From: Azolla caroliniana
Lineage: Eukaryota; Plantae; Polypodiophyta
Reading direction: 5' to 3'
Assembly: GCA_043228905.1 (NCBI GenBank)
Contig: JBHGNT010000001.1
Location: forward strand, 19,530,001-19,594,000
DNA length: 64,000 bases
The notes beneath the pieces are model-generated. The model saw nothing but the letters and a program-made list of their open reading frames with translations, did not search any database and was not told where the DNA came from. Numbering within the stretch: the first letter of the stretch is position 1; each line of letters starts with the position of its first letter. Below are positions 1 to 64,000 of this stretch, one piece after another. The translations under genes were made by a program, and so were the position numbers.

Positions 1-51
1 CTCTCAAGGGTGTGTTCACACATTAGACTAGGTTGAGCTTGATTCTCAACA
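1..51 (-). repeat. Partial 3' LTR of Copia A
   Basis: Identical to 18130-18180 (...gattctcaaca). A PPT-like tract is adjacent at 52-62. Confidence 0.9.
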
Positions 52-229
52 AGCCCCATCAAGCTCAACTTTGGTCGGCTTATCCACTTCGGCTGGTACC
101 CGGTTTAGACGGTATTCGGTTCTCTCTTGTTTGGTGTTTGTTTCGGCTGATACCCGGTTCAGCGTACTCCCCCTCAAGCTTGGCAAGTTAGGGATCGTCA
201 ATCCAATGTTTGACATGAATTGTCGAAGC

Positions 230-1073
230 TTGTCAACTCTTAGGGCTTTTGTGAAGATGTCGGTTGTCTAAAGATTCGTGCTGACGTGTTGAAGGTCGAC
301 ATCTCCAACCTAAATGCGCTCTCGAATGAAGTGATAGTCCACTTCGATATGCTTCGTGCGTGCGTGGAACATGGGGTTCTGAGCCAAATGAATATTGCTC
401 ATGTTGTCGCAGTAAAGGGGAATCAGATCTTTGATGGGAACACCCAGATCCTTCAATATCCTCTTGAGCCATATGGCTTCACATGCAACCACCACCACAC
501 CCCTGTATTCGGCCTCTGTGCTCGAAAGAGAGAGGGTTGGTTGCTTCTGGCTACTCCAGGAGATGGCTCCACTTTCGAGGGAGAAGACAAAACCAGAGGT
601 TGATCGTCAATCGGCTTCGTCGCTGCCTAGTCGGCATCTGTGTACCCTTCGAGTTGAATTGGCGTGGCCAACTTATAGAGTCATGCAGTTTGCATAATTT
701 GGCTAAGGAGGCCGACTGCATAACTGAGGTCGGGTCGAGTGATCGTGAGATAGATGAGGCTCTCGATTAGTTGTCAGTACTGAGTCGACTCACATTCTTT
801 TGTGCCAGAGTTGGCATCCAATTTGAGGTTTCAATCGAGAGGGGTTGCCACATATTTACACTCAGTCATTCCGAACTTGTATAACAAGTTGAGGATGTAG
901 TGCCGTTGGGAGATCATAATACCGACTGGAGTCCGAATTACCTCGATGCCAAGGAAGTAATGGAGCTCCTTCATGTCCGTCATCTCGAATTTGTTGGAGA
1001 GAAGGGACTTCACCTTGTTGATGTCGACTAGACTTTCACCTCCAATGACCAGATCATCCACATATAGGATGAT
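230..1073 (-). pseudogene. Copia A RT C-terminus and RNase H remnant
   Basis: ORF fragments DDLVIGG...KELHYFLGIEV and [25 protein letters not shown], with stops and frameshifts. Confidence 0.9.
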
Positions 1074-1488
1074 TGCAAAAACGAAGGTGCGGAAGCGTCA
1101 GACAAACCGACTCCGCCAGGTAGCAATAGACAGAGATAGAGAGAAACACAGAGTGTACGCGGAAGAGACAAAGAATGAGCAGAACAAAATAATCTATTCC
1201 AAAACAATAATAGTTCTCCCTCTCTTTACAACATGCTTCAACAACACTATTTATACAAGTCCTAAGAGGACTGACAGAAGTACGGTGTACTTCAATGCTC
1301 ACACGAGCGTCTGACACTAACTACAAGTCATTAACTACCTAGTAGTCTAGGCTGCTACAAGGCTTCTGGTTACTGCTAGATCCGGCTAACCGGCTCCCCA
1401 ACTCACCGGCTTACTTGCTCACCAACTCACCGATCCGGCTCATCCTTCCGGATACCGATCCGGATCCGGTTGAGCTTGCCGCTCAACA
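1074..1488 (-). repeat. 3' LTR of Copia B
   Basis: Direct repeat of 6515-6926. Confidence 0.95.
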
Positions 1489-1632
1489 CTCCCCCTCAAG
1501 CTCAACTTGAGGTCGGATCGTAGTGTCAGTTTCCATGGCAGTCGGTCCTTCCACCCGGCTCCTTCTGGCGTCACTCCACCTCGCTCGCGCTCCTCGTCCG
1601 GTCCGGTTCTGTTTGCCACGACCCTTCTGATT

Positions 1633-4600
1633 CTACGCACATCGACCTCCTCGGTCGGCTTGTCTGCTCAACAGGCCCAATTCAGCTCCCTCGCAGCTGT
1701 GACTTCGGTGCTTGTCGACCCGCCGGTTCCTTCGTGTTGGCGTCGACTTCCGCTGCCTTCTCGTCCGCTTGATCTTCAGTTGATCCGGTTCTTCTGAATC
1801 CGTCTGTTGAACCGAATCGGCTGTCTCCGATTCGTTCCAGCTCTTGTCCGAATTGGTCGCTCTTGATTCATCTTCCGGTTTCAAGCCCTTCACCACATTG
1901 GACCATGTCCGGGTCTTGGCCTTCTTCTTCCGGTTGGCTCTATCCTTCTTGACTCTGCCACCACTGCCGCTTGTTCTGACTTGTTCGAATGTGTCAATTT
2001 TCTTTGTCGACTCGGCTCCTTTCTTCTTCATTTCTCACCCTTTGTCGGTTCTTCCCTCACTGACGCAATCGACAGTATCTTTGCATTTGCCCATTCCGAT
2101 GTCTTTGCCCGTTCTCCCCCTCAAGTGTGGCATGTCGAGATGTTGAACACCAAGCATTTTGATGAAGTGCTACAACTTGTCCGATTCGAGCGGTTTGGTG
2201 AAGATGTCGGCAACTTGCTGATCCGTATGAACATACCGAAGTTCGACTTCACCGCTCAGGACACACTCACGCACGAAGTGGTAGTGCACTTCTATGTGCT
2301 TTGTGTGAGCATGGAATACGGGGTTCTTGGCGAGCTACATGCTGCTTATGTTGTCGTAGTAGATTAGGATCGAGGTCGGCACCTCGATACGCAGGTCTTG
2401 CAGCAGGCGCCGAAGCCAAATGGCTTCACAGGTGGCAACGATAGGGCCCCGGTATTCAGCCTCAATGCTCGAAAGGGCCACTGTTGGCTGCTTTTTGCTA
2501 CTCCATGCAATAGCTGCGCTACCAAGGGAAAACATATAGCCGGAGGTGGATCAACGATCTGATGCATCGACGGCCTAGTTAGAATCGGTGTAGCCGACTA
2601 GCTCTTCGGTTATACCATGCCGGTATAACTGTCCTCGGTCCTTCGTGCCGCTCACATATCGCAAAATTCGATGCGTGCACAGAAGGTGCTCCACGGTCGG
2701 CTTCTGCATATATTGGCTGATCACGCCGACCGGATAATTGATGTTGGGTCGGGTGATTGTCAAATATATAAGGCTTCCAACGATTTGTTGGAACCGCTTC
2801 TCATTGTAGGCCAGTCCGAAGTCGGGACGGAGCTTCAGGTTCCGGTCTAGGGGTGTGGAGATCAGTCGGCATTCTGCCATGCCGAACTTGTACAACACAT
2901 TCAACACATAGTGTCTTTGTGAGAGCAATATGCTGTAGAGGGTTTGGATCACCTCGATCCCAAGGAAATAGTGAAGGTCCCCTAGGTCCTTCATCTCAAA
3001 TGCTTCCGATAGCTGGGACTTGACTCGGCTGATTCCATCAAGTTCAGGTTCGGTGATGACTAGATCATCAACATACAGTAAGATGCAAACCGGACCATCC
3101 GAACCTTGCCGGATGAACAACGAAGAGTCGGACTTGGAGGCTGCAAACCCCATCTTACGCAACCGGTGCGTGATCTTCACATTCCAAGCTCGGGGGCTTG
3201 CTTCAGGCCATAAAGTGACTTCTTCAGCCGGCATACCGCTGACTTGTTCATCTTCGACTGGAAACCGGGGGGTTGGGTCATAAAGACCTCTTCTTCAAGT
3301 TCACCTTGAAGAAATGCATTCTTCACGTCCATCTGGTGAAGATACCACCCCCTTGCCGCAACAACTGCCAACACCACACGAACCATCGTCATCTTCGCTA
3401 CCGGAGCGAAGGTCTCGTCGTAGTCGATTTCGTGGGTCTGCGCGTATCCCTTCACCACTAACCGGGCCTTGTACCGGTTAACCGAACCGTCATCATTATA
3501 CTTTACCTTGTACACCCACTTACATCCGATCGGTTTACAGTATCGGGGAGGGTCAACTAGGTCCCATGTGTCGTTGGCATCAAGTGCCCGCATTTCTTCC
3601 TCCATAGCGGCACGCCAATTGGCGTCCTTTGCTGCTTCTGCATAGCTCTCCGGCTCATGCACTTCCGCCACCTTAGTCATGTACGCATAATGATGCGCCA
3701 TGTACTCATTGTACCCGTACCGCTTCACGGGGTTCTTCTGGCAGGAAGATCGGCGTATCTTATCGTTACCCGGTTTGAGGCCCTTCTTGGCCGGTTCGAA
3801 CTTTGTTCTTGAAAATCTGCCTTCATCCTTTCCGAAGTCGGATTCGCTCCGATCCGACTCAACGTTGCCGGTTTTGTATTCTGGCATTTGCTTCTTCCCC
3901 TTCTCTTTGCGCGTGAACCGTCTCCTCGGTTCCTTGCGCGGGGAGAGCACGACTGAGTCTCCACTACTCGCTGGTTCCTCATCCGACTGGTCATCCCGAC
4001 TCAGCCACTCATTCAGTCCACTCAACCGAAATGATTCCGGACTCACATCTAGAGTCTCGAACCCTTCGTCTTCTAACTGGACCGGTTTAGGCTCACTAGC
4101 CTCATCCTCTAGTATCGGGTCGGGGTCGGAAGTCGGAGCCGGTAAGGCATACCATGATGCCGTCTCATCAAACTCAACATCCCGGCTAACTTGGGCCTAC
4201 TTCGTCCAAGGGTTATAACACTTATACCCCTTTTGCTCATGCGAGTAACCGACCAGGATGCATTTGTTCGACTTTGCATCCAACTTCCTCCGCTTCTCAT
4301 TCGACACATTCACATACGCAATGCTACCGAATATCTGAAGGTGTCTCAGATTCGGCTTGCGCCCAAAATACAGTTCATGCGCGAACACCTTGTCAGCGAT
4401 CCGGTTTTGGATGTAGAGAGCCATCCAGGCTGCCTCAACCCAGTAGAAATGGGGCATGCTCTTCTCCTCTAGCATTGCCCTTGCTGCGTCGACAATCGAC
4501 CGGTTCTTCCTTTCGGCCACACCGTTTTCCTCTGGTGTGTACCTGTAGCTGAATTCTCTCTGAATTCCATTCTACTGCAGATAACTGTTGAATTGGCCGG

Positions 4601-6425
4601 ATAAGTATTCTTTCCTGCCATTCGACCGCAGGCACTTGATATTCCTCTTTGTTTCTCGTTCAACCAGTCTTTGCAGGGTCCGAAAACACTCGAAGACTTC
4701 GCTCTTCCACTCAATGAGGTAGATCCACGTATGCCGACTGTAGTCGTCGATGAAGGATACGAAATACCGACTCCTGCCAAGACTAACATTTTGTGTCGGT
4801 CCCCATACATCTGAATGAATAAGGTCGAGGTTGTTATGGCTACGGTTTCATTCGGTGGGGAATGGAAGCCGGTGTTGCTACCTGAGTTGGTAAGCTTCAC
4901 AAATTTCGGCCTTCCGGCTGCAAAGTTTCACCAAACCGAAAATGACTTGTTTCGATTGTAGGTCTTGAAGCCTTCGATAATTGACGTGGCTGATCCGCTT
5001 GTGTGAGAGATTGATATCCGATTCAATCTTCTGTCCTTTTGCGTACAAAGCGGTTCTGACGTCATTGGTGTCGAGGATAAACATCCTCCCATCTCTGCGC
5101 CCTTGCGCGATGATTTGGCCCTCTTCCTCGATGAAGCACCCAAGGTGCGTAAACCTCACCTGCATCCCTTGGTCGACAATCTGTCCAACCGACACCAGGT
5201 TCTTCGTGAAAGTCGGAACGTGTAATACGTTCATCAGCTTCCCTGTTTGTCCGACGTGGCTCAAAGGGACTTCTCCGACATGCATGATTGGGTGAGGAGT
5301 GTCGTCTCCGATTTCGACAACTCCCTGTTGTTCCGGTTTCTCCAGGAAAGAGAACCACTCCTTGTGGCTGGTCATGTGATTCGACGCACCGGAGTTAACG
5401 TACCACACTTCCTCCGATTTGAAAGTGGTCTTCTTCATTGAGTTAGCCTCGTGTTTCATCACCAAGGTTGGCCCTTTACCGGCTTTTCCGGTTTTGGATC
5501 CTCCCGATCCTTCTGCGAAGTGCGAGTATTGTCAGTTCTCTCTACCGGCCTTGCCGGATCCGGATCTGTCTGAATCGGCACGCTTCTTCCAGCACTTGCT
5601 TTCTCTATGGCCCTTTTTACCAAAATACCAGCATTCCGTGTCGGCCTTGGCTTGTCAGCCTCCGGCGTCGCCTTGACTCCCCCTGCTTGTGGAGGGTCCA
5701 GAACTGCTATCGGCACGTTCTCTGTGCCTTTGGTCCTGCACTTGCCGGCCGCTACCGTTGCGAGCCGACCTGCCTCGTCCACCATGCCCATGGGGCCGAT
5801 CCGCCTCCGTGTACAACATCCGACTGTCGGTGGGTGCACTTGTTGACGCACCAACGTGGTTCTCCTCTACAAGGAGCATCGACTATAAGTCGAAAAATGA
5901 CAGCGTATTCTCCCTTGTACATACCGCCGTTCGGAACGCTCTGAACTTAGACGCTAGGCCCCCAAGACAGATCTACACCATCTCATCTTCCTCTATAGTG
6001 ACATTGATAGAGGCAAGTGAGACACATATCTCTTTGATTCGGACCATGTAATTGGCTACCGATATGTCCTTCTATCGGACATTGCTCAACTCCTGTCGGG
6101 GTTGCAGCTTCTGGGCCGTAGTGCTTGCCGCGAAAACCTTCTTCAGGTTTCCCCAAGATTCTTTTGGCGTCTTGGCATCTCGGACATGGCTCAACAGCTG
6201 GTCTCCGACACTAAACGCAAAGCAGTACATAACTCTGCTTGCCGCTTGTTCCCACACTGGGAAGTTCTTGTGTGCTGCATCAAGTGTTGTGTCATTAGCT
6301 ATGTCGACATAGCTCCAGTAACCATGCCCAAGTAGGTACTGGTGCATCTTGTATGACCAAAATGCATAGTTGGATCTGTCGAGCTTCTCCACCGGGAGCG
6401 AGCTAGCCATTCCTCTGTCCATCAC
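1633..6425 (-). pseudogene. Copia B gag-pol, with stops and frameshifts and an in-frame C-terminal extension
   Basis: Gag MASSLPVEKLDRSNY, CCHC knuckle, PR WYVNSGASNHM, INT AERKNR, RT YKARLV and [22 protein letters not shown]. Confidence 0.95.
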
Positions 6426-6502
6426 TTCTCTTTTTCTTTTTACCGGGTCTTAGGGTTTGTCTTCAGATGCTGATGTCGGCTGTAGAGGTTCTCAACCCTC
6501 AC

Positions 6503-6514
6503 GCTCTGATACCA
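6503..6514 (-). promoter_or_regulatory. Primer binding site (tRNA-iMet) of Copia B
   Basis: TGGTATCAGAGC on the minus strand, immediately inside the 5' LTR. Confidence 0.95.
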
Positions 6515-6926
6515 TGCAAAAACGAAGGTGAGGAAGCGTCAAACAAACCGGCTCCGCCGGGTAGTAACAAATAGAGAGAGAGAAACACAGAGTGTACGCG
6601 GGAGAGAAAGAGAATGAGCAGAACAAAATAATCTATTCCAAAACAATAATAGTTCTCCCTCTCTTTACAACATGCTTCAACAACACTATTTATACAAGTG
6701 CTAAGAGGATTGACAAAAGTACAGTGTACTTCAATTCTCACACGAGCATCTGACACTAACTACGAGTCATTAACTACCTAGCCATCTAGGCTACTACTAG
6801 GCTTCCGATTACTGCTGGATCCGGCTAACCGGCTCCCTAGCTCACTGGCTTACTTGCTCACCGGCTCACCGATCCGGCTCAGGCTTATTTAGCCGATCCG
6901 GATCGGGTTGAGCTTGCCGCTCAACA
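6515..6926 (-). repeat. 5' LTR of Copia B
   Basis: Direct repeat of 1074-1488, adjacent to the PBS. Confidence 0.95.
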
Positions 6927-7159
6927 ATGATGACAATCGGGCTTTCAGAGTCATTTCGTACGTAGAGGGAGTTGTCGGATTTCGACATTCGAAAGCCGAT
7001 TTGATGAAGATATTGCGTTATCTTTGAATGCCCAACACACAACGCTTGCTTAAGGCCATAGAGAGGCTTCTTGAATTAGCAGACGACTTTCGGATGAATG
7101 TTGGATTCGAAGCCGGGTGGTTGTACCTGTTAGGATTTCGGTCCCTCCGGATGGGATAT

Positions 7160-7320
7160 GAGTACCCGGCAATGGAAGACCCGGTGAGAACCGGATGATG
7201 AGTACCCAGCAAGGAAGACCTGGTGAGAACCAGATGATGGTTACCCGGCAAGGAAGACCTGGTGAGAACCGGATGATGGGTACCCAGCAAGGAAGACCTG
7301 GTGAGAACCGAATGACGTAG
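7160..7320 (+). repeat. 39-bp tandem repeat in the U3 of the C 5' LTR (4 units; 3 units in the 3' LTR at ~10925-11045)
   Basis: Unit GGAAGACCYGGTGAGAACCRGATGATGRGTACCCRGCAA. Confidence 0.9.
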
Positions 7321-7725
7321 GCTTGGTGAGAACCTCTCATCAGATGAAGGGACATATATGTAAATATGTTCCTGTTTGCCCATTGTGGCTTTATTTGTAA
7401 ATAGCCTGAAGGTCATATTAGTATAAATATGACCTAGGGCAAACAAAGACATATACATATATTTTTTGGTGTTGATTGTATATTGTTGTAACTGTTGTAC
7501 AGAGAGAGAGAGAGAGAGTCTTTGTTGTAACCGCCGCCAGGTGAAGATTGTGAGCACGAGGTCATTGCCTCTGTGTTCCCCTATTGTATTCCTCTTAGAC
7601 ATAGTGATAGTTTGGAGCTTGTGGGCTCCCATGGTTTTTCCCGTTTAGGGTTTTCCACATAAACATCCTGTGCACTCTCTCTTGTTTCTTGTTGTCTGTG
7701 TGTACGCGTATTTCTCCTCCGATCC

Positions 7726-10700
7726 CATTCTTGCCGTCGACGAGACAATGTGGGTTGTCGACTCTGGAGTGTCGTTCAGCCTCACCCCGGACCGGAAATG
7801 CTTCTCATCCTACACGGCGGGTGAGCACGACTGTGTCCGCATGGGGAATGAAGGGACATGCAAAATTATCGGCATAGGAGATGTGCTGTTGACGACGTCA
7901 ACCAGATGCAAGTTGCTGCTCAAGGATGTCCAACATGTTCCGGAGGTTCGACTGAACTTGATATCAGCCGATTGGCTAGATGATGAAGGCTACACAAGTA
8001 GCGTCCGGAATGGTGTCATGAAGTTCTGCAAAGGGAGCTTAATAGTGGCTCGATCATGGAAGGTCAACACATTGTACTTGATGAATGTCCGGATATGCCG
8101 GGAAGAAGTGAACGTAGCATCCGACACTGCCGGTGAGCTGTAGCACAAAAGACTGTGTCACATGAGTGAGAAGGGGATGAAGAGGCTTGCCGAAGACAAC
8201 CTCATTCCGGTGAAGGACGTGCAACTTGAGAAGTGCACCGATTGCTTGGCTGACAAGAAAAACCGAACCTCCTTCCGATCAAGACCACCGATGAGACGAA
8301 ATGCACCACTAGAGCTGATGCATACCGATGTGTGTCAAGTGGACACGAAGTCACATGCCGGATCATAGTACTTCGTGATGTTCATAGATGACCACAACCG
8401 GAAGTTGTGGGTCTCGCCGCTGAAGATGAAGGACCAGGTGTTATCCGTCTTCAAGGAGCTCCATGCGAGAGTGGAAAGAGAAACCGACTGGAAGCTTAAA
8501 GTGGTTCGAGCAGATAACGGAGGAGAATACCGGGGGTAGTTTGAGGAGTACTGCCGCTTGAAGGGAATCCGGCTCGAATTTACCATGCCGAAGACGCCAG
8601 AACTCAATGGGCTGGCTGAGAGGATGAACCGGACCATAATGGAGAGAGTCTGGAGTATGCTAGCACATGCCAAGTTACCTAAGACGTTTTGGGCTGAGGC
8701 GCTGACGACAACGACATACGTGATAAACATATCACCCTTAGTACCCTTGGATGGAGACACGCCGCAGAGAGTGTGGACCGGTAAGGAAGTGTCTTACTGT
8801 CATCTGAAGGTGTTCGGGTGTCTCGCTTACGTGCATGTGGCAAAGGACCGGAGAGTAAAGTTGGATCCAACGTCCCGGCCTTGCATATTCCTCGGATATG
8901 GCGATGATGAGTTCGGCTACAGAGTGTGGGGCCCCGTCAACAAGAAGATGTTCTGGAGTCGAGATATTACCTTCATGGAGGACAAGACCCTTGCCGACTA
9001 GGACTCGGAGAAGAAGATAATGAACTCTGAGTCGACCGGTAAGGATCGGTTCGATGAGATTCGGACCTACCCGGCTAAGAGTCGGCCGACACTCGAAGAA
9101 TCAGCCGGTTACGTTGAGGATACCGAACCGGCAGAAGAAGAAGAAGAGGAAGTTGGAACCAGAATTGGCCATGATCCCGAACCAGATTCGGATGAAGAAC
9201 AGACGCAAGAGCCGGTTACCGAAAACCGAAGTCGGAGATATCCTCTTCGGGAGAGAAGAGCCCCCCAAAGATTTCCGGATGCAGAGCCTGTGTTGTTAAC
9301 CGATGAGGGGGAGCCGGAAAGCTTTGAAGAAGCAAGGGGAGACACCCACATCCGCAAGTGGTTGAGTGCCATGCAGGACGAGATGGATTCCCTACATGAG
9401 AACCACACATACGAATTGGTGGAGTTGCCGAAAGGAAAGAGGGAACTCCGGAACAAGTGGGTGTACAAGCTAAAACCGGGAGACGCCGGAAATCCACCAA
9501 GGTATAAGGCCTGAATTGTGGTGAAGGGCTTCCAGCAGAAGAAAGGAGTGGACTTCGATGAGATCTTTGCCCTGGTAGTAAAGATGACTTCCATCCGGAC
9601 GGTATTTAGCATAACGGCAAGCATGGACCTCGAGGTAGAGCAGTTAGACGTGAAGACGACATTCCTCCATGGCGACGTCGAAGAGGGGATCTACATGCAG
9701 CAACTAGAGGGATTTGTGAAGATAGGGAAGGAGCACCTGGTTTGTCGGTTGAAGAAGAGCCTCTATGGTTTGAAGCAGGCTCCCCAGCAATGGTACCAGA
9801 AGTTCGACTCCTTCATGACCGATCAAGGGTACCACAAGACGTAGACCAATCACTGCGTATTTGTGAAGAAGTTCGAAGGTGGAGACTTTTTGATACTCCT
9901 CCTGTACGTGGACGACATGTTGATCGTCGGATGAGACCAAGTCAAGATACGGACGTTGAAGAAGGCTTTGAACTGGACCTTCTCAATGAAAGACTTGGGT
10001 CCGGCAAGATAGATATTGGGGATGCATATCATCCAGGACCGGTCGAAGAAGCAATTGTGGCTATCACAGGAAAAGTATGTGACAAATGTGCTTCAGCGGT
10101 TTAACATGTCAAAAGCAAAACCGGTCAAATCGACACTCCCAGAAAACTGCAGATTATCCAGTAAGCAAAGCCCGAAGACAAAGGCAGAGAAGGCGGATAT
10201 GATGAAGATTCCATATGTCTCTGCAGTCGGGAGCTTGATGTACGCAATGGTGTGTACCCGACCAGATATTGGATACGCAGTAGGAGTGGTGAGCCGGTTC
10301 ATGAGAAATCCCGGCAAGGAGCACTGGAATGCAGTAAAATGGATACTTTGGTATCTGAAGGGCACTTTGAGTATGTGCCTCCGATTCAGCTAAGGTAAAC
10401 CCCAACTTGACGGATTCACGGATTCGGACATTTCGGCTAATGTGGACACCAACCGGTCAACTTTCGGATATGTCATGAGCTACGCCGGGGGAGTCGTTTC
10501 GTGGCAGTCGAGTTTGTAGAAGACGGTTGCGTTGTCAACCACGGAGGCAGAGTACATGGCAACCGTGGAAGCTGGCAAGGAAATATTATGGATGAAGGAC
10601 TTCATCGGAGAGCTAGGGATCCGGCAAGAGGAATACCGACTCTACTGCGACAGTCAAAATGCCATTCACCTTGCAAAGAACGCGGCATACCATTCCAGAA

Positions 10701-10882
10701 CGAAGCACATCTAGCGTAGGTACCATTGGATCCGGGAGCGAGTTGAAGATCGAGAGTTCGTGCTAATGAAGATCCACACAGAGGAGAACGGGTCGGATAT
10801 GCTGACCAAAGTGCTGACACTCGACAAGCTAGATGCATGTAGGAAGAGGATCGGATTGACGAGGCATCCCATGCCGGAGTGA
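7726..10882 (+). pseudogene. Copia C pol remnant (PR-INT-RT-RH)
   Basis: Mostly one reading frame broken by in-frame stops (ORFs 7670-10714). Confidence 0.93.
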
Positions 10883-11102
10883 AGGGGGAGTTTGTTAGAA
10901 TTTAGGTCCCTCCGGATGGGATATGAGTACCCGACAATGGAAGACCCGGTGAGAACCGGATGACGAGTACCCGGCAAGGAAGACCCGGTTAGAACCGGAT
11001 GATGGGTACTCGGCAAGGAAGACCTGGTGAGAACCAGATGATGCAAGCCTGGTGAGAACCTCTCACCGAATGAAGGGACATATATGTAAATATGTTCCTG
11101 TT

Positions 11103-14100
11103 GAGAACCCAGTGAGAACCTCTGCAGTCGAATTCAGCTTGAAACAGCAACAACAAAAAACTTAATCTTGGTGAAGAACAGAAAGAAAAAAAATGGATAG
11201 AGGTATGGCCAGTTCACTTCCAACTGAGTAGCTCGACAGAAGTAACTATGCATCTTGGTCGTACAAGATGCACTAGTACTTGCTCGGACATGGATACTGG
11301 AGCTATGTCGATGGAGCGAATGATGCAACACCCAAATAAACACATAGAGACTTCCCGACCTGGGAACAGTCGGCGAGTAGAGTTCTCTACTGCTTTGCGT
11401 CTTGTGTGAACGAACAGCTCCTGAGCTAAATTCGGGATGCAAGAATGCCGAAGGATGCTTGGGGAAATCTGAAAAAGATTTTCGCCACAAGCACCACAAC
11501 GAGGAAACTCCAACTCCGACAGGAGTTGAGCAATGTGTGTCAACGCGACATGACGGTGGCTGACTACACCTCCAAGATAAAGGATATATGCGACTCCCTC
11601 GCCTCCATCGGTGTGAACATTGAGGTGGGCGAAATGGTGCAGATCTGCCTTGGAGGATTGGTGTCAAAGTTTAGAGCATTCTTAACTGCTATTTGTACAA
11701 GGGAGAATACACCGTCGTTTTTCGAGTTGCAGTCGATGCTCCTTGTAGAGGAGAAACACGTTGGTGCGTCAACGAGTATGCACGTCGACAAAAAGATGTT
11801 GTACACGAAGGGAGATAGGCCACGTGGTCGTGGTGAACGAGGTGAGTCGGCCAACGGGAGCAAGGAAGAAGGCATTGGGGTGATGCCGACAACAACTCCA
11901 GACCCTCCAGAAGTAGGGGGAGTCAAGGAGGTGACGAGAACCGGCAAGGGAAACATGCCGTGAAATGTTGGTATTATGGCAAGAAAGGCCACAAGGAGAG
12001 CGAGTGTTGAAAGAAGCGCACCGATTCGGAGAAAACCGGATTTGGATCCGGACCGACTGAACAAGGAAATCAGCAACGGATGCACTACGTCGAAGGATTC
12101 GAAAAAGTCGGAAAGGGGGCAACCTTCATGACAAGACATGAAGCGAACTCGATGAAGAAGACCACCCCGAAATCGGATGAAGTGTGGCACGTTGACTCTA
12201 GAGCGTCAAACCATATGACGAACCATAAAGAGTGGTTCTCATATCTGGAAAAACTGGAACAACTGGGAGTAGTCGCAACGGGAGACGACACTCTACATCC
12301 GATTGTACATGTTAGGGAAGTTCCCCTCAGCCACATTGGGAAAAAAGGGAAGCTAATGAACATGTTACACGTCCCGACAATTACGAAGAATCTGGTGTCG
12401 GTTGGACAAGTCATCGACCAGGGGATGCAAGTCCGGTTCACGCATCTCGGGTACTTCATCGAGGAAGAAGGCCAAGTTATTGCGCAAGGGTGCAGAGATG
12501 GGAGGATGTTCATCGTCGACACCAATGACATAGGCACCGCCATGTTCGCGAAAGGACAAAAAATCGAGTCGTATATCGACTTGTGGCATAAGCGGATAGG
12601 CCACGTCAACTACCAAAGGCTTTAGGACCTACAATCGAAACAAGTTGTGTTCGGATTGCCGAAATTCAGTGGTCGAAAGGCCCAAACTTGTGAAGCTTGC
12701 CAACTAGGGAAGCAACACTGACTTCCTTTCCCACCGAGTGTAATCGAAGCCGAAATAAGCTCGACTTGATACATTTAGATGTATGGGGACCATCACAGAA
12801 CGTGAGTCTTGGCGGGAGTTGATATTTCGTCTCCTTCATCGACGACTACACTCGACACACATGGATCTATCTCATCGAAAAGAAGAGTGAAGTCTTTGAA
12901 TGTTTTCGGAACCTCAAAAATCTTGTCCAAAGGGAGACAGGGAGGAAGATCAAGCGCCTGCGGTCAGATGGTAGAAAAGAGTACTTTTCCAGCCAATTCA
13001 ACAGTTATCTGCAACAAATGGGAATTCGGCATGAATTCAGTTGCAGGTATACGCCGGAGCAAAACGGCGTAGCCGAAAGGAAGAATCGGTTGGTTGTGGA
13101 AGCGGCGCGGTCAATGCTGGAAGAAAAGAGAATGCCCAAGTTCTATTGGGCCGAAGTGGTTTGAACCGCGGTCTACATCTAGAATCGGATGGGAGAAAAA
13201 GTGTCGGCACATGAGCTGTATTTCGGAAGGAAGCCGAATCCACGACACTTGAGGGTTTTCGGTAGCATCACGTATGTGCATGTGCCGAAGGAGAAGTGGA
13301 GGAAGTTGGACGCAAAAGCCGAGACGTGTATCTTGGTCGGTTACTCAGACAAACAGAAGCGTTATAAGTGTTATAACCCCCGAACAAAACAAGCTCGCAT
13401 AAGTCGCGATGTTGTGCTCGATGAGTCCGCGTCTTGGTATTTGCCTCCGACTCCGAACCTCAACTCCAATCCGAGTTCTGAAGATGAGGTCAACGAGGAT
13501 GAGATGCCCCCTAATGAGCGTGAACTCGAAACTCTTGAAGAGAGTCTGATCTCATTTCGGCTAAGTGGACCGAATGAGCGAATGAGTCGGGTTGACCAGT
13601 CAGATGAAGAGCCAGCGAGTAGTGGAGACTCGCCTGTGCATTCCCCGCACAGGAAGCATAAGAGACGGCTTACACACAAAGAAAAGGGAAAGAAGAAGAT
13701 GCCGGAGTACGGCACGGATAGGGACGAGTCGGATCGACATGAATCCGACTCCGAGAAGAGGGATGACGGGCCTTCAAGAGCGAAGCCCTTGTCGGCCAGA
13801 ATGGCCTCAACATCGGCTAATGAGCAATTATGCCGATCTACCCGCTAGAAGAACCTTGTTGTGCGGTTCGGATACAACGAGTACATGGCGCATCACTATG
13901 CGTACATGACACATGTAGCAGAAGTGTGTGAGACGAAGAGCTACGCAGAAGCGACAAAGGACCCAAATTGGCGTGCTGCCATGGAGGAAGAGATGACCGC
14001 ACTTGCAAAGAATGAAACATGGGACCTGGTTGATGCTCCCAAGGGTGTAAAGCCGATTGGATGTAGGTGGGTGTACAAGGTCAAGTACAACACCGATGAC

Positions 14101-16012
14101 TCGGTCAACCGATACAAGGCCCGATTAGTGGCAAAAGGCTACGCGCAGCAACACGACATTGATTACGATGAGACATTTGCGTCGTCCATGTTTTGCTTGT
14201 GGTAGCTGTGGCGAAGGGGTGGCACTTACATTAGATGGATGTAAAGAATGTGTTCCTACAAGGCGAGCTTGAGCAACAAGTGTACATGGTACAACCCCCC
14301 AGATTTCACTTTGGAACGAACACTTCGGCGGTATGCTTTACGGACTAAAGCAAGCCCCACGTGCCTGGAACGAGAAGATCACGCAATGATTGCATCAGAT
14401 GGGATTTGCGACTTCTAAATCAGACTCTTCATTGTTCGTCCGGCAAGGTCGACTTGGGCTGGTTAGTATTTTACTTTATGTTGATGACTTGGTCATCGCC
14501 GGCATCAACCTAGGTGAAATTGACCGCGTAAAGCTCCAGCTTGTGGCATCATTTGATATGAAGGACCTAGGGGACCTTCATTACTTTCTCAGTATCGAAG
14601 TGATCCGAACCCCCAAATGCATACTGATCAGGCAACGACATTACGTGCTGAGTATGCTCTTCAAGTTCGGGATGCCAGACTGTAAGTCCGTCTCAACTCC
14701 TCTGGACAAAACTGTGAAGCTTCGCTCCAACTCCGGAAAGGTCTGCGACCTGAAAAGGTTTTGATAGATTGTCGGAAGGCTCATATATTTGACTATCACC
14801 CAACCGGACCTCAGTTACCCGGTTGGCTTGATTAGTCAGTTCATGGCGTGGCCAACCGAGGAGCACCTTTAGTGCGCACAATGCGTACTCAGGTACATCA
14901 GTGGGACTAAGGACTGAGGGCTACTATATTGGACTGGTACTACCGCGCAACTAGTCGGCTATACAGATGTTGACTGGGCCGGAAACGCTGGTGATCGCCG
15001 ATCCACATCTGGATTCGTGTTCTCCCTTGGGAGCGCCGCGATCGCGTGGAGTAGCAAGAAGCAGCCGACGGTTGCACTATCGAGCACAGAGGCCGAGTAT
15101 CGAGGAGTAGCTGTCGCAACGTGCGAAACCATATGGCTGAAGCGACTACTTAAGGATCTGTAGGTGGAGGTGTCCGATCCGACGACGATCTACTGCAACA
15201 ACCTCAGCAACATCCAACTTGCAAAGAACCCTGTCTTCCATGCCCGGACTAAGCACATTGAGGTGCACTACCACTTTGTCCGCGAGCGTGTCCTCTCTGG
15301 TGAAGTTGAACTTCAGTATGTTTCGACGTATTGGCAGAGCGCCGACATCTTCACCAAGCCCCTTGGTCTGGACAAGTTGCGACAATTCTCGAGTGCGCTT
15401 GGGTTGCAACACCTCGACATGCCAAACTTGAGGGGGAGAAAAGTTCCGCAAGTCCATGGAAAGGAGCGGAAGTGACCGCGACACCAAATTGGATGACGAA
15501 TTCGATTTAGTATCGCCTGAAGAAGCCGAAGGTGGATCCGCGGAAGAGTTCAGAAGTGGACGAGAGGGCAGCAGCCGAAAGAAAGAGCCGGAGCCAGCCA
15601 AGCATGGGGGAGATGAAGCCAACAAGGGAGAGAAGGCCAAGATCGAGGACGAATTGGAGACAACCATTTCAGACAAAAGCAGAGACAAGAGGCCATATCG
15701 GTGCGGAAACTAGGAGGCCGTGGAACAGATATTCCGCGAGGGAATATATTTGGGAGTTAGTGTAGGAGCTCAGTTATGAGCATTGAAGTATGTGTCAGTA
15801 CTTTTGTCAGTCCGTATGGACTTGTATAAAAGTGCTCTCTGAGCACATCCTATGTACAGAGTTTACACATTATTTGAATTTTGTTTTTTCCTATGTGTTT
15901 TCCCTCTCTGTCTCTCCTGCGTATATTGTGTCTTAAGCTCTCCATTAAACTTGTTTTTTTCTTCGTCGGTATTCTGTGTTTCGTATAGCGCTTCCGCACG
16001 TAACATTTCACA
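11103..16012 (+). mobile_element. Ty1/Copia D (B/E family); 5' LTR and PBS deleted, partial 3' LTR
   Basis: Gag ATG at 11193 (MDRGMASS, as in B), PR 12080-12625, INT ~12760-13450, RT 13861-14900, RH to ~15440. LTR remnant ~15705-16012 ends gcttccgcacgtaacatttcaca, similar to the E LTR end. Confidence 0.9.
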
Positions 16013-17590
16013 CCACCTTCATCATAAAGGCATAATGGTATGCCATATAGTCGTTGTAGCCGAATCGGCTAACCAGATTCTTCTCTCGGATGGAGTGATG
16101 GAGTTTCTCATTTGCCGATGTGAGTGCTTTCTTAACTCCGGGTGACCTCATAAGAGGCACATCAAAGCCATCGAACTCACTATCAAGTGAGGGAGTCAAT
16201 TCCTTGCCGTCAAAGTGATGTCTACACATTCCCACATTTTGGCCTTCCCTTTGTCCATCTTTGGACTTGGTCGAGATATGCTTTGGTTGCTTGGGGGCTC
16301 TTGTGGCTCACTGAGCCTTGTCGTGATCGGACTTTCTTCGAACATATGTCGTAGTTGATCTTTATCTTCTATCTCTTGGTTGGCCAAGTTCAGGTCGACT
16401 GGAAGTGGTTCAAGAGGAGTCGGCTCCGGTTCGTACCATGATGCCGATTCGTTGATGACGACGTCTCGACTTGCACGAACCTTCCGAGTAGAGGGGTTGA
16501 AGCACTTGTACCCATTTTGCTCCAATGAGTATCCTACGATGATACATTTCTCTAACTTGGGATCTAGCTTTTGCCGCTTCTTGTCAACGATGTGTACGTA
16601 TGCAAGTGAACCAAATATCCTAACATAGGATAGATCCGGCTTCTTTCCATAATATTTCTCGTGAGGAGTGACCTCGTGTACTCCGGATGTTGTGCACCGG
16701 TTCATGAGGTAGATGGAGGTATTTGAAGCTTCTGCCCAATAGGAGTTGGTGGCGTAATTTGTGAGTTGTCGGCTTGTGGAAGCCAATTCGTGCTTCTTCT
16801 TTCGGCACTCGTCTTTATGGTGGCCGATTTTTCCGCAATATCCGCATTCAATCGAGGTTTGTTGGCTCGGATCTGAGTGGAAACTCCCCCTTCTTCTGAA
16901 GGTTCCTCGATGCCTTCCGTCTTGTTGCCGAAATTGGGGTTGTTGTCATAAGTCGGACCTCGTTCGCCTCGTCCTTGGCCGAATTGGCCTCTTGCTCGGT
17001 CGCGTCCTCTTCCTCCATTATTCGAACATGGTTTTCTTCAACCAACAATATGGATTGAAGATCAAAGAAAGAGGGAGGATTCTCCCTTTTTAGGGCGACG
17101 GTTCTCATTGCGCCGAACTGTGGTGCAAGGCCGCTGAGGCATATTTGCACCATCTCATCATTATCCACATTGACGCTTATTGAGATGAGCGAGTGACAAA
17201 GCTCCTTGATCTTCAAGGTGTAGCTTGTGATGGACATGTCCCGTTGTTGGATGTTGTTCAACTCTTGGCGGAGTTGAAGCTTCCGTGCCGTCGTATTGGC
17301 GGCAAATATCTTCCTTAGATTCTCCCATGCTTTCTTTGGTGTCGTGGCTTCTCGAATGTAGCCGAGCATGTGGTCAAGAACACATGTCGCCGAGCAATAC
17401 ATTACTCGACTCGCCGCTTGCTCCCATGTTGAGTAGTCGGTGTCCTTTGGGTCGGGTCGATTTTCCTGTGCTCCTTTGATGATAGCTCTAATAACCTTGA
17501 CTGACAAGGTATTGGTGCATCTTGTACTCCCAAGATGTGAAGTTGTTTCAGTCAAACTTCTCACTTGGGAGAGCGCTCCCCATTTGAGTA
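16013..17590 (-). pseudogene. Copia A gag and partial integrase (PR region deleted)
   Basis: Gag ARKLQLRQELNNI with a zinc knuckle fused directly to INT YWAEA near 16742. Same family as element J. Confidence 0.9.
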
Positions 17591-17750
17591 TTCATGGTGT
17601 TCGATGTAGATTTCTTCCTTCTTCTTCTCTCTTGAATACGAGCTATGTAGCGGCACTATGATAGCGATGAGCTGGATTTCTTTGAATCGTCGGCATAGAC
17701 ACAACACACGGTCACGATGAGGCGAGTGGGTTAGATCAAGCTACCAAATC

Positions 17751-17762
17751 GCTCTGATACCA
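17751..17762 (-). promoter_or_regulatory. PBS (tRNA-iMet) of Copia A
   Basis: TGGTATCAGAGC next to the LTR. Confidence 0.93.
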
Positions 17763-18180
17763 TGTAAAGAATCAATGGTGATTCTTGTGCAACGGAATAG
17801 GTTAGAGATGTGTGTTATGTGTGTGTGTGTGTGTGTGTGTGTGGGAGAGAGTGAGAGAGAGAGGTGAGAAGAGAAACACAAGATAGATAGAATAGATAAT
17901 AGAAAATACTCAAGAATATTGTATATTACAAAGGAGATTAACCGACATGTTACAAAGTAGGAGGAGAGTGCTTTATATAGTCACTCTCTCTCTTCATTAA
18001 CTACCAAAGCTCATGAGTCATGGGGAATGTGGAAACTCATTAGTTGTGTGTCATAGAATATGATTCTATGACACATAGTTAATGTGTAGAGAGTAGTGGT
18101 GTGACTTTTGACCTTTGAGTGTTCATACACTCTCAAGGGTGTGTTCACACATTAGACTAGGTTGAGCTTGATTCTCAACA
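17763..18180 (-). repeat. 5' LTR of Copia A (contains a (GT)n/(GA)n microsatellite)
   Basis: TG...CA termini. Its end matches window bases 1-51. Confidence 0.92.
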
Positions 18181-19299
18181 AAAATCGTTCGCGTATGATT
18201 TCTTTAAGATCTAAAACATTACAACTTGTAATTTCTCCTTAAAAATACACAAAGTTACTTTTCGTATTTGGCCAAATTTTGGTATTTTTTGAATTTACCA
18301 AATGGTGAAAATTTCAGCTTTTTCATCAAGTTTTCGAGAACATGTGATATTGGTATCAAGGTGTTTTGTGAAATAGCCAAAAAAGCCCCAAAATCAAACG
18401 GAATATTCCTTATCTTTCCATTTGTGCGCAATCCTTCCACTTGTGAACGTGAATCATGAATTGAGGAACCGTCTCCTGGGGCTCCCTAAAGTTGGCGTAG
18501 AATTGACTTAGTAGTTCTCACTTAGGGATCTGCCTATGAAAGAGGCGAATAAATTTGTCCCGGAGTGCTTGGAATGATGAAAACTTCCCCAAGTCGTGTT
18601 GGGAGTACCAATTCGCTGCTTTCCCATCGAGAGACAAGATGAACTTCGTGATCTTTGATGTCTCTGCATCAGCCGCAGCCAAACACTGGGACACATGGTT
18701 AGCCTACCATGTGGTAAGGAAAGCGCGAACATGCACTTCTGCGTTGGTTCCCTCGTTGTATCTGGGGTAGGGTAAGGGCATTGTGGCAATGTTGGAATCC
18801 TCTCGTACCGCCGGAAAGGGGTTCTCGTCGAGTTGTCAACCTCTGTGGTATTGCCACTAGTCGAGATTGGGTCACGAGCCGCAATTGATTGGGCACTCGA
18901 GTTCGGGGACGGTTGCATCGTGAGAGCAGAGTTGGTAACGATTTCTTCCTATTCAACACGTCGTCCAAGTGCGTATTCCCTTGGGACTTGCCGTTACGGC
19001 GACCAGATCTTTCTCCTATGCGTGTTCGTTGTGGACTCACAATGTGAACCAGGCATGCCAAATTGTGTTACTCCCTCCTAGAGAAAACGCCTTCGATAAC
19101 CTCTCCTTAGTAATCGGGTCAAGGTATTGTGGTGCGACAAAGAGTTGAGGTCACGACGCCCTGCCGAGACCGTTAGCCGAGGCATTACAATGTATATGAC
19201 TTCCCATTGCTTGGGATTGTTATTCGGATTGTCCTACTTGGGTGGGACAACTACCGATCCTCAGTAACGTTGGCTACATAAACCGAACTTGTATATGTA

Positions 19300-19836
19300 T
19301 ATATATATAGATGAATCCAAACGAGACAAAACACCAAAGTTACCCTTGTATTTATATTGGATATTAGTGCTTCCTTGTTTGGTTGATTTGAAACGGGTCT
19401 TCCACCTTTTCAACTTTGGCTTCCTTGTTCGGTTGCTAGTGCTCGGCTCCTTTTGCTTCGTTTCACACTTGTCACACTTGTCCCATTGGGTAACATGAAG
19501 CATGAGCCTCCACATTTTTCCCATGTCATGATACATGGTGTTGCAAAAAGGCCTCATTTATAGAGGAATCTAGGGATGCATCATGAAGCAAATGTGTTGC
19601 CCATGTACCGAATCACTTTTTCATATATTGTATCCAATTGGAACACAAAATTTTGCTTTTATGCGTCTTTTGGATCTTTTTGCTTGCTTCCCATGTGATT
19701 CTAGGAAGTCAATGTGAGGGACGTTTTTGAACCTTAAGCATGTATTGAACAACCCTTTCCATGGCCAAGATCTCAATGGGAAGTGATCCTGTCTCAAGGA
19801 GGAGGAGGATGTATTGCGTTTGTTTCTTAACTTGTA
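19300..19836 (-). mobile_element. LINE 3' fragment (ORF2 C-terminal region)
   Basis: Minus frame QVKKQTQYILLLLETGSLPIEILAMERVVQYML continues HFFTRFLQ from 43891 once E is removed. The 3' boundary is approximate. Confidence 0.75.
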
Positions 19837-20241
19837 TGTCAAAGTTAATATGCAGAAGCTTTGAAGAACCATTTCACCTGGATAGCAACAGAAAAAGTGT
19901 TGGTTTAATGGAAGCTTCACAAAGCATAGACAGAGAGCGGGAGAGACAGAGAGAGTAGAACAATGAACTTAATTCAAAATGAAAACACTTTGTACATACA
20001 ATGTGCTCAGTGAGCACTTTAATACAAATCCTTAAAAGGACCGACAAAAGTACTAACATGTACTTCAATGCTCATATGAGTGACTTACATTGCCTCCTAG
20101 AATATGTCTGCGTACTAGGCTAGCATCATAGACCTCTAATGGCCTACCGGTTACAATCCGATCTGGCTCTCCAATTTGGATACTGATCCAGCTTTGGCTT
20201 ATTCAGCAGATCCGGATCCGGTTGAGCTTGTCCGCTCAACA
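19837..20241 (-). repeat. 3' LTR of Copia E
   Basis: Diverged direct repeat of 43485-43890. Confidence 0.95.
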
Positions 20242-20551
20242 CTCCCCTTCAAACTCAACTTGAGGTCGTATTGAGGTGTTAGTGTTTGTCGATTCTTCCC
20301 TTTGGCTCCTCCTGGCATCTTCCCGCCTTGCTTGCGCTCTTCATCCCATCAGTTCCACTTTCTACGACCCATCTGGTTCCGCGCCTCTTGACCTTCTCGG
20401 TTGGCTTGTCTACTCAACAAGCCCATCTCAGCTCCTTTGTTGTTGCAACTTCGGCGCTTCTCGACTCGTTGATTCCACTTCCTTCTAGTTCGTTTGGCCT
20501 TGAGTTGATTCGGGTCTTCCAAATCAGACTCCACCTCGGATTCATTCCAGC

Positions 20552-20940
20552 TCTTGTCCGAATTGGCTATCTCTAATTCGTCTTTGGTCTTCAGGCCCTT
20601 CACAACATCGAACCATGTCCAGGTCTTGGCCTTCTTCTTCCGGTCTTCTATCATTCTTGACTTTGCCATCGTCAGCGCTTATTCCAACTTGTTCGGATGT
20701 GCCAACTGCTTCAGTCAATTCAACTTCCTTTTTCCCTTTGTCTCCCCATGTTTGGGTTGTTTCCTTTTCTCCAACTCCTTGTCCGGTGCCATTACATGTT
20801 CCGGTTCTCCCCCTCAAGTGTAGGACATCGAGATGTTGTAGACTGAGCATCTCCGAAAAGTGTTGCAACTTGTCCGATCCGAGCGGCTTGGTGAAGATGT
20901 CAGCAACCTGCCGATCCGTGCAGACATACCGGAGTTCGAC
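20552..20940. repeat. 389-bp direct duplication of Copia E sequence flanking Gypsy F (copy 1)
   Basis: Matches 39118-39506 with 3 substitutions by my count. Confidence 0.97.
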
Positions 20941-21355
20941 TGTTGCCCGGTCAGAAGAGCAAGGACAAGTGGGAAGGCGGAATCGGATCGGATAATAGGA
21001 AGTAAATAATAGTAGAATTATTATTCGGAGGGACGGATCCGGTACAATTGTACCGATCCGGATCCGGTACAATTGTACCGATCCGGATCCGGACCGATTC
21101 GGATGTCGATTGCCTAAGCGCACCGATTGTAACCTTGCCGGATGCCTATAAAAGGATCTGATGATTTGTAAAGTGTTTTGACGGAAGCAATACAATAGTG
21201 ATTATTGCGTATTTATCTATATCTCGTATTGTTTGCCGTCCGTGCTTAATTGTAATAATCTTATGCGTGTAACCTAGCATCCAATCCTTACCACCCCTTT
21301 GGAGAAGTGTCGGATAGACACCTGTGTTGAGGCTAGTCCGGCCAGACAGACAACA
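20941..21355 (+). repeat. 5' LTR of Gypsy F
   Basis: Repeat of 38742-39117 plus a 25-bp tandem duplication and the terminal CCAGACAGACAACA. Confidence 0.93.
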
Positions 21356-21361
21356 CTATTT

Positions 21362-21371
21362 TGGCGACCAC
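21362..21371 (+). promoter_or_regulatory. PBS of F, probably tRNA-Arg
   Basis: TGGCGACCAC is complementary to the ...GTGGTCG-CCA end of plant tRNA-Arg (tRNA sequence recalled). Confidence 0.7.
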
Positions 21372-21389
21372 GATTCCTGCAAAGTGCAG

Positions 21390-21884
21390 ATGACAACCGG
21401 GGGATGGATGTCTAGACCAAACGACGACCACATCACCGAACGAGGGAGACGATACACCGAACGCGAGCAACGACGGGAAGCCCTGCAGCAAGCCGTCGAC
21501 GAGATCCGGCGGGATCGGTCATTCTCCAAAACTCTTCGGAGAGTCGCAGAAGAAGCACTGCAGTTCCGGGTTCTGCAAATCCCCGACGAAGGCAGTAGCA
21601 TAACAAGCCTGCAAGAGGCGGAAACGATACTGCAGACGCTCGCCGCGGGCGACGGGGACTCGGAAGCATTCGCAACACTTGAGGCGGAGTCGGAAAGCGA
21701 CGGAAGCGTTGCATCCCGGTATAAAAGCAGCCACGACACACCAAACGACCGGGAGGACGAGGGGTCGGAAGACTCAGTAACACCGGTGCCAGAGGAAGAA
21801 ATAACCCTGGAATTCGGTGACCGGCAACCGCCGAGGAAGGCTGACCGGATACCGACAACAACCGCGAGGGAACCGAAGGAGCGG
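21390..21884 (+). pseudogene. N-terminal part of F gag, interrupted by G
   Basis: ORF MTTGGWMSRPND... is open up to the G insertion, and its short repeat unit continues at 29821. Confidence 0.8.
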
Positions 21885-22985
21885 TGTCGTGGCGTGGCTC
21901 GCCTAGAAGCGTAGCGTTGCGTAGACAAAGGATAACGTGAAAGTGAGGAAGGAATCACTGGGATTATGGACGGAAGAGACGAAAGAGTAGAGATAGATAA
22001 ATAGTGATCAACAAGATATGACAAGATAGGATATAGAATGATATTTGAAGCAATAAAAGAGATTTATAATTATTTGATAAAAGAGTTACAAAATGATTGT
22101 ACACGTCGTTGAACCTCCGAACTTTGTCTTGCAAGGTAATCGCTCTTCTCTTTCTTGATCGTAGACCACTACAATCTTCACTTCAATATTTTGATGAAGA
22201 TAAGGCTCGAACCACCTCCCTCTTGTTGAGAGTTGACCACCACGACCGCCAAGCTAGAGCTCCACCTTTATGTTGAACTTCTTCCTTTCTCTCTCTATTT
22301 CATGGTATCTCTTATGTAATAAATATTTGATTGATATCTCATACATATCTCCCTTTGATCTTCTCTTTCACCATTTAAATAGGTGCCCCCATGCATATGA
22401 TGCATTGGAGGGTACAAGTCATGCATGTAGTGCATGAAATGCATGTGATGCATGATCGCCATTTGGCGTTCATGCATTACATGTGATGCATGATAAACAT
22501 CTCGCTCATTTGAGCTTTTATGTATGAAACAATATATGCAATAACAATAAACATGAAAATATAATCTTAAAGAGAAAGGGCCTAGCCTAATGGTAGGTGT
22601 GTCGACTTTGGTATATGAGGTTGTGGGTTCAAATCTCAAAATACTATTGAATACAACATACAACTTTATTCTTATATCATGAAGCAAATCCTTTATGTAA
22701 TATAAAGTATATATAAAGTATGCTTTATTTTATGTATATTACTAGTATAGAGTAAATGGTAAGATTTGAGAGTCATAGGGTGGGGTTATTGGTTCAAGTC
22801 CTCTCTTATTCGTGTAATATAATATATTTATCTATATATATATATTATTTTTCTTTGCATATATATAATATTATCATATGTGTTGTTAATATTATCTTTA
22901 TATATAAAACATTATCAAATGTTATTTTAGTTACGTATTTATCTTATTGTAGACTTTTAATGTGAAGCTTTCGTACTTCACGACA
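21885..22985 (-). repeat. 3' LTR of Gypsy G
   Basis: Near-identical to 28720-29820. Confidence 0.98.
22578..22805 (+). promoter_or_regulatory. Two tRNA-like Pol III A-box/B-box cassettes in the G LTR (repeated at ~29413-29640)
   Basis: TAGCCTAATGG at 22583 with GGTTCAAATC at 22626, and TAGAGTAAATGG at 22748 with GGTTCAAGTCC at 22791. Both pairs are spaced 43 nt start to start. Confidence 0.6.
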
Positions 22986-23025
22986 TCCACCCCCTCTAGA
23001 CCTGCACATCCTCCGGCATGTGCCA

Positions 23026-26000
23026 CTATCTTTCATCTTCATGTTGATCTATTGGAGGAGGTTCAAGCTCAAACCTTTTCTTAAATACTTTTATCCTCTT
23101 TCCAGCTACCACGTTTAGGATTAGTGTCCCATCCAATTCACTAAGCTTATAAGTAAAGTTATCATATACTTTTCTTACTATATAAGGCCCAAACCATCTT
23201 TCAGCGAACTTGCGGACGGTGCTATGTTGATTATCTAAACTGCTATCATACACGAGCACCCAATCTCCTTCTTCTATTTTCTCAGGTCGAATTCTATGAC
23301 TTTTATCAAAACGGATTTTATTCTTTAGTCGAGCCTCCTTCAATCGTTGGGCTGCTATTTCTATATCTTCAGGTCGACGCTCTAATTGTTGAATTCGCAA
23401 AGCAAGCAATTCTTCTCTGCTCACCTCTTCTCTCCATGGAATAGATATCCATGACATAATTGATTCTTCTATCGGCATGATGGGCTTTTGGCCAAGTATC
23501 AATTCAGCTGGCATGTATCCTGTTACTGAACTATGAGTTGTTCGATCCGCCCATAGTGCATAAGGTAGCATGCGTGGCCAATCGCTTATTTTACCTTTAC
23601 AGCTTTTCACTATCGCCTTAACTATTGGGCTATGTCCTCTTTCAATCTTTCCATTGGCTTCTGGATTATACGCAGTTGTAAGTGATAATTTGACCCCTAT
23701 TCGGTTGAAGAATTCTCTAGCTTCATCAGAGTCGAGTTCTCCTCTATCTGCAATTATTTTACCAACACACCCGTAACGACATATTACATCTTCTAACAAA
23801 AATTTACATACAGCTCTAGTTGTTTTTTGTCGTAGTGGTCTTCCTTCTACTTGGTTTGTAAGGTCTTCTCTTGCTAGTACTAAATATCGCATTTGACCTT
23901 CCCCAAGTGGCATTGTCACTAGATCGACCATCCATTTATAATGCATTGATGATGAATATGTTGGTTTTAGCTCATCTCGATACCGAATAGTTGAATACCT
24001 CTGGCAAACCTCACAGGTTTCCACAAATTTCGTTACATCTTTGTACATATGTGGCCACCAATACTTTTCTTTCAACTTCATAAATGTCGCCCATATGCCT
24101 CTATGTCCTGCCCACAAACTATCATGGAATTCATTAATTAATTTTCTCTTAATGTCATCCTTACAAATGACTCGAAGAGGATTTTCGGTTGGCCTTTTTG
24201 GACGCCTCCATAAATGCCCTTCATGTAAAAAAAACTTGAATGCTCGTCTTCGAAATTCATTTAATTGTTTCTTCGACCATGATGGGTTGGCTTCTTGAGT
24301 CTTTAGAAAATTTCCTATTTCTAACCATTGACCTTCATACTCCACATCTTTGAACATTATACTTACATTAAACTCATCATGAGGCGTAATAGATTCTTGA
24401 TGAGCAAATTGATGGCTTGTAGTTGCCCAATTCTTATCTTCAGTTTGCATCACCTTTTCATTTATGAACCTTGCCCTTGACAGCATATCTGCAACTGGGT
24501 TGTCTTTTCCCTTTATATGCCGCAATTCTAGGTTCATGGTTCTGATGTATGCAATCCACCGAAGCATTGCAATATCTGGTGTCGTGCAACTTGCTATCAT
24601 TCCAATGAGTGGCAAACAATCTGTTTCAACCACGACATCTGCTCCAATCAAGTAATCTCTATCTGTTTTTAATGCAGTAAGCAAACCCCACAATTCTCGT
24701 TTAACTTGTGCATAGTTTCTTTGTCTTTCATTTAATATCTTTGCTCCAAATCTGATAGCATATCGATGTTGGTCTTCATCTTCTTGGTTGATAACCCAAC
24801 CGATCCCGATTGGGCTAGTATCAACTGTTACTATAATTGGTCGTTCACCTTTGTAGTCTGGTTGACGAAGAACTGGTGCTTTCAATAATGCTTCTTTCAG
24901 CTGTTGAACAACTTGTGTATGTTCATCAGTCCAAATAAACTCCTTTCCTTTTCTTAAAAGTTGGTAGAGAGGATCTGAGACATGTGCAAAGTGTGGTAAC
25001 CAAATATGATAAAACACACAAGCACCCAAAAATCTTCTCACCTCTGTTACCGAGTCGCAAACTTCCTTCATATTTTGTATTGCGTTAATTTTGATCGGTG
25101 AAGGCTTCCTCCCATACCACCCACACATATGACCAACTATTAGAACTTCGTTTTGCCCAAAGCAAGACTTTGTTCCTGATAGTGTCAAATGTACCCGCTC
25201 AAGCTTATTTAAAATACTTTCACAGTCATTAATGTGGTCCATCACAAACTTTCTGCAATCATTTCCAACCATAGTCTCATCTTTCTCTCTTTCTAAGCAT
25301 CCCTTAATAGGAATATCATCTAAAAATGGCATAGTTACCTTTGGGATGTATTCATGTAGAACTTTGTTCATTGCATTCATCATATGAGCAACTGAATTCG
25401 TCGCACCTTGAGGTAGAGTGCACATTCGAACCAACCCAATTGGTGTTTTCATTGTTGTGATGTTGCGACTATCAATTGCTAGTTGAAATTGGTCGTATCC
25501 TGAATATAGGTCTCCCATAGAGTAAATCGCTCTTCCAGCAAACGCTTCCGCAAATTCATCAACGATCGGTCCGATTCCCGCATTTCGGATTGTGACTTTG
25601 TTGACTGGTTGTAGATCTTGAATGAATCTTAGAGAACCATCTTTCTTTGGAACTGTGAACCATCTATTGGAGTATGGTGCATTTGAAGGCTCTAAAATCT
25701 TCATCTTGACTTTATCCTTCAACAACTCCAACAATTGAGGTAATCGAGCTCTCGGTACTGCAATAGGTTTAAAATTCCAAGGAATATGAGGGATAGTAAA
25801 TATTACCATTGGCGTCACCACCTTTGGATTTACACAACCAATCTCCTCAGCTTTGAATGCGAACGCTTTCCCATGCCTAAAGATCATTTCTTTGAAAGTC
25901 ACGATCTCTGATTGCAGAAGAAATTCACCCCTTCCGATTCTCAAGTTATTTATTGTCTCCGAAGTGAAGTGATGTCCGATCTTCTCTATTGGTCGAAGAA

Positions 26001-26487
26001 TAGGCTCGGTTGCTGCTGCCTCCATCTTCTCTTCACTACCAATAGGTAATGGTACTGCAGCAGGTTTGACCTTTTTATCTATTGTTTTGTATTTTGTATT
26101 ACATAAACTTTCTACTTCTTCATATTTACAATTATACCTATCAATCTCATAATACATATCAATTGAGTTTACATGTATCTTTCTAACATTCTCATCATCT
26201 TCTTTCAAATACATTTCTAACTCTTCTAAAGTATTTGCAAAAGAAATTTCTTCCATAACACTTTCAATCTGCTCTTCCATTTCAAGTACTCCATTATCCT
26301 TCAATGCCTGCTGAAACAGATTAGCATTCTTTTTCAAGTTCCTCTTGCATTCATACATCCTAGTCACACATATAGCACCACTTTCAGAAACATGAAATGA
26401 CTTATTCATATGTTGTAATGCCCTATATGAGGGTCTTTTAATAATGGGACTATTGCAACCCTCACTCGCAACAGTCCTAGTCAAAAA
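23026..26487 (-). CDS. Gypsy G pol (RT-RNase H-integrase), uninterrupted; probably entered by ribosomal frameshift
   Basis: 1176-aa ORF with DLYSGYDQF, LPQGATNSV, FLDDIPIKG, VTVDTS, HHCC (H..WAGH..C..C), DRGE..ERGH and WFGPY. No chromodomain. Confidence 0.95.
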   Translation of the reverse strand, partial: FLTRTVASEGCNSPIIKRPSYRALQHMNKSFHVSESGAICVTRMYECKRNLKKNANLFQQALKDNGVLEMEEQIESVMEEISFANTLEELEMYLKEDDENVRKIHVNSIDMYYEIDRYNCKYEEVESLCNTKYKTIDKKVKPAAVPLPIGSEEKMEAAATEPILRPIEKIGHHFTSETINNLRIGRGEFLLQSEIVTFKEMIFRHGKAFAFKAEEIGCVNPKVVTPMVIFTIPHIPWNFKPIAVPRARLPQLLELLKDKVKMKILEPSNAPYSNRWFTVPKKDGSLRFIQDLQPVNKVTIRNAGIGPIVDEFAEAFAGRAIYSMGDLYSGYDQFQLAIDSRNITTMKTPIGLVRMCTLPQGATNSVAHMMNAMNKVLHEYIPKVTMPFLDDIPIKGCLEREKDETMVGNDCRKFVMDHINDCESILNKLERVHLTLSGTKSCFGQNEVLIVGHMCGWYGRKPSPIKINAIQNMKEVCDSVTEVRRFLGACVFYHIWLPHFAHVSDPLYQLLRKGKEFIWTDEHTQVVQQLKEALLKAPVLRQPDYKGERPIIVTVDTSPIGIGWVINQEDEDQHRYAIRFGAKILNERQRNYAQVKRELWGLLTALKTDRDYLIGADVVVETDCLPLIGMIASCTTPDIAMLRWIAYIRTMNLELRHIKGKDNPVADMLSRARFINEKVMQTEDKNWATTSHQFAHQESITPHDEFNVSIMFKDVEYEGQWLEIGNFLKTQEANPSWSKKQLNEFRRRAFKFFLHEGHLWRRPKRPTENPLRVICKDDIKRKLINEFHDSLWAGHRGIWATFMKLKEKYWWPHMYKDVTKFVETCEVCQRYSTIRYRDELKPTYSSSMHYKWMVDLVTMPLGEGQMRYLVLAREDLTNQVEGRPLRQKTTRAVCKFLLEDVICRYGCVGKIIADRGELDSDEAREFFNRIGVKLSLTTAYNPEANGKIERGHSPIVKAIVKSCKGKISDWPRMLPYALWADRTTHSSVTGYMPAELILGQKPIMPIEESIMSWISIPWREEVSREELLALRIQQLERRPEDIEIAAQRLKEARLKNKIRFDKSHRIRPEKIEEGDWVLVYDSSLDNQHSTVRKFAERWFGPYIVRKVYDNFTYKLSELDGTLILNVVAGKRIKVFKKRFELEPPPIDQHEDER

Positions 26488-26490
26488 CCT
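26427..26490 (-). promoter_or_regulatory. Putative programmed ribosomal frameshift signal (slippery site plus H-type pseudoknot)
   Basis: AG_GUU_UUU, 5-nt spacer, 12-bp stem GGACUGUUGCGA/UUGCAAUAGUCC. The loop GUGAGGG is complementary to the downstream CCCUCAU. Confidence 0.75.
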
Positions 26491-28652
26491 GATTATCAAA
26501 ATCATCATAGTCTTTTGGTATTGAATGATCACGAAGCTCTTGCTTGTTCCTCTCATGATTTGGGCGAACTGTCATAAATTGTACAGTTCGTCGTCCATCT
26601 TGGCTACGGATTTTTGCATAGGCAGAACCATTGTCGAGGACTTTGGTCTCCATTCGTACCGCTGTAATGTATGGTTGCCCCAGGATTATTGGATAGGTAG
26701 ATCCTTCCTGCACAAAGAAATGTTGATCTACCTCTATATCACCAATAGTAACCTTTACATTTGGGCATGCACCAAATAAATCTTCCGTGACTGATGTGGC
26801 AGCTTTTACTCGCCAACCATGTTGAGTATCAATTGGCCATCTACCTTTCCTGTAAAAATCAGCACTCATTATATTTATTTCAGAACCATGATCAATAAGT
26901 GCCATCACGGGGTTTGGAACATTTCCAATCTTCACATGAGTCTCAGTAGTGGCTCTTGCCCAACATTTGCGAGAGTAATGGCTTCTTACATCTGTTGAAT
27001 TTATCATTGAGGTTGATGCATGTTGAGAGTCAACAACGATATTGTTTGACTCGTTGCTCACCACTTCATATGCCACCTTCGGGTTTGTCTCTTTAACCTG
27101 CTCATTTACTTGCTTCTTTCTTCGCACAATATCAATTATTTCATCATGAAATTCCTTTTTTGCAATACCTAACACTTCTCTTAGTGTAAATTCTACTCGA
27201 CTGTCTAGTATTCTTGTTTCTAAAACTTTCTTTAAATCTGTATCCTTTTCAATATCAGACATTAATTTGAATGAAGGACCAGATTTACCTTTTTCAACTT
27301 TTGCGTCCATCTCTTTTCTTTTGCTTTCTCTTGTTTCATGCTTTTTGGTTGAGCCAATCTCATCATCCGATCTTTTCCTTTTTTCTTCCACTATCACCTC
27401 ATGCTCTTGGTGTTCTGCCATCTGAGCATAGACCGTCATAGCATCTACTGGAACATCCCATCCAGTGTTTTTCCTTACAGAATCTCCGGCAACACGAAGG
27501 TCTTCCATCTTCATCTTTTGCTTTTGTGCGGTACTTACAACCTTCTCCCAGAATGATGACCGAGATGGCATGTCATCGAGGCGCATTCCTGCCGTTGCCG
27601 AGTAGTACATTGCGGAAGCCTTCTTTGCTTCAGCTTCTTCAAATTTAACCTTAACACCACCATCACCAAAGTTCTTTGTAAGTGGACTTCTAGTTTCAGT
27701 TAAATAAATGTTACCATTTTTCCAATAGACCAAGTCTCGATTTTCCATGTCTTTATATTCCGCACAATCACGTAATCGATGTTCGAGACTATCACACCAC
27801 ATGCATCGAGGTCGAAATGGTTCCCTTGACCTCGAAGTCTGACCATTCTCAAGCTTTGCCACTTTAATTGTTAGATCTTTCATACTTTGAACTAAATCAT
27901 CAAGCAAAGACTCACTCTTAGTTTCGATCATTTCTCGTGGTTGATGGACCATTTCGTGTGATGGTTCTCGACCAAGTCTTTGAACTTCGATGTTTTGCTC
28001 AAGCCGATTTGTAATTCCCACATGTGGTATTTGTAGCATTGCACCATACCTTTGCATTCTTTTCATAAATTTATTACAAGCATTTGTTACCTCATTCCAA
28101 TCTGCAGTTATACCATCCTCAGTATTTGGTACTTCAAGCATGAATTCCAATTCTTTTCTATATCTCTTGTTAACTGCCTGCAAAAATAAAGCAACCTTTT
28201 GCCAAGACAAAGAATTTCTTTCTTCTGGCTTTAAGTGTCCATACATCCTATCAAACTCTTTTTTTTGTGTCAGCCACAGATAACCCTTTATCTTCTTTTA
28301 AGATCCATTCATGAAATGAACGCATAGTAACTCGAGAGAAATCCTCACGAGCATATTCAGACACAAGTGCTTCTTTGAATGCATTCCAATCCAAACTATG
28401 CAATGCTTGTATTTCATGAATTCTATCTCTTAATTCCATGTCCACTAATTTATAAAAGTTTGCTATCATATTGACATCATTTATACCAGACATTTCCATT
28501 TCATCATAATATATATTCACATACTTCGAAATATTTGTGCCATCAAACATACCAATCTTCTCTCGGACTTCTCGTAAGGCATGAAATAATCGATCTTGAT
28601 TCAACTTTTCAATAAACAACATTACCGGATCCATTGTACTCGTACTTGCCAT
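26477..28652 (-). CDS. Gypsy G gag-protease (one extra base in the A8 run at 28259-28266)
   Basis: ORFs 28251-28652 and 26477-28246 fuse if one A is removed (TKKEFDRMYG). Zinc knuckle CMWCDSLEHRLRDC, protease ALIDHGSEINIM and ILGQPY. Confidence 0.88.
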
Positions 28653-28696
28653 GTTGATGTTGATCTTTACTTTAGATGTCTCTTCTACTTCCCCGT

Positions 28697-28714
28697 TTCA
28701 CGTCGGGTTCACCA
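28697..28714 (-). promoter_or_regulatory. PBS complementary to tRNA-Trp
   Basis: The plus strand TTCACGTCGGGTTCACCA equals the last 18 nt of plant cytosolic tRNA-Trp including CCA (recalled). It lies 5 nt from the LTR. Confidence 0.88.
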
Positions 28715-28719
28715 AATTG

Positions 28720-29820
28720 TGTCGTGGCGTGGCTCGCCTAGAAGCGTAGCGTTGCGTAGACAAAGGATAACGTGAAAGTGAGGAAGGAATCACTGGGATT
28801 ATGGACGGAAGAGACGAAAGAGTAGAGATAGATAAATAGTGATCAACAAGATATGACAAGATAGGATATAGAATGATATTTGAAGCAATAAAAGAGATTT
28901 ATAATTATTTGATAAAAGAGTTACAAAATGATTGTACACGTCGTTGAACCTCCGAACTTTGTCTTGCAAGGTAATCGCTCTTCTCTTTCTTGATCGTAGA
29001 CCACTACAATCTTCAATTCAATATTTTGATGAAGATAAGGCTCGAACCACCTCCCTCTTGTTGAGAGTTGACCACCACGACCGCCAAGCTAGAGCTCCAC
29101 CTTTATGTTGAACTTCTTCCTTTCTCTCTCTATTTCATGGTATCTCTTATGTAATAAATATTTGATTGATATCTCATACATATCTCCCTTTGATCTTCTC
29201 TTTCACCATTTAAATAGGTGCCCCCATGCATATGATGCATTGGAGGGTACAAGTCATGCATGTAGTGCATGAAATGCATGTGATGCATGATCGCCATTTG
29301 GCGTTCATGCATTACATGTGATGCATGATAAACATCTCGCTCATTTGAGCTTTTATGTATGAAACAATATATGCAATAACAATAAACATGAAAATATAAT
29401 CTTAAAGAGAAAGGGCCTAGCCTAATGGTAGGTGTGTTGACTTTGGTATATGAGGTTGTGGGTTCAAATCTCAAAATACTATTGAATACAACATACAACT
29501 TTATTCTTATATCATGAAGCAAATCCTTTATGTAATATAAAGTATATATGAAGTATGCTTTATTTTATGTATATTACTAGTATAGAGTAAATGGTAAGAT
29601 TTGAGAGTCATAGGGTGGGGTTATTGGTTCAAGTCCTCTCTTATTCGTGTAATATAATATATTTATCTATATATATATATTATTTTTCTTTGCATATATA
29701 TAATATTATCATATGTGTTGTTAATATTATCTTTATATATAAAACATTATCAAATGTTATTTTAGTTACGTATTTATCTTATTGTAGACTTTTAATGTGA
29801 AGCTTTCGTACTTCACGACA
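28720..29820 (-). repeat. 5' LTR of Gypsy G
   Basis: Adjacent to the PBS and near-identical to 21885-22985. Confidence 0.98.
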
Positions 29821-30752
29821 GCGGATACCGACAACACCCGCGGAGGAACCAACGGACCGGACACCGGCAACACCCGCGGAGGAACCAAAGGTTCTCACAC
29901 CAACGCCAACAACGGACAGAGAGCGGAGGGAACAGGAGAGTCAGTTGGACGACACGATGCCGTACCCATACCCAAAGTACCGGGATGAGGCCGACGCGGA
30001 GGCACACGTGTACGCATTCCTCCAAACATGGGAAGCCAACCATGTCTCCCAAAGACTAATGGAGCCCGAAGCCGAACGATCCAAAATCGCCGAATTCGGC
30101 ATAACCTTAGAAGGACCGGCGGCCCAATGGCACGCAAAGCACTTACCAGGCACCTTTGCCACATTCGATGCCTTGAAGGCCAGATTCCTCAGGTTTTTTC
30201 ACAGACAATTTGAGCAAAGGGAATTGGTCGGGCAGTTCTACACCACCCGGCAGGAAGAGAACGAGACTATGCCACAATTCATCATTCGGTTCCAGACCCT
30301 GCACAGCCAACTGACAAGAGCACCACCCGAAGACGAAGCCAAAGCAGTCTTTCTGGCCGCACTGAAAGAGCCACTTCGAACAATGTGCGGAGTCCTTGAT
30401 TTCCAAACCAGCACAATGGACCAAGTTATTGATCGGGTTTTAGAAATGGACAAGACTAGCCCCTTCTTGTCGATGGGGATGTTACACCGGGCACTCCCAA
30501 AGGAGGAAGACCTGAGGTTCCGACAGGCCTTACAATGCACAACATGCCTAAATTCGGGGCACTCAACAGTGGACTGCACCCTGCGGACACAATGTGTGAT
30601 CTGCAACTCTCGAGCCCATACAACGGACCGATGCGAATATAACCTGTTAAATCGGCAGGCAGCACCGGTTCGACACATAGAACCGCGCAATCAGAACCCG
30701 GACGAGGATCGATTCCGGAGAGACGACCGCTACCAACGCGAACGCGGTAACA

Positions 30753-30987
30753 GATACGCTATGACCGAGAGGAGAGACGCAGAGATAGCTACCCCTGGGA
30801 CCGGTACGACAGAGACGAATCCCCGGAACACGACCGACGCAGAGAAGAGAGGCGACAAGGATACGCTGATACAAGACGCGACAACTATGACCGAGAGGAG
30901 AGACGCAAAGATAGCTACCCCCGGGACCGGTACGACCGAAACGAAGCCCCGGAATACGACCGACGCAGAGAAGAGAGGCGACAAGGG
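30753..30987 (+). repeat. Two ~125-bp tandem units in F gag (R/D/E-rich)
   Basis: CTATGACCGAGAGGAGAGACGCA...GAGGCGACAAGG occurs twice. Confidence 0.9.
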
Positions 30988-33520
30988 AACCGAAATTTCC
31001 GACGGAATCAGAAGCGTGGATTTTTCCGAAGAGAGGAACGTCGGGAGGCAGCAAGGAATGACAACCCAGTATCGGTACCGGATAACCGAAAAACTGAAGA
31101 CGACCGCCGGAGCATACCCAACCTCCAAACCGGGGACAAAGCAGAAACGAGCAACAGTCACAAGGTGTACTGTTATTACTGCCGCAAGGAAGGCCACTAT
31201 AGTAACCAATGCCCAAGCAAAAGCTATGACAAGCAGCCGAAAGTCAACATGGTTACAGCCGAAATAACAGAGGTACAGCAGGTCACAACCCGGTCAAAGG
31301 GAAAGACCGCCGAGTGGGAAGCCCAGGAGGCAATCAGAAAACAAGCGACACAATGGATCAAGGAGGCCAATGAACAGAATGCGGCAGAAGTAAGAGACCA
31401 AAATATGCCAAAAGACGAAGAAATCATACAGCCAGGAGAAAACCCGACGTGGCAAGTGCTACAGGACTGTCAAATCGTGCTGCCGTTAGCACGACTACTA
31501 CAGTTAGTGCCACGATTTACGGCAGACCTACATGCATCCGTCAGCAAACCGAAGCCGACGCCAGCACCAGCATTCTTCTCAAACCCGGAGGAAGGACCAA
31601 CGGTGGTCGATACAAGTAGCCCGGCGATCACGGCAATCGTGAAAGGAAAGGAAATTGCTGGAACGATTATTGACGGAGGCTCCGGGGTAAATGTCATCAG
31701 CCAACAGACATGCAACGACCTGGGCATCCGGGAATGGGAACCATGCCCCTTCTGGTTACGCATGGCGGATACTAGCTCAGTCCGACCGACCGGGCTTATC
31801 CGGGACTTGGAAATAACGATCGGAGGCCACGTATTCCGGATATCGGCCGTGGTGCTGCAGCTGAATGTACAAGGCGCGTACCCTCTACTGCTAGGACGAC
31901 CATGGCTGCGAACGACGCATATCAAGCAGAACTGGCAAAAGAACATGATCACATTCCGGCGAGGGAAAACAAAGGTACGAGTAACGACGCAACCACGGGT
32001 GATCACCAGTAAGGAAGCAACTCCATTGTATGCGGAAAGCATTAACATGTTGGAGGGATTACCAGGCGAGGAAGTCGAGCGGTACCTCGAGGAACACCCA
32101 CAAATCGTCCCACTATTTGAGGTGGATATCACGGCGGCAGTAGAACCGTACATTACGACGCCGGAAGAACCGGACCAAGCGGCGATCCGGGAACTACGAC
32201 AAGCGCAGGAATCCCTAGAGAGGGAAATGACGATATCCCAGAGGGTAAAAGCATCCCAACTCGAGGAGGTGGACCTCGGCACAGCAGACAAGCCCCGACC
32301 GGTAAATGTTGCAAAGGAATTGCCGAAGGAAGAAAAGAAGGCAATGGTAGCATTGTTAACAGACTTCAAGGATGTGTTCGCGTGGTCGTACGAAGACATG
32401 CGAGGGCTGGACCCCCAGCTCTATCAGCACCAAATTCACCTAAGTACGGACGCGAAACCGATTGCTCAATGCAGGTACCGGATGAATCCGAATTATGCGG
32501 CAAAGGTGAAGGAGGAAATTGATAAGCTCCTCCGGGTCGGATTTATCCGACCGGTCAAGCAGGCAACCTGGCTAAGTCCGATAGTGGTGGTCCCGAAAAA
32601 GAACGGCAAAATCCGGGTATGCGTGGACTACCGAAAACTAAATGCCGCAACAGTGACCGATGCGTTTCCACTACCATTTACGGATGGGGTGTTAGATGCG
32701 GTAGCCGGGCACGAAGTTTACAGCTTCCTGGATGGATTTAGCGGCTACAACCAAATACGAATGAACCCGGCCGACCAAGAGAAGACAACGTTCGTGACGG
32801 AATGGGGAGTGTTCGTCGCGGTCGTGATGATGCTCGGACTAAAGACGGCTCCAGCGACCTTCAAAAGGATAATAATGGAAATTTTCGGGGAATATATCCC
32901 CAGTTTTATGCAGGTCTTCCTTGACGATTTCGCGGTCTACAGCCGGCACGGAGAGCATCTCGATCACCTCCGGCTGTGCTTGGAGAAGTGCCGCGAGTAC
33001 CGATTGAGCCTGAATCCGGCCAAATGCGTCTTTGGAGTGGCAAGCGGCAACTTGCTAGGGCACGTGGTGAGTAAGGAAGGAATCGCGGTAGATCCGGATA
33101 AAGTCAAGGCGATTCTCGATGCACCAGCACCAAGTAACGCAAAGGCTTTAAGTCGGTTCCTGGGCCAAATAAGGTGGCATAGCCGGATGATACGGCACCT
33201 CGCGGACTTCGCTACACCGTTACATACCGCCGTACATAGGGTACCCTTCCTATGGGCAGAGACGGAGGAGGAATCCTACAAAGCGTTGAAGGTTATGCTG
33301 TCGCAAGCTCCGGTGGTGCAACCGCCGGATTGGAGTAAAAGCTTTCACGTCTTCGTCGACGCGTCGGACGTAGCAATCAGCAGCGTTCTGATGCAACTCA
33401 CAGAGCCGAAATGGTACCGACCGGTGTACTACGCAAGCCGGAAACTCTCAAAAGCCGAACGGAATTACTCTACGACGGAACGCGAGGCATTGGGAATGGT
33501 GTATAGTGTCACAAAGTACA

Positions 33521-33619
33521 GGCACTATCTGCTCGGAAGGAAGTTTTCCTTCCATGTCGACCATTCGGCACTATTTGCTCGGAAGGAAGTTTTCCTTCCA
33601 TGTCGACCATTCGGCACTA
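33521..33619 (+). repeat. 46-bp tandem duplication frameshifting the F RNase H
   Basis: GGCACTA occurs at 33521, 33567 and 33613. Confidence 0.93.
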
Positions 33620-35304
33620 CTCTACCTGGTCTCGAAGGCATCCCTGACGGGAAAAATTGCACGGTGGACACTGCTACTATAGGAATTTGAATTCGACATT
33701 TTCCACCGACCCGGGGCGCAGCATGCGGTAGCGAACTATCTAAGCAGACTCGAATCCGGAGAAGCAGGGGACGGCGTCCAGGATGAGTTTCCCGACGCCG
33801 AATTGTTCCGGATCACGACGAAACCGGCAACGGATACAACGGTAGCCGATGAAGACACATGGCTAACTAAGATGCACCAGTTCCTGAGCACCGGAGTTCC
33901 CCCGGAGAACATGGACCGCGATGAAAGGAAAAGGGTAACAGTAAGAAGTAGACATTTCTGCTTGGTTGGAGACACCCTCTATCACAAGGGGGCAGATGGC
34001 ATCTGGAGACGAGCAGTGCGGAGCGATGAGAAGGATCTAATCCTCAGGGAAGCCCACTGTGGAATTGCCGGCGACGCAACCACTCGGAAAATATGGCAGA
34101 GCGGACTGTGGTGGCCGACCACCCTAAAAGATGCCGTGAAGTATAGCAGAGAATGCGATTTGTGTCAACGACTGGGCCAACCCACAGAGCAGGCCCGGAT
34201 GCCACACCACCCGGTCTTGCCCTTAGAGCCGTTTCAAAAGTGGGGGTTGGACTTTGTCGGTCCCTTCAAACCACCGGCAATGCGAACCGGAAATCGGTAT
34301 GTCATAGTGGCGACCGACTATTGCACCAAATGGGTAGAAGCAAAGGCCTTACGGGACAACACGGCCGCATCCACGGCAAAGTTTCTGTACGAATGCATAT
34401 GGTGCCGGTATGGATGCCCGATCGAGCTTATAAGTGACCAAGGAGGACATTTTCTCGGGCAGGTAGTAGAAAGCCTGACGTCATTTTACGCGGTGGTACA
34501 TAAAAAGAGTACACCCTACTACCCTCAAGCTAATGGACTAGCGGAATCAACGAACAAAACTCTGCAGAACATCCTACGAAAAATCGTCAACGAGAACCGG
34601 ACCGACTGGGATACGAAATTGCAAAGCGCGCTATGGGCGTACCGAACAACGTACAAAACCAGCATCCGGACAACCCCGTTCCGACTAGCATTCGGGTTAG
34701 AAGCGGTCATGCCGGTAGAGTTCCAGATCCCCAGCTTACGGATTCAGGTGAAGGAGCGCTTAAGTGAGAACGAGTCCGAACGAATCCGGCTGGCAACGCT
34801 GTTGGAATTAGAGGAAAACCGAATAGCCAGCTTACTACAACTCGAACTGGAGCAAAGGAGGAGAAAAGCCTTCGTGGACCGACACCGGTGTGGCAATGAA
34901 AAGGAGTTCGAAGTCAGGAAACCGGTGCTACTATTCCAGACAAGGATGGGGAACATGCCGGGAAAGTTGCGGTTTCGATGGACCGGACCGTTCTGGATCA
35001 CCAAGGAGTACAATGGGTCGTATCAGCTCGGCACGTTGTCTGGAGATGTCATCGGCAAGTGGGCAAATGGATTTCGGCTAAAGCCGTATAAAGGAAATAT
35101 GCCAGCCAACCCGTTCAAGCGAAACCCGGAAATCCGGCAAGATGAGGAACCGACACCGACAGACGCTGCTGAAGATATTCGGACCGAGGAAGAACCGACA
35201 CCGATACTGACGAAGACTATCCCGGAAAACCAACAGAAGGATCCGGTATCCACACGAACCGACCCGAACAAATCGGGGGGGACCAGCAAATGACATGGTC
35301 CAAG

Positions 35305-35410
35305 CAAAAGGAAAAAGGAAAAAGGAAAAAGGAAAAAAAATAAAAAATAAAAAATAAATAAAAATAAAAAATAAAAATAAAAATAAAAATAAAAATAAAA
35401 ATAATAAAAA
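35305..35410 (+). repeat. A-rich (AAAAAT)n spacer between pol and the extra ORF
   Basis: Low-complexity tract seen directly. Confidence 0.9.
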
Positions 35411-35586
35411 ATGACGTGGGCAAAATCGACGCGAATCATCGTAATGATGGGGAGATCACAAGAGGTGGGAGCGCCACCATGCAACGAAGAGGCGCCATGC
35501 ATTAAAGAAGGACGTGCGCGGACTTGCTATTTAAAGCATGGAACGTGGGCACTCACACGCGGCAAACAAGAAAGGACATACTAATT

Positions 35587-38500
35587 ATGGCGGGAGAGGA
35601 ACATGCGCGGGAAACGAAAAAGGGCGGCTCGAGGCACAACCCACTATATAAGACACAGGCCTGCGAAGGGCTCACTTTTTATGAATTTTCCTACATACAG
35701 GCGCAGAAGCACAGAAGAGCGACCCGACGCACAGAGCACACACAACGCGATCCCGAACGACAAGCAGCAGACGAAGAATTCGGAACAATGGTACTGTCGG
35801 AAGAGGCACGCCAATGGATGAGGGAGAACGGGTTAAAAGGATTACTGCGGATCGCCGACGCTCCACCACACGCAGAACCAGAGCAGGCGGCAACATCGAT
35901 TGATATATCAGAAGTCACGGAAGGAGCGGTGCAGGTGCTCACGGGGATCAAAGCAGGAGGACTTCAGACAATCGAAAACCCTTCCAGTGAAATCCTGTTC
36001 GAATATTTCGGGGAATACTCTATCAGCAGCAAGGCGTACCGAACGCAGGGCGGAGAGAACCTGCTGTTCAGAGAAGTGGCCCGCGCTATGATGGAATACG
36101 GATTCGTGAATCCCCGTCCCCCAGCCATAGCCAAGTACCGGGCAGCGTTCTTAATAGCAGCGTACGAGGGCTTACAAATAGACTGGCTCCATTTCATAAC
36201 CGAAGGATTGAAGGAGGCCATCAGAAATCTTGTGGAAGGAAAAAAGCCATGGGCCGGGATAGCACAATGGCTAACGGTGTTAGTCCCACCGGTGCTCCCC
36301 ATCACACAAAAGAAAAGAGGTCGACAGGAGACGACGCCGAAAAAGGTCACAAAGCGCCGACAGATCTTGGAGAAACACACCCCCGGATGGACCCAGCAAG
36401 AAGCAGAACAGCAGGGGGAAGGACCATCCCGACAACAACAGGAACCGGCAACAAAGGCAAAACCGGCAGGTAAAGGCAAAGGGAAAGCGGCCGAGGAGGA
36501 ACCGGTAGCGCGCAAACCAATCCATATAACGCTGCGACGGCCGGAACCGGAACCAGAGGTCTCTAGACAAAAGGTCCGTCTGGTAACCGCACCGGAGGAG
36601 GAAACTGAAACAGAAGACTCATCCGAACCACTGGTAAGACTCCCAGCAAGACAAGGTCGGGAGAAACGGGCGAAAGGACCGGCTCCACCAGTGGATAGAA
36701 CTCAGCAGAGGGCGCAAGGACCATCTCCAGTAGCCGAGGCGGAAACAACACCGGAACCCGTACCCAGGGAAGTAGCACCGACACCGGTTGGGCCGGACTT
36801 CAGAAAACCGGTCATCCCAGAGAAGAAGAAGGAACAAGCGCCGGAGCCAGAGCCAGAGAAGAGGCCGGAAAATCAGCCTGGCTTAAGTGAGCAAGGCCAC
36901 CCCGACACCGGAAGAACAAAGCCACAATGGCTGAGATGGCTTTCGGAGCAATTATCGGGAGTAGCGGACCAGTTAGAGAAAGAAGAAACGTGTCGGCAAC
37001 AGCTGACGCATACAACAACTCAGGAGTTGGTCGCGCTCCGAACACAGATCGAGGAAATGCAAGGGGAGCTGTTGCAGGCAAGGGAAGGAATTCAACAAGC
37101 ACAAGCTGTCACCGAGCCGGTCGGGACAACAAGGAAGCAACCAGAACCGGAACCGGAACCGGTAGCCTTGCAAACCGGCCCTGAGACTGAAAAAATAATA
37201 GAAACCTTACGAGAGGAGTTACAAGCTCAAGAGGCATTAAGGGAAAGAGAAAGGGAGCAGCGGAAAGCGGTGGAGGATGACAGACGAAAACTGGAAGAAG
37301 GCCTCCGGAAAGGTCGAGCCGCTAATGACCGACTGCAAGAAGAAAAAGAGAAGCTGCAGAAGGAGAAGGACCGACTACGTCGACATGCCGAGCAAGAGAT
37401 AGAACGACTGTAGGAAGAACTCCGACAACAGAAGGACCGGGACGATCGGTTAAGAGCTCAGGCATCCCGACGCCTGAAGCAGAAGACGGAGGACTTCGAC
37501 CGTCTCTATCGAGATCACAAGCAGGCCGAGTCGGACAACAAAAAACGGGCAGCAGACTACGACCGGCAAATAGAGAAGCTGAAAGAGCAGCTCAAAGAAA
37601 CCCGATTAGACCTGGCTAAGGCGATGGATGAGGTCAGTGCCAACAAGGAAGCATTGTCGACGGAAATAGCCCAAGCAACGGAGAGAAGGAAGGAATTAGA
37701 GGCGCTAAGGCGGGAAAAGCTGGACCTAACCAAGATCATGAATGAAGAAAAGGAAAAATCGACCTTCACGATCAGCAAACTGCAGAGTACCTATGAAAAG
37801 CAGAAAGCAGATTACGAGGCCCAGGCTCAGATAATGGCCGACATTATAAAACGGGCAAGGAAGGAAAAGCAGGAAGCTTATGCGCATGCTAAGGCAGGGG
37901 TTGACCGGATCAAGCTCATCATGTCAGGATGGAGTACCCGAGCTCAGGCAAGCATCAATGAAAGTACGGAAAAGCTATGGAAGGAATGGTCACAACAGGC
38001 AGCTGAGCTGCAGACACTCCGAGCGGATGCCGAGAATCGGAGGAAGACCGGTAACAAGTTCTACAAGATGGATGAGGAAAGTATCGTCGCCATTCGGGAA
38101 GAATTGTCGGAAGATTTCTACACTTTAGCGGAAGAACATCTCAAAGAAATCCGAGGGTTGGTAGAGAGGTTGGATGACGGGCAGCTCGCAACTCAGTTGG
38201 AGTTGGAGAGATACGAGCAGGACCGGTTACGACAGGAAGCTAAGGGAAGAACGACGCCAACCACTATTGGTGAGGGAACGCGATCGGCTGAAGATGAACC
38301 AACCGACACCGAACAACCCCGACGAGAAATACCCGAAGACGAACTTGAAGAAGAGCAGGAGCGGACCGATGCCGGAGAAGAAGAAGAGCTGAGACCGGAA
38401 GACACCAGAGCAGAGGAAGGAGGCATATCGAGTCGACCAGTCGAGACCGAAGAAAGCGACACTGGTAACAGAACAGAGCCAGGAACGGAGGGAGAACAGG

Positions 38501-38691
38501 AAGAACCCGGACGAAGAGGTGAGGAAGCACCGGCACCACAGAATCAAGCAGAGCCGGAGCAACAAATTTTTACAGAACAGCCCACCCAACCGGAGGTCGG
38601 AGACCAGGCAGGCAAGGAACAGGAACAGGAGGAAGAAGCACCACTTGACACCATCGAGCAGAGTGTGCTCGATATTTTGGAGGAAGACTGA
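35587..38691 (+). CDS. Additional sense 3' ORF of Gypsy F (~1030 codons, one internal TAG at 37411-37413): globular N-domain, Pro/Glu linker, long coiled coil, acidic tail
   Basis: ORFs 35524-37413 and 37624-38691 are in the same frame (offset 2100). First ATG at 35587. Confidence 0.85.
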
Positions 38692-38741
38692 GGCCAGGAG
38701 TGGATTCGAAGTGCAAGGCACTTTCCCACGTGCGTGCCATG

Positions 38742-39117
38742 TGTTGGCCGGTCAGAAGAGCAAGGACAAGTGGGAAGGCGGAATCGGATCGGATAATAGG
38801 AAGTAAATAATAGTAGAATTATTATTCGGAGGGACGGATCCGGTACAGTTGTACCGATCCGGATCCGGACCGATTCGGATGTCGGTTGCCTAAGCGCCCC
38901 GATTGTAACCTTGCCGGATGCCTATAAAAGGATCCGATGATTTGTAAAGTGTTTTGACGGAAGTAATACAATAGTGATTATTGCGTATTTATCTGTATCT
39001 CGTATTGTTTGCCGTCCGTGCTTAATTGTAATCATCTTATGCGTGTAACCTAGCATCCAATCCTTACCACCCCTTTGGAGAAGTGTCGGATAGACACCTG
39101 TGTTTAGGCTAGTCCGG
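38742..39117 (+). repeat. 3' LTR of Gypsy F, lacking the last 14 nt (true start may be 38689)
   Basis: Aligns to 20941-21341. The only purine tract, GGAGGAAGA, precedes TG at 38689. Confidence 0.9.
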
Positions 39118-39506
39118 TCTTGTCCGAATTGGCTATCTCTAATTCGTCTTTGGTCTTCAGGCCCTTCACAACATCGAACCATGTCCAGGTCTTGGCCTTC
39201 TTCTTCCGGTCTTCTATCATTCTTGACTTTGCCATCGTCAACGCTTATTCCAACTTGTTCGGATGTGCCAACTGCTTCAGTCAATTCAACTTCCTTTTTC
39301 CCTTTGTCTCCTCATGTTTGGGTTGTTTCCTTTTCTCCAACTCCTTGTCCGGTGCCATTACATGTTCCGGTTCTCCCCCTCAAGTGTAGGACATCGAGAT
39401 GTTGTAGACTGAGCATCTCCGAAAAGTGTTGCAACTTGTCCGATCCAAGCGGCTTGGTGAAGATGTCAGCAACCTGCCGATCCGTGCAGACATACCGGAG
39501 TTCGAC
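39118..39506. repeat. 389-bp flanking duplication (copy 2)
   Basis: Matches 20552-20940. Confidence 0.97.
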
Positions 39507-41170
39507 TTCGCCGGTAAGGACCCACTCACACACAAAGTGGTAATGCAGTTCTATGTGCTTCGTCTGAGCATGGAACACAGTGTTCTTGGCTAGCTGCATG
39601 CTGCTCATGTTGTTGCAGTAGATTAGGATCGGAGTCGGGACTTCGATCTGGAGGTCTTGCAGCAGCCGCCGTAGCCAAATGACTTTACTAGTGGCAACGG
39701 TAGCTCCACGGTACTCAACCTCAGTGTTCGACAGAGCCACCATTGGCGGCTTCTTGCTGCTCCATGCAACAGTCGCACTACCAATAGAGAACATGAATCC
39801 GAAGGTGGACCGATGATCCGACACATCATTAGCCCAATCGACATCCGTATATACAACTAGCTTTTCAGTTATACCATGTCGGTATAACAGTCATCTGTCC
39901 TTAGTGCCGCTAACATGCCTCAGTATTTGGTGCACGCACTCAAGGTGCTCCACGGTCGACTTCTGCATAAATTGACTTATCATCCCGACTGGATAACTGA
40001 TGTCTGGTCGGGTGACGGTCAAATATATAAGGCTTCCAACAATTTGTCGGAACCATTGCTCGTTGCAAGTCGGTCCAGAGTCAGGACATAGCTTCAGGTT
40101 CCGATCCAGGGGTGTGGAGATTGATCCCCAATCGGTCATGCGGAACTCGTACAACATTTTTCAGGATATAGTGTCATTGTGACAACAATATCTCGTCGGG
40201 GGTATGGATCACTTCGATCCCAATAAAATAATGAAGGTCCCCCAGTTCCTTCATTTCAAACGCGTCCGACAACTGGGACTTTACACAGCCCATTTCAGCA
40301 AAATCGGGTTCGGTGATAACTAGATCATCTATATATAGTAAGATACATATTGGACCTTCTGGACGTTTCCGAATGAACAATGAAGAGTCAAACTTTGAGG
40401 CCGCAAACCCCATCTTATGGAACCTATGCGTGATTTTCACATTCCAAGCTCGAGGACTTGCTTCAAGCCGTAAAACGACTTCTTGAGGTGGCACACTATC
40501 GACTTTTTCATCTCCGACTGAAAACCGGGGGGTTGAGTCATGTAGACTTGTTCTTCAAGGTCACCTTGAAGAAATGCATTCTTCACATCCATCTGATGAA
40601 GATGCCACCCCCTTGCCATAGCAACCGCTAGTACCACATGGACCGTCATCATCTTCGCTACCGTAGCGAAGCTTTTGTCGTAGTCGATTTCATGGGTCTA
40701 CGCATACCTTTTGGCCGCTAACCGGGCCTTGTAAGGGTTGACTGAACCGTTAGCATTGTACTTTACCTTGTAAACCCACTTGCAACCAATCAGTTTGCAA
40801 TGTTAGGGAGGGTCAACCAGGTCCCATGTGTCGTTGGCATCGAGTGTTCGCATCTCTTCCTCCATCGCGGCACGCCAATGTGTGTCCTTTGCCGCTTCTG
40901 CGTAGCTCTGTAGCTCACGCACTTCCGCCACTTTCGTCATGTACACATAGTGATGCGCCATGTATTCATTATACCCATATTGTTTGACGGGATTCTTCTG
41001 GCGGTTTGACCTGTGTAACTTCTCGTTAGCCAATTTCAAGGCCCTCTTGGCCGACTCGGACTTCGTTCCCGAAGGTCCATCTTCGTTTGTCCACAGTCAG
41101 ATTCGCTCCAATCGGCTCATCTCTACCAGTGTCGTATTCCGACATCTTCTTCTTCCCCTTCTCTTTACGT

Positions 41171-41706
41171 TGTCGTGATGATTCCGGGCCATATGTGGAA
41201 ACAATGTGAAACGCGCAGGGACACTGGTGTGCATGAGTGCACACCCCTAGTGAATTAAATAGTGTAAGTACTAGGCATATGTAGAAGGAGGTGTACCAGG
41301 TAGGGCATTAATAGGGATGCAGAAATCGCGTAAGTAGGGAGAGTTACGAGGAGGGCGAATCAGGAGGGTAGAACCTAGGAAGGGAAAGCGACAGGTCGTG
41401 AATGCTTTGTAATGGTCGCTCCTTGTGATAAAAGGGCGACCTTTGATTGTTTGATGGGGGAGGAGAAAAGAAAACAGAGAGGAGGGGAGACGAGGAGTCC
41501 GACGACAGATCACCGGAAGGCGCTTCCCCTGCTCGCGTTAGACGCCCGAGTGCTCCCGACCAGGGGATCGACCTTCTGCGTGCCTATGTATCTTTGTATC
41601 TAACCACTGTAGAGCTCTACGCTCGATCACCGGCATTGATCCGGTTGTAATCACCCACAGTGCTACGCGCATGTTTTGATTAATAGAAACTTATCTACCC
41701 AACACA
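41171..41706 (+). mobile_element. LTR-like insertion H (single LTR or truncated element) associated with deletion of the E integrase
   Basis: Starts TGTCGTGA and ends ...CAACACA, followed by AGTGGT. E resumes near 41737 at HSDVWG. No TSD found. Confidence 0.6.
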
Positions 41707-43484
41707 AGTGGTTCTCAGCATCTCTGTTTGTGCCTGTGTCCCCATACATCCGAATGTATCAAGTCAAGCTTGTTACGGCTCCGATTTCTTTCGGTGGGGA
41801 ACGGAAGCCGGTGTTGCTTCCCGAGCTAGCATGTTTCACAAATTTGGGCCTTCCGGCCACTAAATTTTGGCAATCCGAAAACAACCTATTCCGATTGCAG
41901 GTCTTGAAGCCTTTGATAGTTGACGTGGCCGATCTGCTTATGCCACAGGTTGATATCCGACTTGACCTTTTGAACTTTTGCGAACAAAGCGGTCTCGGTG
42001 TTATTGGTGTTGAGGATAAACATCCTCCCGTCCTGGTGCCCTTGCACGATGATCCGGCCCTCTTCCTCAATGAAACACCTGAGGTGCATAAACTGCAACT
42101 GTATCCCTTGGTTGACGATCTGCCCAATTGACACCGGGCTATTTGTAATTGTCAGAATGTGCAACCTGTTCATGAGCTTCCCTCTCTATCTGACATGGAT
42201 GAGGGGAACTTCTCTGACAAGCACGATCGGGTGAGGGGTGTCTTCTCTAGTTTCGACAACTCCTAGTTGTTCCGTCTTTTCCATATACGAGAACCACTCT
42301 TCATGGCTCGTGATGTGATTAGACACTCCGGAGTCAACGTACTACACTTCCTCCGATTCAGAAGTGTTCTTCTTCATCGAGTTTGCCTTGTGCTTCATCA
42401 CAAAGGCTAGCCCTTTTCCAGTCTTACTAGTTCTGGATCCTTCGGCGTAGTGCGAGCTTTGTCCGTTCCCTTGTCCAATCTTACTGGATCCGGATTTATC
42501 CGTTTCGGCTCGCTTCTTCCAACTTTCACTTTCCTGATGGCCTTTCTTGCCACAATACCAGCATTCCAGTCTTACCAATTTCGGATCCTTCGACGTAGTG
42601 CGAGCTTTGTCCGTTCCCTTGTCAAATCTTACCGAATCTGGATTTATCCGAATCGGCTCGCTTCTTCCAGCGCTCACTTTCCCGATGGCCTTTCTTGCCA
42701 CAATACCAACATTTTGTGTCGGCCTTCTATTGTTGGTTTCCAGCGCCACTTTGACTCCCCTTGCTCGTGGAGGGTCCAGAACTACTGTCGGCACTATCTC
42801 CTTGCCTCCGATTCTGCTCTTGTCGGCTGCCGCTATTGCGTGTCGACCCAACTTGTCCTCCACGGCCACGGGGCTGATCCGTCTCCGTGTACAACATCTG
42901 GTTGTCTGATTATGTGGTCCTCGATCCACTCGCGTGGTTCTCTTCAACCATCAACATCGATTGCAGATCGACGAAGGACGATGGTTTCTCTCGGGTGCAA
43001 ATCGTTGTCCGGATTGGCATGTACCGTTGCTTTAGACCACTGAGGCAGATCTGGACTATCTTGTCTTCGTCCAATGTCACGTTGATGGAATCGAGCGTGT
43101 CACAAATCTCCTTTATCTTGGTGGTGTAGTTGGTAACCAACATATCTCGTTGTCGGATTTTGTTGAGCTCTTGTCGAAGCTGCAACTTTCGGGCCATCGT
43201 GCTTGCTATGAAAATCTTTTTCATATTCTCCCAAGATTCTTTCGGTGTCTTTGCATCCCTGATCTAGCTGAGCATCTAGTCGTGCACACAAGACGTGAGG
43301 CAGTACAACACTTTGCTCGCTCCTTGCTCCCATGTCGGGCTCGCCATACTTCTATAGGAAGCGAGCTCGCCATACTTCTGTCCTAATCTTTCTTATCTCT
43401 TCTGTTCTTTACCGGTGATTAGGGTTTGTTTGTTTCAAGCAGTTGTCGACAGCAGAGGTTTGCAACCCTCGCACTCTGATACCA

Positions 43485-43890
43485 TGTCAAAGTTAATATG
43501 CGGAAGCTTTGACAAACTGGTTCATCTGGATAGCTACAGAAAAAGTGCAAGTTTAACGGAAGCTTCACAAAACACAGACAAAGAGCGGGAGAGACAGAGA
43601 GAGCAGAACAATGAACTTAATTCAAAATGAAAACACTATGTACATACAATGTGCTCAGTGAGCACTTTAATACAATTCCTTAAAAGGACTAACAGAAGTA
43701 TTGACATGTACTTCAATGCTCATATGAGTGACTGATATTGACTCCTAGAAATATGCCTACGTACTAGGCTAGGATCATAGACCTCTAATGGCCTACCGGT
43801 TACAATCCGATCCGGCTCTTGGTTCCGGATACCGATCCAGCTCTGGCTTATTCAGCCGATCTGGATCCGGTTGAGCTTGTCCGCTCAACA
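43485..43890 (-). repeat. 5' LTR of Copia E
   Basis: Adjacent to PBS TGGTATCAGAGT (43473-43484). Confidence 0.95.
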
Positions 43891-44337
43891 TTGTAGAAAC
43901 CTTGTAAAAAAATGTTTTTGGGCATTTTCAAACTCTTTCCAAGTAAATTTAGGGATGCTACCACCCCATGCTTCCAACCCATAGAAAAGCACCGGTGTCA
44001 CCAAAGTGTCAAAAAGGTATTTCTTGAAGACCCAAAACTTAATATCTCCACGATTGCATGTGTTCTCAAATGCATAATATGCTTGCTTTCCCACTTCTAA
44101 GCAGAGTGTAGAACATTCATTCCATCTATGATTTGAAGGAACTTCAAGGCCAAGATTTTTGAAGCTTCCCACACATTCAAGTGGCTCATTATTGTACATA
44201 ATGCATGGCTTATCTCTTTTTGGCTCTTCCGAAGCATAATCTTTGTTTAGAGGTATTAACACTTAATTTCGTATGCATGCAATTTTTTTCCAATGCCTTC
44301 ATAAACTTTTGCAGATCTCCTAAAATATTTGCAAAGA
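43891..44337 (-). mobile_element. LINE ORF2 fragment (end of RT and thumb region)
   Basis: LFANILGDLQKFMKALE..., LECVGSFKNLGL, LFDTLVTPVLFYGLEAWG. Confidence 0.85.
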
Positions 44338-47300
44338 GAGAGAGAGAGAGAAACAAATCAACGGGAAACACAAACGAAGACAACACAACAATGTTTCAAA
44401 TCTCCACTTAAACTGATTTGAGAAGGGATTTCCAATAGCGGCTTCAACCCAGTCGCAACAAATCAAACTACAACGACAAAACAAGATGCAACGGATCTAC
44501 GGTGAGCCATTGGTCGGGGAGCTCACGGGCTCGCTACTGTGAGCAGATGCCTCGCGTAGTGGTGTTGGCTTAGCAACTAGAAAGAGATCAAGAGCGCGAG
44601 AGTGGCGAGGATGTCAAAGCCCATCTCCACCAAAACCAAAATTTAGAAGGAAAGACCTTCAAATCTCAACTTATCCCCCTGTTGAGAGATCAAGCTCAAC
44701 TTAGTTTAGTTAGTTAGTCAACCATGTAACTTCATAGTTACCTAGATAGAATCTAGTTAGAAGTGTTGACTATAACGCCTTATATAGGACCTTGTACTTA
44801 AGTGGGATATTCTAGATCCTCCACTCCCAAGTACATTTAATATAGGATTTACACTTTTGTACCTATATTATCCTGACACATGTGCACCCTTGCACATGAG
44901 ATCTACATATACCTCATTGTAGGTATTTTTGTATTTGATGATGATAATGCTAATTTAATATAGAGCTAATCATCCCCCATCTTGTGTTGCTCATAATACA
45001 CACACATATCACTTAATCTTTTGCTTATTACCTTAATCACATAATTAGGTACTAATTAACCCATACTTAATTACCTAATTCTTAACATGGTATCAAAGCG
45101 TGTGGTTTAGAAAATCCACTAAGCCCACTTGACTCCGTGATTGTGTTTTCGAGACGCCGACAACAAAATCTGGTTATCCGCTATCGTAGTGCCACTACGT
45201 AGCACGTGTACGTGATCGAAGGAAGAAAAGCAAAACGGAAGACACTACATCAAAATGAGCACACAAATGGGTAGCTCGCCCCCTAATGAAAAGCTAAACC
45301 GGAGCAATTATTCATCTTGGGAGTACAAGATGACCAAATACCTTGTCGGCCAAGGGTATTCGAGCTATATCAACGACGCTCAAGAAAATCGACACGACCG
45401 AAAGAACGCCGACTACTCAACATGGGAGCAAGCGGCTAGTCGAGTCATGTATTGGTTGGCAACATGTGTCCACGACCACATGCTTAGCCACATTCGAGAC
45501 AACAAGACGCCTAAATAGGTGTGGGAGAACTTGAAAAAGATGTTCGCCGCCAACACGACCACCCGAAAGCTTCAACTCCGACAAGAGTTGAACAACATTC
45601 GGCAAAAAGACATGTTTGTGTCAGACTACACCGCCAAGATCAAGAGCATTTGCGACTCACTTGGCTCCATCAACATAAATGTCGACGAAGATGAGATGGT
45701 TCAAGTATGCTTGGGCGGCCTCACACAACGATTCGACTCATTGAGGATGACAATCTTGGCGGGGGAAAACCCTCCTTCGTTCTTCGACCTCCAATCAATG
45801 TTATTGGTCGAGGAGAACCATGTCCGAACCAAGATGAAGATGTCGGAAGGACAAATGTTCTTCTCAAGTTCGGACGGTGGCCGAGGACGAGGTCATGGCG
45901 GTAGAAGAGGCCAATTCGGCCCATCACACGAAGGGAACTCAAACCTTCATGGAAGCCATCAAGGAACCTTCGGAAGAAGGGGGAGCTTCCATGCTGAACA
46001 AGGTCGGGAAACGAGGCCCGCAACTTGCAACTATTGCGCCACCACGAGGAGAAGTGCCGAAAAAGAAGAAACGAGTCGGCTTCCACAAGTCGACAACTCA
46101 CAAATTACGCCGTCAACTCCAAATATGATGATTACGACAGACAATTAGTAATAAGGCATAGAGCGAACTCTATGTCGGCCTCCAACTCTGCAAGCGCCTC
46201 CAACTCGGAAGACGTGTGTTCATTGATTTCGGCGCCTCACATCACATGACATCTCACAAAGAGTGGTTTCGTGATTTACGAACGCCGGATCGACCCGGTT
46301 TCATAGAGACGGGAGACGACACCACACATCCCATTCGGCATATTGGCAATGTCCCATTCGGGAAAGAAGGCGAACAAACTTGCATGAAGAATGTCTTGCA
46401 CGTGCCCACAATAACGAAGAATTTGGTCTCGGTCGGCCAAATCGTGGAGCAAGGCATGCAAGTCCGCTTCAACAACGAAGGTTGTTTCATTGAAAAAGAT
46501 GGTCAACTCATAACTAAGGGACAGAGAGACGGTCGCATGTTCATCCTCAATTCAAAGAGGTGAAATTGGCCATGTATGCCAAAGGTCTCAAAATCGAGAC
46601 AAGCATTGAGTTGTGGCACAAGAGAATCGGCCACATAAACCTCCAATGGATTCGAGCGATGCAAACGAAGGGAGTCGTCGTCGAACTTTCGACATTCGAG
46701 TCGAATGAGTATGCGAAGCGTGTCAACTCGGCAAACAACATCGACTCCCATTCCCAATGCAGAGCCACACAAGCAAAGGCCTCCTCGACATCATTACACT
46801 CCGATGTATGGGGACTAGCTCAAACGTTGACAATCGGCGGATGCCGATTCTATGTCACCTTCATCGACGACTACTCACGCTACGCGTGGATCTTCCTGAT
46901 GAAGAAGAAGAGTGAAGTGTTCTCCAACTTCCAAAAGCTCAAGGGGCAAGTCGGAAAAGAAACCGGTTGGCACATTCAATGCCTACGATCGGATGGAGGA
47001 AAGGAGTACTTCTCCGACGAACTCACCTCCTATCTCCAAAGTGAAGGCATTTGAAGAGAATTCTCGTGCCGACACACACCCCAACAAAATGGAGTAGCCG
47101 AAAGGAAAATCGGCAAATACTCGAGGTAGCATGGGCCATGTTACATGAGAAGCACATGCCGAACTTCTATTGGGCGAACGCGACATCCACGGCCATCTAT
47201 CTCATGAACCGGTGCACCACTAATGGAGTGCATGAGCTAACTCCATACGAGCTCCTCGTCGGAAGGAAGCCGATATTGTCGTACCTCAAGGTGTTCGGAA

Positions 47301-49282
47301 GCATTGCGAATGTACGCATCCCGAACGAAAGCCGATAGAAGCCCGACGTGAAGTCAGAGGAATGTATCCTTATAGGATACTCGTCCGAGAAGAAGGCATA
47401 CAAGTGCTACAACCCTTCTACCCGAGCGGTTCAGGTAAGTCGAGACGTAGTCTTCCACGAGTCTGCATCTTGGTACGCACTAGAGACAACTTCGACTCTG
47501 ACTCTGCTCGACCTGGAATCCGTCGAACGAGAGGTAGAAGATGGAGATTACTTCGAACACATGTTCGAAGAAAGTCCGATTATGGCAAGGCCTAGCGGGC
47601 CACAAGAGCCCCCACGCAACCCAAGCAGGTCGCGGCCAAGTACGAACTTGGACAAAGGCAAAGGTAAGATGCCCGAATACGAAGTCGCTCACCCCGACGA
47701 CAGTGATTCGGATGTGTCGGCTCCCTCACTAGACAGTGAGTTCGGTGTACCCATCAATGCGGACACCCAGAGCAAAGAAGGCGCTCACATCGGCGAGCGA
47801 AAAACTTCGACGCTCTTCTAGAGAGAAGAATCCTGTCACTCGACTCGGCTACAACAAGTATATGGCCCATCACTATGCCTTTGCGATGAAGGTAGTGGCC
47901 GAGCAAGAGCCCAAAAGCTCCACCGAAGCGGCTCGTAACCCATTATGGATGGAAGTAGTCGGCCTTCGCCCACACACTACAAGCCTTCATCACCGGCTTG
48001 AGGGGGAGGACCCGAGATTGCCACGACGGAGAAAGCCGAAGGCCAGACGGAAGCCGCACAGAAGCTGACATCAAGAGCCGGACAACGCCGAAAGCAGAAC
48101 CGGATGTCGGATGCCCCACACCTGAGCTTGAGGAGGCATGTTGAGAGATCAAGGGAACCGAGATTGCCACGGCGAACAAAGTCGAAGGCCGAATGGAAGC
48201 CACATAGAAGCCGACATCGAAAGCCGGACAACGCCGAAAGCCAAAGGGGATGTCGGACGCCTCACACTTGAGATTGAGGGGGCGTGTTGAGAGATCAAGC
48301 TCAACTTAGTTTAGTTAGTTAGTCAACCATGTAACTTCGTAGTTACCTAGATAGAATCTAGTTAGAAGTGTTGACTATAACGCCTTAAATAAGCCCTTGT
48401 ACTTAAGTGGGATATTCTAGATCCTCCACTCCCAAGTACATTTAATATAGGACTTACACTTTTGTACCTATATTATCCTGACACATGTGCACCCTTGCAC
48501 ATGAGATTTATATATACCTTATTGTAGGTATTTTTGTATTTGATGAGGATAATGCTAATTTAATATAGAGTTAATCATCCCCCATCTTGTATTGCTCATA
48601 AAGTGTACTTCTCTCTCTCTTCCCCTCACACACATACACACACATATCACTTATTCTTCTGCTTATTAACTTAATCACATAATTAGGTACTAATTAACCC
48701 ATACTTAATTACCTAATTCTTAACACCCCCAAAGGAGAGAATTAAAAAAAACCCTCAAGAAGAAGAAGAAGAAGAAGTCGAATCCTCCTTTTGTGACCCC
48801 TTGGTCCCTTTTATAGTACAAGGGAGGGCCACATGCAATGAACTTTTTCTCCCACCCATGTGTGCATGTGCACTTCACACTTATATGTGTTTAACCTGAC
48901 ATCTAACCTTTATTTTACAATTTTCTTTTCATTCCTATTTACAACATGCTGGTGTACACGTGTGACCATCATCCCTTTCAAGCGTGTGCCTATTGCACAT
49001 TCTCGATTTGTCCGTTTTACCCAAATTTCACATCGTTGCCAAAAATCTTCACGAAAACATTTGCTTAATCTCTCATAGTCTAGAAAACAACCTTTTCCTT
49101 TTTATTCCTAAAGCAAGTTCTTGATGATTGAGCTATGGTTTTCTGTTATTTTGATCTTCATCCTGTCTCATTTCCTTCTTGTCATACCTTAGCCCTATCC
49201 TTGAATATTTTATATATTTTACATTTAACGCAATTCCACTATTGAGTTTCACACATTACGACATCGTGATCTTGGGGATACA
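44338..49282 (-). mobile_element. Probable truncated LTR of another element, split by J
   Basis: The minus strand begins TGTATCCCCAAGATCACGATG at 49282. There is a TATA-like motif near 48812 and a CT-rich U5-like end near 44340. No TSD confirmed. Confidence 0.35.
44680..48725 (+). mobile_element. Ty1/Copia J (A family), RT-RNase H deleted
   Basis: LTRs 44680-45087 and 48285-48725. TSD CCCCC. PBS TGGTATCAAAGC at 45088-45099. PPT GAGGGGGCG at 48276-48284. Gag-PR-INT remnant 45255-47955. Confidence 0.96.
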
Positions 49283-49329
49283 AGAAATGCGGGAGGCACC
49301 TTTATGATGTTTGAAAAGTTAAATTGGGG

Positions 49330-49905
49330 GAAAGTGGTCAACATATTTATGCAAACACTCATTGTCATGAAAGATTCATGAAAAGAATGCGTTGTATTGG
49401 ATGGTTGGCATGGTTGTGGTGCAAGGAATGGTCATGGTGGAGTTGGATGAAGAAGGATAAACACCCATTGTATTTAAGTGAACCTTACGGGTTTGCAACA
49501 TAATCATATGGGCTTTGAATAAAAGAGGAGGCCATTCATATATTGGACAAGTAGCCTCGTCATGACAACTCCTTCACCCACACCATTATTTCGCACACGC
49601 AAGAGGATGTACCGCTTTGGTGGAGGTGGATGCCGTGATGTGGGAGAAAATAATTGAAAAGACCAAGTTTTACAGTAAGTCACTTGTAGAGAGGGATCGT
49701 AGATGGGGCAAGACACATTCAAGATGGACAATATGGGGCACACATGTGGGTGACAAGTGTGAACTAGCCAAAAGCACTTCTAGCAAAGTGCCCATAGTAG
49801 ACACATAAGCTGAAGGAGCAAGGTTTTTGGTGGAGGCATGCATGATGCACATTGCATACGTATACACGACCATGGTTTGAGACAAGAAAGAGTTTAAGAT
49901 GTAAG
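49330..49905 (+). pseudogene. Possible highly decayed hAT-type transposase fragment
   Basis: Weak remnants resembling TRFAT and LHAAAYYLNP motifs, with many stops. Confidence 0.25.
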
Positions 49906-50838
49906 TAAGTTTACTGGTTTGTAGGAATCAGCAACGGTTCGGTTTAGGCTTGGATAAGGCCGAACCGGTTAAGTCTAAACTGTTTTGGGGTTCTCAAACC
50001 TAAATCAAACCAAACCAAACCGATCCCTAAACCGGTTTAGGACAAAAAAGCTGAAGAAACCCAAAAAACACCACTATCGCTACCACTTCCTCCTACTCTT
50101 CTTCTCCTCCTCATAACTCCCACCCCCTCGGCCTTACCACCAGTGAGTCCAAATTCAACTCCAAGTCCCACCTCCACAACTCCCTCTTCGTAGACTACTA
50201 TGATTGATCGGTTGACATCCACGAATCCCTTGCCTCCCACCACCCAAACCACGAGCCCTGAGGCTATGGTGACCTATAACTCTTGGTGATCCAATCCTTC
50301 TCCAAAGAATGTATATAACAAGAAGGAGGTCCTTTGATCGTCCACTATGCAAGCTCCCTCTACCTCTCTCGTCACTCAACAGTCTGTTGCCTATGGCTTC
50401 TTGTTAGTCTCTCTGTCAACTTCCAAGTTCTAATTGTCCCTCCCTCTCTCATCACTCAACAGTCCGGTGCCTATGGCTTCCTGTTAGTCTCTCTGTCAAA
50501 CTTTCAAGTTCTAACTTCTAACTTTCTAAACCCTAATTCTTAAATCACATAAATGACTTAAACGGTTTGAGCCAGTTTGGCAAGGCTCAAGCCAAGACGA
50601 GCGGAGCCGTTAAGCCACTAAGCCGTTTTAGCTAAACCGTCTTATAGGCCCATTTTGGTGAGTTGAAAAGACGTTAATAATATACATATGTACATATATC
50701 TTTCTTTCACCCTTGCCTCCAATACACATACTCTGAGAAAAATGTCACTTCCAACTGAAGTCAGTAGTAGAAGAAATATCAAATGCCTAGAACTCAAAGT
50801 CCCTTTTGAGGTGCTCTGCTGGCATCATCCTATGGTTT

Positions 50839-52944
50839 ATGGATGATTTATCAGCAACAAAATTCTCTATGAAGAGACAAGCAGGCTCTCTGCTACCAAC
50901 TTCTGGAAAGAAAGATGAAGAAATTACAATCTTGCTATGCTTACTCAAGGTTTGCGCAAAGACGAAGGATCTTAATAAAGGCAGAAGTTTACATGAGGAT
51001 ATACTAAAAAAAGGTTTACTTTCAAAGAATCCTTACCTAGCAAGTGCGTTGATTAATATGTATGCTAAATGTGGTCTGCTTTTGAAAGCACAACAAGTGC
51101 TTGAAGAGCTTCCGATCCGAAACTTGGCCTGTTGGAATGCCCTCATTGGTGGGTATGTCCAACAAGGCCGGGGATATGAAGCACTGAATTGCTTTGAATG
51201 CATGCAAAGTGAAGGTCTCTCCCCAAATGTAGTCACTTCAACTTGTATTTTGAAGGCTTGTGCTTGTGTAGGAGATATTGATAAGGGTGAAAGGACTCAC
51301 AAAGATGTTGTTTCTATGGGATGGCTTCATAAGGATATCATGCTTGGAAATGCTTTGGTCGACATGTATGCCAAATGTGGAATGCTTATAAAAGCACATC
51401 AAGTTCTCAAAGAGCTCCCAATTCGGAATACGGTGACGTGGTCGGCATTGATTGCTGGATATACCGAACAAGGGCAAGGGCACACAGCATTAAATTGTTT
51501 TGAGTGGATGCAAAGTGAGGGTCTCCTTGCTGATGTTGTTACTTTCACTTCTCTCCTAAAAGCTTGTAGCATCACTGGGACTATAGCCAAGGGCAAACAA
51601 ATACATGATGAGATTGTGACTAGGGGCTTCCTCAAGACAGATATGGTGCTTGGAAATGCTTTAGTGGATATGTATGCTAAATGTGGCGCACTTGAAAGAG
51701 CAAAAGAAGTGCTTAAGGAGCTTCCTATTCATGATGTAGTGTCTTGGTCTTCACTTATTGCTGGGTATGCTCAACAACAGAAAGGTGATGAAGCATTAAA
51801 ATGTTTTGAACAGATGCAAAATGAGGGCCTCTCTCCAGATGCAGTCACATTTACGTCGGTGTTAAATGCATGTGCAGGCACTGAGGATGTAGAAAAGGGA
51901 AAAGAGATGCATGCCGAGGTTATGTATAGGGGTTTACTAAAGAAAGATGTTGTGCTTGGCAATGCTTTGGTGGATATGTATGCCAAATGCAATGCACTTT
52001 CTGAAGCGCAAAATGTCCTTGATGGTCTTCCAATTCACAATGTAGTCTCATGGTCAGCATTAATTTCTGGCTATGCGCAACAAGACCGAGGCCATGAAGC
52101 TCTTGAAACCTTTGATAAGATGCAGGAAAAGGGCTTTTATCCTGATGCCATTACCTTTGTGGGTGTCTTGAAGGCATGTGGAAGCACATGGGCTATAAGC
52201 AAAGGAAAACTTATTCATGAAGTCATTGTGACCAGAGGTCTTTTGGAGAAGGATATTGGCTTAGGGAATGCCTTGGTAGATATGTATGCCAAGTTCGGAA
52301 TGCTTACAAAAGCAAAGCAAGTACTGGAACAACTTTCTCTTCGAGATATAGTGTCTTGGAATGCATTGATTGCAGGATATGCCCAACAAGGGGAGGGTCA
52401 TGCAGCACTAACTTGTTTCCAAGAGATGCAAAGTCATGGGCTCCCTCCCAATGACGTCACATTCTTGTCAGTTCTAAGTGCATGTACACACTCTGGGCTA
52501 TTAGCTGAGGCCCAGACACTTTTCAACGACATGACCAAAAAATATGGTGTTATACCAAACCTAGAGCATCATACTTGCATGGTGTCAGTGTTTGGATGCG
52601 TTGGCAACTTTGATAAGGCGATGGCGATAATTAAGGTCATGCCTTCTTCTGATGATTCTGCGGTTTGGCTTGCATTATTGGGTGCCTGTAAAAAATGGGG
52701 AAATGTGAAGCTTGGAAGATTGGTTTTTAGTCAAACAATGCAATTAGATGATAGTTGTTCAGCGGCATATGTTTTAATGTCAAATATTTTTGGTGCAGCA
52801 GGCTTGCAAAAGGATGCTGAAAAGATAGAAGCAATGAAATTGAAGTATGCTCCTTGCAAGGAGCAAGGAGAGTGTGTGAGGCTTGATACTAAGGGAAATA
52901 TTTTGCTACCATTCCCCAAGCAAAGATATATGGTATATAAGTAA
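50839..52944 (+). CDS. PLS-class pentatricopeptide repeat protein with E domains and no recognisable DYW (organelle RNA-editing factor type)
   Basis: Intronless ORF with five ~102-aa L-S-P triplets (NALVDMYAKCG, SWNALIAGYAQQ, TFTSLLKAC). These are followed by TFLSVLSACTHSG, EHHTCMV, VWLALLGACKKWGN and AAYVLMSNIF. The start codon is uncertain. Confidence 0.95.
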   Translation: MDDLSATKFSMKRQAGSLLPTSGKKDEEITILLCLLKVCAKTKDLNKGRSLHEDILKKGLLSKNPYLASALINMYAKCGLLLKAQQVLEELPIRNLACWNALIGGYVQQGRGYEALNCFECMQSEGLSPNVVTSTCILKACACVGDIDKGERTHKDVVSMGWLHKDIMLGNALVDMYAKCGMLIKAHQVLKELPIRNTVTWSALIAGYTEQGQGHTALNCFEWMQSEGLLADVVTFTSLLKACSITGTIAKGKQIHDEIVTRGFLKTDMVLGNALVDMYAKCGALERAKEVLKELPIHDVVSWSSLIAGYAQQQKGDEALKCFEQMQNEGLSPDAVTFTSVLNACAGTEDVEKGKEMHAEVMYRGLLKKDVVLGNALVDMYAKCNALSEAQNVLDGLPIHNVVSWSALISGYAQQDRGHEALETFDKMQEKGFYPDAITFVGVLKACGSTWAISKGKLIHEVIVTRGLLEKDIGLGNALVDMYAKFGMLTKAKQVLEQLSLRDIVSWNALIAGYAQQGEGHAALTCFQEMQSHGLPPNDVTFLSVLSACTHSGLLAEAQTLFNDMTKKYGVIPNLEHHTCMVSVFGCVGNFDKAMAIIKVMPSSDDSAVWLALLGACKKWGNVKLGRLVFSQTMQLDDSCSAAYVLMSNIFGAAGLQKDAEKIEAMKLKYAPCKEQGECVRLDTKGNILLPFPKQRYMVYK

Positions 52945-53729
52945 AGGGATTCTTTCATTACAATGTGAGGATGAGATATTTCAATTAGGGCCAATCCAAA
53001 ATTAAAGGTTCAGTTATAATGAGAGGATCCTCAAACAAGACCGGACGCTGTGCATTTGAATTTTGCAGTGAAGAAAACTTTGTGTGCTTGGAAGATGCAA
53101 TGCCAAGGCTTGAATTCCAAGATTTGCATTGCGCAATATGGTAACAACACTTCAAGAACTTGACAATGCATTGCTTGGAACAAACATCACACCTTCAGTG
53201 AAATTTACATTAGAACAAACTGTGTGCTTCAAAGACGCAATGCGGAGGGATTGTCATATTAAAGCTCAAATTCCAAGACGTAAAACATTGTGCAGTGTAA
53301 TAACAATACTTGAACAACTTGATAATGCATACAGTACATTATTTTGTGCCTACTTTAAGTTGGAAATGGCATGGATGTGTGTGTATGCGCTAGAAACCTT
53401 CAGGTATAGTGCGAGCTTGCCACCATGAAGATGCATGTTTTGGAATAAAAGGAAGTCTGAAAATTCCTATAGGCAGTGATCTCATAGGATATGTGACATT
53501 AAATTCTTGATAAATCATGGGAAAGTGTGTGCATTATCATAATTATGACAACTATATCCTTTTTATGTTGTTGGTTATAAGTCCTAGACTGGACTGCCGA
53601 AGAGAACCATGAAAATCGTTAGGGCAGACAAACTTTGCAAATGGTTGCTGAACTGATTATTTTGCTAGAAGTTGATTGAACTTCTCAAAACTTTGTAGAT
53701 GTCTGAAAAATTTATCCTTAACAGGAGTA

Positions 53730-53810
53730 TACCATGGTGTGTATAGTTTTTGTAGCACGTTACATGGTGTGTATAGTCTTTGTAGCATGTTACATGGTGT
53801 GTATAGTCTA
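53730..53810 (+). repeat. 30-bp tandem repeat (about 3 units)
   Basis: CATGGTGTGTATAGT occurs three times. Confidence 0.85.
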
Positions 53811-54581
53811 TTCATTTATTATCAAACCTCACATGTCAATGTTGTTTCGATGAATAATATGTGCAAAATTTGTTTGAATGAGAACTATGGCCCTGTAGCC
53901 ATTTGTGACATTGGTGCATCAACATGTAATAAATCTTAGATGTCATGTATGTATCAAAGTATCCTTGATATACATGAACCTCAAATATATGATAAATATG
54001 CTCTAGATCATTAATAAAATTGAGATATTTTCTTTGAAACCATTTTGTGAATGTACCACTTTTGTTGGAACACTAAATCCTCTGAAACTCTTCTCTATAT
54101 TTATCCAATACTAAATCCAAATATATTGATTTTGGAATTGACCAATCTCTATAACCATATGCCAACTTGATTCTCGAAACTTGTAATGGTCATTGTGGCT
54201 CAGAGCTCGTTTATCATTCTTTCAAAAAAAAACCAAATTGTCAAGGATGTTGGTAAATGATAAAGAGAGATATTGAGAATATAGAGAAGAGAAAAGAATA
54301 CTTCAATATACTATTATGAAAACAATACAATCTTCTTAGACTCTAAAAATAATCACAATATCAAAGAACTACTTTAATCTCAATGACTCTAATTCATAAT
54401 CGTCTTTCCTTCTTCTCTCTTTCTTCTACTAAGCCTTTTCGCACTTCTTCTAACTTTCTTATTCTTCCTCCCTCTTTTGGGTACGATTACCCTCCTATTT
54501 ATAGGTTTTTGGTTGTGTTATTTTTGTTTCTTTTTTGTAAAAATTTACTTGAGTCTATGTGATGTGCTTTTTTTATATCAT

Positions 54582-54630
54582 TGTCGAGACTTGAGAATAG
54601 GAGAGAGAAAGATAAGATGACAATAGAAGG

Positions 54631-54676
<46 letters not shown>

Positions 54677-55341
54677 ACTCGAAATGGAAAGAGAGTTTAT
54701 ATTATAAGAGAGCAAGAATTACAAAGAGTAGGCTAAGAGGCTACAAACTGGTGTTCAACCAAATGAGTTGTGATGAATGAATAGACACCTATTTATAGGT
54801 CCTTATGGAGTATTCTAGAATGTTCTAGAATATTTTAGATATTTATGATATTTAATATAATCATGGAATATCCTAGAATGTTCTAGAATACTCTAGAATG
54901 TTATGGAATACTTTAGAATGTTCTAGAATACTCTAAATATCTATAATAACTAATAATACATTTATTATAATTATACATCATATATGTTATTATAATGGTT
55001 AAAGGTCTAACATATAGGCCAAGATGTCTTGGGCTCGAATCCTTGTAAGGCCAAAATGTATGTCTTCATGACAATCATTATTTCTGCTTTATAATCCCAA
55101 ATTTGTCATACAAGATATTTTTGAAAAGCTCTCATTGTTAGCTTATTTATTTATCTTTCTTTTGAAATTTGGATATCCGATGAAGAAGTCATGAGCTTTC
55201 TTTTCTACCTAAATCTTTATATCCACGTCTTGCTTTTTTATGCTTTTTTCTACTTTTGAAAAATGCATCTAATTTATATCCCTTCAAGCTCCTTCCTCTT
55301 TTAATACTTGGCCCTTTTATATCGTGCTTTATTCTTAGACA
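54582..55341 (-). mobile_element. Probable solo LTR with G-like architecture
   Basis: TGTCGAGA...TTAGACA with flanks TCAT/TCGT (imperfect 4-bp TSD). Contains (GA)n, a minus-strand TATA at 54788-54799, an HSE array and an A/B-box cassette. Confidence 0.55.
54813..54933. promoter_or_regulatory. Array of heat-shock elements (nTTCnnGAAn repeats)
   Basis: TTCTAGAATGTTCTAGAA at 54813-54830, and further GAA motifs at 10-bp period over 54866-54933. Confidence 0.75.
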
Positions 55342-56379
55342 TCGTAGCATCCAACATATTTGCAAGAGGCTTTTCTTTCAAACAAAAACTAACTTCATAA
55401 TAGTCTACACCCTTGTATTATTATGTGTGCTATTTTAACAATTGGGGTGATCTTCATTGTACAACTGTTCGTGCAAATTGCATACGCATTGCAGAAACCT
55501 ACACATTTATTCCATTGGTGGTTTGATGGTTTCCTGTACCAAGATACTTCAAATCATAAACATTCATAAATTGGCTACTAGAATTTGAGGTAGACAGTTC
55601 ATCGGGTTATATTATTTTCACAATTCTAAGTTGAATTTCAATTTAATTTCATTGATTGTGTGAGTTTAAGTCCATTGATTGTGTGTTGATTGTTGTCTCA
55701 ATGTATAATATGTGCAAACTTTGTTTGAATGAAAGCCATGGCTCTTCTAGCCTATTGCAACATTGGTGCATCAACATGTAATCAATCTCAAATGTCACTC
55801 TTTTACATCCCCCATTCATGCTAGACTTTTATTAGAGTCTAACTCATTAATCAAGCAAGACATAAGGAATTATAGACCAAAACAAGGAAAGAGGGGTACT
55901 AAACCACCCGACCACCCCCTAACAACGACATGAGACGGATCGATACCTCCTCGATGTCCCATACCATTGAGGGTTGATATGAGTGATACCTTGGGGTTCT
56001 ACGAGGAATACACATGCGTACCTAACAAGAGACATAGCCACACTATCATAGTCTCAAACTAAGTCAAGCCTCTCCTGAAAAGAAGGTAGCTAGCCCCTTA
56101 TATAGGTAGAAACCCTAGACTCTAGTGTATTCACATTAGACTTCTTTATTTGATGTGGTCAAGTAATAACACATTTAATAGTTATGACACATCATGGAAT
56201 TGAATATTACAATTCATACCCTCGTTCCTTTTAGAATTAACCCACACGTACTCCTCACTATAAATAGAGGCACATGACATTATTTAGAACCAATTTGGTT
56301 CAACGCCACTCATTAAGCATCTTAGCTATCCTTGTACTCTTTCCATATAATATACTCTCTATTATCATACGTTTCTCTT

Positions 56380-56381
<2 letters not shown>

Positions 56382-56427
<46 letters not shown>

Positions 56428-56530
56428 CTCTCTCTCCTTCTCTCTCTCTTTTGATTCTCTCATTGTCTGTCTCCCTTCTCTCTACATCTCGTACTAATTC
56501 TGATAGTACTCTCTCTCTCTCTCTCTCTAG
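56382..56530. repeat. (CA)n and (CT)n microsatellites in LTR-like sequence
   Basis: Seen directly, downstream of TATAAATA near 56260. Confidence 0.9.
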
Positions 56531-57241
56531 TATTAATCCTCTTAGTCTCTAGTACTACTCCTTACACTTCCACTACCCTCCGAAGCACTCTGGGAAATGA
56601 CTGGTCCTGTCGAATCTCCTCTACTGCTTTTTGGTATGCTTGTTGTTTCCACAATCAGTTTTCTAGTCTCTTATCCCATTCGGTTACTAGGTCGTTGGTT
56701 TGTCTAGACGACATCCATCCTCTGTCATTCACTGCTTCTTGCAGAACCTTGTGGTCGTCAAATTGTGTTTATTTTGTACTAGATCTTAGTCACAAACACA
56801 TAGGTATTATATACCAAAATACAATGTGATCGGAGGTATGGTAATAATCCACGTATTGTCAATCTGGATAGCATATACAAGTCAACAACAAACATTCATA
56901 CACGCGTAAGATAGAACAATTTAGTACACAAGATGGCAAGTACCCAAATCTTCCAATTATATTATATTACTTGTGCCCCCGAACAATACAATCCGGACTC
57001 CTTATATAGGTAGCCGGTTCTGATACCAAATGGTGTCCATCCAGATTGGTACATCGTTCTGGATCTAAGACCCCTTAACATAATATATCTTCGTATCTAC
57101 TAATATTCCTAATTATCCTAATTATTCGGTATACATATTCACACTCTTTCCGAACTGTCTTCCGAATCTACAATACTTCGGCTCTACTTCTCTGGGCAAC
57201 ACAGAGGTGATACGACTGAAGACGATTTAGGGATATATTTG

Positions 57242-57424
<183 letters not shown>

Positions 57425-57439
57425 GTAAATAAAAAATAT

Positions 57440-59135
57440 ATATATATAGATAGATAGAGAGAGCTAGGGCAATAGGTGTGAATATCGTGATTAACAAAGA
57501 AATACAAATAAGATAAAATTATAGTAGTGAAGTGTGTGAGTGAAGATATAAGTGCAGTGAACTATGTGTGCTACGGAGGTCAAGCTAGTGTAACAGTTGA
57601 CTTGTGAATCTAATCTATTAAGATCGATGACTCAGCACAAACCAAGCGTTGGAGTTTTCTCTCTATTTTTCTCTTGCTTTCTATGTATATCCTTATATTG
57701 TGATGAAGATCAGACCAACGTTGTGGCCTTTGAGTTCTTGTTGTACACACTCTCATATAGTGAGTGTATTTCTATTTAGAGTCTATGGGCTCTCATGGTT
57801 TTTTACCATTTAGGCTTTCCACGTTAAAACTCTGTGTCTCTATCATTGTTATTTCTATTTCTTGTTGCTTTTATTTGTGTTTGCTTGCCGGTCGTAGCCG
57901 ACCCCATATTCACGATAAACTGGTATCAGAGCATAGGAATATGGACAAATCCCTTTGTGGGATGTTCAAGCTTACCGGCCCAAACTATTCAGTTTGGAAG
58001 TCGAAGATGAAAGATATGTGGTAGGCAAGGATCTGTGGTTGCCGGTACAATATGGCAAGGACAAACTTGACAAGATTGATGCATCGACTTGGGAAGTCAT
58101 GCGTCTAAAGACAACAACATATATTAGATGTTTTATAGACATGAGTCTATATAACAACATCAACGATGAGACACAAGGAAATGACTTGTGGAAGAAAATA
58201 GGGAGCATGTTTGAGACAATTGTTTTTTTAAATAGAGTCTTAGTCTTTAAGAAGATAGTGAGATTGAGATATCAAGATGGCTCAAGCATAGCTGAGCACA
58301 TGAATGCCTTTCAAGGGCTTATTAATCAAACCACCTCTCTAGAAGTACCTCTAGCTGATGAGGTATTCGCCTTGCTGTTGCGAGGCTCTCTTCTAGATAG
58401 CTAGGAGATGTTTGTGGTGACTTTGGGTAACTCAGCACCGCAGGGGAAACAACCGACCCTAAACATGCTGAAGTCGAGCTTGCTAAATGAGGAAGCTCGA
58501 CGAAAGGATAAAGAATCCAACTCTAACCATAAGGCCTTAGTCATAGAAAGTGACCCTAGTAGAGGGAGGGGCAAGCAGAGAGGCCCCCAAAATGAAAACA
58601 TGTCCAGATCTAGGTTGAAGTCGAAGGGAAGGCTCATGTGTTTCTATTGTGGGAAACCAGGGCACTTCCAGAAGAACTGTTGGCTTTACAGAAAGGACAA
58701 AGGGGGACAATTCTTCACTATGGTAAAAAATGTATCCCATGTTCCTAATATCATATCGAATATGATATCGGCTGGACGAATGGATAATTAAGGCTCAATG
58801 GTGGTTTTCAAAATGACACGTGGAAATTCTACAAGGGAAACCTGATTGTGGATCGAGCCTGAAAGCAAGATACATTATATGTAATGCATGCATGATTGTG
58901 CCAAGGTGAGGCAAATGTAATGGTTGACATAGCTAGTGAGCTATGGCACTAGAGGCTAGGCCATATGAGCCAAAGAGGAATGAAGATGCTTGTTGGAAAA
59001 GAACTCCTACCGGAGGTGAAAAAGGTGCATCTAGAGAAATGTGTTGATTGCATGGCCGATAGGCAGAACAGGGTTGCCTTTCACCCTAGGCCTTTGATGA
59101 GGAGGAAAGTTGCCTTGGAATTGGTGCAGACTATT
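57440..59135 (+). mobile_element. Truncated Copia (C/Tnt1-like): LTR, PBS, gag, GAG-pre-integrase
   Basis: PBS TGGTATCAGAGC at 57921-57932. Gag MFKLTGPNYSVWK and CFYCGKPGHFQKNC. The LTR shares a GGGCTC.CATGGTTTTT motif with C. The left boundary is approximate. Confidence 0.85.
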
Positions 59136-59434
59136 AGCTGATCAGCTAGCCGAAGTGTAAAGGTCGATACAAGGAGTCGGAGTTGGACAAGAGGAGTTGG
59201 AGTTGGAGTCGGACGAATGTGAAAAAATAGTAGTCGATATTATATTTTTGCTAAGTAGAAAATAGAAAAGTTAAAAATAGGACAATTAATGTAACTCTAG
59301 GTTCTTGCTGAAAAGGCAAGTGTACTATCTTGAAAGGGACAATTAGTGTCGCCTATAAAAAGGGATTGAGAGCAGTGTATCAATATTAGTCTGTTTTGAT
59401 TAGTAATATAATTTTGGGAGTTAGAGCATATACA

Positions 59435-60245
59435 ATGTCGTATGTTCTCACACAACTCACAAAGAAGGGGAAATCATTTGTTTGGGCTAATGACGAGGAT
59501 ACTGATTTTGTGGATCTCAAAAAAGCATTTACATCGGCTCCTATTCCAGCTCATGTTGATCTGCAAAAACTATTTATTATTGAAGCAGACACGTCGGATT
59601 TCGCACTTGGTAGTATTTTGTCACAACAAGGCGACGGTGAGAAGCTACATGTCGTGGCTTTCCATTCTTGTAAATTTGATATTGCTGAAATCAACTATGA
59701 GGTACATGGAATTATAATTGATAGTGGATTCCTTTGCACAATGGAGACATTTTCTAGAAGGATCTCCTCATCAAATCAATGTATTCAGTGATCACAAGAA
59801 CCTCGCCAATTTACAGAATGGTCATGTATTAAATAGATGACAAACTCAGTGGGCCCAATTTCTCACTCATTTCGACTTCAAGATTACATTTTGTCCAAGC
59901 AAGCAAGAAGGGAAGGCAGATGCATTATCACGATGCTCGTATCTAGCATCTCGTCTTGGTGATCCAACCTTCGATAATCAAAAGCAGGTAATCTTGGGTC
60001 CTACATGGCTTCAAACAACTTCGGTTTTTGATACTCCATTGGATTCCGGCATTATTCATACAATACGTCAAGGTCTAAAGTCAGATGTCTTTGCTAAAGA
60101 TATCTTAGATCAGATTGATCCCATCGAGTATAATGTCTGTGGTCACAACAATCATATACGGATTATTGATAATTCAATGGCATGATGGATTACTCTTCTT
60201 TAAAAATCTTTTGTATGTTCCCAATGGTTCATCTCATCTTCGAGT
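59435..60245 (+). pseudogene. Gypsy (chromovirus-like) RNase H and pre-integrase fragment
   Basis: FIIEADTSDFALGSILSQ, VAFHSCKF..AEINYEVH, SDHKNL, KADALSR. Confidence 0.85.
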
Positions 60246-60597
60246 CATGGGTGAAAACATGCGAGTGGAAACAATTAGCTATGTCCTTGACATAGCTACT
60301 TAGCTATGCAAAAAGCTACCATTGATAAATAGTCATTTTTGCAAAAAGCTACCATTAATAAATTAGCTATGCAAAAAGCTACCATTGAAAATAGTAGAGA
60401 GTTTTAATTATATAAATGAGCACCATAAATGTGCAACATAAACGTGCAACATAAATTGATATGTGCACCATAAATTATATATTGAATTCCTAGGTCCATT
60501 ATGCATGATCCTTTGCCACATCACGTGGGCCATCTTTGGTTGAGTATTCTGGCTTAGATTACTACCACTGTTGCTAAACCCTATTGAGTCCACTCCT

Positions 60598-61445
60598 CCA
60601 TAGCCGCCATTCTACACTCAGTTACCGACACTGAGTGGTCCAAGTATCATCTGCCACTGTTTGATTTGACGGAGTTCACTCCTCCATTGCCGCCATTGTA
60701 CACTCAGTTGCCGCTACTGTGAAGGTCGTATATTGCTGCCACTTTTCGATCTGACGGAGTTAACTCCTTCTCCACTGCCACCATTCTACTCTCAGTTGCC
60801 ATCACTGTGCGTTCCAAGCATCATCTACCACTGTTCGATCTGACGAAGTTCACTCCTCCATTGCCATCATTCTACACTCAGTTGCCGCTACTATTCGGTG
60901 ACCGGTCCTGGATTGCTGGCACTTTTCGATTTGACAGAGTTTAGTCATCCATTGCGATCATTCTACACTTAGTTGCCGCTACTGTTCGATCGTGTATTGT
61001 TGCCACTTTTCGATCTGAGGGAGTTCACTACTTCTCCATTTCCGCCATTGTACTCTCAATTGTCGTCACTGTGCATTCTAAGCATCATCTGCCATAGTTT
61101 GATTTGACGGAGTTCACTCATCCATTGCCATCATTCTACACTTAGTTGCCGCTACTGTTCGGTGGTGTATTGCTGCCACTTTTCGATCCGAAGGAGTTCA
61201 CTCCTTCTCCACTACTGCCATTCTACTCTCAGTTGTTGTCATTGTGCGTTCCAAGCACCATTTGCCACTATTCGATCCGACAGAATTCACTCCTCCATTG
61301 CCATCCTTCTACACTCAGTTGCCGCCATTGTTCGGTCCTGGATCGTCAAAACTGTTCGATCAAACGGAGTTCACTCCTCCACTACCGCCATTCTACACTC
61401 AGTTGCCGCCACTATTCGGCCCTAGATTACCGCCATTGTTTAGTC
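60598..61445 (+). repeat. Degenerate tandem array of ~65-85-bp units
   Basis: Recurrent CCACTGTTCGATCTGACGGAGTTCACTCCTCCATTGCCGCCATTCTACACTCAGTTGCCGC. Confidence 0.9.
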
Positions 61446-61603
61446 TTGGATTTGAATAACTATTCTGTCTATTGATTATCTTGTGTATTGTTCTATATAA
61501 TCTTGTGTATTGCGGAATATTTTTGTGTATAGTTGTTGCCCATAGCCATCTTTAATACGTGTCTTTTTTTCGGGAAAATTAGGGTTTAAACCCGTCAAGC
61601 CAA

Positions 61604-62368
61604 ATGGAAGGGGAAGGAGGGTGTTTAGAATTACCCCTCAATGATCATCAGGATAGGGATGATGCTATCAGGACACAACAAGTGATACGAAAGTATTGGG
61701 CAGAAAAAAAAAGAAAACATCGTCAATTGTTGAAGGATATGAAAGCCACACTCACTAAAGGTAAAGATAGTATTGGTTGGGATATAGGTCTAAATATCAC
61801 TGAGAATGGAAGTAATGAGACTACTATCATAGAGAGAAAGGTTGTAGACAATTTCAATGTTCAAACCAAGCACATCAACAATGAAGACAAGAAGGTAATA
61901 CTTTATGGAATATTGAATGATCCATCGATAAAGGACTTAGTTGATTGTGATGGTCTTAATGGAAACATAACATCTGTACTAGTAAATAATCTCCGTAATA
62001 GTTTCATATCCATGAGCAGGTCAGAAGATGATCTTGTCTTAAAAAGGTCTAGTCTAATGATGTTACTTAATAGTGATGTTGACGATATTATCAGTGTGCT
62101 ATCTAATCTAAGGTAATTGGTGTTAGTAGAAAAAGTGTGTACAATACATTGAGCCGAATAGTTTCCTCGGGTGAAGGAACCAGTCTGCTAAAGCTAACAA
62201 CAAGATGTAAGCCAACGACACCCATAACATCAGAAATCAAGGATATAATCACAATATTTTGGACTAATGAGAGTAGGGTTTCACCCAATAAGAAGGATTT
62301 ATGCAGGAAACGTGTTGGAAGGAGTCAATACGAGGAGCATCCCATTCATCTTCTTGATGTACCTCAGG
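61604..62368 (+). pseudogene. Putative DNA-transposon transposase N-terminal exon (frameshifted)
   Basis: ORFs 61604-62116 and 62137-62415. The motif FWTNESRVSPNKKDLCRKR..YEEHPIHLLD is followed by CAG|GTAC. The family is recalled only loosely. Confidence 0.45.
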
Positions 62369-62449
62369 TACTTACATTTATCTCAACATTTGTTTTGACT
62401 TTTGAGCTTAGTTAGTTAGCTTATTAGTTACCCTTGAATATGACCATAA

Positions 62450-63785
62450 CCGAATAGCTAATTACCTACCTCAGAATATGCCCATAGCTAACTAGCTACC
62501 AGTAATAGCTAATTAGCTCCCTAAGTATATCAAAATAGCTAATTAGCGGAGTATGGTATTAGCTAATTAGCTACCACTTAGCTACTGTACTAAACTATGG
62601 TAGTAGCTAATTAGCTACCACTTAGCTAATGTATTAAACTATGGTAGTAGCTAATTAGCTACTCAACTAAAGTTTGATAGTAGCTAATTAGCTACCACTT
62701 AGCTAATTAGCTACTCAACTAAAGTTTGATAGTAGCTAATTAGCTACTATACGAAACTATGGTAGTAGCTAATTAGCTACCACTTTGCTAATTAGCTACT
62801 CAACTAAAGTATGGTAGTCCCTAATTAGCTACCACTTAGCTAATTAGCTATTGTACTAAACTATGGTAGTACCTAATTAGCTACCACTTAGCTAATTAGC
62901 TATTGTACTAAACTATGGTAGTCCCTAATTAGCTACCACTTTGCTAATTAGCTACTGTACTAAACTATGGTAGTCGCTAATTAGCTACCTCTCAGCTAAT
63001 TAGCTATTGTACTAAACTATGGTAGTCACTAATTAGCTACCACTCAGCTAATTAGCTACTATACTAAACTATGGTAGTAACTAATTAGCTAATGTACTAA
63101 ACTATGGTAGTAGCTAAATAACTACCACTTACATAATTAGTTACTTTGCTAAAGTATGGTAGTAGCTAATTAGCTAACTGGTAGCTAATTAGCTACTGTA
63201 CTAAACAATGGTAGTAGCTAATTATCTACCACTTAGCTAATTAGCTATTGTACAAAACTATGGTAGTAGCTAATTAGCTATTGTATTAAACTATGGTAGT
63301 AGCTAATTAGCGAAGTGGTAGCTAATTAGCTACTACACTAAACTATGATAGTAGCTAATTAGCTACCACTTACCTAATTAGCTATTGCACTAAACTATGG
63401 TAGTAGCTAATTAGCTACCACTTAGCTAATTAACGATTGTACTAAACTATGGTAGTAGCTAATTAGCTACCAATTAGCTAATTAGCTATTGTACTAAACT
63501 ATGGTAGTAGCTAATTAGCTACCAGTTAGCTAATTAGCTACTGTACTAAACTATGGTAGTAGCTAATTAGCTACTGCACTAAACTATGGTAGTAGCTAAT
63601 TAGCTTCCACTTAGCTAATTAGCTACTCAGCTGAAGTATGGCAGTAGCTAATTAGCTATTGTAGTAAACTATGATAGCAGCTAATTAGCTAAGTGGTAGC
63701 TAATTAGCTACTCAGCTAAAGTATGGTAGTAGCTAATTAGCTACCACTTAGCTAATTAACTACATGTTAGGTAATTAGCTGCTAC
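62450..63785. repeat. Palindrome-rich satellite built on TAGCTAATTAGCTA
   Basis: Dozens of copies alternate with CCACT and TTGTACTAAACTATGGTAG spacers. Confidence 0.97.
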
Positions 63786-64000
63786 ACTACAACCATAATA
63801 GCTAAATAGTTTCCACACTTTATACAGCTTACCTAATTCGCAATAATGGAACTAATTAGTTACACTATGGTCACAAGCAACAATTTTACTTGTGTGTTTT
63901 CTCCACTCATCTAGGAGAGCTATACTACAATCCCCCAAACAGAATGCAGCAATGCGACATGCATATTTAAAACAAATGATATGGTATGTGTGCTGGCATG

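Follow-up and report, generated by a model that had tools for sequence, protein, structure and literature searches.

How does a retrotransposon make its replication enzymes when the frame that encodes them is neither in line with Gag-protease nor one base back from it? This question is raised by a Ty3/Gypsy element on the minus strand of the window (the whole 64,000-nt stretch of DNA analysed here), in which the Gag-protease (Gag-PR) frame stops shortly after the heptamer G_GUU_UUU and pol continues in the +1 frame, which is also the −2 frame. An earlier note on this DNA had interpreted the arrangement as a −2 frameshift driven by a downstream pseudoknot. That interpretation is supported by the comparisons reported here, −2 rather than +1 being the direction that we infer. 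The junction itself, judged from its sequence and that of its relatives, is a real and conserved recoding signal with an inferred mechanism.

The element and its gag–pol junction

The element is complete and occupies positions 29820–21885. A blastn search of the element against the window delimits a 5′ LTR of 1101 bp with TG...CA ends (28720–29820, minus strand), and the same search together with the sequence places the 3′ LTR at 21885–22985; the pair shows 3 mismatches in 1102 aligned bases. A 4-bp target-site duplication, CCGC, lies outside the LTRs (29824–29821 and 21884–21881). The primer-binding site (28699–28714), which begins with TGG 5 nt past the 5′ LTR, is presumably a match to tRNA-Trp, and a polypurine tract is found at 22986–22997. 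The domains follow the order PR-RT-RH-IN, the protease being recognised by a motif region common to the homologs and pol by the Pfam domains RVT_1, RT_RNaseH, Integrase_H2C2 and rve. A Pfam search detected no chromodomain in the element, and blastn of the element found no second copy in the window. The features identify it as a young Ty3/Gypsy LTR retrotransposon. It is nested, with its 4-bp duplication, in a plus-strand stretch upstream of the gag (29801–31267) and pol (30751–35293) of a second Gypsy element, whose ORFs lie in different frames and extend over an A-rich repeat region (surroundings, 21318–35293). Farther away, a 52/33-bp tandem array and a long TAAA microsatellite are located at 62541–63858 and 57233–57440.

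The 5′ part of gag (28251–28652, minus strand) is out of frame with the remainder at an A-run (28266–28259), whereas the homolog P0001 is a single continuous protein of 724 residues. The earlier note had cautioned that this copy carries a homopolymer indel in gag, and it does. With LTRs that differ at only 3 of 1102 positions, the indel is either a recent mutation or an assembly error. The remainder of gag (DUF4100) and the protease, which contains the DHGSE motif common to the homologs, form one ORF (26477–28297) that ends Q-V-F-D-stop.

The 3′ end of this ORF reads CAG GUU UUU GAC UAG, with the stop codon at 26479–26477. The slippery site, AG_GUU_UUU (26483–26490), is in the 0 frame, where GUU would occupy the P site and UUU the A site, and it lies within the overlap with pol. 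The pol ORF extends over 1181 codons from stop to stop (26571–23026) in the +1/−2 frame relative to Gag-PR; from the predicted −2 entry (26484) it offers 1152 open codons encoding a linker, RT, RNase H and integrase. The −1 frame meets UGA directly past the slippery site, so that two sequential −1 slips were rejected as a route to pol. In the two loci that share this arrangement (L001 and L002, described below) the −1 frame stays open for 0 and 5 codons past the site, compared with 0 in the window. A spacer of 5 nt (26482–26478) separates the heptamer from the first stem of the pseudoknot, which starts with the G that closes the Gag-PR stop codon. All these elements of the junction, namely the end of Gag-PR, the frame of pol, the immediate UGA and the 5-nt spacer, are present as the earlier note had described them. 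Upstream of the Gag-PR stop, the pol frame of L002 is open for no more than 26 nt, and the switch of frame is therefore confined there to the last 26 nt before the stop.

Frame of pol in copies and relatives

A frame that differs from that of ordinary −1 elements could stem from an assembly error or from a single copy in which an ordinary −1 site lost one U, and the homopolymer indel in gag shows that this copy is not free of such changes. Contigs assembled from 8 of 24 listed sequencing runs were inspected, among which X20 is probably DNA, and the listing named no RNA run with this sequence; assembled contigs lose rare variants, and one of the runs may be the source of the window. Seven of the eight runs cover the site (5 organism labels, 5 studies; run X12 has no cover there), and in none of them is an indel listed at the run of five U, as opposed to the six U that the earlier note had named as the observation that would overturn its reading. 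Contigs are able to reveal homopolymer indels, because the one-base difference at the gag A-run shows up in all four runs examined for it, at 26% to 100% of contig depth (106.5 of 106.5, 584 of 2248, 613 of 998 and 1616 of 1641 depth units; organisms A and B, four studies). In the first four runs the contigs with a variant at 26508 extend 28–41 bases to both sides, so they cover the U run, and in organisms C, D and F the junction is spanned by ungapped single contigs at depths of 624, 2431 and 37.

The protein ends agree with the contigs. In the nearest cluster (96% identity) all 6 members that reach the C-terminus end in QVFD, among the 15 of 35 members listed, and the next cluster (78%) ends in QVFY. 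The V-F-stop end expected of a six-U copy is absent among the listed proteins with a classified C-terminus. The same frame and spacer are found in L001 and L002; the frame is not a one-copy error, and an origin in misassembly or in one damaged copy is almost certainly wrong.

The DNA of more distant relatives was taken from 80 of 169 metagenome hits and from two contigs in prokaryote records, 82 loci altogether. A pol frame could be called in 62 of them; 19 had no RT match downstream and one ended early. Pol is in the −1 frame at 58 of the 62 loci, behind G_GAU_UUU (53), G_GAU_UUC (3) or G_GGU_UUU (2), so that the canonical arrangement with the downstream gene in −1, which the window does not have, is the prevalent one. 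These counts overstate independence, as many loci are near-duplicates, mostly from one assembly series, and 32 are left after dereplication of the long pol frames at 98%. Two loci, L001 and L002, have an intact pol in the +1/−2 frame behind AG_GUU_UUU, and together with the window they thus combine the arterivirus-type motif RG_GUU_UUU with a product in the −2 frame. Two further loci that scored as +1/−2 are broken copies of the −1 type and were discarded: in L068 the pol frame does not open until 202 nt past the stop, and in L075 there is a frame break upstream as well as a stop inside pol. Among 56 distinct junctions, the spacer to the core of stem 1 is 5 nt in all three with GUU and 6 nt in 42 of the 53 others, the remaining 11 having no match to the anchor motif.

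The −1 loci (within L003–L081) thus share a signal past the protease: G_GAU_UUY, mostly with a stop right after it, a 6-nt spacer and a covarying pseudoknot, at 58 loci. No description of this family-wide −1 signal was found in the literature searches. The earlier note was right that the frame breaks after the protease, but this is not special to the present element, as the whole family breaks there, mostly by −1. Alpharetroviruses provide a precedent for a shift after the protease. In a subtype (L023, L028, L050 and L054) the 0 frame is five codons longer, runs through the 5′ arm of stem 1 and ends P-L or P-F; two of the four loci use G_GGU_UUU.

The Gag-PR proteins give a wider view of the same ends. 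In the 120 proteins listed of 245 hits, 104 end 15–45 residues past the last conserved motif: 68 with D-F-stop (one from Riccia), 29 with F-x-x-x-P-L/F-stop, which is the end of the subtype and includes proteins of Physcomitrium and Adiantum, 4 with G/N-F-stop and 3 with other ends. The named relatives are from a moss (Physcomitrium), a fern (Adiantum) and a liverwort (Riccia). No relative was found in viral contigs. Loci L081 and L082 come from records labelled as cyanobacterial and Streptomyces assemblies and are probably stray eukaryotic contigs; L081 has the −1 signal and a pol frame of 907 codons. One protein, P0192, ends W-V-F-P-stop and is sister to L075 in the protease tree (SH-aLRT 98), which has W-D-F-P at the same place (690–820). 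Such an end is the pattern expected from a second loss of the same base, but P0192 could also come from a dead copy. P0192 is not encoded in any fetched locus, the best match being 64%.

In the RT tree a branch with a support of 100/100 sets the window, L001 and L002 apart from the other loci. This group consists of three sequences, two of which are 94% identical, and hence of two deep lineages represented by DNA. Its pol is open after the Gag-PR stop for 1150 codons in the window, 1150 in L001 and 1097 in L002, where pol is 53 codons shorter and divergent at its end, near the end of the contig. The pol of L002 is 81% identical to that of the window. Over 1095 codons of this pair dS is 1.13 and dN/dS 0.094; the linker before RT (codons 1–125) gives a dN/dS of 0.23, and the comparison of the window with L001 a value of 0.127 for pol. 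Third-position bias follows the 0 frame to within about 20 codons of the site and takes up the pol frame about 20 codons beyond it, and the frameshift signal is an island of DNA identity between the two coding stretches. Pol is therefore under purifying selection in the +1/−2 frame across a dS of about 1.1.

The lost base might instead have silenced pol, leaving a non-autonomous branch whose copies are mobilised by −1-type relatives. Such relatives are common in the same collections, and the window copy was inserted recently despite the interruption of its own gag. However, a pol that has remained open past the stop in all three loci, at a dN/dS of 0.09–0.13 since their divergence, requires that it was expressed after the change of frame, so that pol has apparently long been expressed in the shifted configuration and the non-autonomous alternative is very unlikely.

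With D-F-stop or the subtype end spread across the wider protease tree, the parsimonious reading is that −2 would be the derived state. The −1 loci as a single clade are not rejected (p-AU 0.076), in a test rooted on the other Gypsy RT of the window, which is a very distant outgroup. The proposed origin is a single step: CAG_GAU_UUU with a 6-nt spacer, the form found in L009 and L012, would lose one base, the A, and become CAG_GUU_UUU with a 5-nt spacer and pol in −2. In an ungapped alignment the five-U run is equidistant from stem 1 in both types and the codon phase alone differs. The one-base relation to −1 relatives that the earlier note had raised as a caveat is thereby retained, with the difference that the missing base is most simply the A of GAU and not a U of a six-U run. 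Site, spacer and frame are not three independent lines of evidence, because one event changes all of them.

The downstream pseudoknot

Stem 1 of the window is a helix of 12 bp with two G-U pairs (26477–26466 with 26458–26447), present in both the minimum free energy (MFE) and the centroid structure; with its G-rich loop it covers 26447–26477. A 91-nt fold has a z-score of −2.79, and 3 of 200 shuffled sequences are as stable. The 7-nt loop GUGAGGG (26465–26459) is complementary to CCCUCAU (26433–26427), located 13 nt 3′ of stem 1, and the A/U-rich 13-nt loop and this 3′ arm of stem 2 together span 26427–26446. An equal pairing of the loop was obtained in 0 of 1000 shuffles of the downstream segment for the window, and in 0 and 6 of 1000 for L001 and L002. 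Stem, loop and complement are exactly those given in the earlier note. In the MFE structure of the window a small hairpin (26434–26421) competes with stem 2; its 3′ arm is absent from L002.

The earlier note had also proposed that both stems be examined for covariation. The structural alignment contains 44 junctions: 40 that match the anchor motif, together with the window, L003, L009 and L012. Omitted were L023, L044, which is cut short, L062 and L072, in which the stem is disrupted, and 8 junctions lacking the motif. Stem 1 is paired in 82% of the alignment cells, compared with 23–36% in slid controls. Eight of its 12 pairs change on both sides, in 49 cells against 16.7 after shuffling and with none of 500 shuffles reaching that number, although kinship among the sequences inflates these counts. 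Pairs 9–11 are open in 21–32 of the 44 rows, whereas the 8 pairs below them hardly ever fail to form; the constant core is thus the lower 8 bp, and the top 2–4 pairs vary among relatives, which refines the original description. Stem 2 was scored with a register chosen per sequence, because the connecting loop measures 11–16 nt. On average its best helix scores 15.8, compared with 11.3 after shuffling and a best of 12.4 in 1000 shuffles. One position of the stem 2 loop arm forms G-C in 37 rows and A-U in 5, including all three GUU loci. In contigs from other organisms, stem 2 shows changes of G-U to A-U and of U-A to U-G, and an A-A mismatch occurs near the top of stem 1. Stem 1 thus covaries, stem 2 exceeds its shuffles, and the pseudoknot is family-wide; within this selected set of 44 junctions it is a conserved 3′ structure at a fixed short spacer.

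No matching family was found in Rfam, where the two matches had E values of about 2 and were both far below gathering scores. Minor contigs from two DNA runs skip 67 and 32 bases at 26430–26498 and 26478–26511, with depths of 24 and 32 versus about 620 and 2500, and are likely to represent deleted copies.

The proposed slip, its direction and comparison with known systems

Taken together, the junction, its relatives and the structure suggest that a pseudoknot-stimulated −2 tandem slip on AG_GUU_UUU probably yields pol. According to this model most ribosomes would stop at UAG and release Gag-protease. A fraction, halted with the P site on GUU and the A site on UUU by the pseudoknot 5 nt downstream, would slip two bases back. 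The tRNA-Phe would then re-pair fully on UUU and the tRNA-Val would not re-pair on AGG, as in the geometry of PRRSV, the virus causing porcine reproductive and respiratory syndrome, while a slip of −1 would terminate immediately at UGA. The product would be a Gag-protease-RT-RNase H-integrase fusion. After the slip the distance between ribosome and stem 1 would be the same as in the −1 relatives, and the predicted junction peptide would be collinear with their product.

The frame data fit −2 and +1 alike. If the ribosome instead moved forward by +1 on this heptamer, with GUU exchanged for UUU in the P site or UUU for UUG or UUU, and the pseudoknot served as an antizyme-like pause, it would arrive in the same frame. 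By counting alone, a tandem +1 slip in the window keeps 4 of 6 codon-anticodon pairs and a −2 slip 3 of 6, fewer since nothing pairs with the P-site tRNA-Val at −2; moreover, the change from GAU to GUU also betters re-pairing at +1 (2 of 3), L002 has UUU_U, and host and spacing are reported to decide whether the mammalian antizyme pseudoknot cassette directs +1 or −2 (PMC5009743, PMC3458567). Against these points, the A-site codon reached at −2 is UUU in all three GUU loci and AUU in the GAU loci checked, whereas the window, L001 and the bridging contigs read UUU_G, so that tRNA-Phe would land on UUG after +1. A +1 slip at the stop codon would expose ACU, unreadable by tRNA-Asp or tRNA-Tyr, and stem 1 starts inside that stop. 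All relatives of the signal shift backwards, and the +1/−2 product obtained upstream of a 3′ structure by Lin et al. was identified as −2 by mass spectrometry (PMC3458567). A forward slip is accordingly judged quite improbable.

Pol might also be reached without any slip, by splicing with CAG|GUU as donor or acceptor, or by reinitiation at an upstream AUG in the pol frame, in which case the pseudoknot would serve as a helper or survive as a relic. Ogre elements of plants are spliced between PR and RT. In all three GUU loci the site contains CAG|GU and an AUG in the pol frame lies a short way upstream, and 18 of 72 frame-restoring GT-AG pairs at least 60 nt apart are common to the window, L001 and L002. 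Yet 17 of the 18 shared acceptors are AAG or GAG, and the lone UAG acceptor would cost the protease its end and the linker about 85 codons whose changes are biased to the third position. CAG is found also in the −1 relatives L003, L009 and L012. The AUGs of the window and L002 do not occupy homologous positions, and such AUGs are common by chance: a +1-frame AUG of this kind occurs in 17 of 44 distinct −1-type junctions. The slippery site, the spacer and both stems have been kept across a dS of about 1.1 while their flanks drifted, and expression without a slip is considered improbable. Transcriptional slippage on five or six T appears unlikely.

Within the backward slip, the broader proposal is that a natural cis-acting pseudoknot drives −2 frameshifting for the enzymes of a plant retrotransposon, and that the signal arose from a −1 signal by the loss of one base with the element active throughout; on balance we lean towards it. 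The family would then contain a natural pair matched in its pseudoknot, in which pol is in −1 where the spacer is 6 nt and in −2 where it is 5 nt, and this makes the determinants of slip size directly testable with short reporter cassettes. If true, the pair would be an evolutionary demonstration of the mRNA-tension rule, which holds that slip size is set by the length of the spacer, and dozens of −1 relatives would serve as controls. It would also illustrate that a one-base change can shift the frame of an essential gene without killing the element, and P0192 and L075 hint that the same switch possibly occurred twice. For annotators there is a warning that the pol of a plant retroelement recorded as being in +1 may be reached via −2. 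In a 2003 survey, as related in PMC5009743, pol was in +1 in the few plant elements whose gag and pol are separate, and no explanation was given.

Full-text searches, with most subscription papers outside their coverage, returned no report of the window signal or of any natural RNA-structure-driven −2 shift in a retrotransposon. The element itself resembles the Phygy and Selgy non-chromoviruses of non-seed plants (Neumann et al. 2019, PMC6317226), as these are described there, in its PR-RT-RH-IN order, tRNA-type primer-binding site and short, coding-filled structure; the available text of that paper describes no programmed frameshift for these clades.

The signal has in common with canonical pseudoknot-dependent −1 signals a heptamer, a short spacer, a pseudoknot and a stop at or near the site, and its pseudoknot is homologous to that of the 58 −1-type loci. 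The heptamer prevalent in those loci, G_GAU_UUU, is also the −1 site of pea enation mosaic virus (PMC5009743). Unlike canonical −1 signals, the branch of the window is one base shorter, has pol in +1/−2 and reaches a dead end in −1.

The −2 cases given in a review are phage Mu, the arteriviruses and Trichomonas vaginalis virus 1 (TVV1) (PMC5009743), and a 2025 review considers, for −2, arteriviruses and transplanted antizyme (PMC11818727). In the Mu tail chaperone gene (GG_GGG_CGA), TVV1 (CC_CUU_UUU) and antizyme, as in the window, a −2 shift opens the downstream frame (PMC5009743, PMC3458567), and that of antizyme is pseudoknot-stimulated and dependent on spacing. None of the three is a retroelement, however, and mammalian antizyme shifts by −2 only in a foreign host, budding yeast. 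As far as the available text of these sources goes, the known natural −2 shifts are stimulated by protein (arteriviruses) or have no RNA stimulator named (Mu and TVV1; PMC5009743, PMC3458567), and those driven by RNA structure are otherwise limited to engineered reporters and to antizyme moved to yeast.

The closest engineered parallel is the work of Lin, Gilbert and Brierley (2012), in which, on a U6A site, the −2 optimum had a spacer 1–2 nt shorter than the −1 optimum, whether the stimulator was a pseudoknot, a stem-loop or an oligonucleotide (PMC3458567). In the present family, too, a shorter spacer accompanies the presumed −2 shift, 5 instead of 6 nt. Their constructs were artificial and used U6A rather than RG_GUU_UUU, whereas the window signal is natural, uses AG_GUU_UUU and is conserved under selection.

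The closest natural parallel is the nsp2TF signal of the arteriviruses, which has RG_GUU_UUU, a −2 product and a −1 stop right after the site (PMC4937337, PMC7618472, PMC11818727). In PRRSV the site that shifts by −2 is GG_GUU_UUU, directly followed by a −1 stop, and in wheat-germ translation −2 was favoured by shorter spacers (PMC4937337); the arterivirus site is given as AG_GUU_UUUU in a review (PMC7618472). As these sources present it, PRRSV has no downstream RNA structure and needs nsp1beta and a poly(C)-binding protein, acting on CCCANCUCC, which lies about 10 nt downstream. The CCCANCUCC motif is absent from the corresponding downstream place in the window, which has instead a covarying pseudoknot 5 nt downstream, and the predicted product is a set of retrotransposon replication enzymes. 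On sequence grounds, the window signal would work like an arterivirus slip site and is not a member of that system.
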